Shown here in pieces: positions 1 through 64,000 of a DNA stretch of 64,000 nucleotides. The position numbers and the translations under genes are program-made. Source of the stretch: Acidobacteriota bacterium (GTDB taxonomy: Bacteria > Acidobacteriota > CAIWXX01). The notes under the pieces are model-generated. The model ran no database searches. It worked only from the letters and a program-made list of their open reading frames with translations, and was not told the DNA's origin. How positions within the stretch are numbered: position 1 is the stretch's first letter; every line of letters starts with the position of its first letter. The stretch covers positions 32,001 through 96,000 of the forward strand of contig JBFMAF010000028.1 in the NCBI GenBank assembly GCA_040755995.1, in the 5' to 3' direction.

Positions 1-295
1 CAAGGGGTTGCCCTACTTCCCCTTGAAACCACGGGGCTACGTCGACTATGCCGGTCCCATCGCCCTCGATGTGGATGGAGACGGAGACGTCGAGGTCGGA
101 ATAGGCAATGTGCCGGATAGCGACCTCGCATGCCTGTTCTATCTCTGGGACCTCCCGTCACGGATCGATCACTCGAAAATCGACTGGCCGATGTCTCGCC
201 GCGACACATTCAACTCGGGTCGATACCAGGCCCCCGGCCAGGTACGCGGGCCCTCGCTGGCGGGGACGGAGACCAGAGGTGCGAGGGGGAAGTAG
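1..295 (+). CDS. C-terminal end of an FG-GAP/VCBS-like repeat protein (partial, starts before the window)
   Basis: GPIALDVDGDGDVEV Ca-binding-type repeat; WPMSRRD..NSG resembles the terminal motif of FG-GAP repeat proteins; stop at 293-295. Confidence 0.55.
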   Translation, partial: KGLPYFPLKPRGYVDYAGPIALDVDGDGDVEVGIGNVPDSDLACLFYLWDLPSRIDHSKIDWPMSRRDTFNSGRYQAPGQVRGPSLAGTETRGARGK

Positions 296-663
296 GACGC
301 CGTGAGCCCGTCGACAGTGATGCTTCCTGCTGCTAGCCGTTCGTCTTCCTCTTCCATCACCAAGCGGCGACACATCTCGTATGGACAGAAGGCACTCATC
401 GTCGACGCCGCTTCGGAGCTGTAGGCGTTCAACCGACGGCAGGCCCACAAGACCCGAATCACTTCGAAGGTCGGATTACGAGTGCCAGGGAAGAGCGAGA
501 CGGTTGTAATACACGCAGTGCGTCGGGCAAACTTGCGGTGCAAAAGCCCGCTGAATATACTGGGCGGGTCATGGTACGTAATCATACTATTTACTAGGCA
601 GGCTCGCTCCTTTGCGCGTACCGTGTGAAGCGGGGCGAGCCATCCAAGAAACGGAGAGTAAGA

Positions 664-4254
<3,591 letters not shown>

Positions 4255-4269
4255 GAAGGGAGGTAGACC

Positions 4270-5262
4270 ATGGATCTGTCAACCACCTACTTGGGATTCA
4301 AGCTACCGAGTCCGTTGATGCCGGGCGCTTCGCCCATGGTGGACAACATCGACACCGTCAAGCGCCTGGAAGATGCCGGCGCGTCCGCCATCGTCATGCA
4401 CTCGCTCTTCGAAGAGCAGATCACGCGGCAGCAGTTCGGCACGATACATCACATGGAGGTTCACGCGCAGTCGTTCGCCGAGGCGTTATCGTACTTCCCG
4501 GAGCCGGACGATTACAGGCTGGGCCCGGAGGAGTATCTGGAGCAGCTCGGGCGGATCAAGAAGACCGTGAGCCTGCCCGTAATCGCCTCGCTCAACGGTA
4601 TCAGCGCCGGCGGATGGGTGGACTACGCGCGCAAGATGCAGCAGGCGGGGGCGGACGCGCTGGAGCTGAATGTGTACTACCTCGCCACGGACGTGCTCGA
4701 GACCGGCACGGCCGTCGAAGGCCGCACGCTCGACACGCTGCAGGCCGTCAAGCGCGCCGTGACCATTCCGGTCGCCGTGAAGTTGTCACCCTACTACTCG
4801 GCGCTGGCGCACTTCGCGCGCGAGCTCGACCAGTACGGAGCCGATGGGGTCGTGCTGTTCAACCGCTTCTATCAGCCGGACATCGACATCGAGGAGCTCG
4901 AGGTGGTGCCGACGATGGGCTTCTCGACCTCGGCCTCGCTGCGCCTTCGCCTCCGCTGGATCGCCGCGCTCCACGATCGCATCCGGCCGTCGATCGCATG
5001 CAGCGGCGGCATTCACACGTCGTTCGATGTGATCAAGGCGATCATGGCCGGAGCGCACGCGGTACAGGTGGTGTCGGCGTTGCTGAAGCACGGACCGGAG
5101 TACCTGAAGGATCTTCGCGACGGGCTGGCCAGGTGGCTCGAGGATCACGAGTACGAGTCGCTACAGCAGGCCCTCGGCAGCATGAGCCTCGAGAAGTGCC
5201 CCGACCCCGGGGCCTTCGAGCGGGCCAACTACATGAAGATCCTGCAGGGCTGGCAGGCGTAG
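4270..5262 (+). CDS. Dihydroorotate dehydrogenase-like flavoprotein (PFOR-associated type)
   Basis: MDLSTTYLG..L.SP, SLFEEQI, LELNVYY, VKLSPYY, LFNRFYQPDID, SGGIH; RBS GGAGG. Confidence 0.88.
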   Translation: MDLSTTYLGFKLPSPLMPGASPMVDNIDTVKRLEDAGASAIVMHSLFEEQITRQQFGTIHHMEVHAQSFAEALSYFPEPDDYRLGPEEYLEQLGRIKKTVSLPVIASLNGISAGGWVDYARKMQQAGADALELNVYYLATDVLETGTAVEGRTLDTLQAVKRAVTIPVAVKLSPYYSALAHFARELDQYGADGVVLFNRFYQPDIDIEELEVVPTMGFSTSASLRLRLRWIAALHDRIRPSIACSGGIHTSFDVIKAIMAGAHAVQVVSALLKHGPEYLKDLRDGLARWLEDHEYESLQQALGSMSLEKCPDPGAFERANYMKILQGWQA

Positions 5263-5326
5263 AGCTCGCGGCGGGTTGAGCGGGCGGGTCGCGCCCGCGC
5301 ATCTGCCGTGAGCCTCCGGGGTCGGT

Positions 5327-5623
5327 GTGAAGATCCTGGCGATCGAGAAAGAGCTACCCGGTCTGACGAGCGCGGACTTCGCGCCGCACCTGGAGGCGGA
5401 GGCAGCCAGGGCTTGGGAGCTGCACAAGGCGGGTGTAGTTCGAGAGCTGTACTTCCGTGCCGACGTGCACTGTGCCGTCCTGGTTCTGGAATGCAGGGAT
5501 GTGGAGGAGGCCCGCAGGATACTGGCCACGCTCCCGCTCGTGAAGCAAGGTCTGATCGAGTTCGAGACTATTCCTCTCGTCCCCTATGCGGGATTCGAGC
5601 GGCTATTTCGGAAAGAGGCGTAG
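5327..5623 (+). CDS. Muconolactone delta-isomerase-like small protein
   Basis: EAARAWEL..G..RELYFR....AVLVLEC...EEA...L.TLPLV..GLI.FE.IPL.PY pattern. Confidence 0.7.
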   Translation: MKILAIEKELPGLTSADFAPHLEAEAARAWELHKAGVVRELYFRADVHCAVLVLECRDVEEARRILATLPLVKQGLIEFETIPLVPYAGFERLFRKEA

Positions 5624-5865
5624 CAAGGGAGCTGCACGGCATCAGAAGCTCCCTGGGGGCCGGGGACTTCTAAGGCCCGCCGAGCATCCGGCACCTGTCC
5701 ACCCGTGCCAGCAAGCCCGGCGAGGCCGCTTTCGAAGCGCGATTCCCTTGAACCCGTCCGTGGGCTTCCTCGTAGATGTACGGTAGGACGGGGTTCTGCC
5801 CGGATAGTGCTGGTGGGGTGGCAGATGGCTCGGTATAGGGGTGTGCGCATGCGAAGGAGCGATGA

Positions 5866-6459
5866 GTGCCGGACGAGGCCAGAGAGCGTGTAACCGGGAT
5901 CATCGCTGACTTGGGGGGCGGCGAGAGAATCCGAGCACACACTGCCAGCGAGCTCTTCGAGCTGGTCTACGACCAGCTCCGCAGGCTTGCCCGCCGCTAC
6001 ATGGGCCGCGGGCGCGCGGGTCACACGCTGCAGCCGACCGCCCTGGTTCACGAGGCCTATTTGAAACTCGTGGACCAGACACGGGTCAACTGGCGCGGGA
6101 GGACTCATTTCTACGCCGTAGGAATCCAGGTGATGCGCCGGCTCCTGGTCGATCACGCGAGGGCTCACGGGAGGCGCAGGAGGGGCGCCGATTGGCGCAA
6201 GGTCACGCTCTGCGAGGAGATGGCGCCGATCCCCGAGGCTGGGCTCGGACCCGAGGAACTGCTGACCCTGGACAGGGCGCTGCAGGAGCTAGGCAGATTG
6301 GACGAGCGGGAGGCTCGAGTAGTGGAGTTGCGGTTTTTCGGCGGGATGAAGGTGCCCGAAGTTGCGGAGGTCTTGGGTGTTTCGACGCGTGCGGTAGAGG
6401 ATGACTGGACCCACGCGAAAGCATGGCTGAAGCGCGAGCTGGCGAAGGCGATGGAATGA
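5866..6459 (+). CDS. ECF-type RNA polymerase sigma factor (kinase-associated type)
   Basis: LVYDQLRRLA...HTLQPTALVHEAYLKL, VVELRFFGG, DW..AKAWL. Confidence 0.92.
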   Translation: MPDEARERVTGIIADLGGGERIRAHTASELFELVYDQLRRLARRYMGRGRAGHTLQPTALVHEAYLKLVDQTRVNWRGRTHFYAVGIQVMRRLLVDHARAHGRRRRGADWRKVTLCEEMAPIPEAGLGPEELLTLDRALQELGRLDEREARVVELRFFGGMKVPEVAEVLGVSTRAVEDDWTHAKAWLKRELAKAME

Positions 6460-6621
6460 CGGTCGGTGCATCTTTCGAGACGAGTCTGGGCGGCGGCCCG
6501 GGGCCACTGACGCGGGGACGCGGTGACACGGAGATGCGGTGAGGTGGGGAACTGGCCACCCGAGGGGTCGGGACTTGGGGAGGCGCGGGAGTGAGATACT
6601 CGACGCCTGACCGTAGCCCGT

Positions 6622-6676
6622 GGCGGACAACTGGCAGCTGACAACTGGGAACTGGCAACTAGCAACTGACCACTGA
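6622..6676 (+). repeat. Heptamer tandem repeat (CAACTGG/CAACTGA-like)
   Basis: gacaactggcagctgacaactgggaactggcaactagcaactgaccactga. Confidence 0.7.
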
Positions 6677-6678
6677 AC

Positions 6679-7926
6679 ATGACCCCAGAACGTCATGCAC
6701 GAGCGAAAGACATCTTCCTCCGTGCCTGCAGACTGCCGCGTGAAGAGCAGGGTTCACTGGTGTTAAGCGAGTGCTCGGAGGATGAGGAGACGCGTCGCGA
6801 GGTCCTCGCGCTGCTCGAGTTCCATGTGGAGGGATCCGAGGAGAAGGAGTCTTCGGAGGGCAGCTTTCCTGCTCCGGAGGATACGGTCCCACAGCGCATC
6901 GGCAACTACCGGGTGCTGCAGAGGCTCGGCGAAGGCGGGATGGGAATCGTCTACGAGGCCGAGCAAGAGGCGCCGGTGCGCCGCCGAGTTGCCCTGAAGC
7001 TCGTCAAGTGGGGCATGGACACGAAGGAGGTGTTGGGGCGGTTCGAGTCCGAGCGCCAGGCTTTGGCCCTCATGGATCACCCGAACATCGCGAGGGTCTA
7101 CGAAGCCGGTGCGACAGCGCAGGGGCGCCCGTACTTCGCGATGGAGTACGTGAAGGGTGTGCCGATCACCGAGTATTGCGACAGCAACTGCCTGGGTTGC
7201 GGCGAAAGGCTGGGCCTGTTCATGCAGATATGCGGCGGCGTCCAGCACGCCCACCAGAAGGGCATAATTCACAGGGACATCAAGCCGTCGAACATCATCG
7301 TGACCATGAGGGACGGCAAGCCCGTGCCGAAGATCATCGATTTCGGCGTCGCCAAGGCAACCGCGCAGAAGCTGACGGAGCGGACGATCTTCACGCAGCT
7401 CGGTCAGTGGATCGGCACTCCGGAGTACATGAGTCCGGAGCAGGCTCAGTTGACCGGTCTCGACGTGGACACGCGCACGGACGTTTACTCGCTAGGCATT
7501 CTGCTTTACGAGCTGCTGACCGGTGTGGTGCCGTTCGATCCGGCGGAGTTGCGGGCGAGCGGGTTCGACGAGATGCGGCGGAGGATACGCGAGGAGGAAC
7601 CGCTGAGGCCCAGCACACGTGTAAGCAGGCTGCGCGCGACCGGCGACGTCATAGCCAGGATGAGGCGGATGGACCAGCAGGGGCTGGTGCGGCAGCTGTC
7701 GGGTGACCTGGACTGGATCACGATGAAGGCGTTGGAGAAGGACCGTACGCGGCGGTACGGTGCGCCTTCGGAGCTGGTGGCCGATCTGGAGCGATATCTG
7801 AGACACGAGCCGGTGCTCGCGAGCCCGCCGAGGGCGACCCGGAGTACGAGGCGATGCTGGCAGAGGCGAAGCGGGCGCAGGCACGGCCCGGACCCGCCAG
7901 GTAGGCCGGCGCGCCGGGCTCACTAA
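6679..7926 (+). CDS. Hanks-type Ser/Thr protein kinase, apparently lacking its TM/TPR sensor region through internal deletion
   Basis: LGEGGMGIVY, VALK, HRDIKPSN, DFG, GTPEYMSPEQ, DVYSLG; kinase-like sequence stops at EPVLASPP; a C-terminal-like peptide GDPEYEAMLAEAKR lies in another frame at 7833-7904. Confidence 0.9.
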   Translation: MTPERHARAKDIFLRACRLPREEQGSLVLSECSEDEETRREVLALLEFHVEGSEEKESSEGSFPAPEDTVPQRIGNYRVLQRLGEGGMGIVYEAEQEAPVRRRVALKLVKWGMDTKEVLGRFESERQALALMDHPNIARVYEAGATAQGRPYFAMEYVKGVPITEYCDSNCLGCGERLGLFMQICGGVQHAHQKGIIHRDIKPSNIIVTMRDGKPVPKIIDFGVAKATAQKLTERTIFTQLGQWIGTPEYMSPEQAQLTGLDVDTRTDVYSLGILLYELLTGVVPFDPAELRASGFDEMRRRIREEEPLRPSTRVSRLRATGDVIARMRRMDQQGLVRQLSGDLDWITMKALEKDRTRRYGAPSELVADLERYLRHEPVLASPPRATRSTRRCWQRRSGRRHGPDPPGRPARRAH

Positions 7927-8134
7927 GGCGCCGGCGCGATGCCGCGCCCGGCTGCAACCCGAATCAGCGTCCATGCTACAAGTCGTTCCCCGCTGACCGC
8001 GCCCACGTGCTGCGTTGGTTTCCGAATGCGATCGTGGTGTTGAATGTGAGTGTGGACCGGTCGGGGCCCCAGCGGGGGTTCGTTCACGTCGACGTCGACG
8101 TTCGTGAACGCGTGGACTGCGTGCCGAACCATGG

Positions 8135-8965
8135 CTAGAACCCGTACATGTACCGCTGCCCTCGCCCTCGAACTGCCACGACCGTTGTTCTCAGGCGGTT
8201 TTTCCGCGCGAGATCGGCGAACTTGAGGTACTGCTCCTCGTTTCCGCCGTCGTGCATCGGGAACAGCGCGCGAGGCGAGAGCTGCTGGATGGCGTAGATC
8301 TCGCCTCCGTACGTGGGCGTGAAGTAGAGATCGATCTGCTGGCCGAGGCCGGCCAGGTAGTCGATGTTGGATTTGAAGACCGGATCCAACTGTCCCTTTG
8401 CCGTGCCATGATCGCCGGCATGAAACACAGTGATCCCGTCTGTTCGCACAAGGAATGCAGACTCCGGAATTCCGTCCAGCGCGTGTGGCACATTCCACAC
8501 CTCCACCCCGCCGACCTTCACGCTGGAACGAGCCTGCACGAAGCGCACATGAGCGGCCTCATCGGTCGCGTTCCAGCCGAATACATACGTGATGTCGTGG
8601 ATCCATCTCCTCCACTGCAGTATACGTGGATCGTAGTGGTCGGAGTGGGCATGGGTCACGAAGACGCACGCTTTCAATCCGGCAATCGCAGCCAGGTTCA
8701 TGAAGCCTTCAGACAACGAGGCATCGGGCGGCCTCGGCCCGTGCTCCCAGTAGTCGAACACCAACAGGTGCTCCTTCGTCTTCACCGCCCAGCCGCTATG
8801 GTACAGGTACCAGACGATCGCCTGACCGTCTCGCATCGGCATCGTGAGGAGCCGCCGGTCCTCGGAAACCGATCCGGCCGAAGAGACCTGAGGCGAAACC
8901 ATGAGGCTTGTCACCATGAGCAGGAGCACGCAGGTCAAGGCAGGCATCGTGAAGACCCGGTCCAT
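8135..8965 (-). CDS. Secreted MBL-fold metallo-hydrolase
   Basis: Signal-like N-terminus; YLYHSGWAV, THAHSDH, FHAGD, FPMH motifs. Confidence 0.85.
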   Translation of the reverse strand: MDRVFTMPALTCVLLLMVTSLMVSPQVSSAGSVSEDRRLLTMPMRDGQAIVWYLYHSGWAVKTKEHLLVFDYWEHGPRPPDASLSEGFMNLAAIAGLKACVFVTHAHSDHYDPRILQWRRWIHDITYVFGWNATDEAAHVRFVQARSSVKVGGVEVWNVPHALDGIPESAFLVRTDGITVFHAGDHGTAKGQLDPVFKSNIDYLAGLGQQIDLYFTPTYGGEIYAIQQLSPRALFPMHDGGNEEQYLKFADLARKNRLRTTVVAVRGRGQRYMYGF

Positions 8966-9118
8966 TCCTTCCGCCTTCCTGACAATCCCCCTACCTAAAG
9001 CGCCGTCAACCCGCGGAGGCCGCAGGATACCCGACCCGGCGCCAGGGCGCAACTTCGTTGTGGGTCAGAGACCGGCGGCGCCACATGCGTCGCGCTGCAA
9101 ACCAGGCGGGAGAAAGGG

Positions 9119-9146
9119 CCGTCCCGGGCCATCAGGCCCGGGACGG
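9119..9146 (-). terminator. Probable intrinsic terminator of the TonB receptor gene
   Basis: Perfect 12-bp stem CCGTCCCGGGCC-ATCA-GGCCCGGGACGG about 20 bp past the stop, followed on the minus strand by CCCTTTCT. Confidence 0.7.
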
Positions 9147-9167
9147 GTGTTATGGGAGGCTAGACGA

Positions 9168-12083
9168 TCAGAAGGAGTAGCGGATGCCCAACCTGACGGT
9201 CCTCGGGTACATCAGGTCCTGCACCTCGTCCACACTCGACGCGCTCAGGCTCTCCTGGACGTGGAGCACCGTGTTCGTGTTGAGGATATTGAAGATGTCC
9301 AGATCGAGGTTGACGTTGCCCTTGTCGCCGAGCGAAATTGCCTTGGAGACGCGCAGATCGAGCTCCATCATGGTTGGCATCTTCGTGTCGCCTATCAGCT
9401 GGGCCCGCACCTGCTTCTCGGTGACACCGGGATCGACGAAGTACCTGGAGCGGTAGTACACGATCGGGAAGCCCTCGCGGGAGAGCAGGTTGGCGGAAGC
9501 GCTGAGCCCGTACGGGAACTGGTACATGCCGTTCATGTTGAACTGCCACTTCGGCGTGCCGATCCAGTAGTTCAGCTTGCCGCTCGACCCCGACTGGAAC
9601 GCCAAGTCCTCGCCGTCTCTGAAGACCTGGCCCACCGGGCTCGGATCCTGGATGCCGTCGGTACCGTCGTAGTATGCGCGGTTGCGCTGGTAGTTGAGCG
9701 AAGCGTTCACCATCCACTTGTTGCTGAGCCGCTTGGTGGCGAAGACCTCCAGACCCTGATACTTCTCGGTGTAGCCCTTCTGGTTTGTGAAGATGTGATC
9801 GATGCCGGCGCCGTACTCTGCACGACGAGCCTCGCTCATCCGGTAGTAGGGCATGCTGTAGGCGGTTCCGTCGGGGAGTGTGCCGCTGATGGTGCCTGCG
9901 ACCACGTAGTCGCTCATCTTCAGTATGTCGTTGGGCCGCTGGTATCCTGTGAACGGGTTCCAGGTAATGTTATCGGCCTTGCGCCACACGAAGTTACCGC
10001 CGACCGAGAAGTCCATCATGACCTCGCGCTCGCCGCCCACGATGAGCTCGAGACGCTTCGGGGCGGTCAGGTCGCCGTCGACCGCGTTGTAGCTGCGTGT
10101 CGGATCCAACGGGTCGACATAGTAAATGCCCACCGGGCCGTACGCGAAGTCGATTTCGTTGTACTGGGCGATGTGGTCGCCGTTGAGGTCGGTCCAGTAG
10201 TAGTCGATTTCGCTGGCGCCCTGGCCGATCGGGCTCATGAAGTCGATGGAGCCGGAGTTGAGCTGGTCGGCGTAGCGCGCGAAGCTGGCGCGGAGGATCG
10301 TCTTGCCGTCGCCAAGGAGGTCGTAGGTCATGCCGAAACGCGGCGAGAAGTCGCTCCACGTGAACGGAGCTTCCATGTCCTGCACGCTCATGTTAGGCAG
10401 GAGCGTGTTGTCGGCGGTGCCTCCGCTGGACGTTGCGAGCTGCTTGCCGGACTGCCTGTCGTACCGGACGCCGAGGTTCGCGGTGATGCGGCCCGATGTC
10501 AACGTATCACCGGCGTAGAAGCTCAAGTAGTTCATCTGGTTGTAGGCATGGCGGTCCCTGTAGAGCCACGCAGTCCCAGTGACCTCGTCGGTCACGATCC
10601 TGTTGCCGGGCCACCTGGTCGTCGATTCGGTCGTATGACGGCGGAACTGGAAGCCGGCCTTGAATTCGTGCTGGCCGCCCAGCCCCGACTTGAAGACGTT
10701 GGTTTCCGCCGATGCCTGCCACTGCGGCCGCTCGGTCAGGTAGTCGAGGAAGGAGCCGTGCCACACGCGATTGGAGTCGCGCCACGCCTGCGCGTTCAGT
10801 CCGCCTTGCGGGGTGAGCCCGAACTTGTTAGCCACATAGCCGAACTTGCCGCTTACGTACAGGTTCGGATTCACGATGTGCGTGGCCTCGACCTTGTAGA
10901 TGTTGCCCGGCGATTCCTGGTTCCAGGTCGTCTCGATCGGCCGCGTTGCACCCGCGTTGCGTCCTCTCTTGATCTTGCTGGCTCTGTTGTAGAAGAACGT
11001 AAACGTGTCGTTCTCGCTCCACTGCGTGTTCAACTTGAAGCTGGCACCCTCGAGCTGGGTGTTGTCCGGAGCCCCGCCGACTGCGATCGTCTGAATATCC
11101 TGTACACCGACGGCTCCCCAGTACCACGCCTTCTCCTTCACGATCGGCCCGCCTATTTCGATGCCGTAGTCGCGCGACTTGAACAGGATCGGCCGGGTGA
11201 ACCTGGGATTCCACTTGTGGCCGTCGAGCTCGGTCTCGCCGTTCGCCGGATTCGGCGGGATCGCCGTGTTCTGATCCTTCACGTTGTTGGAGCTCAGTCC
11301 CTCGCCGCTCACGTAGAATCGGGCCGACCCCTTCGGCGTGTCACCTCCGCGCTTCGTCACGAAGTTGATCCCCATGCCGCCGGTGGCCTGGCTCGGGTCG
11401 TTGCCCGCGGTCGTCACCTGGATCTCCTCGAACGAGTCGAAGTCATAGTAGGTCGGCGATGATCCGACTGCCGCCATGTCCGTGATCGTGACACCGTCCA
11501 TGTTCCACATGGAGTTGTCGCCGCCTCGATCGCCGCGGCTGTTGAACTCGGACTGCTGGCCGCCCTCGGCGCCCGCGATGTTCACGCGGTCAACTACGAT
11601 GCCCGACACCATCGACAGGACCACCCACGGGTCGCGGGATGTCGGAACATTGGCCAGGATCTCCTGAGTCATGTTCTGGCCGACGCCTGTCTTCTTGGTG
11701 TCGAGGATCGGCTGCTCTGCAATCACTGTGATGGTCTCGGCCATCGTCGTCGGCTTCATGACGAGCTTCAGGTTGACGGCTCCGCCGACCGTGACGATGA
11801 TCTGCTTCTGCACATACGTGGCAAATCCGTCCAGATCGCATTGCACGTCATAGTCCCCCGGGTCCAGGCGAATGAAGTGGAAGTCGCCGTTGATCCCGGT
11901 TGTCTGGGTAACGGTGCCGATCTGCGCGCCGGTGAGCGTGACTGTCACACCGGGCAGAACGCCGCCCGTCTCATCCTCGATGACTCCGTAGATCTGCCCC
12001 TGGCTCTGCTGCGCATTGGCGACCGGGGCGATCGCCACCAGGCCGACGGCCAGGAGTGCCATCAGCCAACGTGTTTTCACCAT
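9168..12083 (-). CDS. TonB-dependent receptor, Oar-like, with carboxypeptidase-regulatory-like N-domain
   Basis: Signal peptide; G.I.G.I.D.TG.VLPGVTVT; plug-like DSFEEIQVTT; C-terminal PRTVRLGIRYSF. Confidence 0.92.
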   Translation of the reverse strand: MVKTRWLMALLAVGLVAIAPVANAQQSQGQIYGVIEDETGGVLPGVTVTLTGAQIGTVTQTTGINGDFHFIRLDPGDYDVQCDLDGFATYVQKQIIVTVGGAVNLKLVMKPTTMAETITVIAEQPILDTKKTGVGQNMTQEILANVPTSRDPWVVLSMVSGIVVDRVNIAGAEGGQQSEFNSRGDRGGDNSMWNMDGVTITDMAAVGSSPTYYDFDSFEEIQVTTAGNDPSQATGGMGINFVTKRGGDTPKGSARFYVSGEGLSSNNVKDQNTAIPPNPANGETELDGHKWNPRFTRPILFKSRDYGIEIGGPIVKEKAWYWGAVGVQDIQTIAVGGAPDNTQLEGASFKLNTQWSENDTFTFFYNRASKIKRGRNAGATRPIETTWNQESPGNIYKVEATHIVNPNLYVSGKFGYVANKFGLTPQGGLNAQAWRDSNRVWHGSFLDYLTERPQWQASAETNVFKSGLGGQHEFKAGFQFRRHTTESTTRWPGNRIVTDEVTGTAWLYRDRHAYNQMNYLSFYAGDTLTSGRITANLGVRYDRQSGKQLATSSGGTADNTLLPNMSVQDMEAPFTWSDFSPRFGMTYDLLGDGKTILRASFARYADQLNSGSIDFMSPIGQGASEIDYYWTDLNGDHIAQYNEIDFAYGPVGIYYVDPLDPTRSYNAVDGDLTAPKRLELIVGGEREVMMDFSVGGNFVWRKADNITWNPFTGYQRPNDILKMSDYVVAGTISGTLPDGTAYSMPYYRMSEARRAEYGAGIDHIFTNQKGYTEKYQGLEVFATKRLSNKWMVNASLNYQRNRAYYDGTDGIQDPSPVGQVFRDGEDLAFQSGSSGKLNYWIGTPKWQFNMNGMYQFPYGLSASANLLSREGFPIVYYRSRYFVDPGVTEKQVRAQLIGDTKMPTMMELDLRVSKAISLGDKGNVNLDLDIFNILNTNTVLHVQESLSASSVDEVQDLMYPRTVRLGIRYSF

Positions 12084-12639
12084 ATCAATCCCTCCATGAA
12101 CTAAGTTGTGCCGAACGAAACGCGCGATTCACTCACATGCTGATCCGATCCGCTTTCCACCTCCTCTCCGCATCAACTACCGCTCATCCGAGCTGCAAGG
12201 GCCGTGCCAGTGGATAGCGCAAACAGGATCAATGGAATACAGCCGTTGCCAGGTGGAGACGGCTACGAAGAGCCGGATTCGGCGACGGGCAGGTGGAGAG
12301 CGTGGGCCTCAGCTTGCCCCAACTTGCGCGCCGACTTGTAAGAAATTGCTACTGGGCTTGCGGGATACACCGCCGCGAACACCCTTGCAGACGCCTGAGC
12401 AACTTCGGGCAAGCCGGCCCGAGAGGAGACGCGGTGATTGGGGGGAAGTAAGGCTGGGCGACGTCACAGGACGAGGTTGCCAGCACGGGGAACCTCATGC
12501 CGCGCACCGCTGGCCGCGTGAAGCGACGTGAGGCAGGCGCAGGGGCGCAATGAGAGGCGCCCTGATGATGCGTTGCGCCGAGTCCGGTTCGTGACGGCTC
12601 CCCGCACTGGCGGCATCGTCCTTGCCGCGTCAGCCGCGT

Positions 12640-12916
12640 GCAACGGCGTAGATCGGCCTGCCTTCAGGGTGGCCTGAATCTCATCGAGGAAGGACTGATC
12701 CCCTCTTCGCTCGATGTCGGCGATCGTCTCTCCGTCGATCCCCGCCGCTCCCTTGTTGCTTCGTACACGCTCCCATGCTTCCCGAAGGACGTCACCCCTC
12801 CAGATCCGGTCGTACAACGCATGAAAACGCCGGGTCCTACTCCGCTTGGCACACGCGTAGAGCGTTCGCTGAAGTTCTCGCACTTTGTCTACGGGGTCTT
12901 TGGCCGTCACCGGCAT
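12640..12916 (-). pseudogene. ltrA: Truncated group II intron reverse transcriptase/maturase
   Basis: KVRELQRTLY.CAK....RFHALYDRI...DVLREAWERVRSNKGAAGIDG = RT domain 0; similarity ends at LKAGR; no YADD. Confidence 0.88.
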
Positions 12917-13428
12917 GCCCTCGCGCTTACCTTCACTCAAACGCATGACCAAAGCAGGGCCCCTTCCCTCCAGTGGTTTCTCTTGCCCACCTTCATCGGT
13001 ACTATGAGCCCCTCGGACTCCCTCCCGGCTCCGCAGACTTTCAGCTTCGCCTTATATCCACGGTCTTCGCCTGACTTGGCTGCCAGGTAGGGTCTCTCCT
13101 GTTCCGTACCGATCTGTCCCCGCGTCCCGCCCCCCATACCCCGGAGAGGTCCAGCAGCCGCTCCGATTCCAGGCTGCTGTCCGTTGCCTTCGCCGCGACA
13201 TGCTCGGCTCGACCCTCTCAAACACCTTTCGGCTGATAATTTGACGAGGCGGCAGGGTTCACTTAATGTTACGGGCCGCAAGTTCGCTCCCTCCCTTCGG
13301 AGGCTTTCGACACCCCGCTCAGTGCGAAACCTCTCGGCTTCGACGCACCGGGGTCTGCTACCGGGCGCATCGGCGCTTACCCGGACCGGACTCTCACCGG
13401 CAAGACCGGTACAGCTTTCAGGACGCAC
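12640..13428 (-). mobile_element. Group II intron remnant (5' ribozyme domains plus start of RT ORF; 3' part missing)
   Basis: Minus strand begins GTGCGTCCTGAAAGC at 13428; domain II/III-like GGGAGTCCGAGGGGCTCATAGTACCGATGAAG...GGAGGGAAGGGCCC; RT N-terminus follows; no domain V/VI seen. Confidence 0.88.
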
Positions 13429-13564
13429 CACGCCGTCAGTTTGGCAACCAGACCACCGGCGACGGAAACGACTACGGCAACGTCAACGACTCGTGCTGTC
13501 GATGGCCAGAGGAATCCGAGACGGTAACGTACCCCAGCCCGAGGCCACGCCTCGCAAGGCGGCC

Positions 13565-13891
13565 TCAGAAGCTCTCCAACGCCTCGTCCCGCGAGGGGAA
13601 CGCTTTGAACAGGGCCAGGAAACCCGAGACCTCGAAAACCCGCAGCACATCAGCTGAGAGGCAGCACAGGTGGAGCTTGCTGCCGGCCTTCGTCCTCGAT
13701 TTCAGCACGCTCAGAAATGCCCGAAGCCCCGCGCTGTTGATGTAGTTCAGGTTCGCGCAATCCACGAGGACGTTCTCCTCTTGCCCTACCAGCTCCTGTA
13801 GATCCTCCGCGAAATGATCGCACGTCGCATCGATCCGGCCGTTGAGCTCTATGACCTTCACCTTCCCTATCTTCCGTTCCGTGATAAACAT
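13565..13891 (-). CDS. STAS-domain anti-sigma factor antagonist
   Basis: L.GRIDA, VDC.NLNYINSAGLR, V.RVFEVSGF; RBS GAGGAGG before ATG at 13891. Confidence 0.9.
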   Translation of the reverse strand: MFITERKIGKVKVIELNGRIDATCDHFAEDLQELVGQEENVLVDCANLNYINSAGLRAFLSVLKSRTKAGSKLHLCCLSADVLRVFEVSGFLALFKAFPSRDEALESF

Positions 13892-14188
13892 GAGACCTCC
13901 TCGGATGACTGGCCCCATTCTACACCCGCAGCCCAGGCTGGTGGGAAATTCGAAATCCGGCGGCTCCCACCCCGCTTCGGTTCACCCCGTACCCATTCCC
14001 GTGCTCTCGGTGTGCTTGTTCTCTCGCCGCTGGATGACCCCCGTGCGTTGTGCAACGGACGCGGGGACGCGGAGAAGCACGCAGCAACGTTTCACCGCGT
14101 CTCCGTGTCGCATCCCACCGCGAACCGCCCAATCTTGTGACCACTTACTTACTCCGATGCCGGAACAACCCTGAGATATAATGCCACC

Positions 14189-15277
14189 GTGCGCATTGCC
14201 TACTACATCTCGGGACACGGTTTCGGTCACGCCGTGCGTTCGTGCGTGGTGGCCGAGGCGCTGGCCGCTGAGCATGAGCTCTGGATGCTGTCGAGGGTGG
14301 ATGAGAGGTTCATACGGCGACTCCTGAGGCTGCCATACCACTACCGTTCCGTGGACCTGGACGTAGGTGTCATCCAGCCTGCGAGCATGTCGATCGACTT
14401 CGAACGTACTCTTGAAGCAGTGCGGCGGCTGGAGCGACGCAGGGAAGCGACGGTCGAGCAGGAGGCCGCTTGGCTGCGAGAAACGCGCGTGGACCGGGTT
14501 CTCGTTGACATTCCTCCACTCGCTTGCGTCGCCGCGCGGCGCGCCGGCATTCCATCGGCAGTCATCACCAACTTCACCTGGGACGACATCTACGCCCCTT
14601 ATCAGGAATTCGCCGACGGGTTCGCCGACGCGGCGCAGAGGCTGGCGTCGGAATACGCCGAGGCGGACCGGCTTTTCGCGCTTCCATTCGACACCCCCAT
14701 GCGTGCATTTGCCAGCCGCGTATCGTTCGGGCTTGTGGCACGCAGGGCCACGCTCGGTCGCGATGATGTTTGCAATCGCCTGAAGTTGGACGGCGCGAGG
14801 TATGCGCTTCTCTCATACGGTGGAATCGGCCTGGGCGATTTCGCTCCATATGCGTGGGACACGCCTCCAGGGTGGCGCCTTCTCAGCGTCGGGGGTGTGG
14901 AGGGTGACCGCGGTATCAGCGACGGCGTTCGAATCGTCGAGCCGGCCGAGATGGCAGCTGCCGGGATGGCCTATGCCGACCTCGTGGGAGCCGTGGATGC
15001 GGTGATCACCAAGCCGGGCTACGGCATCGTCAGCGACTGCATCGCTAATCGCACGCCGATGATTTACAGCGACCGGGGCCCCTTTGCGGAATACCCGCGC
15101 CTCGTCGAAGGAATCCGCCGGTATCTGCCAAGCGTCTTCCTGGAGCAGGATCGCATCAGGGCAGGCGCGATTCGGGACGCGCTGCTGGCGATCGAGGACG
15201 CGCCGTGGCCCGGCGAGAGAATCGAACCGCTCTCGCCCGGGGACATCCGGCTGGGATTGGCGGCCTTCCTGCAGTAG
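14189..15277 (+). CDS. GT-B glycosyltransferase-like protein (resembles L-arabinokinase N-terminal domain)
   Basis: YYISGHGFGHAVR, NFTWDDIY, DAVITKPGYGIVSDC, R..FAEYP.L. Confidence 0.8.
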   Translation: MRIAYYISGHGFGHAVRSCVVAEALAAEHELWMLSRVDERFIRRLLRLPYHYRSVDLDVGVIQPASMSIDFERTLEAVRRLERRREATVEQEAAWLRETRVDRVLVDIPPLACVAARRAGIPSAVITNFTWDDIYAPYQEFADGFADAAQRLASEYAEADRLFALPFDTPMRAFASRVSFGLVARRATLGRDDVCNRLKLDGARYALLSYGGIGLGDFAPYAWDTPPGWRLLSVGGVEGDRGISDGVRIVEPAEMAAAGMAYADLVGAVDAVITKPGYGIVSDCIANRTPMIYSDRGPFAEYPRLVEGIRRYLPSVFLEQDRIRAGAIRDALLAIEDAPWPGERIEPLSPGDIRLGLAAFLQ

Positions 15278-15288
15278 CCGCACGCCCC

Positions 15289-15360
15289 GTGTATCCCGAA
15301 CTCATTCGCATCGGCACGTTCTCAATCGATAGCTACGGCTTCATGGCGGCGCTGGAGGCT
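15289..15360 (+). pseudogene. lgt: N-terminal fragment of prolipoprotein diacylglyceryl transferase
   Basis: GTG-YPELIRIGTFSIDSYGFMAAL matches the typical Lgt N-terminus, then similarity stops. Confidence 0.6.
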
Positions 15361-15417
15361 GCGCCACGCATCTTCAATCTGACGAAGACGAAAGGCGCAC
15401 CGGAGCCGCTTCCGCGG

Positions 15418-16014
15418 CTAGCCGTGCATCGCTGGGTGACTCGTGGCTTCTCGCTGCTTTCGCTTCTTGCGTCTGTACATAGTGGTATAAGAAATGCCGA
15501 TGATGATGCAGGACAGGCTGAGATAGAAGTAGAAACGATCTGGTAGGGCGACGGGAAAGGAGAGCCGGAAGGCGTTGAAAGCCGTCGGGACCAGAAGCAG
15601 CGTTCCCCAGAAAACGGTGATGAACCGGCAGCCGAGAATGAGACCTTCATCGTGCCATCGTTCTTGCGGCAGGTCGGCTCGTGCATACTGCAGCGCGAAC
15701 GGTTTGCCTATCAGCACCGTGAACCAGATAACACCGGCCAGAAAGCAGTTTGCGATGATTCCCATGTGCTTGGCCAGCCAGATCCACCTGAAGCCGTAGA
15801 GTGATGTTGCGCAGAAAAGGAAGAACGCCAGGGTGGCCCACTGCAAGATGAAGCCCATGCGCAGCGCCTTCAATGCGAAGATGACGGATGCAGCCAGGCA
15901 TATCACGACTGCTCTCCGCAACGGATCCCAGCCATCGGTTGGCAGAAGCAGAAACAGAATCCAGGGCAGGAATCCAAGCATGAATTTCGCGATATCCACT
16001 AATTCGCCGATCAT
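15418..16014 (-). CDS. Hypothetical multi-pass membrane protein (integron gene cassette)
   Basis: Hydrophobic helices, GKPFALQYAR motif, lower GC; RBS AAGGAG lies just after the attC core GTTAGGC. Confidence 0.8.
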   Translation of the reverse strand: MIGELVDIAKFMLGFLPWILFLLLPTDGWDPLRRAVVICLAASVIFALKALRMGFILQWATLAFFLFCATSLYGFRWIWLAKHMGIIANCFLAGVIWFTVLIGKPFALQYARADLPQERWHDEGLILGCRFITVFWGTLLLVPTAFNAFRLSFPVALPDRFYFYLSLSCIIIGISYTTMYRRKKRKQREATSHPAMHG

Positions 16015-16040
16015 TTCGTATCTCCTTGTTCGTACCTGAA

Positions 16041-16100
16041 GCCTAACGATCGGCTCCAGCGGCGGTGCGCAGTGTCGTCCGCTGCAACCCGTGGCCAGGC
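16041..16100 (-). mobile_element. Integron attC site
   Basis: Minus strand GCCTGGC-CACGGGTTGCAGCGGACGAC...CCGCCGCTGGAGCCGATC-GTTAGGC; imperfect palindrome with canonical GTTRRRY and a degenerate R''. Confidence 0.75.
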
Positions 16101-16354
16101 GATTTCTCTGTTAGCTGTGGATCCGTACCTGGCACCGCGAGACCCTGAGTCATCGTCCGTGTGTGCGCTCCCACGCGCCGGACATAGCGGGCGCCGCCCC
16201 GATTTCGACTACGCCCCGCCATCGGTAGGTGGACGGCCAGGTGCGAAACGTGCGCACCACGCGCGTGAAGAGCTCCATGCTCAGGGGCAGACCGGAGGGC
16301 TTCCAGTGCTCGGTGACGTCAGGCTCGACGGCGACTCGGCGACCCTCGCCCGAC

Positions 16355-16450
16355 ACGTCAATAGGTAGTCCATCTGGTTGAGCGTGGCAACAGCAATATG
16401 AGCTGCATCCCGTACAGCACTAGGCGGTACGGCACCGCTTTTCATGATCC
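16355..16450 (-). pseudogene. PIN-domain (VapC-like) toxin fragment
   Basis: Minus frame IMKSGAVPPSAVRDAAHIAVATLNQMDYLLT is a typical PIN C-terminal motif. Confidence 0.65.
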
Positions 16451-16459
16451 TCGCTGCAA

Positions 16460-16517
16460 GGCCGGCGACAGGCGGCGAAGCCGGCTGTTGACAGTCCGGT
16501 GCATGGGCGTGTTCGGC
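16460..16517 (-). mobile_element. Truncated attC site (R'' and left arm retained)
   Basis: Minus strand GCCGAACACGCCCATGCACCGGACTGTCAACAGCCGGCTTCGCCGCCTGTCGCCGGCC, 18 bp after the antitoxin stop. Confidence 0.65.
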
Positions 16518-16534
16518 ACCAGTCTCCCGCTCGC

Positions 16535-16882
16535 TTACGCCGCTCGTAGTAGGAACTCTACCTTCACGGCGTCGAACGGAAACTCGATGCGCCGATCGGA
16601 TGCCCGGGTCAGCACCCCTGCCTGCAAGAGCGCCGTTATGTCGCCATGAACGGCCTTCACATCACGGCGGACCCGCCGCGCGGCTTCACGAATAGACACT
16701 GGCCCAGCGCCGCGAAGGACCTTAAGTAGCTCCCAGCGCTTCGCGGTCAGCACCTTCCAGAGCAGCTCGGGGGTCGCGAAGGCAATGCGCGATTCGCGCT
16801 CCGCGCGCCCAGTCCTCATGGCGCGGGCAACATCGGCCAGTGTCTCCTTGAGAGAGCGTACTTCAAGAACGACCATGTTCAT
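16535..16882 (-). CDS. HTH antitoxin / transcriptional regulator (TumA / HVO_A0114-like)
   Basis: FATPELLWKVLTAKRWELL...GPVSIREAARRV.RDVKAVH.D; overlaps the upstream toxin gene. Confidence 0.8.
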   Translation of the reverse strand: MNMVVLEVRSLKETLADVARAMRTGRAERESRIAFATPELLWKVLTAKRWELLKVLRGAGPVSIREAARRVRRDVKAVHGDITALLQAGVLTRASDRRIEFPFDAVKVEFLLRAA

Positions 16883-17159
16883 GGTTCCACCTCGCGACAT
16901 CAGCTTCAAAGTCAGCCATCAGTTGGTCGGGCGTAGAGAAGGCGTAAGGTTCCTCCGTTGTTTCAGTGTGCCGGTGATCACCCTTTTCGCGTTCATTGTC
17001 GTAACGCAGCACGCACCGCTCTTCGATCACGTACGCCAGGCGGTACTTGAACAAGTGCGTTGAGGGCGGAACCGGGCCCGGAACATACCAGATCACCACT
17101 TCGACGAATGCATCGGCAGCGACGACTACCCGGCGACGAACCAGGGCTACAGCCTTCAC
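16863..17159 (-). CDS. DUF6516 (TumE-like) toxin
   Basis: VIW.VP.PVP.S.H.FKYRLAY....CVLRYDNE..KGDHRH motif; own promoter upstream. Confidence 0.8.
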   Translation of the reverse strand: MKAVALVRRRVVVAADAFVEVVIWYVPGPVPPSTHLFKYRLAYVIEERCVLRYDNEREKGDHRHTETTEEPYAFSTPDQLMADFEADVARWNHEHGRS

Positions 17160-17208
17160 GTTGGAGAGCATACCAACACACAGAGCATGTTGTCAATTGC
17201 TCCAACAT
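17160..17208 (-). promoter_or_regulatory. sigma70 promoter with inverted-repeat operator for the TA cassette
   Basis: TTGACA (17196-17191) N18 TATGCT (17172-17167), flanked by GTTGGAG...CTCCAAC inverted repeat. Confidence 0.65.
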
Positions 17209-17229
17209 ACCACTGCTCACCCTGCTGGT

Positions 17230-17295
17230 GCCGAACGCTGGCCTTCAGCCGCGGCGCGTCTTTGTGCGCCGTCGGCTGGAAGGCCGTTGTTCGGC
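17230..17295 (-). mobile_element. Integron attC site (intact-looking)
   Basis: GCCGAAC-AACGGCCTTCCAGCCGACGGCGCACAAAGACGCGCCGCGGCTGAAGGCCAGC-GTTCGGC; 66-bp palindrome with extrahelical bases. Confidence 0.85.
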
Positions 17296-17484
17296 CTGAC
17301 CGACGGCACGACGTCTCGCTACCAGCTTCCAGAACTCCTCGTGCGGGATCGGGTTACCGCTGCCGCGCGACTCCTCCAGGATACTGCGGAAGATTGGGTT
17401 GTGTGCCAGCAGAAAACGCTCCTGGTCGTCGGGATCTTGCGGCACCGGCACGACCGCAACGAACGTCGGCTTCCTCTTCGCCAT
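17245..17484 (-). pseudogene. Collapsed toxin-antitoxin cassette (short N-terminus joined to an antitoxin-like C-terminal half)
   Basis: DPDDQERFLLAHNPIFRSILEESR....IPHEEFW resembles antitoxin C-termini; promoter TTGATT-N17-CATAAT with TGACC/GGTCA inverted repeat at 17493-17521. Confidence 0.5.
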
Positions 17485-17900
17485 CCAGCAGCATTATGAC
17501 CATAAGTTCGGTCAGAATCAAGAAGACGGTGGGGCTTGCAACATCCGCTTCGACCCTGCTGGAGGGCGTGGAAACGACATCTTGCCATTCACTCAACCCA
17601 CGAATTCTGCCGAAGACCCACTATTCATTTCGAGTTCCCAGCAGCAGTGAAGTCCGTAGACCTCTGCAGTCGAGTGCGTCCCGCAACAGGACCCACCTGA
17701 GGCGACACCACTTCGGCAATCCGCATCAGGGACAGGCCAAGAATGTGGGATGGCGGAACGGTATAGTCAAGCCCCAAGCCGGACACTCCCAAGGGCTCGC
17801 TCGGATAGCGACGCCGCGTGTAGCGCATGCGCAGCGCGGCCGATTGAGCGGTGAAAACCGTACGGACGTCATCCGCGCTGGACGGCCGAGGGCCTCCTCT

Positions 17901-18884
17901 TCACAGCATCCCCTTCTCACTCATCCACTCGTCGTTGAAGATCGTGCTGAGGTAGCGCGTAGCGCCGTCTGCAAACAGGGTGGCGATGCGCGCCGGCCTG
18001 TCGATCTCTCGGGCGAGCCGCAGCACGCCGGCCATCACGGCGCCGCTGGAGCCGCCCACGAGCAGCCCCTCCCTCCGCGCCAGCTCCCTCGTGTGATGAA
18101 ACGCCTCCTTGTCCGAGATCTGGTACATGTCGTCGATCAGCTCCCACTCGACGCAATTAATGATGAATTCGTCGCCAAGCCCCTCGGTCAGGTACGGCGA
18201 CGGCTCGACCCGCTCTCTGTGATAGAAGTAGTGCGTGAACACGGATCCCACGGTGTCTACGCCGATGACCTTGATCTTCGGGTTCCTTTCCTTGAGGTAC
18301 CGCGAGACGCCTGATATCGTGCCGCCGGTGCCTACTCCGGCCACGAAGTAGTCGATCTCGCCGTCCATCTGTTCCCAGATCTCGGGACCGGTCGCGGCGT
18401 AGTGCGCTTCGTTGTTCTCACGGTTGTTGTGCTGATCGGGAAAGTATGAGTTCGGTGTTTCTTTCACGATGCGCGGGGCGACGTTGTTGTAGCTGTCGGG
18501 GGATTCCGGAGGCAACGTGCTGTCGACGAAGTGGATCTCGGCACCAAGCGCCCTCAGCGAGTTCACCTTCTCCTTGCTCGTGCGGTCTCGAACGATGACC
18601 TTAAGCTTGTAACCCTTCTGGATGGCGACAAGAGCCAGTCCCAGAGCGGTGTTGCCGGAGGAGCTCTCGACGATGGTATCGCCCGGCTTGATCCTCCCCT
18701 CCCGCTCCGCCTTCTCGATCATGTAGCGCGCGATGCGGTCCTTGCTGCTGCCCATCGGATTCACGAACTCCAGCTTCGCGTAGACCTCGCTCTTGAGCCC
18801 CTCCGTGATCCATTTGAGCCTCACCATGGGCGTGTTCCCCACGGCGTCAAGAAGGCTCGTGTAGCATCGCTTCCCGTCCATCAT
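17901..18884 (-). CDS. PLP-dependent cysteine synthase / cystathionine beta-synthase family protein
   Basis: VGNTPMV, KLEFVNPMGSSKDR, ESSSGNT, GVGTGGT, EGLG, GGSSG. Confidence 0.93.
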   Translation of the reverse strand: MMDGKRCYTSLLDAVGNTPMVRLKWITEGLKSEVYAKLEFVNPMGSSKDRIARYMIEKAEREGRIKPGDTIVESSSGNTALGLALVAIQKGYKLKVIVRDRTSKEKVNSLRALGAEIHFVDSTLPPESPDSYNNVAPRIVKETPNSYFPDQHNNRENNEAHYAATGPEIWEQMDGEIDYFVAGVGTGGTISGVSRYLKERNPKIKVIGVDTVGSVFTHYFYHRERVEPSPYLTEGLGDEFIINCVEWELIDDMYQISDKEAFHHTRELARREGLLVGGSSGAVMAGVLRLAREIDRPARIATLFADGATRYLSTIFNDEWMSEKGML

Positions 18885-18937
18885 CGTTTCTCCTTACCCA
18901 TCAAAGAGCCGTCATTCTATAATATCATCGGAGGTGG

Positions 18938-20449
18938 ATGATGCGCATGCGACCGAAACGCTCCCTGATCGCTCTCGTGGCTTTCCTCGCCGTTGCGGCC
19001 GGCGTCCTGTCTCTGGGGCGGGGACATTGGCCGATCGACACCGCGCCCGGCCTCTCGTGGGCGCAGGCCGACGACACCGACGTGCGCCTCACGGGCGCTT
19101 TCCGGGAGGAAAGAGGCGGCTGGACATTCGTCCACATCCAGGGGGAGCCGGGTGTCCGCGGCTACCAATACGGTTACCTCATGGCGCCGGAGATCGACCA
19201 GTTCATCAGGTTCATGAAGGTCTACCTGGAGAAGAACACGGGCAAGAACTGGAGCTACTTCCGGGACGAAACGAAGCGCTTGTTCGGGAGCAAGATCGAG
19301 ATCGAGTACCGGCAAGAGATCGCCGGAATCGCGAAAGGGCTCCAGGCTCGCGGGATGGCGGAAGACGCGCTGGACGTCATGACGACCAACGCGTTCTTCG
19401 AGCTGCTGGGCGCCCTGGAAGAGAGCGAGCGCCGGCAGGGTTTGGCGCCTTCCATGTTTTCGCGCCTCCGCCACATGCGATGCTCCGCTTTCGTCGCCAC
19501 AGGCGAATGGACGAATGACGGGAAGGTGGTCATGGCGCACAACTCGTGGGACGACTACGTCCTGGGACAGCACTGGAACGTGGTCCTTGACGTCAAGCCC
19601 TCCCGGGGACAGCGCATCCTCCTGGAGACAGCACCCGGCCTCATCCACAGCGGCACCGACTTCGCCATCAACTCGGCCGGCATCTGCATCACCGAAACGA
19701 CGATCGGGTTCTTCTCCGGGTTCGACGAGAACGGCCTTCCCGAGTTCATGAGGGCGCGCAAGGCGGCCCAGTACAGCAGGAGCCTGTATGATTTCGTCAG
19801 AATCATGAGCAGAGGCAACAACGGCGGCTACGCCAACACATGGCTCATCGCCGACATCAAGACCAACGAGATCGGCAAGCTGGAGCTGGGCCTCCTGAAC
19901 GTGACCTTCTCCCGCTCGAGAACGGGCTACTACGACGGCGAGAACTACGTGGACGATTCGAAGATGATCCGCGAGGAGTGCGGCCCGACGCTCTGGGGCA
20001 CGCTGGGCAACTGGCCCGACGATCTCGACGGCGCCAACTGCGTGACCGCCCGGCGGCTGAGGTGGCATGCGCTGATGGCCGAGCACAAGGGACGGATCGA
20101 CGCGGATCTCGCAAAAGCGTTCCTGGCGGACCAATTCGAGCAGAAGATCGGGAGGGTCAACCCGGGAGGCATGGTACTCATGGCGCGCATGGAAATCACG
20201 GATGTGCCGGAAATCCCCGGCGCTCCCGCTCCGAGACCCTTCGGCGCCAACGACGGCAAGGTCGTCACGGCAGAGCTCGCGAAGAAGATGAGCTTCTGGG
20301 TCCGCCTCGGACATCCAGACGGATCAGCGTTCGCCTTCGGCCCGTTCCTCCAACAGCACCCCGAATTCGCCTGGCAGGCGCCGTACCTCAAGGACCTCGT
20401 CGACCGCCCGTGGTCCCTGTTCAGGAGCAAGGACGCCCCGGGCAGCTGA
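18938..20449 (+). CDS. Secreted C45 / phospholipase B-like Ntn hydrolase
   Basis: Signal peptide; RGYQYGYL; nucleophile motif CSAFVATG; AHNSW; ETTI; NNGGYANTWL. Confidence 0.85.
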   Translation: MMRMRPKRSLIALVAFLAVAAGVLSLGRGHWPIDTAPGLSWAQADDTDVRLTGAFREERGGWTFVHIQGEPGVRGYQYGYLMAPEIDQFIRFMKVYLEKNTGKNWSYFRDETKRLFGSKIEIEYRQEIAGIAKGLQARGMAEDALDVMTTNAFFELLGALEESERRQGLAPSMFSRLRHMRCSAFVATGEWTNDGKVVMAHNSWDDYVLGQHWNVVLDVKPSRGQRILLETAPGLIHSGTDFAINSAGICITETTIGFFSGFDENGLPEFMRARKAAQYSRSLYDFVRIMSRGNNGGYANTWLIADIKTNEIGKLELGLLNVTFSRSRTGYYDGENYVDDSKMIREECGPTLWGTLGNWPDDLDGANCVTARRLRWHALMAEHKGRIDADLAKAFLADQFEQKIGRVNPGGMVLMARMEITDVPEIPGAPAPRPFGANDGKVVTAELAKKMSFWVRLGHPDGSAFAFGPFLQQHPEFAWQAPYLKDLVDRPWSLFRSKDAPGS

Positions 20450-20462
20450 GAGATACTCCCGG

Positions 20463-21353
20463 CTACTCCTCGCCGAGCAGCCGCCGCTGGGCGTGGAGCG
20501 AGGCCGAGGAGTAGGCAGGCGTGATCGCGTCCAGGAAGCGATCGGCGCCGCGCCAGAATGGGAAGGCGCCGAGGCGTCGAGGGAGCGCGGCAGCCATCGG
20601 CGGGATATGAACCTCGCCCAGCCAGCCGGTAGGGAAATCCGCACCGTGCCAGAAAGCAGCGGGAGTCGCGTCGAGCGGCTCGCCGGCCGCTTCCGACTTA
20701 TCTACGGCTGTAGTAACCTGCGCCTCCTCCGCCGCAGCCTGCGCGCGGCCGAGCCCCGCCGTCAAGTGCTCGCGTTCGACCCCGCGCAGCTTGAAGATCA
20801 GAAACGGGTCGCGGTCGAACTCCTCGCCCAACAGGTAGTACACCGCGGCGATGTGCTTGCAGGGATTGGACCAGTCAGGGCAGGAGCACTGCGTATCGAG
20901 ATCGTTGAGCCGCTCGGGGAACAGCGACATGCCAGCCCCTGTGAGAGCGCTCTCGACGTCCTTCGGCATCTCGCCTGCCAGCAGCTTCGCGGCGAAGATG
21001 GCCTGTTGCGAGATCGCTCTCATCAGCTTCGCCCTTTCGGCCTCTTTCATCGTCTTCACTTTGATCTTGACGCTGTAAGGCTTTGGGCGTGAGCCCTGGA
21101 CCTGCGCGGTGACGCCGCCTGCCTGGAGGTCTATGGACAGCACCTGTCCGCTGCGTGCGTATGATCGGCCGCGGTGCAGCCGCGCGCCTATGTCGAAGCC
21201 CTCCAGCACCTCGATCCACCGCTTCGCCCACCAGCTCTCGGCGAACTCACCGCGCTTCGCCTGAGCCTTGATTCCGCCCTTCGCCTCAATCGGGACGGAT
21301 CGCGGGTAGAAGTCGGAGTAGTCATACCTGCGACGGCGCCTCCACCATGCCAT
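20463..21353 (-). CDS. SWIM zinc-finger protein
   Basis: WWAKRWIEVLE, RGRSYARSGQV, VQGSRPKPY, CSCPDWSNPCKH, FDRDPFLIFKLRG. Confidence 0.92.
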   Translation of the reverse strand: MAWWRRRRRYDYSDFYPRSVPIEAKGGIKAQAKRGEFAESWWAKRWIEVLEGFDIGARLHRGRSYARSGQVLSIDLQAGGVTAQVQGSRPKPYSVKIKVKTMKEAERAKLMRAISQQAIFAAKLLAGEMPKDVESALTGAGMSLFPERLNDLDTQCSCPDWSNPCKHIAAVYYLLGEEFDRDPFLIFKLRGVEREHLTAGLGRAQAAAEEAQVTTAVDKSEAAGEPLDATPAAFWHGADFPTGWLGEVHIPPMAAALPRRLGAFPFWRGADRFLDAITPAYSSASLHAQRRLLGEE

Positions 21354-21387
21354 ACTCAGCCCTCACTCTTCCGAATCGATCATCGTC

Positions 21388-24300
21388 TTACTCCTGGACC
21401 GCCTCGTCGCGCAGCGCGAAGAGCTCCTTGAGCTCACTCGTGCTGAGCTCCGTCAGCCACCCCTCCCCAGTCCCGACCACCCGGGCCGAGATCTCGCTCT
21501 TCCGCTCGATCATCTCGTCTATTCTCTCTTCCACGGTTCCCTGGCAGATGAACTTGTGCACCTGCACGTTGCGGGTCTGGCCGATCCTGAATGCACGGTC
21601 AGTCGCCTGGTTTTCAACGGCCGGGTTCCACCAGCGGTCGAAATGGAAGACGTGGCTGGCGCGGGTGAGATTCAGGCCGGTGCCGCCCGCCTTCAGCGAA
21701 AGCAGGAACACAGGCGGCGCCTCGCCGTCGCCCTGGAAGCGCGCGACCATGGCGTCGCGCTGCTTCTTCGGCGTCGCGCCGTGCAAGAACAGGATCTCGC
21801 GGCCGAAGGTCTCCTGCAGGTACCGCTGCAAGATCGCACCCATCTCGGCGAACTGCGTGAAGACGAGGGCGCAATCGCCCGCGAGGATCATCTCGTCGAG
21901 CATCTCCGTGAGGCGGGCGAGCTTGCCTGAGCGTCCGGGTATCTGGCTGCCGTCGCCGAGGAGCTGAGCGGGATGGTTGCATGCCTGCTTGAGCTTCATG
22001 AGCGTCGCCAGCACCAGCCCCTTCCTCTGGATACCCTCGGCTCCATCCAGCTCCTGCTCCGCATCCCTCACCACCGCGGCGTAGAGCGATGCCTGCTCCT
22101 TCGTCAGCGGGCAGTAGACCTTCATCTCCAGCTTGTCCGGCAGATCCGCGATCACCGTCTTGTCGGTCTTCAGCCGTCTCAGGATGAACGGCCCGGTGAG
22201 GCGCTTCAGGCGCTCGACTGCATGCGGGTCCTTGTCAACCTGGATAGGAAGGAAGAACCGCCGCTTGAAGTCGCTGTTCGTGCCGAGATAGCCGGGATTG
22301 AGAAACTCCATGATCGACCACAGATCGCCGACGTTGTTCTCGACCGGCGTACCCGTCAGCGCAATGCGACAGTCGGCCTGCAGCGAGCGGGCGCATCGCG
22401 CCTGTTTCGTCTCGGGGTTCTTGATGTTCTGCGCCTCGTCGAGCACGATCGCGCCCCACGCGACGTCTTTGAACAGGTCGAAGTCGCGGTGCAGAAGCGG
22501 ATAGCTGCTCACTACGAGAGCATGCCTGGCGGCCTGCTTTCGGAAGGCCGCGCCCCTCATGCGCTCGGTCCCGTGATGGACCAGGACGGGGAGATCCGGC
22601 GTGAAGCGCTCCGCTTCCTTCTGCCAGTTGCCGGTGACCGAGGTCGGGCAGATCAGCAGCACCGGGGCGCGCCGGTTCTCCCGCCAGTCTCGCTGGATCA
22701 ACGCGAGCACCTGGATGGTCTTGCCCAGACCCATGTCGTCGGCCAGGCACGCGCCCAGTCCCCAGCGGCGCAGGAAAGCGAGCCACGAGTACCCTCGGAG
22801 CTGGTACGGTCGCAGCCGCCCTTCGAACCCCTCGGGATGGCCGAACTCCGAGTACGGAGCGCTGCCGTCGAGCTGCGCCAACAACTCCCCGATCCAACCC
22901 TCCGCCACCGCACTCTGGATCTCGACACCCGCCACCGGCGCCGCGGCGCCGAGACCCATGCGCACGATGTCTCGCACGCGCATCTGTCCGCCGCCGTTCT
23001 TCCACAGGTCGACAGCGGCGCGGATCTGGTCTGCCGACAGTTGTACCCACTGCCCCCTGAGTCGCACGAGGGGCGCCTTGAGTTTCGCCAGCGCCTCCAG
23101 CTCGGCTCGTGAGAGTGTCGCGTCCCCCAGCGCCACCTCCCAATCGAAGCCCACAACCGCGTCCAGCGTGAGACCGCTCGGGCTCTTCAGCGGCGCGCCG
23201 GCGACGCGCGCACGCGCGGCAAGCCGCAGCTTCGTGCCTCTGCCGGTCCACCATGCTGGTGCCATCACGACGAAGCCGGACTGTTCGAGGGCGGCCGCCT
23301 TCTCCGTCAGGAACTCGGAGGCGCCGGCTGTGTCGAGGGGGTAGCCCGATGGTTCGGCCGCGTTGAGGCAAGCCTCTATGCGCGGGCAGATGCCGGCGGC
23401 CTGGCCCAGCGCCGCCAGCAGATACTCCCGTGGACTCGAATCGCCACGCGGAAGCAAGACGGTTCGCGCCGTGTGATCCTTCCATATGTCGGATGCTTCT
23501 ACGAGGAGGCTCGGGTCGGCCGCTGGCTGCAGCAGAAAGCGCACGAACCAGCTCGCCAGGTCTTCCCTCTTCCGCGCGGTACGTTTCGGCCGCCCCGGCG
23601 GCTCGGCGTCCGCGCGGCCGTCGGGTTCGGGCGGCTCCTCCAGCCGGAAGCACAGCTTGACGGGCGCCGCCTCGGTCATCTGCAGCGGCAAGCGCCATGA
23701 GCGGATATCGGCGGCCAGCTTCTCGATCTCGTCATGGCCGCCCAGCATGAATCCGTCATCTTCGTGCAGCGCGTGCATCCACTGATCGTGGGTGCTGTCG
23801 AAGATGCGCCTTCGCCTGGGAGCCGGCAGCGGGGGCAATGCGGCGGAAGGGAGTCCGGACCTGACGATGTGGTCCACGACCGAGGTGAGGAACGCTGTGA
23901 GGGCCGCCGAGGGTGAGGCAGGAGGCACCTCCGGGTCGCTCGTGAGCGCGCGGGCCGAGTGGGGCATGACCGCTGCGAGTTTCTGCAAGCGATCGGCGTC
24001 GACCCCTCCGACTACCGGTTCCCATCGCGCGTACCAGCCGTCTTCCAGCCTCGCAAGGCCCGGCAAGAACTGCTGGCGTGCGACGAGCGCGGAGGCGAAT
24101 CGGAGCGCACCAGCCCAGAATCGCAGGTCGCGAGCGATGAGAACCCCCGGGCCGAGCGTCTCGCGATCAAGGCACTCGCCGAGGAGTTGCGTGGCCTGCG
24201 TTGGCGAGAGCCTCAAAGCCTCCACTGTCCACTTCGACATCACGATCTCCGAGCCCTCCTGCGGCGGCTCCGCCACCAGCGGTGTGGATGCGATGGGCCG

Positions 24301-24543
24301 CCCGTCCCGGGCCGGAATCGAGATCGTGAGGCGCTGCACGTCTCTCGTTGCGGCCCAGTTCTCGCCAAGAACGCCGGCGAGCGTACCCGTGATCGCCTTG
24401 GTGCCCGCGCCGAACGGCAGCGGATTCGCCCGGCTGGTCCTGGCCGAGCGCCCCCGCTTGCGAGCCGGTGCCGGTGTATCGACTGGCTGCTCGGCCCAGA
24501 GGAACAACTCGTGCGCAACTTGTGCGGCATGCAATACGATCAT
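21388..24543 (-). CDS. SNF2-family helicase/ATPase (HelZ-like)
   Basis: LRPYQLRG, LADDMGLGKT, DEAQ, TGTPVEN, GGTGLNLT, WWNPAVENQATDRAFRIGQ. Confidence 0.95.
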   Translation of the reverse strand: MIVLHAAQVAHELFLWAEQPVDTPAPARKRGRSARTSRANPLPFGAGTKAITGTLAGVLGENWAATRDVQRLTISIPARDGRPIASTPLVAEPPQEGSEIVMSKWTVEALRLSPTQATQLLGECLDRETLGPGVLIARDLRFWAGALRFASALVARQQFLPGLARLEDGWYARWEPVVGGVDADRLQKLAAVMPHSARALTSDPEVPPASPSAALTAFLTSVVDHIVRSGLPSAALPPLPAPRRRRIFDSTHDQWMHALHEDDGFMLGGHDEIEKLAADIRSWRLPLQMTEAAPVKLCFRLEEPPEPDGRADAEPPGRPKRTARKREDLASWFVRFLLQPAADPSLLVEASDIWKDHTARTVLLPRGDSSPREYLLAALGQAAGICPRIEACLNAAEPSGYPLDTAGASEFLTEKAAALEQSGFVVMAPAWWTGRGTKLRLAARARVAGAPLKSPSGLTLDAVVGFDWEVALGDATLSRAELEALAKLKAPLVRLRGQWVQLSADQIRAAVDLWKNGGGQMRVRDIVRMGLGAAAPVAGVEIQSAVAEGWIGELLAQLDGSAPYSEFGHPEGFEGRLRPYQLRGYSWLAFLRRWGLGACLADDMGLGKTIQVLALIQRDWRENRRAPVLLICPTSVTGNWQKEAERFTPDLPVLVHHGTERMRGAAFRKQAARHALVVSSYPLLHRDFDLFKDVAWGAIVLDEAQNIKNPETKQARCARSLQADCRIALTGTPVENNVGDLWSIMEFLNPGYLGTNSDFKRRFFLPIQVDKDPHAVERLKRLTGPFILRRLKTDKTVIADLPDKLEMKVYCPLTKEQASLYAAVVRDAEQELDGAEGIQRKGLVLATLMKLKQACNHPAQLLGDGSQIPGRSGKLARLTEMLDEMILAGDCALVFTQFAEMGAILQRYLQETFGREILFLHGATPKKQRDAMVARFQGDGEAPPVFLLSLKAGGTGLNLTRASHVFHFDRWWNPAVENQATDRAFRIGQTRNVQVHKFICQGTVEERIDEMIERKSEISARVVGTGEGWLTELSTSELKELFALRDEAVQE

Positions 24544-24657
24544 GTGATCACCTTGCCGTCGCTTCTGCGCGACGGAGCAGACTGCGGAGCTTGTTCTGCG
24601 TGGACTCGGCCGCGCCGCTGCCGGCGCCGTCGACCCATCGCATCAGCCTCGGGTCGT

Positions 24658-27264
24658 TCATGCCGTCTCCGCGAGGCGCGCGATCCACTCCTCGGCTTCC
24701 GCGACTGCGGGCCGGGCCAGGCTTTCGTCGACTTCAACGCCCTGGGTCTCGAGGGTGGTGAGGTCGTGCAACCGCGCGAGCGCTGACGGAGCGGCGTGTG
24801 GGAGCCGGCCGCTCGGGATCAGATCGCGGTATATGCAGGCCACGAGCGCGGCGTGACCCTGTGGCGGAGCTCCCTCGGTTCGGGTGGCGATGGCCGCCGC
24901 CAGGGCCTCGTATGAGGCCCTCACCGCATCGCCCCAGAAGCCCGCATCGAGCACGACTCTGGCGAGGCGTATCCTGTTCTGGGCCCTGGCATGCGCCCTT
25001 GGTTGGGACAGTGGCGCAGGCTGCCGCGCAGGCTCCTGAGTCATCGGCACCACGATCTCGCCCGTGGCCAGGACTGCATGGGACTCCGGCTGCGGACGGG
25101 CCTCGATCTGAGCTTGAGCGGCAGGCTCGACAACAGCCTCGACGGGCTCCTGCAAGCGCGTCTCCTCCTCGGTGCCCACGATCTCTACGTCCTCGCCCGG
25201 CTCGGCTACTTGCTCGAGCACCTCATGAAGCTGCCGCAAGAACACCGAGAAACTGGCGGTTTCCACGCTCTCCACATCGCTCGACTGATCCAGCGCCGCC
25301 GTCCGAATTTCGCGCTTCCGCGACAGAGTCTGTTCGATGCCTCGCTCGATACCGCTCTCCGAGCACAGGTAGGTCGCGAAGACGCCGCGGGTCTGCCCCA
25401 GTCTGTGAGCGCGGGAGGTGCGTTGATCGAGCCGCCCGGGATTCCAGGGGAGATCGAGATGAACAACGTAGTTGGCCACCTGCAGGTTCAGCCCCACCCC
25501 GCCGGCGTCAGTTGAAAGCAGCACTCTGTGCCGATCATCGCGGCGGAAGCGGTCGAGGAGCGCCGGGCGCTTGTCGGTCGGAACTCCTCCGTGAAGCATC
25601 GCGTAGCCGATCGACTGGCCATCGAGCCGGTCAGCGGCCAGATTGAGCATCTGCACCCACTCGGAGAACACGAGCACCTTGCTCTCACCCTGCGAGGCGA
25701 TTTCGGAGATCAGGGCTTCGAACTCGTCGAGTTTTGGAGATGCCTTCGTCCTACTTGCCGGATCGCAGAGCTCCAGCGCGTTGCACGCCTGCCTCGCCTT
25801 GAGCAGCAGCGCCTGAAGCTTCTTCTGCTCGTCGGGACGCAGCGGTCTTCTTTCGGCGATGGCCATCAGGCGCGCCGCATCGGCGCGATAAGCCGATTCC
25901 AGGTCGGCCTGCTCTTTCGTCAACGGCGTGTATCGGGTCTGCTCGGTGAGCGACGGAAGCTGCGAAAGCACCTCCTCCTTGCGGCGCCGGAGCACTACTG
26001 GCTCGACTCGCTTGCGGAGGGACGAGAGGTTCTTGCAACCGATGATCTTGCCCTTGTCATTCTGGTGGTGGAAGTCGAGATTGAATCTCCAGAGTGGCCC
26101 CAAGACCTCGGGATCGATGAGCTGCAGCAACGAATAGAGATCGTCGAGGCGATTCTCGATGGGCGTGCCGGTCAAGACGAAGAGGAACCGTGATGGGATC
26201 GCGCGCAGAGTCTTCGCCGTCTTCGTTCGGAAGTTCTTGGCGCGCTGTGCTTCGTCGAGGATGAGAATATCGGTGTCGAGGTCCTGCAGGCGAGGGAGCT
26301 CTTTCCAGGTCAGCTCGTAGTTGAGCACCTTGTACGGGGCGTCCGACTCGAAGGCGGCTCGCCGGCCATGAAGTCCGCCTCCGACGACGGCTGCCCTGAC
26401 GTTGGCGTAGCGTTCGATCTCCTTGGCCCACTGGTGCTTCAACGATGCCGGCGTCACGACCACGACTCGATTCACTTCGCCGCGTGCTCTGAGGACCTCG
26501 CACGCAGCAATGGCCTGCACGGTCTTTCCGAGCCCCATGTCGTCGGCCAGGAGTGCGCGACCGGACGAGGCGAGGTGTTTCACGCCGTCGTGCTGGTATG
26601 GAAACAGCGGTCGCGCGAGGACGTCGACGCCGATGCGTCCATCGACGAGCGCGCGCAGCAGACCATCGCGGCGCCCGTCGGTCCGCGCCCTGGCCCGGAT
26701 TCGTTCGACGGCGGGCATGACCGCATGGACGACCCGCACCGCGTGTTCGTTCCACGCCTGATCTGGAGAAACCGGCGCTTCCCACTCGACGAACCCGCCG
26801 TCGCCGCCGGTCGTCAGCCCGAGGGCATCGAGCTGCTGGCGTGTCCATCGCCCGGCGGTCCGCAGTCGAATCCTGCCTCGGGCATCTACGGTGAGCGTTG
26901 GAATGAGGGGCGACTGAGGTAGCTGCTGCCAGGCACGGCGTGGACGCGGGATGGAAGTCAAGGCACGAGAGACGGCCTCGAGGTGCTTGCACGTGCCCAG
27001 CTCGTTGCTCAGGAAATCGGGGCAGGAGCATGTGTCATGACTGTGGCTCCCGTCGACGACGTCGACGAGGTAGGCGCCGCCGCTGGCCCCCGCCACCTCA
27101 TAGCACCCATCGATCCGATCGTCTCGCGGCGTCACGATGAAAGGCTCCGAGTAAGCTCGATGCCGCCGCACCTCGCGCTCGTACATCACCACGGCCTCCG
27201 CGCTCTCGAAATCCGAGCACACCGGTGCCGTACGTCTCACCGGAAGCAATCGAATCGACTTCAT
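24658..27264 (-). CDS. SNF2-family ATPase with N-terminal SWIM finger and C-terminal HEPN-like domain
   Basis: CSCPDF....LGTCKH; LADDMGLGKT, DEAQ, TGTPIEN, GGVGLNLQ, WNP..LDQR..RAHRLGQ; C-terminal LAR..LDAGFWGDAVRASYEA...GHAAL...A..AVAEAEEWI. Confidence 0.9.
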   Translation of the reverse strand: MKSIRLLPVRRTAPVCSDFESAEAVVMYEREVRRHRAYSEPFIVTPRDDRIDGCYEVAGASGGAYLVDVVDGSHSHDTCSCPDFLSNELGTCKHLEAVSRALTSIPRPRRAWQQLPQSPLIPTLTVDARGRIRLRTAGRWTRQQLDALGLTTGGDGGFVEWEAPVSPDQAWNEHAVRVVHAVMPAVERIRARARTDGRRDGLLRALVDGRIGVDVLARPLFPYQHDGVKHLASSGRALLADDMGLGKTVQAIAACEVLRARGEVNRVVVVTPASLKHQWAKEIERYANVRAAVVGGGLHGRRAAFESDAPYKVLNYELTWKELPRLQDLDTDILILDEAQRAKNFRTKTAKTLRAIPSRFLFVLTGTPIENRLDDLYSLLQLIDPEVLGPLWRFNLDFHHQNDKGKIIGCKNLSSLRKRVEPVVLRRRKEEVLSQLPSLTEQTRYTPLTKEQADLESAYRADAARLMAIAERRPLRPDEQKKLQALLLKARQACNALELCDPASRTKASPKLDEFEALISEIASQGESKVLVFSEWVQMLNLAADRLDGQSIGYAMLHGGVPTDKRPALLDRFRRDDRHRVLLSTDAGGVGLNLQVANYVVHLDLPWNPGRLDQRTSRAHRLGQTRGVFATYLCSESGIERGIEQTLSRKREIRTAALDQSSDVESVETASFSVFLRQLHEVLEQVAEPGEDVEIVGTEEETRLQEPVEAVVEPAAQAQIEARPQPESHAVLATGEIVVPMTQEPARQPAPLSQPRAHARAQNRIRLARVVLDAGFWGDAVRASYEALAAAIATRTEGAPPQGHAALVACIYRDLIPSGRLPHAAPSALARLHDLTTLETQGVEVDESLARPAVAEAEEWIARLAETA

Positions 27265-27403
27265 CAGACTCCTCCCCTCTGTGGTCCGGAAGCAAGTACG
27301 TTACGCCCGGAGGGGGATGGCGGTCAAGGGCATCTGCCGACTTCGGATTGAACCCGTGGGTTCTTCGAGGCTACCAAGTCGTCGACGTTGTCATGGTGTC
27401 GCG

Positions 27404-27468
27404 AAAGAACACGGCTCACGGGCGGCCTGGCGAAGGCGAGCGGCCGCCGCGGAGCCGCTTGTGGTACG
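27404..27468 (-). mobile_element. Degenerate attC-like hairpin after the aspartic protease gene
   Basis: Minus strand GTACCACAAGCGGCTC..CGGCGGCC...GGCCGCCCG-TGAGCCG-TGTT right after the stop. Confidence 0.4.
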
Positions 27469-27469
27469 T

Positions 27470-27865
<396 letters not shown>

Positions 27866-28037
27866 CTATTCCTTTGCAAGCGTATGACCAATGTTCATGT
27901 GGTTTCCAGACAAACGCGGTTTCTTCCCTTTCCCTCCAGATGATAAGCGGCATAGAACCCCGCGTCAACATGGCTGCAGTCGATTCAATGGGGCCGCGGA
28001 CTGTTCACGACGGTGTACCACGACTTCGCGGCGCCGC

Positions 28038-28299
28038 CTGACCCGCGCCGGGCGCGCTACCGAGAGGAGGGCTTTGGCCTGTAGTCGCGACGGTCGAGGC
28101 ACGAGTATGTATGGCCGAACGCGTCTCGTGCAGAATGGTAGAGATTCTGGCCGTCGAAGAATTCCACGGCTCGCTTGACGGATGCTTCTGCTGGCATTCT
28201 CAGGTCCCGAAATGGATAACCCCGCCCGGGCCTACCGGCGTGTCGAGCGGGGAGCAAGTGTGCACTAGAAACATAAGACCGTGCGTGCTCGCTGTCAAC
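28038..28299 (-). repeat. Unit copy 1: promoter + bulged RNA hairpin + 46-aa mini-NYN ORF
   Basis: TTGACA(28298)-N17-TATGTT; hairpin 28220-28252; ORF 28197-28057 MPAEASVKRAVEFFDGQNLYHSARDAFGHTYSCLDRRDYRPKPSSR; homologous to 28933-29350. Confidence 0.8.
28057..28197 (-). pseudogene. Internally deleted NYN/LabA-domain ORF (46 aa)
   Basis: N-terminal RAVEFFDGQNLYH motif joined directly to C-terminal CLDRRDYR. Confidence 0.7.
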
Positions 28300-28361
28300 T
28301 GCCCAGTGCAGCGGCAGTCAGTCTCTTGACGCTCCGGGTATTCACATGTCATACTCTGGAC

Positions 28362-28598
28362 ATGAAGATTGCGATTTCCGTTCCAGATCCTGTGTTCGAG
28401 GCCGCGGAGCGCATGTCGCGCCGAATGCGCGTGTCGCGAAGCCGTCTGTATGCCAAAGCAGTTGAAGACTACGTGAACAGACACTCGGGCGAGGAGATTA
28501 CCGCGCAACTCGACAGGGTGTATTCGCGGACCTCATCGAAGCTCGATCCTGCCATTGAGAGAGGGACGCTGGAGGTGCTCCGGCGGGAGGGACGGTAG
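28362..28598 (+). CDS. Ribbon-helix-helix antitoxin (MazE/ChpI-like)
   Basis: MKIAISVPD.VFEAAE......VSRS.LY..AV.DY; overlaps the toxin start; promoter TTGACG-N18-CATACT at 28326-28355. Confidence 0.85.
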   Translation: MKIAISVPDPVFEAAERMSRRMRVSRSRLYAKAVEDYVNRHSGEEITAQLDRVYSRTSSKLDPAIERGTLEVLRREGR

Positions 28599-28936
28599 TG
28601 AATCGAGGAGACATCTGGTGGGCGGATTTCGGCATGCCGTTCGGTTCGGAGCCCGGCTACAGGCGCCCCGTCCTTGTGCTCCAAGCGGATCAATTCAATC
28701 GCAGCCGCATCCAGACGGTGATAGTGGTGCCCATGTCGGGCAACACTCGCCTGGCTGAGGCCCCCGGGAACGTGCTCTGCCGGCCTGGAGACACCGGGCT
28801 CGAGAAACTATCCGTCGCGAACGTCTCTCAGCTCGCGGTAATCGACAGGAAGCGCCTGCAGGAGAGAATGGGGACACTTCCGCCGCGGCTGTTGACACAA
28901 GTCGAAGAAGGCGTGCGTCTCGTCCTCGATCTCTGA
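28598..28936 (+). CDS. mazF: MazF/PemK endoribonuclease toxin
   Basis: RGDIWWADF....GSEPGYRRPVLVLQ.D.FN.S.I.TVIVVP, GNV, SVANVSQ. Confidence 0.92.
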   Translation: MNRGDIWWADFGMPFGSEPGYRRPVLVLQADQFNRSRIQTVIVVPMSGNTRLAEAPGNVLCRPGDTGLEKLSVANVSQLAVIDRKRLQERMGTLPPRLLTQVEEGVRLVLDL

Positions 28937-29160
28937 GCCGCGCCGGGCGCGCTACTGTGCGGTGGACTTTGCTTTATAGCCGCGACGGTCGAGGCACGAG
29001 TATGTATGGCCGAACGCCTCTCGTGGCGAACGGCGTAGATTCCGGCCATGCACCACGTCGACAGCCCGCTGGACCGGTGGTGCTGCCGGCATATATGCCC
29101 TCACAGGAAGAAATAACCCCGATCGAGGCCTGACGAAGCAGGCGTGTCAAGCGGGGCGCA
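28933..29160 (-). repeat. Unit copy 2: bulged hairpin + 46-aa mini-NYN ORF (no own promoter)
   Basis: Hairpin CCCCGCTTG-ACAC-GCCTG...CAGGC...CGGGG-TTAT; ORF 29092-28952 MPAAPPVQRAVDVVHGRNLRRSPREAFGHTYSCLDRRGYKAKSTAQ; same length and junction as copy 1. Confidence 0.75.
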
Positions 29161-29350
29161 TAGCATGTGCGAAGCACTCGGGAGCCGAGTGGTACACGTT
29201 CTGCCCGTCGATGAATACCACGACTCGCTTGACGGGTGGTTCTGTTGGCATTCCTGGTCCAGAGATGGATAACCCCGCCCGGGCCTCGCGGCGTGTCGAG
29301 CGGGGAGCAAGTGCAGTCACAACATAAGACCCTGGGGCCTTGCTGTCAAC
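29161..29350 (-). repeat. Unit copy 3: promoter + bulged hairpin + NYN N-terminus only
   Basis: TTGACA-N17-TATGTT; hairpin with GCGA loop; ATG at 29251 MPTEPPVKRVVVFIDGQNVYHSA. Confidence 0.75.
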
Positions 29351-29414
29351 GGTCCATCATCAATCAAGACGTCGTCGAGTAGCTATTGACAATAGATGGG
29401 GTGTGCACCTTAGG

Positions 29415-29508
29415 GGTGCGGCCCGCGGAGGCGCGTGCGTTGAAACCGATCTGAATCGGCACTGCCCCCAGTGCAGGCCGCGCCCCGCGCGGGCGCGTGG
29501 ATGGCATT
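29415..29508 (+). CRISPR. Orphan degenerate type I-C-like mini-array (repeat-30 nt spacer-repeat)
   Basis: 29415-29446 and 29477-29508 match a typical I-C repeat GTCGCGCCCCGCGCGGGCGCGTGGATTGAAAC at 25/32 and 27/32 by hand alignment; no cas genes in the window. Confidence 0.6.
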
Positions 29509-29524
29509 GCGAGTGAGGGCCCGC

Positions 29525-29546
29525 TATAATGCAACCTGGAGGTTGC
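29525..29546 (+). promoter_or_regulatory. -10 box and palindromic operator of the SRPBCC-ArsR operon
   Basis: TATAAT at 29525-29530 followed by GCAACC-TGGA-GGTTGC just before the ATG. Confidence 0.65.
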
Positions 29547-29548
29547 CA

Positions 29549-30037
29549 ATGAACGCGGACCGCATCGAGAAGGAGATTCTGCTGCGCGCGCCCCGAAGTC
29601 GAGTCTGGCGCGCGCTGATCGATTCCACCGAGTTCGGGCGCTGGTTCGGTATGAGACTCGACGCGCCCTTCACACCCGGGGCCCGGTTGCAAGCCAAGAT
29701 CGTACCTACGGAGGTAGACGCCGAGGTCGCGAGGGCGCAGAAGCCGTACGAAGGCACCGCCTTCGAAATTGTCATCGGACAGATCGAGCCGGAACGACTG
29801 TTCTCCTTCCGCTGGCATCCATTCGCCGTTGAACAAGGTGTCGACTATTCCTCGGAGCCGATGACACTGGTCACATTCACGTTGGAAGAAGTCGAGGGAG
29901 GCATCTTGCTGACGGTCATCGAGTCCGGCTTTGACCAGGTCCCTCTCGATCGTCGTGCGAAGGCGTTCAGCGCGAACGAGGAAGGATGGGCCATGGTGGT
30001 GAGACTCATCGAGGGGTATCTTGTCCAGACACCGTAG
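29549..30037 (+). CDS. SRPBCC / AHSA1-like (START fold) protein
   Basis: DRIEKEILLRAPRSRVWRAL, FSFRWHP, TLVTFTL, ESGFD, NEEGW. Confidence 0.9.
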   Translation: MNADRIEKEILLRAPRSRVWRALIDSTEFGRWFGMRLDAPFTPGARLQAKIVPTEVDAEVARAQKPYEGTAFEIVIGQIEPERLFSFRWHPFAVEQGVDYSSEPMTLVTFTLEEVEGGILLTVIESGFDQVPLDRRAKAFSANEEGWAMVVRLIEGYLVQTP

Positions 30038-30368
30038 CTCGCTCACCCTGGCGCGGCCAAAGAGCTCAGCGCGGCTCTTTGCCGCCCTTGGCGATGAGAC
30101 CCGCCTGCGCCTGGTCGGTCGTCTCTGCGATGACGGCCCAATGTCCATCACCGGGCTCGCCGGGGGCTTCAATGTCACCAGACAGGCTATTAGCAAGCAT
30201 CTCCGCCTGATGGAGAGCGTGGGTCTCGTGTGCAGCGCCCGGCTCGGCCGCCAGAGCATCTGGCGCCTGTCTCCGCAGCGGCTCGCAGAAGCGCGACATT
30301 ACCTCCAACTGATTACCAACCAGTGCGACGGCGCCCTCCAGAGGCTGCGGAAATTCGTCGAGGATTGA
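30021..30368 (+). CDS. ArsR/SmtB-family transcriptional regulator
   Basis: LFAALGDETRL.LV..L, VTRQAISKHL..ME.VGLV. Confidence 0.88.
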   Translation: MSRHRSSLTLARPKSSARLFAALGDETRLRLVGRLCDDGPMSITGLAGGFNVTRQAISKHLRLMESVGLVCSARLGRQSIWRLSPQRLAEARHYLQLITNQCDGALQRLRKFVED

Positions 30369-30698
30369 CTGGGCCTTGGGGTCCCCACCGCGCCGCAAGA
30401 GCTGTCGTCGACCGCGGGGATGAGCGCCAGCAGGTGCTCCGGCGACCGGGGCTCCTCCATCCAGCCATGGACGCAAGCCCGCGAGTGAGCGTATTGCCAC
30501 CTGCGATCCTCGGCACAGGCTCGGTCGACATGGAGGCACACCAGTGCTATCCTCAGGACGTGGTCACGCGCCGATTGCCGCAATTCAACAGGCAAGCTCG
30601 TTTCGGGCGAAGTCCCCATGATGAACATCCTGGTGGAGCGCCCAGGGGGATTCGTCTCGGAGCAGAGGCCGAGGGCGTCAGGAAAGGAAGGGACTCAG

Positions 30699-32300
30699 AT
30701 GTCGCGATGCGATAGGTTCGCCGGGACGATAGGGGGTGTAAGCCGGAGCAGGCTGTCGACAGGCGCGGTTCTGGCGATGGTTCTGCTCGTTGTCGCGGGG
30801 CATTACGGACAGCGGGCGTCGGCTTCAGGCGGGTTCGGCGCGGCGTACGATGGCATCACCGGCAAGCAGAAGTACCGATACTCAAGCTGGGGAATCCTCG
30901 TGAAAGACCTGCTCACCGGAGAGGTGCTGTTCTCCCGGGATGCCGCACACCGTTTCGTCCCCGGCTCCACCGTCAAGAGCTTCACCTCGCTCGCGGCAAT
31001 GGACGCGCTGGGAGCGGGCCACCGCTTCGAGACTCCCGTGTACGCCGTTGGGCCCATAGGTCCCGACGGGCGCGTCGAGGGAGATCTGGTCCTCGTCGCA
31101 CAAGGCGACCCGACGCTCGGTGGCCGGACGAAGCCGGACGGCACGATCGACTTCACCAACATGGACCACGGCGACGCCAACTCGCTCGGCGGCTCGGGGC
31201 TCACACCGGAGGACCCGCTCGCCGGCGTCGATGAGCTGGCCCGGCAGGTTGCAGCGTCAGGCGTGCGGTCCGCCCGCGACGTCATCGTGGACGACCGCCT
31301 CTTCGAGGACCCGGACCTGGGCAAGGAATTCCCACTCAGCCCGATACTCATCAACGACAACCTCATCGACCTCGTCGTGAAGGCGACCCAGCCCGGCCAA
31401 CGCGCATCCGTCACCTGGCGGCCGCGGAGCGCCGCGTACCGGGTGATCTCCGAGGTCCGGACAGTCGCGGAAGATGAGACGGACATCGCCGTCAGCTCAC
31501 TGGAGCCCGGCGTGATCGAGATCCGTGGCGCCATCGCCGCCGCCGACCGCAGCACCGTGAGGACCTTCACGGTGAAAGACCCGCCCGCTTTCGCGCGGAC
31601 TTGCTTCGTTGAGGCCCTCGCGCGGCATGGAGTAGCCGTGGATGCGCCGGCGACCGGGCCGAACCCGCGCGAGCGCCTGCCGATCGGCGAGACGTTCTCT
31701 GGAACCTCGCCGGTGGCTCTGTTCACCTCACCCCCGTTCTCGGAGGACGTCAAGCTGACCCTCAAGGTCTCCCAGAACATCCACGCCGACACTTACGTAT
31801 TGCTGACCGCCGCCGCAGCCGGCGAACGGACCTTCTACGAGGGGCTGTCGAAGGAGCGGGAATCTTTCCGCGCCATGGGGATAGACCTCGACGCCCTGTG
31901 TATCGGCGACGGCGCCGGGGGTACCTCAAACGACCGGATCAGCCCGAAGGCGGCGGTCCAACTGCTCACGGCCGCTTCCCGCCGCTCGGACTTCACAGCC
32001 TTCTTCAACGCCCTGCCCATCCTGGGTGTCGACGGAAGCCTGGCGGACTCCGCCACGCCCGGGAGCAAGGCCATTGGCAAGGTTCGCGCGAAGACCGGAA
32101 CGACCGCCGACTACGACCCATTGAATGACCGGGGCCTGCTCCTCGGGAAGGGGCTCGCCGGTTACGTGGACGCCGCGAGCGGGCGGCGCCTGGTCTTCGC
32201 TGTCTACGTCAACAACGCGCCCTACCAGGACATCGACGGGATCATGGACGTGGGCCGTGACCTGGCACGCCTCACGGAAGCCATGCACGCGAACTTCTGA
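30699..32300 (+). CDS. dacB: D-alanyl-D-alanine carboxypeptidase/endopeptidase (PBP4, S13)
   Basis: PGSTVK (SxxK), GDPTLG, VSQN (SxN), LPILGVDGSL, AKTGT. Confidence 0.9.
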   Translation: MSRCDRFAGTIGGVSRSRLSTGAVLAMVLLVVAGHYGQRASASGGFGAAYDGITGKQKYRYSSWGILVKDLLTGEVLFSRDAAHRFVPGSTVKSFTSLAAMDALGAGHRFETPVYAVGPIGPDGRVEGDLVLVAQGDPTLGGRTKPDGTIDFTNMDHGDANSLGGSGLTPEDPLAGVDELARQVAASGVRSARDVIVDDRLFEDPDLGKEFPLSPILINDNLIDLVVKATQPGQRASVTWRPRSAAYRVISEVRTVAEDETDIAVSSLEPGVIEIRGAIAAADRSTVRTFTVKDPPAFARTCFVEALARHGVAVDAPATGPNPRERLPIGETFSGTSPVALFTSPPFSEDVKLTLKVSQNIHADTYVLLTAAAAGERTFYEGLSKERESFRAMGIDLDALCIGDGAGGTSNDRISPKAAVQLLTAASRRSDFTAFFNALPILGVDGSLADSATPGSKAIGKVRAKTGTTADYDPLNDRGLLLGKGLAGYVDAASGRRLVFAVYVNNAPYQDIDGIMDVGRDLARLTEAMHANF

Positions 32301-32360
32301 CCGCCGGGCCTTGCAGGATGCCGAGTCGGGCTGCACGTTACCGCCCAGAGGGGGAGCAAA

Positions 32361-33560
32361 ATGTCCAAACATCGGATTGAGTCCTTGTCGATCGGCCGTG
32401 GTGTCGCGGGCGCAATCGTCCTCGCGCTCCTGTTGGCCCTGAGTTTGCCGTCTGCGACGTATGGGGCCGGGACCCGCTGCGCCGACAGCGCGGCCAGAGC
32501 CACTTCGGATGCGGGCACGCATGCGGGCGGGCAACGCAATGCGTACAGGGCAGCCGTCCTGCAAGTAGCGGAGGCGTATCACGTTCCAGGTGTTGTTGCC
32601 GGCGTCTGGGTCCCAGGCCAAGAGCCCTGGAGAATCGCCCACGGACTTGGCGACGTGGATAGCGGCGCGCCAATCCGCTTCAACGACCGCTTCGCGATCC
32701 GCAGCGTCACGAAGTCGTACACGGTGACCTTGATTCTCCAGCTGGTGCGCAGCAAGGCGATCTCGTTGGAGGACCCCATTGAGAAATGGGTCCCGGGGAT
32801 TCCCAACGGGAACGAGATCACGCTCGCGAACCTCGCCGCCATGGAGAGCGGTGTGAAAAACTACTCCGACGTCGAGGCGTTCCTCTCTGCGTTGCAGGAG
32901 GACTTTGGAAGGCCCTGGACCCCCGACGAGCTCCTCGCATTCGCCCTTCCATTTTCACCGGTATTCGCTCCGGCTGCGGAATACGAGTACAGCAACACCA
33001 ACACTATTCTGCTCGGCATGGTGGTGGAGAAGGTCACAGGGAAGGCGATCGCTGAAGCCTACCGCCAAGGGATCTTCGATCCTCTTGGACTTAGAGAGAC
33101 CTCGTACCCGAACAGCACAGACATCCCCACTCCTCACCCTACCCCTTACATTGTGGACCCGGCCACCGGCGAGGCGACAGAGTGTCCCGTCGTGAACCTC
33201 TCCGCCTTCGGCGCATCGGGTGGGATGGTGACGACGCTCAAGGAGCTCCACAAGTGGGGGAAAGCCCTTGGAACAGGCAAGCTCATCGGTCGCCGGCTTC
33301 ACAAGAAGCGGCTGCGGCACTCGCGGCCGGCCACCAGCGGTCCTGAGTACGACCGCTACGGCATCGGCATCGGAGAGCTGAAAGGCTGGTGGGGGCACAC
33401 CGGCGACGGCCTCGGATATCAGGCGGCGACGCTCTACGACCCGACGACCGGCAGCGTGATTTCCGTGGCCCTCAACTCATCCCAGGGTGTGAACGTTGCA
33501 GAAGAGGTCTTCAAAGCCCTCGCCGACGTCGTTCACCCGCCGGAGCAGAGGACAAGATAG
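32361..33560 (+). CDS. Serine hydrolase, beta-lactamase class C-like / D-Ala-D-Ala peptidase
   Basis: SVTK, YSNTN, GHTG motifs; signal peptide. Confidence 0.88.
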   Translation: MSKHRIESLSIGRGVAGAIVLALLLALSLPSATYGAGTRCADSAARATSDAGTHAGGQRNAYRAAVLQVAEAYHVPGVVAGVWVPGQEPWRIAHGLGDVDSGAPIRFNDRFAIRSVTKSYTVTLILQLVRSKAISLEDPIEKWVPGIPNGNEITLANLAAMESGVKNYSDVEAFLSALQEDFGRPWTPDELLAFALPFSPVFAPAAEYEYSNTNTILLGMVVEKVTGKAIAEAYRQGIFDPLGLRETSYPNSTDIPTPHPTPYIVDPATGEATECPVVNLSAFGASGGMVTTLKELHKWGKALGTGKLIGRRLHKKRLRHSRPATSGPEYDRYGIGIGELKGWWGHTGDGLGYQAATLYDPTTGSVISVALNSSQGVNVAEEVFKALADVVHPPEQRTR

Positions 33561-33719
33561 GCCGCTGATCCCAGCTGGCAGCCGGCCAGCTCTTGAATGT
33601 TCGATCCACGTTGCTGAGCACGGAAGGGACTTCGCCAGTACGGCTGCTGACTGGTGCGCGTGGCGGCGTCTCTACGTCCCTACCTGGAGTAGAATGTGTT
33701 GGGAGAGGGAGATCAACGA

Positions 33720-34766
33720 ATGCGACATCTCGAGTTTCGGAGTGACACGATGACGCGCCCGTCACAGGCGATGCGGCAGGCGATGTTCGAAGCCGAGGTC
33801 GGCGACGATGTGCGCGGCGAGGACCCGACCGTCAACAAGCTGGAGGAGATGTCGGCCGCACTCCTTGGCAAGGAAGCCGCCCTCTTCGTCCCCAGCGGCA
33901 CCTTTGGAAATCAGTGTTCGATCGGGGTTCACACGCGGCCGGGGGATGAGGTCATCGTATCGGAGACGACGCACGTGGTCGAACACGAGGCCGGCGCTTC
34001 CGGCATCCTCAGCGGGGTGCAGCTCCGGACTCTTCTGCCATCGCGAGAGAGCTACATCACCGCCGATGAGGTCCGGCCCCGCCTGCGGATAGGTGACGAT
34101 ATTCACTACCCGCGTTCACGCCTGATCATTCTGGAGAACGCGCTTGCCGATGGCACCGTAATGCCACTCGATGCCATGAGCGCCGTGAAGAAGCTCGCGG
34201 AGGAGCACGGCCTCGCGGTGCATCTCGACGGGGCCCGCCTCTTCAACGCAGCAATCGCGCTACGGGTCGAAGCGCGTTCGATTGCTGCGCTCTGCGACAC
34301 CGTGACCTTCTGCCTGTCGAAGGGACTGGGCGCGCCGGTCGGCAGCGTGCTGTGCGGCACCGCGGGATTGATCAAGGATGCCCGCAAGCGCCGCAAGATC
34401 ATGGGTGGCGGCATGCGCCAGGTGGGAGTCCTTGCCGCCCCGGGGATCATCGCTTTGACCGACGGCGTCCGTCGTCTCCACGAGGATCACGACAACGCAA
34501 GACTCCTGGGGGAGCTGCTCGAGCCGATCCCGGGCGTCGTGCTCGATCTTCGAAAAGTCCAAACCAACATGGTGTGGATCAACGTCGAGAAAGCCGGGAA
34601 GACCGAAGAGGGGCTGGTCGAGTTCCTCCGGACACGGGGAATATTCACATATCCACCCACGGAGTGGGGAATTCGCTTCGTGACCAGCAGCGAAGTGAAC
34701 GAAACGGACGTCCGCGCGCTGGCGGAAGCGGTGGCGCAATATCTTGGGAGCGCGGCCGGACAGTAG
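33720..34766 (+). CDS. ltaE: Low-specificity L-threonine aldolase
   Basis: FRSDTMTRP, VGDDV.GEDPTV, HLDGARLFNA, CLSKGLGAPVGS, GGGMRQ. Confidence 0.93.
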   Translation: MRHLEFRSDTMTRPSQAMRQAMFEAEVGDDVRGEDPTVNKLEEMSAALLGKEAALFVPSGTFGNQCSIGVHTRPGDEVIVSETTHVVEHEAGASGILSGVQLRTLLPSRESYITADEVRPRLRIGDDIHYPRSRLIILENALADGTVMPLDAMSAVKKLAEEHGLAVHLDGARLFNAAIALRVEARSIAALCDTVTFCLSKGLGAPVGSVLCGTAGLIKDARKRRKIMGGGMRQVGVLAAPGIIALTDGVRRLHEDHDNARLLGELLEPIPGVVLDLRKVQTNMVWINVEKAGKTEEGLVEFLRTRGIFTYPPTEWGIRFVTSSEVNETDVRALAEAVAQYLGSAAGQ

Positions 34767-34903
34767 GGGCGGCGGCGGGCAGGTTGGCTCGGAGTGAGTT
34801 TGCCACTTCCTTGTGATCCGGAATCGAGAAGGCGTCGGAACGGCCGGTCTAAGGCCGGACTACGGTCGTTGCTCCCCCGTGTGAAACATGTTAATCTTAT
34901 CTC

Positions 34904-35161
34904 ATGAAGATGATGTCTGTCCGAGACCTCCGCCAGCGCTGGCCGGCGGCGGAAAAGGCCCTTGCCGCCGAAGGTGAGATCGTAGTGACACGTGACTCCA
35001 AGCCGGTCGCGAGGATACTGCCTTTCAAGCTGCGGGATAGCAGACCGCGCAAGCGATTCGATGCGGAAACCCACCTGCGGTGGATGGCGAGATTCTGGAG
35101 AGGGCGAAGGCTGCCGCCCATCGACGCCGAGTTGGCTGGGGACCGCGCCGATAGTGACTGA
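34904..35161 (+). CDS. Phd/YefM-family antitoxin
   Basis: MK.MSVRDLR......EKAL..EGEIVVTRD.KPVARI. Confidence 0.8.
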   Translation: MKMMSVRDLRQRWPAAEKALAAEGEIVVTRDSKPVARILPFKLRDSRPRKRFDAETHLRWMARFWRGRRLPPIDAELAGDRADSD

Positions 35162-35250
35162 TCATCCGGGCCTCAACGAACGCGCGATCGGGGTCAACGC
35201 CGCCATGCCGATCAGGTGGATCGGATAGGCGAAGGACTGGACGGCCGCCG

Positions 35251-35685
35251 GTGGCGCTCTACCTCGACACGAGTTGCCTCTTGAAGCTCCTGTTTTCGGA
35301 GCCCGAGAGCGCGCGAGTCGCTCAGATCATTGCAGCCGAGAAGCGAGTCATCGTCTCGTCACTGGGTCGGCTCGAAGCGCTGGTGCGAATACGCGCACGC
35401 CGCTTGAGCGGTAGCATCAGTGCCGCAGAGGGGCGGCGACTGCTGCGGGCGCTCGACAGACTCACGAGCGCAGAGCCCTTCGTGACTCTGGATTGCCCTG
35501 TCACGATCTTCAAGGACGCCGAGCGACAGTTAGCGTCCGGTATCTCCAGGACTTGCTGCCGAACACTCGACCGGCTACACCTGGCAGCGGCGCTTGCACT
35601 GGAAGCCAAGCGGCTCCTGACCAACGACGACGCGCAGGCGAGGGCCGCCAAGGCGCTGAAGCTCCGCGTAGTGATACCGCGCTGA
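35251..35685 (+). CDS. vapC: VapC (PIN-domain) toxin
   Basis: YLDTS.LLKL...EPES, S.L..LE, RTLDRLHLAAA, LLTND. Confidence 0.88.
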   Translation: MALYLDTSCLLKLLFSEPESARVAQIIAAEKRVIVSSLGRLEALVRIRARRLSGSISAAEGRRLLRALDRLTSAEPFVTLDCPVTIFKDAERQLASGISRTCCRTLDRLHLAAALALEAKRLLTNDDAQARAAKALKLRVVIPR

Positions 35686-35804
35686 GCTGCACACCATGGG
35701 TCGCGGCGGCACGGCCAAGACGTCGGCCCGGTGAGCAAGCTGACCCTGAGATCTCTTCCCCGCCTGATCTCGGCGGGATCGAGCCCTGTTCTCGCCCGCG
35801 ATAC

Positions 35805-37877
35805 CTACCCTCGGCCGCCCGAGACCACGCGGTCGCGCCCCGAGTTCTTGGCCTGGTAAAGGGCTTTGTCGGCGGCTGCCGCCAGCGAGACGTGGTCGTC
35901 ATCGCCGCTGAGCTCGGCGACACCCGCGCTGAACGTGACCGAGAACTGCGAGCCGTCCGGGGCCATGTGGCGGACGAGAGCGAAGCCGCTGCGGATCCGG
36001 TCGAGGACGGCGACGGCGGAAGCGGCGTCCGACCCGGTGAAGATCAGCGCGAACTCGTCGCCGCCGTAGCGCCCGATGACATCGCTCTTGCGCATGCGTT
36101 CCTGCAGGAGGCGCGAGAGGCTCTTGAGCACGCGATCGCCCGCATGGTGGCCGTAAGTGTCGTTGACCGTCTTGAATCGATCGACATCCAGCATCGCGAA
36201 GGAAAAGGTGCTGTTGTTTCGCCGGGCACGCGCGATCACGACGCCGAGGATCTCCTTGATCTTCGAATGCGTGAGCAGACCGGTCAGGCTGTCCTGTGCC
36301 ATCACCGAGCGCAGGTCGCGGAACCGCTGCGCCCTCGCCACCACCGACGAGATCAATCGCGATGGCTCGATCGGCTTCGCAAGGAAATCATCTCCGCCCA
36401 GACCGAGGGCGGCAACCTGCTTGTCCAGGTTTGTCTCGGTCGAGAGAAACACGATAGGCAGGCTGATGTTGGCGGCCTGCTGGCGCAAGACGCCGGCGAG
36501 TTCCATCCCGGTGCATCCCGGCATGTACAGATCCATGAGGATCAGCTCCGGATCGAAGTCGGCGATCCACTTCATCAGGTCCGCCGGCTCGGTTACGACC
36601 TGCGTGCTCATTCCGGCATGCTGCAGGGCGAGCGCGTAGTGGGTGGCCAGCTGCTGGTCATCTTCGACGATGAGCACGCGAAACGGCACCGGCTCGTCGT
36701 GAGATGTCAGCGTGTCGAGCCGATGTACGAGCTCCCAGATGTCGACCGGCTTGGTGAAATACCCGCAACCTCCTGCGCGCACCGCCTCCAGCCGTGCCGT
36801 CAGGTCGCCGCGCGCTGACAGAAACACTACCGGCACCCGCTTGTCCGGCGATTGGTGCAAGTCGGCGGCGACGCGGGCTCCGGCCAGCTCCCCCTCCGGG
36901 AACATCATGTCCATGACGACCGCGGCGGGCTCATCCTGCGCCACCGCCTGCTTGATCCCGTCGAGACAGTCGAAGACGCGCACGGTGAAATCGTACAGAC
37001 TGATCTGCCGGGCGAGGTCCCCGGCGTGCGCCGGATCGGCGTCGACGAGGTAGATCAGGCGGCGGCCGGATGAGGGGCGGACGGACGGCTGCGGAGCTTG
37101 AATGTGCTGCAGCCTCGGAGCTCGAACAAGGGCGGTCGCCCTGGAGGCAGTGCGCCTGAGCGAGGAAACGAGCGAGCGCACGTGAGCCGCGTGCTGCGCA
37201 GACGGCGCGTGATCAGCGCCGATGAGCGAGACCAGCGCGCGCTCCAGGCCGCGTGCCTCGTCGGTGACGGCAGGCAGCCCGAATGTCGCAGCCGCTCCGA
37301 TCAGCCCGTGCACCCTGCGATGCAGATCCTGCACCTGCTCGACGTCCCACACCACCTCGACCAGCGCCTCCCACATCTCCTGTATCTCGCGCAACCTCTC
37401 CGGGAGCTGCTCGCGGTATGTCTTCCCGAGATCTTCGATCTTCTCCTCTATCTCCGACTGCGGCTGCTCTGCCTTCTGCCCCTCCTCCGGCGGCAGCAAC
37501 CTCCCGACACTCTGGGCCAGATCGCTCAACTCGAAGGGCTTCATCAGGAACTCGTCGGCCCCGTACCCCTTCCCCTCCATCTTGTAGCTGGTCTTCTTGT
37601 AGACAGCAGTCATCAGGATAAGCGGCGTTGCCGCCAGCTCAGGGTCTTCCTTGATCCTCTTGCACAGCTCGAACCCGTGCATGCGAGGCAGCAGCAGATC
37701 GGTGATCACGAGGTCGGGACGATTGTCGTGCACGAGCTGGTAGCCCGCGACACCGTCCCGCGCCAAAAGCACCTCGTACCCGCGCTGTTCCAGGAACACC
37801 TGGATCAGCTCGCCGAATTTGGCATTGTCATCAACAACGACTATACGCCTTGCCACGCTGTTCCTCGTCCCCCTCAA
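35805..37877 (-). CDS. Diguanylate cyclase with REC-Hpt-REC-REC-GGDEF architecture
   Basis: Three receiver-like domains (VVDD..DL.LP; LVD..MDMMFP; IVEDD..MDLYMP), Hpt HRRVHGLIG, RKSD I-site and RYGGDEF. Confidence 0.9.
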   Translation of the reverse strand: MRGTRNSVARRIVVVDDNAKFGELIQVFLEQRGYEVLLARDGVAGYQLVHDNRPDLVITDLLLPRMHGFELCKRIKEDPELAATPLILMTAVYKKTSYKMEGKGYGADEFLMKPFELSDLAQSVGRLLPPEEGQKAEQPQSEIEEKIEDLGKTYREQLPERLREIQEMWEALVEVVWDVEQVQDLHRRVHGLIGAAATFGLPAVTDEARGLERALVSLIGADHAPSAQHAAHVRSLVSSLRRTASRATALVRAPRLQHIQAPQPSVRPSSGRRLIYLVDADPAHAGDLARQISLYDFTVRVFDCLDGIKQAVAQDEPAAVVMDMMFPEGELAGARVAADLHQSPDKRVPVVFLSARGDLTARLEAVRAGGCGYFTKPVDIWELVHRLDTLTSHDEPVPFRVLIVEDDQQLATHYALALQHAGMSTQVVTEPADLMKWIADFDPELILMDLYMPGCTGMELAGVLRQQAANISLPIVFLSTETNLDKQVAALGLGGDDFLAKPIEPSRLISSVVARAQRFRDLRSVMAQDSLTGLLTHSKIKEILGVVIARARRNNSTFSFAMLDVDRFKTVNDTYGHHAGDRVLKSLSRLLQERMRKSDVIGRYGGDEFALIFTGSDAASAVAVLDRIRSGFALVRHMAPDGSQFSVTFSAGVAELSGDDDHVSLAAAADKALYQAKNSGRDRVVSGGRG

Positions 37878-38617
37878 ATACCGCCTCCGCCCCCGTCAGT
37901 GCGGGACCAGCTCGATCTCAGTACAGGGTACTGGATTCCGCGCTCATGGCACCGGACCAGACCATCGATGATCCCGTCTATCAGGCACGCGGGAGTCGAG
38001 AACGCCATCTCCCAGTCTTCCGTATGCCCATAAACCCGGCTGCCGTTGCACGGAAGGATGAGCCGCGGCCTGCCCTCTGCGGCGGTCCGGAGCAGCACGT
38101 CCGCGCAGTCCGGCGCAGCCGAGACCGAGGACGGCATCTCGCCGGGCCGGTCGAGCGCCCAGGCGGACATGAGCACCATGACCTGCGCGGAGTTTCCGTA
38201 GACGACGAAGACGTCGGGAGCAAACGTCGCGCGGGCGATCGGCGCGACCAGGACGCCGGCGTAGTCGGTCAGAGTGGACCCGGACCCAGTGGCGGCTCCG
38301 CCGGCCAGGGAATGGAGATCTTCGGAAGGCGCGCACGGGTGGCTCAGGGCAAAATCATCCTCACCCGAATCCAGACCGAACAGTCGTCGCTGGATCGGGC
38401 ACGCGGCATCTTCGGCTCCGAGGTACATCGCCCAACCGTGGCGTCTTGTCATCGTGACCACCTGGCAGAGCGACATCTTCTCGCCGAAATCCCGGAACGG
38501 CCGCTTCGCGCGTTCGGGAAGATCTTCCCCGCGCTTGACGAGGCGAAGCGCGAGTGGGAAGGTGGCAGGGCGCACGTACTCGCAAATCTGCGCGTGGATC
38601 TCCGCGAGGGCTCTCAT
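37874..38617 (-). CDS. DUF169 domain-containing protein
   Basis: P.ALRL, SLCQ.V..TRR.G, CP, PDV.VVYGNSAQVM, C.D, LPC.GSR; start uncertain. Confidence 0.8.
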   Translation of the reverse strand: MRALAEIHAQICEYVRPATFPLALRLVKRGEDLPERAKRPFRDFGEKMSLCQVVTMTRRHGWAMYLGAEDAACPIQRRLFGLDSGEDDFALSHPCAPSEDLHSLAGGAATGSGSTLTDYAGVLVAPIARATFAPDVFVVYGNSAQVMVLMSAWALDRPGEMPSSVSAAPDCADVLLRTAAEGRPRLILPCNGSRVYGHTEDWEMAFSTPACLIDGIIDGLVRCHERGIQYPVLRSSWSRTDGGGGGI

Positions 38618-38850
38618 GACTGCGAGATCGATTCGGTCCGCCCGGTCTACTGGCGAGGCGCGGCCTCGGACCGATGAATTCTGCGAGGCCGCTCCACCCG
38701 CGCCCCGCGTGGAGTGTCGAGAGTGGAGCATGGAAAGTGGGTGGCTCCCGCGTGACAATGGCGCGCCGCGCCACAAACTTGACTCAATCGCAACATGTTT
38801 CTTCGCCTCAAGCCGCCTCGGACCCATTCCCTGCGGTGGCCGGGTCTCCA

Positions 38851-40464
38851 CTAGAGGGTCACGACCTCTCGCTCCGGAGTCCTCAGCGCCCCGCGGTCAC
38901 CGAGCGTCCCGTAAGTGAGACCGCTCAATGCTTCGACCTCGAACGACATCTGTCTGAACACGTCCTCGGCGTGTTTCAACGCCTCATATCCCTGCAGCCC
39001 GAAGCGCCGCCCGATCTCCACCAGCCACTGCCACTGCGGGAGGCACGCGCCGGGCGGCTCCATCGCCTTCTCGAACCGCTGGACTCGCCCCTGCATGTTG
39101 GTGAATGTCCCGTCGCTTTCGCTCCACGCGGCCGCCGGTAACAATACGGTTGCGTATGGTGACAGCGGCGACGGCTGCAGCTCGAACACGACGAGCAGTT
39201 CGAGCTTCCCCAGCACATGCAGCTCGCTCTTCAGGTCCGACACGCGATTCCCTGCCAGCGCGAAGAGCGCCTTGATCTCCCCTTTCGCGATCGCGTTCTT
39301 CAGCCCGGCGTAACCGCAACCGCTCTCCCGAATCCCCGCGTCCCGAGCGCCGTCGATGTTGGGCGCCTTGCAAGGTGGGATCTGGAACCCCGGGTAGTCC
39401 TCGGCCGCGCCGAGATCCTCGGCGTCGTTCAGGCCGAACTGGCTGGCGCCGAATGCATCTCGCATGAATCGCCAGAGCATGTAGTTGTCTTCGTTCGATC
39501 CATGCGGCGATCCCAGGCCGAAGAAGGCTGCTCCGCCGTCGCGCTGCTTTGTGCGCCTGGCGGCTTCGTAGACCTGCGCGTAGGCCTCTTCCCGCGTGGC
39601 AGCCTTGAGGTCCCCGTCCGAGCGAACCGATATGCCCCGACAGCGATCCCCCTCCAGCAGGCGATGGAATTCGAACCGGCCGTGGTCGCACATCCAGTAG
39701 CCGTTGACATGCGGGTTGTATCGCGGGACCGTCCGCAGGAGCTCGTTGGTGCGCCACTTGACATGGAGGCTGGTCGAGCACCCCTTCTCGCAGAACGGGC
39801 AGATCGACTGGTATGACTTGATCTCCCACGGCCGCGCCTTGAATCGATAGTCCTTGCTCGTGAGCGCGCCCACGGGACAGATGTCGACGAGGTTCCCCTG
39901 CAGAGATCCGCTCAGGTCCTCGTTGTCGAACGTACCGAGCTCGGAGTGCTGCCCGCGGTAGAAAAAGTCCAGCTCGGCCTTGCCCCGCACCTCGGCGCAG
40001 AACCGCACGCATCGAGTGCAGCGGATGCAGCGGTTCATGTTCAGCTTGATCGCCGGGCCCAGGTTCCGCTCGGCGAACGTCTGCTTGGGAAACTCGTAGC
40101 GGCTCTTGCCCTGCCCGTAGCCGTACGAGTAGTCCTGCAGATCGCACTCCCCGCCCTGATCGCACACCGGGCAGTCCAGCGGGTGATTGATCAGGAGGAA
40201 CTCCATCACCCCGTGCTGCGCCTTGTGCACTTCGTCGCTGGTCGTGATTACCTTCATGTTGTCGGCCACGGGGGTGGAGCAGGCGGTCTGGAGCTTGGGA
40301 ATGCCCTCGATCTTCACCAGGCACATCCGGCAGTTCCCGACCACACTCAGCGCCGGATGGTAGCAGTAGTGCGGGATGTGGATCTTGATCGTCTTGGCGG
40401 CCTCGAGGACTGAAGTGCCTTTGGGAACCGAGACCTCTTTGCCGTCGATGGTGAGCGTTGGCAT
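38851..40464 (-). CDS. nuoG: NADH-quinone oxidoreductase subunit G-like (Fe-S / molybdopterin-family fold)
   Basis: IPHYCYHP.L...GNCRMCLV, NHPLDCPVCDQGGECDLQ, RCIRCTRCVRFC, CPVGAL, CPFCEKGC, GTFTN..GRVQ. Confidence 0.88.
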   Translation of the reverse strand: MPTLTIDGKEVSVPKGTSVLEAAKTIKIHIPHYCYHPALSVVGNCRMCLVKIEGIPKLQTACSTPVADNMKVITTSDEVHKAQHGVMEFLLINHPLDCPVCDQGGECDLQDYSYGYGQGKSRYEFPKQTFAERNLGPAIKLNMNRCIRCTRCVRFCAEVRGKAELDFFYRGQHSELGTFDNEDLSGSLQGNLVDICPVGALTSKDYRFKARPWEIKSYQSICPFCEKGCSTSLHVKWRTNELLRTVPRYNPHVNGYWMCDHGRFEFHRLLEGDRCRGISVRSDGDLKAATREEAYAQVYEAARRTKQRDGGAAFFGLGSPHGSNEDNYMLWRFMRDAFGASQFGLNDAEDLGAAEDYPGFQIPPCKAPNIDGARDAGIRESGCGYAGLKNAIAKGEIKALFALAGNRVSDLKSELHVLGKLELLVVFELQPSPLSPYATVLLPAAAWSESDGTFTNMQGRVQRFEKAMEPPGACLPQWQWLVEIGRRFGLQGYEALKHAEDVFRQMSFEVEALSGLTYGTLGDRGALRTPEREVVTL

Positions 40465-40488
40465 GCTGGTGATCCTCCTGGCGCAGGC

Positions 40489-41772
40489 TCAGTGCACGGG
40501 CTCCGGCGGCTGGTTCCCGAATGGACAGCGCCGCAGCCGCACATGCTCCAGAAACTCCTCCTTGAACTTACGAACGAACGCTTCGAATGGATACGCGAAG
40601 GCGTCGCCGAACGGGCAGAGCGTCTTGCCCTTGACGTTCTCGCAGATGTCCGAGATGAGTGCCAGGTCGGTCTCCTTGCCCTCCCCGCACTCCAGGCGCC
40701 GGAACAGCTTCTCCAGCCACCCGATTCCCTCGCGGCAGGGCGTGCACTTCCCACAACTCTCCTCGTAGAAGAACTTCGCCGTCGTATGCGCGACCTTGAC
40801 CATGCATGTGGTGTCGTCCATAACGATGGCTCCGCCCGACCCGAGCATGCTGCCGACCTTGGCCAGCGAGTCGAAATCGAGCGAGACGTTGCACTCGTCG
40901 GCGCGCAGAACCGGAGCCGACGCGCCCCCGGGGATGACTGCCTTCAACTTGCGGCCTTCGCGAATCCCACCGCAGTTGTCGTTGATCAGGTGCATGAGGT
41001 TGGTGCCGAGCGGCAGCTCGTAGACACCGGGCCGCGCCACGTGCCCGCTGACGGAGAAAAGCTTCGTCCCCTTGTTCCTGGCCGGACCTATCGACGCGAA
41101 CCACTCTGGTCCGTTGAGGACGATCGACGGCAGTGCGGCGAGGGTCTCGACGTTGTTGATGACCGTCGGGCCCTTGAACAGGCCTACGAGCGCCGGGAAG
41201 GGCGGCTTGAGCCTCGGCTGCCCCCGCTTCCCTTCGAGAGATTCCAGCAGCGCGGTCTCCTCGCCGCAAATGTAGGCGCCGGCGCCGCGATGGACGGAGA
41301 CGTCGAGGTCGAAGCCCTTCCCGAGGATGTTCTTGCCCAGAAGGTTCTTGGCGTAGGCCTGCGCGATCGCATCCTCGAGCACCTCAGCGCCGGACGAGAA
41401 CTCTCCACGGATATAGATGAATGCCGTGTGTATCCCCACCGCATAACAACAGATGATGATGCCTTCAAGCAGAAGGAACGGTTCGTACTCTATGATCTGC
41501 CGATCCTTGAAAGTCCCCGGCTCACTCTCGTCCGCGTTGCAGCAGAGGTACTTCGGCGACGCGCTCTCCTTCGGCACGAAGCCCCACTTCATTCCGGCCG
41601 AGAATCCCGCGCCGCCCCGGCCCCGAATCTCCGACTTCCTGACGATGTCGATCAGGTCGTGCGGCGGGACGGTGAGCGCCTTCTCGACGGCGCGATAGCC
41701 CCCGGCCTGAAGATAAGTATCGAGCTTTCTGAACCCGGCCTGTCCCATGTGCGCGATCAGTGTAGCTTCCAT
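40489..41772 (-). CDS. nuoF: NADH-quinone oxidoreductase subunit F
   Basis: RGRGGAGF, NADESEPGTFKDR, GAGAYICGEETAL, NNVET, ESCGKCTPCREG. Confidence 0.95.
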   Translation of the reverse strand: MEATLIAHMGQAGFRKLDTYLQAGGYRAVEKALTVPPHDLIDIVRKSEIRGRGGAGFSAGMKWGFVPKESASPKYLCCNADESEPGTFKDRQIIEYEPFLLLEGIIICCYAVGIHTAFIYIRGEFSSGAEVLEDAIAQAYAKNLLGKNILGKGFDLDVSVHRGAGAYICGEETALLESLEGKRGQPRLKPPFPALVGLFKGPTVINNVETLAALPSIVLNGPEWFASIGPARNKGTKLFSVSGHVARPGVYELPLGTNLMHLINDNCGGIREGRKLKAVIPGGASAPVLRADECNVSLDFDSLAKVGSMLGSGGAIVMDDTTCMVKVAHTTAKFFYEESCGKCTPCREGIGWLEKLFRRLECGEGKETDLALISDICENVKGKTLCPFGDAFAYPFEAFVRKFKEEFLEHVRLRRCPFGNQPPEPVH

Positions 41773-41907
41773 TCTGTCCTGCCTCTATAACCAGAAGCCC
41801 GTATTATTCCAGATCGCAGTGTTCATCACAAGGTTACCCTCGCCCGTTCGAACGCGCGCAACATGAAGTCGATCATGGAACCGGCGAGCCGCAGGGAAGC
41901 GGTCGGT

Positions 41908-41935
41908 GTAGGGGCGACGCATGCGTCGCCCCTGC
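41908..41935. repeat. GTAG-family REP palindrome
   Basis: GTAGGGGCGACGCATGCGTCGCCCCTGC; near-perfect palindrome starting with GTAG. Confidence 0.75.
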
Positions 41936-41947
41936 GGTTGCACATAC

Positions 41948-42490
41948 ATGTTCCCTGAGGTTGACGCTCGGCGCATCCTGCGTATAATTCCAGCAGTGTC
42001 AAACTCAGCCCTCGCCCATCGAGTCCTCGTTGCAGCATCCGTTTTCAATCTCGCCGCCATCTGGTTGGCGCCGGCAATGGTGCCGGATTCCCTCGTGTGC
42101 ATCGGCCAACGGATCGCCTACTCGGCGGTTTGTCACCAGCGCGAGGACCGGACGCTCCGTCTGGACGGCGTGCCGATGCCGGTCTGCTCGAGGTGCGCGG
42201 CGATCTACACGGGGCTCACAGCCGGGCTGCTACTGCCGCTCATCTGCGCGCCGCGGCGGCGCGCGATCGCCCTCGGCCTGCTCCTGGTCGCGGTGGAGAT
42301 CGCAGGCGAGAAGACGGGTTTTTCTGCAAGCAACCTCACCAGGTTCCTCGCGTCACTGCCGCTTGCGTTGATGGTGGGCGCGTCGGTGCGGCGGGCGCTT
42401 GCGGGCGGCATTCAGACCACTGGATCCGCCGACAGCCTATTCATCAATACAGCAATTGAAAGCCGACTCAAAGAAGGGAGTACACCGTGA
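41948..42490 (+). CDS. DUF2085-family membrane protein
   Basis: VCHQR.DR, MPVCSRC..IY.G motifs. Confidence 0.75.
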   Translation: MFPEVDARRILRIIPAVSNSALAHRVLVAASVFNLAAIWLAPAMVPDSLVCIGQRIAYSAVCHQREDRTLRLDGVPMPVCSRCAAIYTGLTAGLLLPLICAPRRRAIALGLLLVAVEIAGEKTGFSASNLTRFLASLPLALMVGASVRRALAGGIQTTGSADSLFINTAIESRLKEGSTP

Positions 42491-43014
42491 ACCAGCAAGG
42501 GAACTATTGGAAACCCGCGCTTTTTGGAGGGCTCGCCACCGGATTCCTCTCATGGGTGCCCGTGATCAGCGCAGGTAACTGCCTGTGTTGTATGTGGGTG
42601 ATTGCCGGAGGAGTACTGGCAACATACTTCCTCTCGCAGCAATCGCAGGGTTCCGTATCGGCCGGCGATGGAGCGCTGGTCGGACTGATGAGCGGCCTTA
42701 TCGGGGCTCTCGTCACGACGATCCTGAACCTCGTGACTCTGCCCCTCATGGGGCTGTCGGCTCTGCGCAAGCAGCTGGACCAGATGAGAAACCTTCCGGG
42801 GCTGCCGCCGGAAGCTCGCCGGGTCTTCGAAGGGATCGCGTTCGAGGGAGGCTTCGTTCTGGTGATTCTACTGATAGTGCTGGTGGTCTCCCTCGTCATC
42901 TTCTCGATCTTCGGTACCCTCGGCGGCCTGCTCGGCTCCCTGCTCTTCGGCAAGAAGCAGCAGATGCTTCCGCCCGCGCCCCCGCTGCCCCCAGCCCCGC
43001 CGCCGATTGGGTAG
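42487..43014 (+). CDS. Hypothetical membrane protein
   Basis: KPAL.GG...G.LS..P....NCLCC.W...GG; several TM helices; Pro-rich tail. Confidence 0.75.
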   Translation: MNQQGNYWKPALFGGLATGFLSWVPVISAGNCLCCMWVIAGGVLATYFLSQQSQGSVSAGDGALVGLMSGLIGALVTTILNLVTLPLMGLSALRKQLDQMRNLPGLPPEARRVFEGIAFEGGFVLVILLIVLVVSLVIFSIFGTLGGLLGSLLFGKKQQMLPPAPPLPPAPPPIG

Positions 43015-43050
43015 TAGAGAGTGGAGAGTAGAGAGTAGAGAGTGGAGGTG
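43011..43050 (+). repeat. Heptamer tandem repeat (GTAGAGA) with an inverted partial copy near 43096-43115
   Basis: gtagtagagagtggagagtagagagtagagagtggag; ctactctctact downstream. Confidence 0.7.
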
Positions 43051-45618
43051 AAGGCGGGTAGGCCGGCGCCCATCCACCCGGTCTCCACCCCACGCGGTCT
43101 ACTCTCTACTTCTCTCCTCCTCGCTACAGCCCTTCCTCTTGCAGCAGCGTCCCCTCAAACAACGTCGGCCCCTGTACGCTTCGCGTGGCCTCTGGAAATC
43201 AACGACGGGTTCTCCTCGACCTTCGGCGAGTACCGCACGAACCACCTCCACGGCGGCATCGACTTCAAGACGCGGGGCCAGAGCGGCTTCAAGGTGTTCG
43301 CCGCCGCCGACGGTGAGATTTTCCGGATCAAGTGCGAGCGGCGCGGCTACGGGAAGGTGATCTATGTGCGCCATCCCGACGACTGGGTGACAGTGTATGC
43401 GCATCTCGAGGCCTTCGAGAACGAGGTACTGAGGCTGGAGGACCTGCTCGCGCGCCTGCAGCAGGCGGCACGGATGCCTTATCCGGGCGACTACTACCTC
43501 GAAGAGCCGCTACCGGTATCTCGAGGACAAGTCATCGGGTACTCGGGCGAAAGCGGAGCCGGCCTGCCACATCTCCATTTCGAGACCCGCGTGGGGGAGC
43601 TCGAACAGGTCAATCCGTTTCTGGCCGGGTTTGACTGGGCGGGCGACTCGACACCGCCCACCGTACTCTCGGCGACGCTGATTCCGGACGGAGCCGCGGC
43701 CACGGTGATGAATGGGAAGCTGCCCAGGACCGTGCCGTTCCAGAGGAGCGGCGATCGATTCGTCTGGCAGCAGCCGGTGTGGGTCGAGCCGCCGCTGCGC
43801 CTGCTGGTGACAGCGTTCGACGTCGAAGGAACGACGAACAATACATGCAGCCTTTACTCGCTTGTCGTCTCGATCGATGGGGACACGATTTACAGGCTCG
43901 ATAGCGACCGTTTCTCACTGAGGCCCGCGCTTAGAGTCGGGCTCGTCTTCGACTTGAACCGCAACGGCAAGTTCCCCCATGCGTTCACCTACACGCTGGA
44001 TCCCAGAGTCAGCGACTACCTTTCGATCGCTCATTCGCGATTCCCCGTCGAGAGCCTGCCCCTGGGGATACACCACCTGGAGATCGTCGCCTCCGATGTC
44101 TGGGGCAACGCCATGACAGCCGCAGGCGACCTGATCGTGCCGTCCCATCCACTGCTGCAGTTCGGCAACGCACGCGAGGTGGAGACCGGCGTCTTCGAAC
44201 TGCCGTGGTCGGTGACGGGGAGGCGTGGGGCGTCCGAGGAGGTGGTTGTCGAGGTCTCACGAGATGGAGCCGAGACGTTCGCGCCGGTTCGGGTGGAGAC
44301 TCCGCAGGATGCCAGCGGCCTGGTCCGGGTCCTCGCGAGCAGCCCCATCTACAGCCCCGAGCTCATCGTGCGGGGACACGTGCGAGGTGTCGCCAGCATC
44401 AGCGAGTGCGCCGTGGCCACAGTGAACCTGCTGGCCTCCCCGATCTCCCCGATCCAGGCAATCGACATCGATTCCGAGGGACGCCTCACCGTGGACCTGA
44501 AACGCGCCGTGGCCTACACTCTGCGTGCGATTGGATTCGAACCGTTCGCCGAATGGCCGCCGCAGACCATCAGCGCTTCAGGATTGGCAGCGGCCACGAG
44601 GCGCCGGGTCTTCAGTCGCCCCCGGTCCAACTCCAGACGCCTCTACGCCCAGATCGAGTTCGACGGCACCGGCCAGACCGGCGAGGCACCGACTGCCTTT
44701 CTCGTCCCGTGGGTGGCAAGTACCGATGGGACGAGCCACCTGCTCTACCCGAACAGGAACTTCGCGGCTCTGCAGGTCACGTTTGATCGACCGCAGACGA
44801 CGTGGGACGGCATCGGCCAGGTCGACTACCCGGATCACACGCGGCAGCAGCTGAGGTTCGAGCGGATGGATGAGCGCCGATTCACAGCCTCGCTCGCGCC
44901 GCCGCCGATGACCGGCGCCGCCGTCGTGAGCTTTCTCTCGCGCACAATCAGGGTCGACATCCGTCGAGTCCACGCCGACAGTTCGCAGAGGTTCGTCGAT
45001 GGAAACTTCATCGTCACCTTTGAACGCGGCGCCGCGTACTCCGACTTCTTCCTCTGGACGATGCGCGGGCAGCCGTGGAGCGACCCGCTCCTGCGCCAGG
45101 TAGGCGATATCTTTCGCCTGGCCCCCGAAGGCGAGCCCCTGGCCGACGACGCTCACATCCAGATGCAATATCCATCTACAATCCGTGACCCGCTGAAGCT
45201 CGGCATCTACAGCTGGGACTCAGAGGGCTTCTGGGTTTATGAGAACACGGGGTTCGACCGCCACCACCGCCTCGCGTCAGCCTCGGTGATGCGCCTCGGC
45301 CTCTACGCGCTCCTGGAAGACCGCGCCAGGCCAACCGTCAAGATCATCTATCCGCGGCCTTCTTCGCGCGTCAGTCGCGACAAGCTCCGCTCCCTCTTGG
45401 TCGAGATCGAGGATTACGGCAAAGGAGTCGACGAAGGATCGATTCAGGTCACGCTGGATGGGCGCAAGCTCGCGGCCTACTACGACCCAGACAGGCACTG
45501 GGCTGCCTACGTCATCAAGAACCCGCTGAAGATCGGCCGCCATACCCTTCGCGCTTCCGCGCGCGACCTCGCGGGCAACTACGGGATTCCTGCCGCGGGC
45601 GTGTTCTATGCGAAGTGA
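43042..45618 (+). CDS. M23-family metallopeptidase with long Ig-like C-terminal region
   Basis: STFGEYR..HLHGGID (HxxxD), GYGK, YAHL, PHLHFE (HxH); start uncertain. Confidence 0.85.
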   Translation: MEVKAGRPAPIHPVSTPRGLLSTSLLLATALPLAAASPQTTSAPVRFAWPLEINDGFSSTFGEYRTNHLHGGIDFKTRGQSGFKVFAAADGEIFRIKCERRGYGKVIYVRHPDDWVTVYAHLEAFENEVLRLEDLLARLQQAARMPYPGDYYLEEPLPVSRGQVIGYSGESGAGLPHLHFETRVGELEQVNPFLAGFDWAGDSTPPTVLSATLIPDGAAATVMNGKLPRTVPFQRSGDRFVWQQPVWVEPPLRLLVTAFDVEGTTNNTCSLYSLVVSIDGDTIYRLDSDRFSLRPALRVGLVFDLNRNGKFPHAFTYTLDPRVSDYLSIAHSRFPVESLPLGIHHLEIVASDVWGNAMTAAGDLIVPSHPLLQFGNAREVETGVFELPWSVTGRRGASEEVVVEVSRDGAETFAPVRVETPQDASGLVRVLASSPIYSPELIVRGHVRGVASISECAVATVNLLASPISPIQAIDIDSEGRLTVDLKRAVAYTLRAIGFEPFAEWPPQTISASGLAAATRRRVFSRPRSNSRRLYAQIEFDGTGQTGEAPTAFLVPWVASTDGTSHLLYPNRNFAALQVTFDRPQTTWDGIGQVDYPDHTRQQLRFERMDERRFTASLAPPPMTGAAVVSFLSRTIRVDIRRVHADSSQRFVDGNFIVTFERGAAYSDFFLWTMRGQPWSDPLLRQVGDIFRLAPEGEPLADDAHIQMQYPSTIRDPLKLGIYSWDSEGFWVYENTGFDRHHRLASASVMRLGLYALLEDRARPTVKIIYPRPSSRVSRDKLRSLLVEIEDYGKGVDEGSIQVTLDGRKLAAYYDPDRHWAAYVIKNPLKIGRHTLRASARDLAGNYGIPAAGVFYAK

Positions 45619-45741
45619 CCCGTTCCGCAGCCATCCTCGACAACGCCCAGATCGTTGAGTCGACGAACCACCCGCTGGCGCTCAGGCCGACCTCTCCACG
45701 GATGCAAGAGCGACACGACTGGACTTCGGTAATAGCTCAAA

Positions 45742-45771
45742 CTTGACAAAGATACACTCAAGAATTATATT
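45742..45771 (+). promoter_or_regulatory. dnaK promoter overlapped by an HspR-associated inverted repeat (HAIR)
   Basis: CTTGACA-N7-ACTCAAG (HAIR consensus CTTGAGT-N7-ACTCAAG); TTGACA-N17-TATATT. Confidence 0.85.
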
Positions 45772-45803
45772 GGTATGGGACTAAGGATAGATGGAGTGAC
45801 AGC

Positions 45804-47705
45804 ATGAGCAAAATCATCGGGATAGACCTGGGCACCACGAACTCGGTGGTGGCAGTGATGGAGGGTGGAGAGCCTGTAGTTATCACGAACCCTGAGGGGA
45901 GCAGGCTGACCCCCTCGGTTGTTGCCTTCACGAAGTCGGGCGAGCGGCTCGTCGGTCAGGTGGCAAAGCGGCAGGCGGTGACGAACCCGACAAACACGGT
46001 GTTTTCTATCAAGCGCTTCATGGGTCGTCGTTATGGCGAGGTCAACGAGGAGATCAAGCTGGTGCCGTACAAGGTGACCCAGGCGCCCAACGGCGATGCG
46101 CGGGTCGAGATCATGGGTAAGCAGTACTCCCCGCCGGAGATCTCCGCGATGATACTACAGAAGATGAAGGCGTCGGCGGAGGCGTACTTGGGCGAGAAGA
46201 TAGAGAAAGCCGTCGTGACGGTGCCGGCATATTTCAACGACAGCCAGCGGCAGGCCACCAAGGATGCCGGCAAGATCTCCGGGCTCGACGTGGTGAGAAT
46301 CGTGAACGAACCGACGGCGGCAGCCCTCGCCTACGGGCTCGACAAGAAGAAGGATGAAACCATCGCCGTGTACGACTTCGGTGGCGGAACCTTCGACATC
46401 TCCATTCTGGAGGTCGGCGAGGGTGTGGTCGAGGTCAAGTCGACCAACGGCGACACGCACCTCGGCGGCGACGACATCGACCAGCGGGTCATCGACTGGA
46501 TCGTGGACGAATTCATCAAAGACCAGGGGATCGACCTCAGCAAGGACCCGATGGCGATGCAGCGGCTCAAGGAGACCGCGGAGAAGGCGAAGATCGAGCT
46601 CTCGACCACACTCGAGACCGACATCAACCTGCCGTTCATCACCGCCGACGCAGCGGGCCCGAAGCACCTGGTCATGAAGCTCACCAGGTCAAAACTGGAG
46701 CAGCTCGCGGATGATCTGATCCAGCGCACCGTCGGGCCCTGCAAGCAGGCCATCAAGGACGCGGGGATCTCGCCCCAACAGATCAACGAGGTTGTGCTGG
46801 TCGGGGGCTCCACGCGCATTCCGAAGGTGCAGGAACAGGTGCGCGAGCTCTTCGGCAGGGAGCCCCACAAGGGCGTCAACCCGGACGAGGTTGTGGCGGT
46901 CGGAGCCGCCGTGCAGGCGGGCGTCCTGGCAGGTGACGTCAAGGACCTGTTGCTCCTGGATGTGACGCCGCTGACGCTCGGCATCGAGACGCTCGGCGGT
47001 GTCTTCACGAAACTCATCGAACGCAACACCACAATTCCGACGCGCAAGAGCGAGATCTTCTCGACGGCCGCCGACAACCAGACGCAGGTCGAGATCCACG
47101 TGCTGCAGGGCGAACGCCCGATGGCATCGGACAACCGTACGCTGGGCAAGTTCCACCTGGTGGGTATCCCGTCGGCTCCGCGCGGCGTTCCCCAGATCGA
47201 GGTCACCTTCGATATCGATGCCAACGGCATCCTCAACGTTTCGGCGAAGGACCTCGGGACGGGCCGCGAGCAGAAGATCACTATCACATCCTCCTCGGGC
47301 CTCAACAAGGATGAGATCGACAAGATGGTCAGAGAGGCGCAGACGCATTCGGACGACGATCGCCGCAAGCAGGCGGAGATCGAGCTGCGCAACCGCGCCG
47401 ACAGCATGATCTACACAACCGAGAAGACTCTCGCCGAGCATCGGGACAAGGTGCCGTCTGAAGATGCGCGGGCCGTCGAGGACGCGATCGCGATGACGAA
47501 GAAGGCCATGGACAGCGGATCCTCGGATCAGATCCATTCGGCCCTCGAGACCCTCACCAGGGCGTCGCACAAGCTGGCCGAGTCGATCTACAAGGGCACC
47601 TCGCGCGCCCAGCCGCAGGCCGAACGCGCCGGGGAGGGAGCAGGCCAGAAGAAGGCCGACGATGTGATCGACGCCGAGTTCGTCGACGAAGAAGGCAAGA
47701 AGTAG
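45804..47705 (+). CDS. dnaK: Molecular chaperone DnaK
   Basis: [44 protein letters not shown]. Confidence 0.99.
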
Positions 47706-47757
47706 AGGCCATGAGAACGCGCGCGCGAGGCGAGCCTCCGCGCGCCGCCAGGCGGCC

Positions 47758-48879
47758 ATGGAACCGAAGGACTACTACAAGATCCTCGGGGTCGGCCGCG
47801 ATGCGTCGACCGCGGAGATAAAGAAGGCCTACAAAAAGCTCGCTCGCAAGTTTCATCCCGACTTGAATCCGGGGGACAAGGCGGCCGAGGGCCGGTTCAA
47901 AGAGGTCAGCGAAGCACACGACGTCCTGACCGACCCTCAGAAGCGCGAGAAGTACGACCGTTTCGGCACGATTTCGGACTTCGGAGGTGCCGGCCCCGGG
48001 ACGACCCACACCTACGGGTTCGAGGGGTTCGACTGGAGCGACTCTTCGCAGTTCGGCTCCACCTCTTTCAAGGACATCTTCTCCGACCTCTTTCGCGGTG
48101 CATTCGGCGGGCAGCAGGACGAGGAACAACAAGCGCCCGCAGGCGACGATATCCAGTACACGATGAACCTGGGCTTCGAGGACGCGATGCGCGGCCTGAC
48201 GACGCGAATCCAGGTGGCGAGACTGCAGCACTGCCCGCGCTGCCGCGGCGCAGGGAGGGATACGGGAGCCGAGCGCACCTGCCCTTCCTGCAACGGGACC
48301 GGGCGGGTCATGATGCAGAAGGGACACATGCGGTTCGCGTCCGCGTGCACGCGATGCCAGGGAAAGGGCAAAGAGCGCGGCAGCCCATGCAGCGAGTGCC
48401 ACGGGGATGGGCGGCAGGAGGTCACCGAGGCGCTGCGGGTCCGCATCCCTCCCGGTGTCGAGACCGGTTCGAAGGTGCGCATCGCCGGGAAGGGGAATGC
48501 CGGCCGCGGAGGCGGACCGACCGGCGACCTGTACATCATCACGAATGTCTCGTCGCACCCGTTCTTCACGCGTGAGGGTGACAACATCTACTGCACAATC
48601 CCCGTCACGGTGACCGAGGCGGCGCTGGGGACGAAGATCGACGTCCCGACTCTGGACGGCACCGCCGTCATGAAGATACCACCGGGCACCCAGAGCGGGC
48701 AGAAATTCCGGCTGCGCGAGAAAGGCGCCCAGTCGCTCCGCACCAACCTCCGCGGCGACCAGTTCGTCGAAGTGCGGATCGTGATGCCGCAGATCAAGGA
48801 TGAGCGATCGAAGGAGATTCTCCGCGAGCTCGCGCGCTTGAATCCGTGGAATCCAAGGGAGCATCTCAAGACGTCATGA
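47758..48879 (+). CDS. dnaJ: Molecular chaperone DnaJ
   Basis: DYY.ILGV, HPD, G/F region, four CxxCxGxG repeats. Confidence 0.96.
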
Positions 48880-49310
48880 AGAAGAGCGAAAGACGCTATT
48901 TCATGATCAGCACCGTCGCGCAGAGCTATGGCATACATCCGCAGACGCTGCGACTCTATGAGCGGGAGGGCCTTCTGAAGCCGTCGCGCACCGTCGGCAA
49001 CACCCGCGTATATACCGAGAGCGATCTGAAGCAGCTGGAGGTCATTCTGAATCTCACGCGGGATCTCGGCGTGAACCTCGCGGGGGTCGAGATCATTTTG
49101 AACATGCGGAACAAGATGGAGCGCATGCAGGGGGAGATCAACGACTTTCTCAAGTTCCTGGGCGAAGAGCTGCAGCATGGGGCCAACGCGCGGCGCACCG
49201 AACCCAAGCACGCCCTCATGCGCATCGCTCAGACAAAGCTGATCCGGGTGAGCGACGACGCCGCCGAGGCGATGCCCGGCGGGCCCCGGGAAGACAAGGG
49301 CCGGCGGTAG
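48876..49310 (+). CDS. hspR: MerR-family heat-shock repressor HspR
   Basis: [31 protein letters not shown]...LGVNLAGV; coupled to dnaJ; HAIR upstream. Confidence 0.9.
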
Positions 49311-49519
49311 CAAGGGCAGGGCCTCAGAACCACGAGGCATGTCCGCCTCCGCCGTACCCGGGCCGGAGGCCGGTACCCGAACGCGTACACGATCGTGATA
49401 CTGCGGGATCGTCATCGATTGCAGGCCGGCGCATCCCTTCGCCCAGACTCCGGTGATCCACCCGCTGCGGCGTTCGCTGTTTTTCCCCGACCGGGCGTAT
49501 AATAGGGGCGGTGTCGAAG

Positions 49520-50377
49520 ATGGGCCACAAGCATCACTCGCTGGACAAGCTCTCGACTGACAACCTGAGGCTCTACCTGCGAGAGATCTCGCGCATGCCT
49601 GCGCTGACGCACGAAGAGGAGCTCGAGCTGGGCGAGAAGGCGAGGCAGGGGGATGAGGAGGCGATCCACAGGCTGGTCGAGTCCAATCTGCGCTTCGTGG
49701 TCGCTTATGCCAAGCGGTACAAGCACATGAACGTGAACTTCATGGACCTGATCAACGCGGGCAACCTGGGCCTCCTTGAGGCTGCCCGCCGGTACAATCC
49801 CGACAGGAACCTGCGTTTCATCACTTACGCGGTGTGGTGGATCCGCCAGGCCATCCTGTCGTCCCTGTCCAGCCAGAGCCGGGCCTTTTCGGTGCCTCAG
49901 CGCGTGGCGAACCTGCTCTACCGAATCGGCAAGAAGTCGCACCATCTCTCGCACGAACTGAACCGCGAGCCGTCGAACGCAGAACTGGCCGACAGCTTCG
50001 ACATGACCGACGCGCAGATGGACGACCTGCTGGCGCTCGATGCGAAGGAGGTGTCGCTCAACCAGCAGGTAGGTGAAGAAGACAGCCGCGACATCGAGAG
50101 CGTGCTCGAGGTCCCGACCGTGGATCCGGTCGAAGATGCGATGATACGCGAATCGTTGCTGCAGCAGATCGACGAGTCGCTCAACGAGCTCGATCCGAAG
50201 GAGCGCGAAGTCATAAGCCTGCGGTTCGGGTTGGATGGGGGCGAGGCGAGGACGCTGAAGGAAGTGGGCGACCTTCTTCGCCTGTCGCGCGAGCGCGTGC
50301 GCCAGATCGAGGCCCGCGCGAAGCACAAGCTCAGGCAGAGCCAGAAGTTCCGTTCGCTGCTCGGATACCTGAACTGA
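49520..50377 (+). CDS. RNA polymerase sigma-70 factor (RpoD/RpoS-like, no region 1.1)
   Basis: LYLREI, LVESNLRFVV, DLI.AGNLGL, FITYAVWWIRQ, TLKEVG....SRERVRQIE. Confidence 0.92.
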   Translation: MGHKHHSLDKLSTDNLRLYLREISRMPALTHEEELELGEKARQGDEEAIHRLVESNLRFVVAYAKRYKHMNVNFMDLINAGNLGLLEAARRYNPDRNLRFITYAVWWIRQAILSSLSSQSRAFSVPQRVANLLYRIGKKSHHLSHELNREPSNAELADSFDMTDAQMDDLLALDAKEVSLNQQVGEEDSRDIESVLEVPTVDPVEDAMIRESLLQQIDESLNELDPKEREVISLRFGLDGGEARTLKEVGDLLRLSRERVRQIEARAKHKLRQSQKFRSLLGYLN

Positions 50378-50492
50378 CGACAGCCGTGTCTGCGCGAGCC
50401 GCTTCGAAACTCACAGTACCAGCCGAACGCGCACTGCGTGCGACGCTGGGCCGCGGTGACGCGGTGACGCCGTGAGCCGGACGGAGATTGCG

Positions 50493-51332
50493 ATGACCAA
50501 GGCGGGTGTCTGCGAGAAGTGCGGAGGCACGGGATGGGTCATCGAGACGCGGGGAGGCACGAAGCTGGCCAACCGGTGCCGGTGCGTTCTGGAGTCACGG
50601 AGGAAGCGGGATCCCCGGGATGTCGGGGTCCCCGAGCGCTACGCTGACTGCACGCTTGATGGACTGGAAGACAAGAACGCCACCATCAAGGCAGCCAGGA
50701 AGACAGCGAGGAAGTTCATCGAGGACTACCCGGCGGTGAAGGAGGGGCTTTTGTTCATCGGGCCTCCGGGTGTTGGCAAGACGCATATCGCCGTCGCGAT
50801 CTTGAAGGAGATCCTCCGAAAGACGGGCGACCGCTGCCTGTTCTGCGATTACCGGGACCTGCTGATGCAGATCCAGCACAGCTACGATCCTGCTTCAGAG
50901 GTGACAGAGGTGGAGATTCTGGACCCCGTGCTGAACTGTAAGGTACTGTTGTTGGATGAATTGGCCTCTCGCAAGGTGACCGCCTGGATGCACGACATGA
51001 TGTTCTACGTCCTCAATCAACGTTACAGCAACAACATGATCACACTGATCACTACCAACTTCCTTGACTCCGAGACCCTAGCCAGCAGACGCCGGCGCGG
51101 GACAGCCGAGAACGGGCATGTGGAGAAGTCCTGGTCCACGCCGCTGACGTATCCCAAGGATTCTGGGACCCCGATCAGCTCTCCATCGAAGGACAAAGAT
51201 GAGGAGAGCCTGGAAGAACGGATCGGTGTGCGTGCCGTCAGTCGCATCCACGAGATGTGCAAGTTCGTGCCCATGGAGGGCGAGGACTATCGCAGGGCAA
51301 TCATTCACAAGAAACACGGCCGGCTGGATTGA
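50493..51332 (+). CDS. DnaC/IstB-like AAA+ ATPase with N-terminal Zn finger
   Basis: CEKCGGTGW...CRC; GPPGVGKTH; LLLDEL; TTN; ERIG.R..SRIHEMC. Confidence 0.85.
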   Translation: MTKAGVCEKCGGTGWVIETRGGTKLANRCRCVLESRRKRDPRDVGVPERYADCTLDGLEDKNATIKAARKTARKFIEDYPAVKEGLLFIGPPGVGKTHIAVAILKEILRKTGDRCLFCDYRDLLMQIQHSYDPASEVTEVEILDPVLNCKVLLLDELASRKVTAWMHDMMFYVLNQRYSNNMITLITTNFLDSETLASRRRRGTAENGHVEKSWSTPLTYPKDSGTPISSPSKDKDEESLEERIGVRAVSRIHEMCKFVPMEGEDYRRAIIHKKHGRLD

Positions 51333-51409
51333 TGTGCGGTTTGGAAAAGATAGAGCCGGCCCCGCAGTACCATTACGACATCTGTAGTAATAAGGAGGCG
51401 CATCCGATC

Positions 51410-52402
51410 ATGATCGAGCTGGACCAGCAGCGAATCAACGAGAAAGTCATCAGAGAGAGCGCGTTCGCCGAGGCACTTGTCGGCGAGATCAAGAAGGTGA
51501 TCGTCGGGCAGATGTACCTCCTGGATCGCCTTCTAGTGGGACTTCTGGCCAACGGCCACATCCTGCTGGAAGGCGTGCCGGGGCTTGCGAAGACGCTGGC
51601 AGTCAAGACCTTCGCACAGACGATCAACACCGCCTTCCAGCGCATCCAGTTCACCCCGGACCTGCTCCCTGCCGACCTCATCGGCACCATGGTCTACAAC
51701 CCGAAGGACCAGACCTTCTACGCGCGCAAGGGGCCGATTTTTACGAACATCCTGCTGGCCGACGAGATCAATCGCGCGCCGGCCAAGGTTCAAAGCGCGC
51801 TGCTGGAGGCCATGCAGGAGCGGCAGGTGACGATCGGAGAGACCAGCTACAAGCTCACCGAGCCCTTCATGGTGCTCGCCACTCAAAACCCGATCGAGTC
51901 CGAGGGCACGTACGCGCTGCCGGAGGCCCAGGTCGACCGATTCATGCTGAAGCTCAAGATCGACTACCCCGACAAGAAGGAAGAGAAGGCCATCATGGAA
52001 CGGATGGTCCCCGGAGACGAGATCCCGGTCGACACCGTCGCCACGCCCGAGACCATCCTCCACGCCCGCCAGGTCGTGAAGGACATCTACGTAGACGAGC
52101 GCATCAAGGACTACATCGTCGACATCGTGTTCGCCACGCGCTTCCCTGACCAGTACGGCCTGGAGGACCTCAAGGGCCTCGTGCAGTACGGCGCTTCGCC
52201 GCGCGCCACGCTCTATCTGACGCAGGCCGGCAAGGCCCATGCCTTCATGCGCATGCGCGGCTACGTCACACCGGAGGACGTGAAATCAATCGGCTACGAC
52301 ATCCTGCGCCACAGAATCATCCTCTCGTACGAGGCCGAGGCCGAGGAGATCACGACCGAAGACGTGATCCGCAAGATCTTCGACAAGATCCCGGTCCCGT
52401 AG
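51410..52402 (+). CDS. MoxR-family AAA+ ATPase
   Basis: LEGVPGLAKT, RIQFTPDLLPAD, DEINRAPAKVQSALLEAMQE, ATQNPIE.EGTY.LPEAQ.DRF. Confidence 0.95.
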   Translation: MIELDQQRINEKVIRESAFAEALVGEIKKVIVGQMYLLDRLLVGLLANGHILLEGVPGLAKTLAVKTFAQTINTAFQRIQFTPDLLPADLIGTMVYNPKDQTFYARKGPIFTNILLADEINRAPAKVQSALLEAMQERQVTIGETSYKLTEPFMVLATQNPIESEGTYALPEAQVDRFMLKLKIDYPDKKEEKAIMERMVPGDEIPVDTVATPETILHARQVVKDIYVDERIKDYIVDIVFATRFPDQYGLEDLKGLVQYGASPRATLYLTQAGKAHAFMRMRGYVTPEDVKSIGYDILRHRIILSYEAEAEEITTEDVIRKIFDKIPVP

Positions 52403-52598
52403 CAGGCCCACCCAGTGGGTCGCCCATCGTGATCGTAGACGATGCCAGACACGAGGGTCCGTTCAAGTTCACGTCGACGTCCACGAGCACGAAGGCGCAT
52501 GCGATGGGCCGAGATGAGGATTGACACACCGTTCCCGAGACCTGTCTCAATCGCAACATGGTTCTTCACGAAGCCAATCTGAGGACCCGGAGGAGATC

Positions 52599-54611
52599 AT
52601 GCTGAATCACCGCCGCTGCGATCTGTTGCTTTCACCGATTCGTGTCAAGTGTGTCGAGCTTCGGAACCGCATCGTGATGCCGGCGATGCACCTGCCGCAG
52701 CCGAGCGGCCGGAGGCCCAGTCTCGATCTGACGGCGTTCTACGAGGAGCGCGCCCGGGGCGGCGTCGCGCTCATCATGATCGGCGGATGCGGAATCGACA
52801 TGTGCGGGAGCGGCCCATACATGCTCGGGATCGATTCGGACGAGTTCCGGAGCGACTACGAGCGATTGAACGGCGCGATCAAGGCGCACGGCGCCGCAAG
52901 CGGAATTCAGCTCTTCCACGCCGGCCGCTATGCGCGTAGTGCCGACACGGGGGAGAAACCCGTCGCGCCGTCCCCAGTGCGGTCGCGGCTGACGGGGGAG
53001 ACGCCGCGCGAGCTGACGCAGCCGGAAATCGAGGAGATCGTTAGGAGCTTCGCGGCGGCCGCCGGAAGGGTCCGGGCGTGGGGATTCGACGTGGTCGAGG
53101 TGATCGCATCCGCGGGCTATCTGGTCTCGCAGTTCCTTTCCCCGCTGACCAATCACCGTACGGATGCGTACGGGGGCTCGCTGGAGGCGCGAGCGAGGTT
53201 CATGGTGGAGGTGATCGGGGCGGTGCGTCGGGCCGCTGGCGATGAGACTCCGATCATGCTCAGGCTCTCCGGCAGCGATTTCGTAGAGGGCGGCAACACG
53301 CTCAAGGACACGGTGCGGATCGCCCGGATCGCAGCGCAGGCAGGTGTCGACGTGCTGAACGTGACCGGCGGCTGGCACGAGACCCGCGTCCCGCAGATCT
53401 CCGGCTTCGTTCCTCCGAAGGGCTTTTCATACCTCGCGCGCGCCATCCGCGAGGCCGTGGCGGACCTCGGCGTCCTCGTAGCGGCATCGAATCGCATCAA
53501 CGATCCGCTCGTGGCCGAGGAGCTGCTCCGGGGCGGCGAGTGCGACCTGGTCAGCATGGGACGCGCTCTCATCGCGGATCCCGCGCTTCCCAGGAAGGCG
53601 ACGACTGGCGAGACCCTGATCCCGTGTATCGCCTGCAACCAGAGCTGTTTTGACCACCTCTTCGACCACCAGCCCGCGCACTGCCTGGTCAACCCTCGGG
53701 CGGGTCGCGAGCTAGCGGCGGTGGCCGGCGCTGCTCCGCGACGCAAGTGCGTCGCCGTCGTAGGAGGCGGTCCGGCTGGGTGCACGGCCGCGATTACCGC
53801 GGCCGAGCGCGGCCATCGCGTCGTGCTGTTCGAGACAGATGCGCTGGGCGGCAAAGCGCGGATGTGTGCCAGGAGTTACGGCAAGCACGAGTGGCGCAGG
53901 TTGCCGGAGTACTACGAGGCGCGCGTGGCCGAGCTCGGTATCGAGCTGCGCAGCGGGCGCGATGCCGCCGTCGATGAGATCCTCGGTGTCTCACCTGACG
54001 CCGTCGTCCTGGCGACCGGTTCGATCCCCGCTACCCCGCCCATCCCCGGGGCTGACCTTCCACTCGTCACGACCGCGGAGGCGGTTCTCAGCGGACGCAC
54101 GCAGACGGGCCGGAATGTCGTCGTCGTCGGAGGCGCGGCCGTGGGGTGCGAAGTCGCGCTCGAGCTTGCGATCGAGGGTGCGGCAACGCCCGATGAGATC
54201 TACTTCCTGCTCGTAAACGGAGCCGAGGACTACGAGTCGCTACGCTGCCTCGCCTTTCGCGGCACGAACTCCGTCACGATGATCGAGATGCTCTCGACGA
54301 TGGGCCAGGGCATCGGCCGGTCGACGAAGTGGACGTACATGGAGGAGCTCAAGCGGCGCGGCGTGCGGATGCTGACCAACACGAAGGCAGTTGTGATCGA
54401 GCCCGATGGCGTCGTGATCGAGACGCGCGGTGAGACTCAGAAGCTGCCGGCAGACACCGTAGTCATGGCCACCGGCTACGTGCCCGACAGCGGCCTTGCT
54501 GCTGCGCTCGCTGGCAAGGTGCCCGAGCTTCACGTGATCGGCGACTCGTTCAAAGTCGGTGACGCCGAAGCAGCCATCCTGCACGGATTCGAGATCGGAA
54601 GCCGCCTGTAG
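52599..54611 (+). CDS. fadH: 2,4-dienoyl-CoA reductase-like (Old Yellow Enzyme + 4Fe-4S + FAD domain)
   Basis: LRNRIVMPAMH, QL.HAGRY, GYL.SQFLSP.TN.RTD.YGG, CIACNQ.C...C.VNP, GGGPAG. Confidence 0.85.
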   Translation: MLNHRRCDLLLSPIRVKCVELRNRIVMPAMHLPQPSGRRPSLDLTAFYEERARGGVALIMIGGCGIDMCGSGPYMLGIDSDEFRSDYERLNGAIKAHGAASGIQLFHAGRYARSADTGEKPVAPSPVRSRLTGETPRELTQPEIEEIVRSFAAAAGRVRAWGFDVVEVIASAGYLVSQFLSPLTNHRTDAYGGSLEARARFMVEVIGAVRRAAGDETPIMLRLSGSDFVEGGNTLKDTVRIARIAAQAGVDVLNVTGGWHETRVPQISGFVPPKGFSYLARAIREAVADLGVLVAASNRINDPLVAEELLRGGECDLVSMGRALIADPALPRKATTGETLIPCIACNQSCFDHLFDHQPAHCLVNPRAGRELAAVAGAAPRRKCVAVVGGGPAGCTAAITAAERGHRVVLFETDALGGKARMCARSYGKHEWRRLPEYYEARVAELGIELRSGRDAAVDEILGVSPDAVVLATGSIPATPPIPGADLPLVTTAEAVLSGRTQTGRNVVVVGGAAVGCEVALELAIEGAATPDEIYFLLVNGAEDYESLRCLAFRGTNSVTMIEMLSTMGQGIGRSTKWTYMEELKRRGVRMLTNTKAVVIEPDGVVIETRGETQKLPADTVVMATGYVPDSGLAAALAGKVPELHVIGDSFKVGDAEAAILHGFEIGSRL

Positions 54612-54770
54612 CTGCTCGCCGCATCCTCCTCGATTCCGATCCTCTCCGTCTCAACGCGTTTCCCCGTCTCCTGTTCTCCGATTCCCCGTTTCTCCGGTTC
54701 TCCCCGTCTCCGCGTCCCCGCGTCTGCCGGTCGCCGTGCACCAGCCCAGCTCTTGGAGCAGCCTCTCCTG

Positions 54771-55517
54771 CTACTTGTGCCTCTCGTCGAGCATCCGCAC
54801 GCTCTCCATTATCAGCTCACCCGCCGGGAGAGCCACAACCGAGGCCGGCGGTACATCGTCAACGTAGGTCTCGATCCTGAAGGCAGCGCCCTCCCACAAT
54901 AGCATCTGGTAGAAAAGCCTCGGGTCGAACACTCCGTCGACGCTGATCCCCTGGATGATCCCGTCCTTCACATATATCTTTCCGGCGTTGCCCGATCTCT
55001 GGACGCTTATCAGTGCGCTCCTCCGATTCATCTCCAGCACCTGGATGATGTCGATCAAGCTGAGGTGACCGAGCGTGCCGGCGACCCCGTCGTGGGAAGG
55101 CGAGAGAAGGCTGGCGCGACCTCGATGATGTTCCAGGCATTTCTCGAGGCGCGCCAGCAGCTCGTCGTGGTGAAACGGCTTGGCAATGAAGTCGTCCGCG
55201 CCCATGCGCAGGCCCCTTACTCGATCCGGAGGCGACGCCACATTCGTAAGGAAGATGAACGGAACGCCGCTGGTCTCAGGCCGCAGCCGCGCCTTCTGGA
55301 AGAACTCCCACCCGCTCATCTCGGGCATCTGGATGTCCGAAATGATGAGGTCCGGCACTGAGCTCACGAGAAGAGCAAGGGCGCGCTCGGCGGATGCGGC
55401 CGTCGCGACCTCGTATCCGCGGCGGAGCAGGATCATCGTGAGCAGGTGCAGCATGGCTGCATCATCGTCGACGACCAGAATCTTCTTTCGCTTCCCCGGC
55501 TGGCTAGTTTCGGCCAC
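54771..55517 (-). CDS. Response regulator with DUF4388-like output domain
   Basis: ILVVDD, SDIQMPEMSG, KPF; GTLGHLSLIDIIQVL....RS. Confidence 0.85.
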   Translation of the reverse strand: MAETSQPGKRKKILVVDDDAAMLHLLTMILLRRGYEVATAASAERALALLVSSVPDLIISDIQMPEMSGWEFFQKARLRPETSGVPFIFLTNVASPPDRVRGLRMGADDFIAKPFHHDELLARLEKCLEHHRGRASLLSPSHDGVAGTLGHLSLIDIIQVLEMNRRSALISVQRSGNAGKIYVKDGIIQGISVDGVFDPRLFYQMLLWEGAAFRIETYVDDVPPASVVALPAGELIMESVRMLDERHK

Positions 55518-55549
55518 GACGTCTCCTCGCGATGGACATCAGTATATCA

Positions 55550-57277
55550 TCAGCCCCGCTTCTCGGGGAACAACTCCTGAAGCGACTTCGGATCCGGTTT
55601 CGGTGTGGCCAGAGAGACCACGAAGAGCGCCAGAACCGAAACAGCCAGCGAAGGATAGATGCTGGGAACACCCCACGGATCCTGCGACCCCGCCGGCCCC
55701 TTCATTACCTGCGGGAACAGGTTCGGGATCACCAGCTCGAGAAGCAGTGCCATCACAGCGCCGCTGATGATCGAGACGACGCCGCCGGCGCGGGTGGCGC
55801 GCTTCCACGCGAGAGCCGCCAGCAGCGCCGGTGTTATGGCCACCCCGTACATCGTGTAGGCGAAGTAGCTGTACCTCAGAACGGAGATCCTCGCGTGCAT
55901 CACCGTCGGTATGAAGATCATCAGGAAGGCACAGAGACCGACGATCACCACGAACACCTTCTGCAGGGCGACCATCCGTCCCGGAGGTGGGTTCGGATTG
56001 ATGAAGCGCTGGTAGATGTCGCGCATGATGTTGGTCGTCGGAGACAACAAGTAGTTCATGCCCGTGGATAGAACGACGGCGCAGGCCGCCGCCAGCAGCA
56101 GCACACCGAATACGAGCTGGACGCCGCCCCGCGAGGCGATGTTCTCGGCGCTGACGAGCACGACGGAGGCAGGGTCGCGCCCGATGCGCTCGGCTTCGCG
56201 CACGAAGTTTGCAGGATCAGCGAGCAACGGCTGCACCTCCGTCCTGAGCTGCTGGGTCAGGCCCGCCGCGTGTTCGCTCTTGACCTGCCCGTTGGCCACC
56301 CTTTCCCGAACCAGCGCGTCCGCGCGGGCCGGCGCTCCGGCCACATCGAGCCTCCCCTCCCGCACCTCCGCGGCCAACTGCCTGCCGAGGTCGAACACCT
56401 GGATGCTGTGCCAGTTCGCGCTCGCACCGTAGATTGCGATCGCCACGACCAGCGTCTCGACCAGGATCGTTCCGACGATCCAGAGCGCCACGGCCTGCTT
56501 GGCCTCCTTGGGCGACCTTGCGCTGTAGAACTTCTGGTACATGCTCTGCACACCCATGAGCAGCATCATCGTGGCGAGAAAATAGCTGCCGGCCTTGAGC
56601 AGCGGGTGTTCGCCGAAGTCCTGGCTGAAGGGCTGGAAGTGGCCGTCCGGCAGAACCGCGTGGGGGCTGTCCCAGCCGCCGGCGAAGGCGATCGCAAATG
56701 GCACAGCGGCGATGCACGCCACGACGATGATGATGCCGTTGGGCAGGTCCGTGTGGGCGACGGCGACCATGCCTCCGAGGGCCGTGAACAGGATGACGAA
56801 GGTCGCCGTGATCGCCTGCCCCCACTCAACCGAGACGACACCGTTTGTCACAACGTTGAGGATGTAGCCGCCGGCACGAAACTGGTAGCTGACGATCGTC
56901 GTGAACGCGATGACCAGGGCGATCGCGCCGAAGACGCGCGCAAACTTCCCATAGCGCACCTCGAGGATGTCGCCGATGGTGTACTGGCCGAAAGTGCGGA
57001 TCTTCCCGGCGAGGAAGTAGATCACGGCGATCCCGAACCAGGCTCCGGCCGGCAGCCACAGGCTGCTCCACCCGGCCCTCGCCGCATACTCCGCCCCGGC
57101 AATGAACGTGCCGGACCCGATCCATGTGCAGATCAGGGTGAACACCATGATCCGCAGACTCAGCGTGCGGCCCGCCACCATGAAGTCCTCGTGGCTCTTG
57201 ATCTGGCGGGACCTATAGAAGTTGAACGCCATCAGAACGAGCAGATAGCCCAGGATCAGGTACAGGTACACATACAT
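55550..57277 (-). CDS. Sodium:solute symporter family protein
   Basis: DFMVAGR.L, TWIGSG, LE.RYG, TALGGM.AVA.TD, W.RAT..G. Confidence 0.9.
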   Translation of the reverse strand: MYVYLYLILGYLLVLMAFNFYRSRQIKSHEDFMVAGRTLSLRIMVFTLICTWIGSGTFIAGAEYAARAGWSSLWLPAGAWFGIAVIYFLAGKIRTFGQYTIGDILEVRYGKFARVFGAIALVIAFTTIVSYQFRAGGYILNVVTNGVVSVEWGQAITATFVILFTALGGMVAVAHTDLPNGIIIVVACIAAVPFAIAFAGGWDSPHAVLPDGHFQPFSQDFGEHPLLKAGSYFLATMMLLMGVQSMYQKFYSARSPKEAKQAVALWIVGTILVETLVVAIAIYGASANWHSIQVFDLGRQLAAEVREGRLDVAGAPARADALVRERVANGQVKSEHAAGLTQQLRTEVQPLLADPANFVREAERIGRDPASVVLVSAENIASRGGVQLVFGVLLLAAACAVVLSTGMNYLLSPTTNIMRDIYQRFINPNPPPGRMVALQKVFVVIVGLCAFLMIFIPTVMHARISVLRYSYFAYTMYGVAITPALLAALAWKRATRAGGVVSIISGAVMALLLELVIPNLFPQVMKGPAGSQDPWGVPSIYPSLAVSVLALFVVSLATPKPDPKSLQELFPEKRG

Positions 57278-57334
57278 GATCTACCTCCAGTATTCGGTCA
57301 CTTGAGCAGCAGCGGTTTGGCTCTCGGAATGTCT

Positions 57335-57435
57335 CCCTCCACCGTCTCTCCGCGTCCGCGTCTCCGTCTCCGCGCTTCTCCGCTTCTCCCTTTCTCCGAT
57401 TCTCCGTTTCCCCGATTCTCCGTTTCCTTCTCCGA
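57335..57435 (+). repeat. Octamer tandem repeat (CCGCGTCT / CCGTTTCT-like); same family at 54630-54725, 59240-59310, and inverted at 6505-6545, 14058-14110, 50452-50475
   Basis: ccgcgtccgcgtctccgtctccgcgcttctccgcttctccctttctccgattctccgtttcc. Confidence 0.7.
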
Positions 57436-57478
57436 ACACAACGACGCCGGCTAATTGACGTTCACACGACGATGATGC

Positions 57479-58261
<783 letters not shown>

Positions 58262-58273
58262 GACGGCACCTCC

Positions 58274-59134
58274 CTACGCCTTCTTCGAGTAGTCGTAGAA
58301 CCCGCGTCCCGACTTCTTGCCGTACCAGCCGGCGAGCACCATGCGTTTGAGGAGCGGAGGCGGCGCGAACCGCTTCTCCTTGTATGCGTCGAACATGATG
58401 TTGGCGATGTAGTAGGTTGTGTCGAGGCCCACGAAGTCGAGCAGGGTGAACGGGCCCATGGGGTGGCCGCAGCCGAGGGTCATGCCCTTGTCGATATCAT
58501 CGACCGTTCCAACCCCCTCCTCGAGAGCCCGGATCGCATCGAGCAGATACGGGATGAGCAGGCGGTTGACGATGAAGCCGGGGCTGTCGTTGGCCGCGAT
58601 GGCCGTCTTGTTGAGTGTTGCGGCGAACTCCGCGGCCTCTTTGAACACTGCCTCATCCACCGTGATCGTTCTGACCAGCTCGACCAGCTTCATGATCGGC
58701 ACGGGATTGAAGAAGTGCATGCCGCAGAACCGCGCCGGACGGCCGCTGGCCACCGCCAGCTCGGTCATCGACAGCGACGAGGTGTTGCTGCAGAAGATTG
58801 TGGACTCCGGGCAAAGCCTGTTCAATGCCTGGAAGATCTCCGTCTTCACTTTGAGGTCCTCGGTGATGGCCTCGATGACGATGTCGCAATCGGCGAGCTC
58901 GTCCAGCGCCGTTGTGCCTCGCAGCCTGGACGTGGTGGCATCCCGATCCGCAGGGGTCATCTTGCCCTTTTCGACGCTCTTCCCGAGAAACGACGAGATC
59001 GACGACAGGCCCTTCTGCAGCAGCCCGTCGCTCACCTCACGCACGACCGTTTCGTACCCCGACTGCGCGCAGACCTGGGCAATTCCGGAACCCATGAGCC
59101 CGCATCCGATCACTCCGACTCTCTTGATTGCCAT
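58274..59134 (-). CDS. hbd: 3-hydroxybutyryl-CoA dehydrogenase
   Basis: GCGLMGSGIA, IEAI.E, SNTSS, GMHFFNP, PGFIVNR, HPMGP..L.D.VGLD. Confidence 0.92.
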   Translation of the reverse strand: MAIKRVGVIGCGLMGSGIAQVCAQSGYETVVREVSDGLLQKGLSSISSFLGKSVEKGKMTPADRDATTSRLRGTTALDELADCDIVIEAITEDLKVKTEIFQALNRLCPESTIFCSNTSSLSMTELAVASGRPARFCGMHFFNPVPIMKLVELVRTITVDEAVFKEAAEFAATLNKTAIAANDSPGFIVNRLLIPYLLDAIRALEEGVGTVDDIDKGMTLGCGHPMGPFTLLDFVGLDTTYYIANIMFDAYKEKRFAPPPLLKRMVLAGWYGKKSGRGFYDYSKKA

Positions 59135-59309
59135 ATTATTGCCTCCGTGGAATAACAGTTGCCGGTTGTCAGTTGATAGTTGTCAATTGCCGGGACGAAA
59201 CGCCACAGGACAACGCCGAGACCGATCCACCGCTGCGGGGTCCGTTCTCCGTGTCACCGCGTCTCCCCTTCTCCGTGTCTCCATGTCTCCGTGTCACCGC
59301 TTCTCCGCG

Positions 59310-59822
59310 TCAGATACGCTGGCCGCCCGTGATGCGCCGCCGGGCGTAGTCCTCGAGGCCTCCGGTCAGGATCAAGGTCTTGACGAAGTCGTGGATCGGC
59401 GTGCAGTGGAAGCCGCGCATCTTGGAGACGTTGCGCACGAGCCCCTGGTCGGGATCGACCTCGACCAGCTCCCCCGTCTTGATTCCGTATTGCACCGCCA
59501 GCACCTCGAGCACGGGGAGGCCGATGTTTACGGCGTTCCGGTAGAAGAACCTGTCGAACGAGTCGGCCAGAACAGCTCGAATCCCGGCCCACTTGATCAC
59601 GAGCGCCGCTATCTCGCGCGGGCTACCGCAGCCGAAGCCGTGTCCGCCGACGATGATGTCTCCCTTCTTCATCCGTTTCGCGAACTCGGGGTCGGCGCCC
59701 TCCATCAGGTGCGGCACCAGGTCCTCGGGCTTCCTCGACAGGCAGTATCTGGCGGGAAGGATCTGCTCGGTGTCTATGTAGTTGCCGTACGCGTGGGCGG
59801 TCGCGCGGAACTTCATCAGCAT
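59310..59822 (-). CDS. Aconitase-family dehydratase small subunit (LeuD/HacB-like, divergent)
   Basis: IDTEQILPARY, FGCGSPRE, SF.R.FYRNA.N.GL. Confidence 0.85.
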   Translation of the reverse strand: MLMKFRATAHAYGNYIDTEQILPARYCLSRKPEDLVPHLMEGADPEFAKRMKKGDIIVGGHGFGCGSPREIAALVIKWAGIRAVLADSFDRFFYRNAVNIGLPVLEVLAVQYGIKTGELVEVDPDQGLVRNVSKMRGFHCTPIHDFVKTLILTGGLEDYARRRITGGQRI

Positions 59823-59834
59823 CTGTAGCCCCCT

Positions 59835-61100
59835 TCAGATAGAGACGCTTCGCGGATCGGCGACGAATCCCATCAGGGCAGATACCGCCGCCACCGCCGG
59901 CCCGGCGAGGTAGACCTGGCCGGCCGGGTCCCCCATGCATCCCGCCAGGCTGAAGGGCGCAGTCGTCACAGCGACTTCCCCGGCGGCCAGGGCGCCACCT
60001 TGCCCTCTGTTGCACGGTCCGCAGCCCGGAGGCAACACCAGCGCGCCCGCGCCAACGAATGTCTGGATGAGCCCTTCCTCGATTGCCTGCTTCAGGGTGC
60101 CCGATGTGCCCGGGATCACGAGCATTCGCACCTGGCGGTTCACCTTGTTTCCGCGCATGATCGCAGCGGCCTCGCGGAGGTCCTCGATCATGCCGTTCGA
60201 ACATGATCCGAGAACCACCTGGTCGATGCGGACTTTGTCGAGGGCGTCCACGGGCTTGACCTGTATCGGCCTCCCCGCAAGGGCGACCTGCGGAGCGAAT
60301 CCGCCAAGGTCATACCGGCGGGTCTCCTCATAGCGCGCATCGTGGTCCGCCTTGAACAGCCGGAGTGTTCGCCTGGCCCGAGGGCGGACCCACGATGCAG
60401 CGACGTCGTCGGCCTGTATGATTGCGTTCTTCGCCCCGGCCTCCACGGCCATCGCGCAGAGCGCCACCCGATGATGAACCGGCAGGCGCTCGATCGCGCT
60501 GCCGCAGAACTCGATCGCCTTGTAACGCGCCGCGTCGGGCCCGAGATCGCCGGCCAGCTTCAGTGCGAGGTCCTTTCCGCCGACCCACTGAGGCAACTCG
60601 CCCGAGAGCTCCACCTTCACCGTCTCCGGCACCTTCATCCAAGTCTCGCCGATCGCCCACGCAGCCGCAATGTCCTGGCTCCCGAATCCGGCCGCGAACA
60701 ACCCCAGCGCCCCCTGCGCACAGGTATGCTCATCCGCACCGATCACGACATCGCCGGGAACGGCCAGCCCCTCTTCGAGCATCAGCAGGTGGCCGACTCC
60801 TGATCGTCCAACCTCGAAGTAGTTCGCTATCCCCTGCTCCTCGGCGAATTTTCGCATGAGGGCGGCGGTTTCCGCCGCCTGCGCATCGCGCGCCGGGACC
60901 AGGTGATCGTGCACGAAAACCACGCGGTCCGGCTTGATGACAGTGCGGGCCCCGATTCTCTTGAAGCTCTCTATCGCATCCGGGGCCGATTCGTCAGTCA
61001 CCAGGATCGCGTCGGGCTTGATCAGGATGAACTGCCCCGGCTGGATCTCCTCGATCTCGGCGCGATCCGCCAGGATCTTCTCGGTCAACGTCCGGCCCAT
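59835..61100 (-). CDS. Aconitase-family dehydratase large subunit (LeuC/HacA-like, divergent)
   Basis: MG.TLTEKILA, DH, GADEHT, KVPET, GSCSNG, PGCGPC (three Fe-S Cys). Confidence 0.88.
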   Translation of the reverse strand: MGRTLTEKILADRAEIEEIQPGQFILIKPDAILVTDESAPDAIESFKRIGARTVIKPDRVVFVHDHLVPARDAQAAETAALMRKFAEEQGIANYFEVGRSGVGHLLMLEEGLAVPGDVVIGADEHTCAQGALGLFAAGFGSQDIAAAWAIGETWMKVPETVKVELSGELPQWVGGKDLALKLAGDLGPDAARYKAIEFCGSAIERLPVHHRVALCAMAVEAGAKNAIIQADDVAASWVRPRARRTLRLFKADHDARYEETRRYDLGGFAPQVALAGRPIQVKPVDALDKVRIDQVVLGSCSNGMIEDLREAAAIMRGNKVNRQVRMLVIPGTSGTLKQAIEEGLIQTFVGAGALVLPPGCGPCNRGQGGALAAGEVAVTTAPFSLAGCMGDPAGQVYLAGPAVAAVSALMGFVADPRSVSI

Positions 61101-61518
61101 ACGGTCACCTCGTATCAACGGCGGATCGACATGGCAAGCTGTGAGTCGCCCCTCGCGCTTCTGCAGCTGCTCATTGCCATCACCCTGTCTACACAATACA
61201 ACCAGGGAAGGCGGTTGGGCAAGACCGAATCTCACTCAATCGGCCACGCCGATCCAGCAGATCGTCCCTGTGCCCGAGCGCGAGGAGCGGAATAGGGTGG
61301 TCGGGCAGGGCGCGCGTCTGCACTGCAACCGGCGATCGTCATCCACGCGGGCACGCGACACCTGTCGGTCCGACGCCGCACCTCGCTCGATTGTTCCACG
61401 CTTTGCTAATACGCGCAGGCCGATCCCTCCATCCCTCCAGGTTGCCCTTGAGTCGCTATGCGGGAATTGCGTATCATAGGCGAGCCCTGCTTGCGGCATT
61501 ACTATCAAGGAGGCACTC

Positions 61519-62913
61519 ATGCCGGACCCAATCTTCCAGCGAATCAAGAAAGACAAGATCGAGTTCGTCGATTTGATGTACACGGATCTGCTGGGCGGCT
61601 GGCACCACCTGACGCTGCCGGCGGACCGATTCACTCCAGGCCTTTGCGAGAACGGTGTCGGGGTGGATGGGTCCTCGGTCACGGGCTTTCGAAAGACGAA
61701 GGCCGGCGACATGGTGCTCAAGCCGGATCTGGCGACTCATTTCGCGCACCCCTTTGCCGAGCATCGGACGCTCTGCGTACTGGGCGACCTGGTGGATGTG
61801 GGCGCAAGGGAGGGGTTCTCGCGCGACTCGCGGTACGTGGCGCGCAAGGCCGAACGCTACCTGAGCAGGATGCGTCGCGGCGAATCGAGCCTGTGGCTGC
61901 CGGAGCTGGAGTTCTATCTGTTCGACAGCGTGGCCGTCTGCGGGCGCCCGGGACACAGCCAGTTCACGATCATGTCGCGCGAGGCCGGTAATCCCGGCGG
62001 GGCGCCGGCTATCCCGGAGCACATGAGCGAGCGGCGCGGGTATCACGCAGCATCGCCCGAAGACCGCTTCGAGAACATTCGATCGACGATGTGCCGCTCG
62101 TTGATGGAGATCGGCATACCGGTCAAGTACCATCATCACGAGGTGGGCCCGGCGGGGCAGGTCGAGATCGAGTTGAATTTCATGCCGATACTCAAGGCGG
62201 GCGACAGCGTTGCACTCGCGAAATGGGTGATCCGGAACATCGCAGATCGCAACGGGCTCGTGGCCACATTCATGCCCAAGCCCATTTACGGCGAGGCCGG
62301 ATCCGGCATGCATTTCCATCAGTACCTGGTGAAGGGGTCGACGTCGTCGTTCTATGCGCCTCGAAAGGTGCTCTCCGAGGCCGGCCTGCATTACGTGGGC
62401 GGCCTGCTCGCGCACGGGCGCGCGCTGAGCGCCTTCGCCAGCCCGTCGACCAATTCGTACAAGCGCCTCGTGCCCGGATTCGAGGCCCCGGTCCGACTGG
62501 CATACTCCGTCGGGAATCGGACTGCAGCGATAAGGGTGCCTGGATATGCAATCACGCCCGAGAACTGCCGGATCGAGTACCGACCGCCCGACGCCACGTG
62601 CAACACGCACCTGACGCTGGCGGCGATGCTGATGGCGGGGCTCGACGGAATCAGGCGCAAGCTCGATCCCGGCTCTCCGCTTTCGGGCGATCTGTACGCG
62701 CTGCCCGAGGAGAAGTTGCGCGAGATTCCCGCCATGCCGCGGAGCCTGGGCGAGGCGCTGGAGGCGCTAGAGAAGGACCGCGACTTCCTGATGCAAGGCG
62801 GCGTCTTCACCGAAGACCTGCTGACTGCATGGACATCGCTGAAGCAGAACGAGGTAAGGGACCTGGCCGACCGGCCTCACCCTCGCGAGTTCGAGATGTA
62901 CTTGGGAATTTGA
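61519..62913 (+). CDS. glnA: Glutamine synthetase type I
   Basis: DGSS..GF, PELEFYLF, HHEV...GQ.EI, TFMPKP, GSGMH.H, NSYKRLVPGFEAP, NRTA.IR.P, IEYR.PD. Confidence 0.96.
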   Translation: MPDPIFQRIKKDKIEFVDLMYTDLLGGWHHLTLPADRFTPGLCENGVGVDGSSVTGFRKTKAGDMVLKPDLATHFAHPFAEHRTLCVLGDLVDVGAREGFSRDSRYVARKAERYLSRMRRGESSLWLPELEFYLFDSVAVCGRPGHSQFTIMSREAGNPGGAPAIPEHMSERRGYHAASPEDRFENIRSTMCRSLMEIGIPVKYHHHEVGPAGQVEIELNFMPILKAGDSVALAKWVIRNIADRNGLVATFMPKPIYGEAGSGMHFHQYLVKGSTSSFYAPRKVLSEAGLHYVGGLLAHGRALSAFASPSTNSYKRLVPGFEAPVRLAYSVGNRTAAIRVPGYAITPENCRIEYRPPDATCNTHLTLAAMLMAGLDGIRRKLDPGSPLSGDLYALPEEKLREIPAMPRSLGEALEALEKDRDFLMQGGVFTEDLLTAWTSLKQNEVRDLADRPHPREFEMYLGI

Positions 62914-62936
62914 CCGGGTGAACAAGGAGGACTCCC

Positions 62937-64000
62937 ATGAAGAGAAAAGTTGCTGATCTGCTGCTGACGTATCTGGCCGAGGAAGGTGTGGAGCACATGT
63001 TCGGCGTGCCGGGCCTTCCGCTTATGCCGCTTTTCGAAGCGTGCAAGCGGGATGCGCGCATAAAGCTCATCATCTCGAAGCATGAAGAAGGAGCCGCGTT
63101 CATGGCGGACGGCTACGCCCGGATCAAGGGCTGCCCGGGAGTCTGTTTCTCGACTTCGGGTCCGGGCGCTACCAACCTGGTGACTGGCGTGGCCAGCGCC
63201 CACTGCAACAACACGCCCCTGCTGGTCCTCACGGGCCAGGTTCACACGGCGACCTACGGCAAGGGGACCTTTCAGGATTCGACCAAGAAAGGCATCGACT
63301 CTGTCGCAATGTTCGACGCGATGACGAGGCAGAGCTCGATGGTGATATCGCGGTACCGCGCGGAGGAAGAGATCCGCGAGGCACTGCGCGTGGCGCTGAG
63401 CGGCAAGCAGGGTCCGGTACACCTCAGCATTCCGCGCGACATACTGGCATCGGAGGTCGAGGAGGAGTTCCGCACCCATGGCACGTATCGGCCGCCCATG
63501 CGGTTTTTCGATCGGGAGCTCGTCATCCAGGCAGCCGAGCGGCTCATGGAGGCCGCCAACCCGGTGATACTCATCGGAAGCGGCGCGGTGCGGTCGGGTG
63601 CGTGCGAAGACGTGAGGGCGCTGGCCGAGATGCTGCACATCCCGGTGGCTTCCACTCCGAAGGCGAAGGGCGCTTTTCCCGAGGACCACCCGCTCGCGCT
63701 CGGCGTCCTCGGCCTGAACGGATCTCCTCTGGCCAACCATTACGTGAGATCGGGCACGATCGATGTGCTGCTGGCGGTCGGTGCGAGCCTGAACCAGATC
63801 ACAACGTCCTCGTGGGACCCGCGGATCGCGCCGACGAAGGCCCTCATCCAGAACGATATCGATCCGGCGGAGGTGGGCAAGAACTACAAGGTCGACATAC
63901 CGCTGGTCGGGGACGCTTGCACGGTGATCAACGAGCTCTCGTTCCGCGTGTTGCGGTATCTGGGCGAGGCGGCCGATCGTATTCGGACGCGTGAGGACGA
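62937..64000 (+). CDS. Thiamine pyrophosphate-binding protein, acetolactate synthase large subunit-like (partial; absent from the ORF track because it runs off the window)
   Basis: MKRKVADLLLTYLAEEGVEHMFGVPG...KHEEGAAFMADGYAR...TSGPGATNLVTG...LTGQV; RBS AAGGAGG. Confidence 0.9.
   Translation, partial: MKRKVADLLLTYLAEEGVEHMFGVPGLPLMPLFEACKRDARIKLIISKHEEGAAFMADGYARIKGCPGVCFSTSGPGATNLVTGVASAHCNNTPLLVLTGQVHTATYGKGTFQDSTKKGIDSVAMFDAMTRQSSMVISRYRAEEEIREALRVALSGKQGPVHLSIPRDILASEVEEEFRTHGTYRPPMRFFDRELVIQAAERLMEAANPVILIGSGAVRSGACEDVRALAEMLHIPVASTPKAKGAFPEDHPLALGVLGLNGSPLANHYVRSGTIDVLLAVGASLNQITTSSWDPRIAPTKALIQNDIDPAEVGKNYKVDIPLVGDACTVINELSFRVLRYLGEAADRIRTRED

Follow-up and report, generated by a model that had tools for sequence, protein, structure and literature searches.

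The locus at positions 28038–29350 of the window—the window being the whole analysed stretch of 64,000 nucleotides from an Acidobacteriota bacterium—raises the question of why one short hairpin, each time followed by the beginning of an NYN nuclease gene, should occur there three times on the minus strand. The earlier note saw a triplicated unit of promoter, bulged hairpin and miniature NYN ORF bracketing mazEF, and suggested that the parent locus may be an RNase controlled by its own structured RNA, either a type III-like toxin–antitoxin or an autoregulatory leader. The answer proposed here from comparative sequence analysis is that the hairpin probably serves as a hitherto undescribed RNA antidote against an antiviral toxin, one that phages would imitate as a decoy, whereas the window copies themselves are decayed and dead, their value lying in the family that they expose. 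The features of the three copies are as follows.

29321..29349, minus strand: copy 1 sigma-70-type promoter TTGACA-17-TATGTT (sequence and promoter scan)
29264..29314, minus strand: copy 1 RNA motif (family covariance model R1, 62.2 bits; mismatches in 0/27 conserved columns)
29147..29251, minus strand: copy 1 NYN remnant (PF01936, E 0.11), the N-terminal ~27 codons, then the copy 2 hairpin and a stop
29108..29165, minus strand: copy 2 RNA motif, degenerate (R1 37.1 bits; mismatches 2/27)
28933..29092, minus strand: copy 2 NYN remnant, degenerate, an internal deletion fusing the N- and C-terminal ends (9/33 conserved coding positions changed)
28270..28298, minus strand: copy 3 sigma-70-type promoter TTGACA-17-TATGTT (sequence and promoter scan)
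28211..28261, minus strand: copy 3 RNA motif, intact, with a weak U-tract (R1 63.2 bits; mismatches 0/27)
28038..28197, minus strand: copy 3 NYN remnant, a 46-codon ORF (deletion junction that of copy 2; shared 3′ tail)

All the features named for the three units were thus found, the promoters of copies 1 and 3 at 29349-29321 and 28298-28270, and the hairpins with their TTAT and differing apical loops at 29305-29269 (copy 1, loop GCGA), 29156-29113 (copy 2, loop TGCTTCGTCA) and 28252-28216 (copy 3, loop GGTA). The unit is triplicated in number but not in content, copy 2 being promoterless with a degenerate ORF and copy 1 retaining just the N-terminal part of its gene. In the 5′ to 3′ direction, the RNA of copy 1 consists of an unpaired leader, stem P1, an internal loop, stem P2, a GNRA loop, the UUAU tail and a weak U-tract; it is identical to that of copy 3 at 47/51 nt. 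The RNA of copy 2 has lost the A at position -7 and has one mismatch in P1 and a loop of 10 nt. As for the ACAC bulge reported earlier, the site is conserved, but it really combines an internal loop of 3x1 with one A-U pair, the U of which is absent in 13/75 family members and in window copies 1 and 3. Six promoter-like sites were recognized by the promoter scan in 27800-29600, compared with 0.3 +/- 0.5 in shuffled sequences. The strict hairpin pattern occurs at three places in the whole 7.7-Mb genome, all of them in this locus, and model R1 run over the 64-kb window matches only the three copies. It should be noted that the folding energy of the window hairpins is by itself unremarkable (z -1.3 to -2.4), and that the support for them is conservation, not folding energy. 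The Rfam search of 27800-29600 gave no match at the hairpin, and the terminator scan recognized neither copy 1 nor copy 3.

Concerning the miniature ORFs, their NYN-like start stands, yet they are deletion scars of a ~210-aa gene rather than mini-proteins. The search with the copy 3 peptide yielded 10 matches among 12 candidates, these being ~210-aa NYN proteins with PF01936 in 9/10, and the peptide aligns with the first ~31 and the last ~11 residues of that family. Copies 2 and 3 fuse residues ~1-31 to ~197-207 at a single common junction and share their 3′ tail (56/67 nt identical), while the reading frame of copy 1 is truncated at about codon 27; the N-terminal coding stretches of the three copies are identical at 48-62/81 nt. 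A functional mini-protein was ruled out, since the deletion junctions vary from locus to locus and none is therefore conserved. The RNA has accumulated fewer mismatches than the coding part, both in copy 2 (2/27 vs 9/33) and in copies 1 and 3 (0/27 vs 2/28 and 2/33), counts that are suggestive but too small for a claim of selection on the RNA after gene loss. The host genome, 99.84% complete, has 0 matches to PF01936 and no intact NYN gene; with the nuclease gone, the RNAs of copies 1 and 3 are left as orphans, either relics or anti-addiction elements.

The copies surround a mazEF-like pair, composed of the following features.

28598..28936, plus strand: toxin gene of the MazF/PemK family, in convergent orientation to copy 2 (PF02452, E 1.3e-27; NF007386, E 2.8e-5, under its cut-off)
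28362..28598, plus strand: probable ribbon-helix-helix antitoxin gene of the pair (RHH_3, E 0.037, weak; position; ATG at 28362)
28326..28355, plus strand: promoter-like site of the pair, lying back to back with that of copy 3 (promoter scan)

The bracketing described earlier is real, but mazEF is an unrelated neighbour, an independent cassette at the same spot; its role as a system component was ruled out by the lack of any recurrent MazF-like neighbour (109/153 picked ORFs scanned). Several other elements were seen in the window. Directly after an aspartyl-protease-like gene (27470-27850, minus strand) lies a long imperfect palindrome (27386-27480), present as a single copy in the genome, which we take to resemble an integron attC site, and the translation of 27965-28040 (plus strand, convergent with copy 3) is presumably reminiscent of the end of a PIN-domain gene. 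Two adjoining SNF2 helicase genes, one with SWIM and one with DUF3670, occupy 21388-27264 (minus strand), and a Phd/YefM-PIN toxin–antitoxin pair is found at 34904-35685 (plus strand).

The parent cassette was studied in the best 80 intact loci of at least 372 relatives (at least 602 candidate stretches) obtained by a scan of GTDB genomes, their record titles covering more than a dozen phylum-level groups. The order is a promoter, recognized in most of the loci, a ~50-nt hairpin and a ~210-aa NYN gene: the hairpin is found upstream of the full-length gene in 80/80 of these best loci (79 placed by script and L086 by eye, with L057 and L089 corrected by hand), an independent terminator test likewise detects a terminator-like hairpin in 80/80, and a sigma-70-like promoter precedes the hairpin in 63/80 (shuffled mean 10.6, maximum 17). 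In all the intact loci of the clade examined, the hairpin is in cis and in sense orientation, mostly 10-40 nt ahead of the NYN start. The -10 box is 15-17 nt from the hairpin in 45/63 loci with a promoter call; the promoter-to-hairpin distance ranges from 11 to 35 nt, while the unpaired flanks stay tied to the hairpin. Of these flanks, the leader keeps A(-7) in 79/80, U(-4) in 80/80 and C(-2) in 76/80 loci, and the positions of the U-U-A-U tail are kept in 77, 75, 72 and 77 of 77; in 73/77, the G+C stem leads into a stretch with 6-7 U in 8. The layout put forward in the earlier note, a structured RNA plus a terminator-like hairpin, is thus present, except that one hairpin serves as both.

The structure was derived from an alignment of 75 of 83 loci, six duplicates as well as L092 (contig end) and L027 (long loop) having been left out. 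It comprises a 10-bp stem, the 3x1 internal loop and a 3-bp stem, nested and closed by a variable loop (4 nt in 61/75). Pairing is observed in 99.1% of 962 cells, as opposed to 32-53% in slid-register controls, and compensatory changes affect 11/13 pairs (46 cells), a value that is reached by 0/500 shuffles, which, however, ignore kinship. There are 72 G-U cells vs 4 A-C ones, and the loop is of the GNRA type in 51/75; this asymmetry together with the GNRA loops speaks for an RNA encoded on the hairpin strand. No Rfam family matches the hairpin, either in 18 loci at the gathering score or in 19 plasmid and viral loci, the latter giving only sub-threshold terminator-like matches, e.g. to Thr_leader near enterobacterial NYN genes. 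Pairing of the 5′ arm with a Shine–Dalgarno sequence was inspected by eye, and several loci with 10-15 nt spacers have no clear site. Two metatranscriptomes match L013:4700-5800 at 7-8% of words, their contigs, of depth 2-5, covering parts of NYN and not the hairpin, a comparison with no DNA control that is uninformative in either direction. The parent locus envisaged earlier has thus passed the computational tests proposed for it, namely hairpin conservation, covariation and absence from Rfam; tandem repeats and a separate terminator, as known from classical type III systems, are absent in the clade, where a single motif lies between promoter and gene.

The NYN proteins of the clade share 55-98% identity (median 66%) and keep the acidic residues D15, E114, D118, D143 and D145 in 78-79/79 sequences. 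Their predicted structure (pLDDT 81.6) has as its best fold match 2qip (E 1.4e-6), listed as an NYN.COG1432 structure in PMC5499597. Based on these residues and the fold, the intact homologues are predicted to be ribonucleases of the NYN family PF01936. The protein had no match in the PDB sequence search and the intact protein none in NCBIfam, and the GenBank phage collection yielded no NYN homologue. A related uncharacterised group amounts to 390 clusters at 50% identity (E up to 1e-30).

The RNA motif is specific to this clade. Within the host's own phylum, model R1 scored at least 30 bits upstream of 14/15 further clade loci (L411 repeats a training sequence and L423 scored 18.7), and it matched 0/60 loci of other NYN clades. 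A metagenome scan starting from the hairpin pattern placed 97 of the 120 matches listed ahead of an NYN sequence, with 22 lacking it and one at an edge; a general attenuator for unrelated genes was ruled out for the hairpin motif on this ground. Among the listed metagenome hairpins with a 750-nt flank (n=64), the NYN gene is intact in 41, broken in 14 and missing in 9. A kept hairpin is thus followed by a broken or missing gene in 23/64 cases with differing junctions, a count without a control gene to which assembly errors may contribute. Several of the NYN-less metagenome hairpins are followed by a few N-terminal codons and then by what we take to be other toxin–antitoxin-like genes. Additional RNA copies, in tandem or scattered, with NYN remnants or none, were also seen in individual genomes (L262/L270, L416, L341, L342). 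The spread is patchy, the RNA being present in 8/150 and the protein in 17/401 genomes. With regard to the neighbourhood, the largest common family is found at 6/80 intact loci, the named neighbours including restriction-modification, GmrSD, BrnT, MazE, WYL and AbiEii-type genes. A type II protein partner was ruled out, no family going beyond these 6/80 loci, and no cognate protein antitoxin is conserved.

The hairpin also occurs in viruses. Three pattern scans of IMG/VR gave 46, 28 and 21 matches, overlapping and partly due to chance, from which 29 records with a model score of at least 38 bits and no NYN downstream were kept. Many of these are kin, falling by eye into about 13 groups. A cognate NYN was found anywhere in the record in 0/29 cases, the control record being positive and only 2/29 records being at least 90% complete; a PF01936 search of five of the viral records gave no match. 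Two of the viral loci, L215 and L226, are decayed cassettes in which the promoter and several NYN codons persist; a promoter-like site is present in only 4/29. According to a mechanical scan, the hairpin lies at most 30 nt from an upstream stop codon in 18/29. Conservation of the leader was followed in those distinct viral hairpins without NYN in which the outer stem is perfect (n=20, a further 11 with an imperfect stem having been set aside). The two search patterns did not include the leader bases, which are nevertheless conserved in 17, 19 and 18 of 20. In the same 20, the U-tract has at least 6 U in 8 in 11, which could be terminators, and at most 5 in 9.

The genomic contexts of the viral copies vary. 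In L333, the hairpin is flanked by tRNA-Ser and tRNA-Trp, and in L329 it directly precedes tRNA-Met in a tRNA cluster, both records encoding a terminase; elsewhere it follows the major head gene (L232), precedes the scaffolding gene (L248) or follows a polymerase exonuclease gene (L258). In a provirus (L221:2036-2400), an HNH endonuclease gene apparently splits the tRNA-like element 3′ of the hairpin. In one viral group (L224:-, L229:1913+, L252:-, L304:-, L343:601-635+, L345), a second conserved bulged hairpin adjoins the NYN-type hairpin in either order. This second element has a ParB-like module on one side and a DNA methylase gene on the other, and a tRNA-like element often comes after it. 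A scan for it alone returned 8 records, two new ones also carrying the NYN-type motif (35.5 bits) and then a tRNA-like element; in L224 and L229 it has no Rfam match. It is possibly another decoy RNA.

More distant homologues on plasmids, with 23-33% identity to the window's clade, match the candidate defence family HEC-09 of PADLOC. The profile PDLC04163 recognizes these sister proteins over its full length with E values up to 6e-98 (136-324 bits for six proteins) vs E ~1e-16 (56-58 bits, profile positions 2 to 149-158 of 203) for the window's clade, which is thus related to HEC-09 but probably not a member of it. Most HEC-09-type plasmid loci read by eye have hairpin-rich upstream regions of different sequence. 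In the host's own phylum, a terminator-like hairpin is found within 150 nt upstream of 12/20 parsed HEC-09-like genes vs 3/20 parsed canonical NYN genes (2/22 and 10/30 loci, respectively, being left unparsed), and the three canonical loci have no promoter ahead of the hairpin. A two-stem RNA motif of the HEC-09 clade has compensatory changes in 14/22 pairs over 8 sequences; six loci carry it in sense orientation and four on the opposite strand, in three of these four together with a promoter-like site of its own. An RNA whose transcription leads away from a gene is unable to attenuate it, although it should be pointed out that, with ~30% identity between the clades, the HEC-09-clade RNAs bear on the window's clade by analogy alone. 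When HEC-09 was cloned with its putative native promoter region, E. coli was reported to be protected against none of the phages tested (10.1101/2024.01.29.577857).

Further arrangements were seen beside NYN genes. In four enterobacterial plasmids of 3.5-4.3 kb (L273, L275, L276, L274), the HEC-09-type NYN gene is preceded, as judged by eye, by a tandem pair of double-hairpin units with a strong terminator, which of all layouts comes nearest to the classical type III one. NYN genes are also adjoined by two additional RNA-like motifs, each specific to a clade, in the alphaproteobacterial plasmids L283, L284 and L285 and in L277, L280 and L351; the promoter-like site present in L280 and L351 is oriented such that the RNA would be transcribed away from the NYN gene.

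Based on the above results, the intact cassette is on balance best described as a putative AbiF-like, type III-like toxin–antitoxin with NYN as its toxin and with decoy RNAs in phages, a description to which we would give somewhat better than an even chance. It is suggested by the layout, the covariation, the conserved flanks, the acidic residues, the lack of a protein partner, the gene loss and the NYN-less viral copies. By analogy with AbiF and type III systems, the hairpin would be made as an abundant small RNA binding and neutralising the predicted RNase toxin. Most transcripts would end at the leaky U-tract and a minority would read through into NYN, leaving the RNA in excess, and the protein would recognise the internal loop together with the single-stranded flanks. 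Phage infection or loss of the cassette would halt the RNA supply, upon which free NYN would cut cellular RNA and the cell would arrest; phages, for their part, may express the hairpin as a decoy. Several points speak against this toxin–antitoxin reading, among them HEC-09 giving no phage protection, the lack of tandem repeats and of a separate terminator, and all examined intact clade loci being in cis and sense, an arrangement that fits an attenuator too.

Such an attenuator would be an autoregulatory leader, the NYN protein binding or cutting its own 5′ hairpin and thus limiting read-through or mRNA life, in cis only and with no toxin required. This is unlikely, if by no means negligible. 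The cis and sense position mostly 10-40 nt before the start and the doubling of the hairpin as a leaky terminator agree with it, and RCd22, in the account of 10.1101/2025.04.15.648962, also acts in cis by termination; yet NYN-less and mostly promoterless viral copies retain the unpaired leader, the RNA of the HEC-09 clade points away from its gene in 4/10 loci, and the patchy spread (17/401 genomes) with frequent gene loss suits a selfish or defence module. The NYN-less viral copies and the divergent sister-clade RNAs favour the putative type III-like branch over the autoregulatory one of the two that the earlier note had left side by side. The hairpin could also be a preferred NYN substrate, a processing signal or an RNP cofactor by which phages get polycistronic or tRNA-array transcripts cut, in line with the viral copies between tRNA genes or at most 30 nt after a stop codon (18/29) and with single-stranded flanks that would suit a cleavage site; a host gene as patchy as this one (RNA in 8/150 genomes) would, however, be a poor enzyme for phages to depend on, and there is no variable spacer or guide segment save the 4-nt loop, so that this explanation appears rather improbable.

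The chances are smaller still that the hairpin is nothing but an intrinsic terminator, bound by no protein, which lowers the expression of a mobile gene and is put to further use by phages. The G+C stem with 6-7 U in 8 (73/77 loci) and the many viral copies after a stop codon are what it predicts, but a terminator needs neither a fixed internal loop nor the invariant A(-7)/U(-4) nor an A within the U-tract, all kept at a median protein identity of 66%; moreover, the 9/20 viral copies with at most 5 U still keep the leader, and window copies 1 and 3 are not called as terminators. Hardly credible is a site of recombination or insertion acting as DNA and explaining the stacking of cassettes: in several loci (the window, L262/L270, L416), cassettes are indeed stacked, with breaks close to the 5′ end of the gene, but the ratio of G-U to A-C (72 to 4), the GNRA loops and the fixed position just after the promoter point to RNA. 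Extending the toxin–antitoxin reading, the HEC-09-related NYN superclade as a whole might form a large family of antiviral ribonucleases neutralised by RNA, which would be the first such enzymes of PIN/NYN fold, with an own RNA in each sub-clade and countered by phage decoys in tRNA/small-RNA arrays; this wider proposal is offered tentatively and has, in our opinion, less than an even chance.

No publication describing an NYN RNase together with an RNA antitoxin emerged from the literature search, most subscription journals lying outside its scope and a prior mention being possible. Among the closest known systems are AbiF and abiF RNA (10.1101/2025.04.15.648962; PMC12737573), which share with the cassette the single promoter, the short structured RNA, the intrinsic terminator and the read-through into a single RNase gene; in the accounts of RCd22-AbiF of C. 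difficile and PbAbiF-AbiFr, the RNA is a non-pseudoknot hairpin, with unpaired bases implicated in inhibition. The toxin there is, however, HEPN (Abi_2) instead of NYN/PIN-like, RF03085 is not matched by the present hairpin, and RCd22 is reported to have two motifs plus a separate terminator, while here one motif is the terminator. AbiF itself has been reported as the ancestor of Cas13 (PMC12737573). The ToxIN/AbiQ, CptIN and TenpIN systems also consist, as summarized in PMC12283969, of promoter, non-coding RNA, terminator and RNase gene with no protein antitoxin, but classical type III RNAs are described as tandem repeats with a separate terminator, both absent in this clade, and as H-type pseudoknots, the covarying structure seen here being a nested two-stem hairpin; their toxins belong to the ToxN/CptN/TenpN family, unrelated to the PF01936 NYN fold. 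The cassette is therefore outside ToxIN, CptIN, TenpIN and AbiF, because toxin fold, repeats and Rfam motif fail.

Concerning the remaining relatives, HEC-09 (PADLOC PDLC04163; Payne et al., 10.1101/2024.01.29.577857) is presented as a single-gene NYN candidate defence family, the terms ‘non-coding’ and ‘ncRNA’ being absent from the main text of that article; the window's clade differs as a distant sister with its own RNA. The DUF3800-associated motifs (Weinberg et al. 2017, PMC5737381) are similar in that one protein family is reported to occur beside various terminated RNAs, unrelated to each other and oriented either way, but both the protein family and the motifs are different, and NYN, LabA and COG1432 are absent from the main text. 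The pseudo-ToxI of phage phiTE (PMC3475682) is described as a host antitoxin RNA borne by a phage without the toxin; it is, however, a laboratory-selected repeat expansion in one phage, whereas the copies reported here, putative decoys, are single and occur in several natural viral groups, two of them in tRNA arrays. If the proposed reading is true, the natural phage copies in tRNA arrays would amount to an RNA-based anti-defence of wide distribution and could be used to discover further systems of this kind. The candidate defence family HEC-09 would gain its missing component, and the large uncharacterised NYN group a function. Toxin-binding RNA antitoxins have been described for the ToxN-like and HEPN (AbiF) folds, and a PIN/NYN RNase held by a 50-nt RNA would, if confirmed, add the third.
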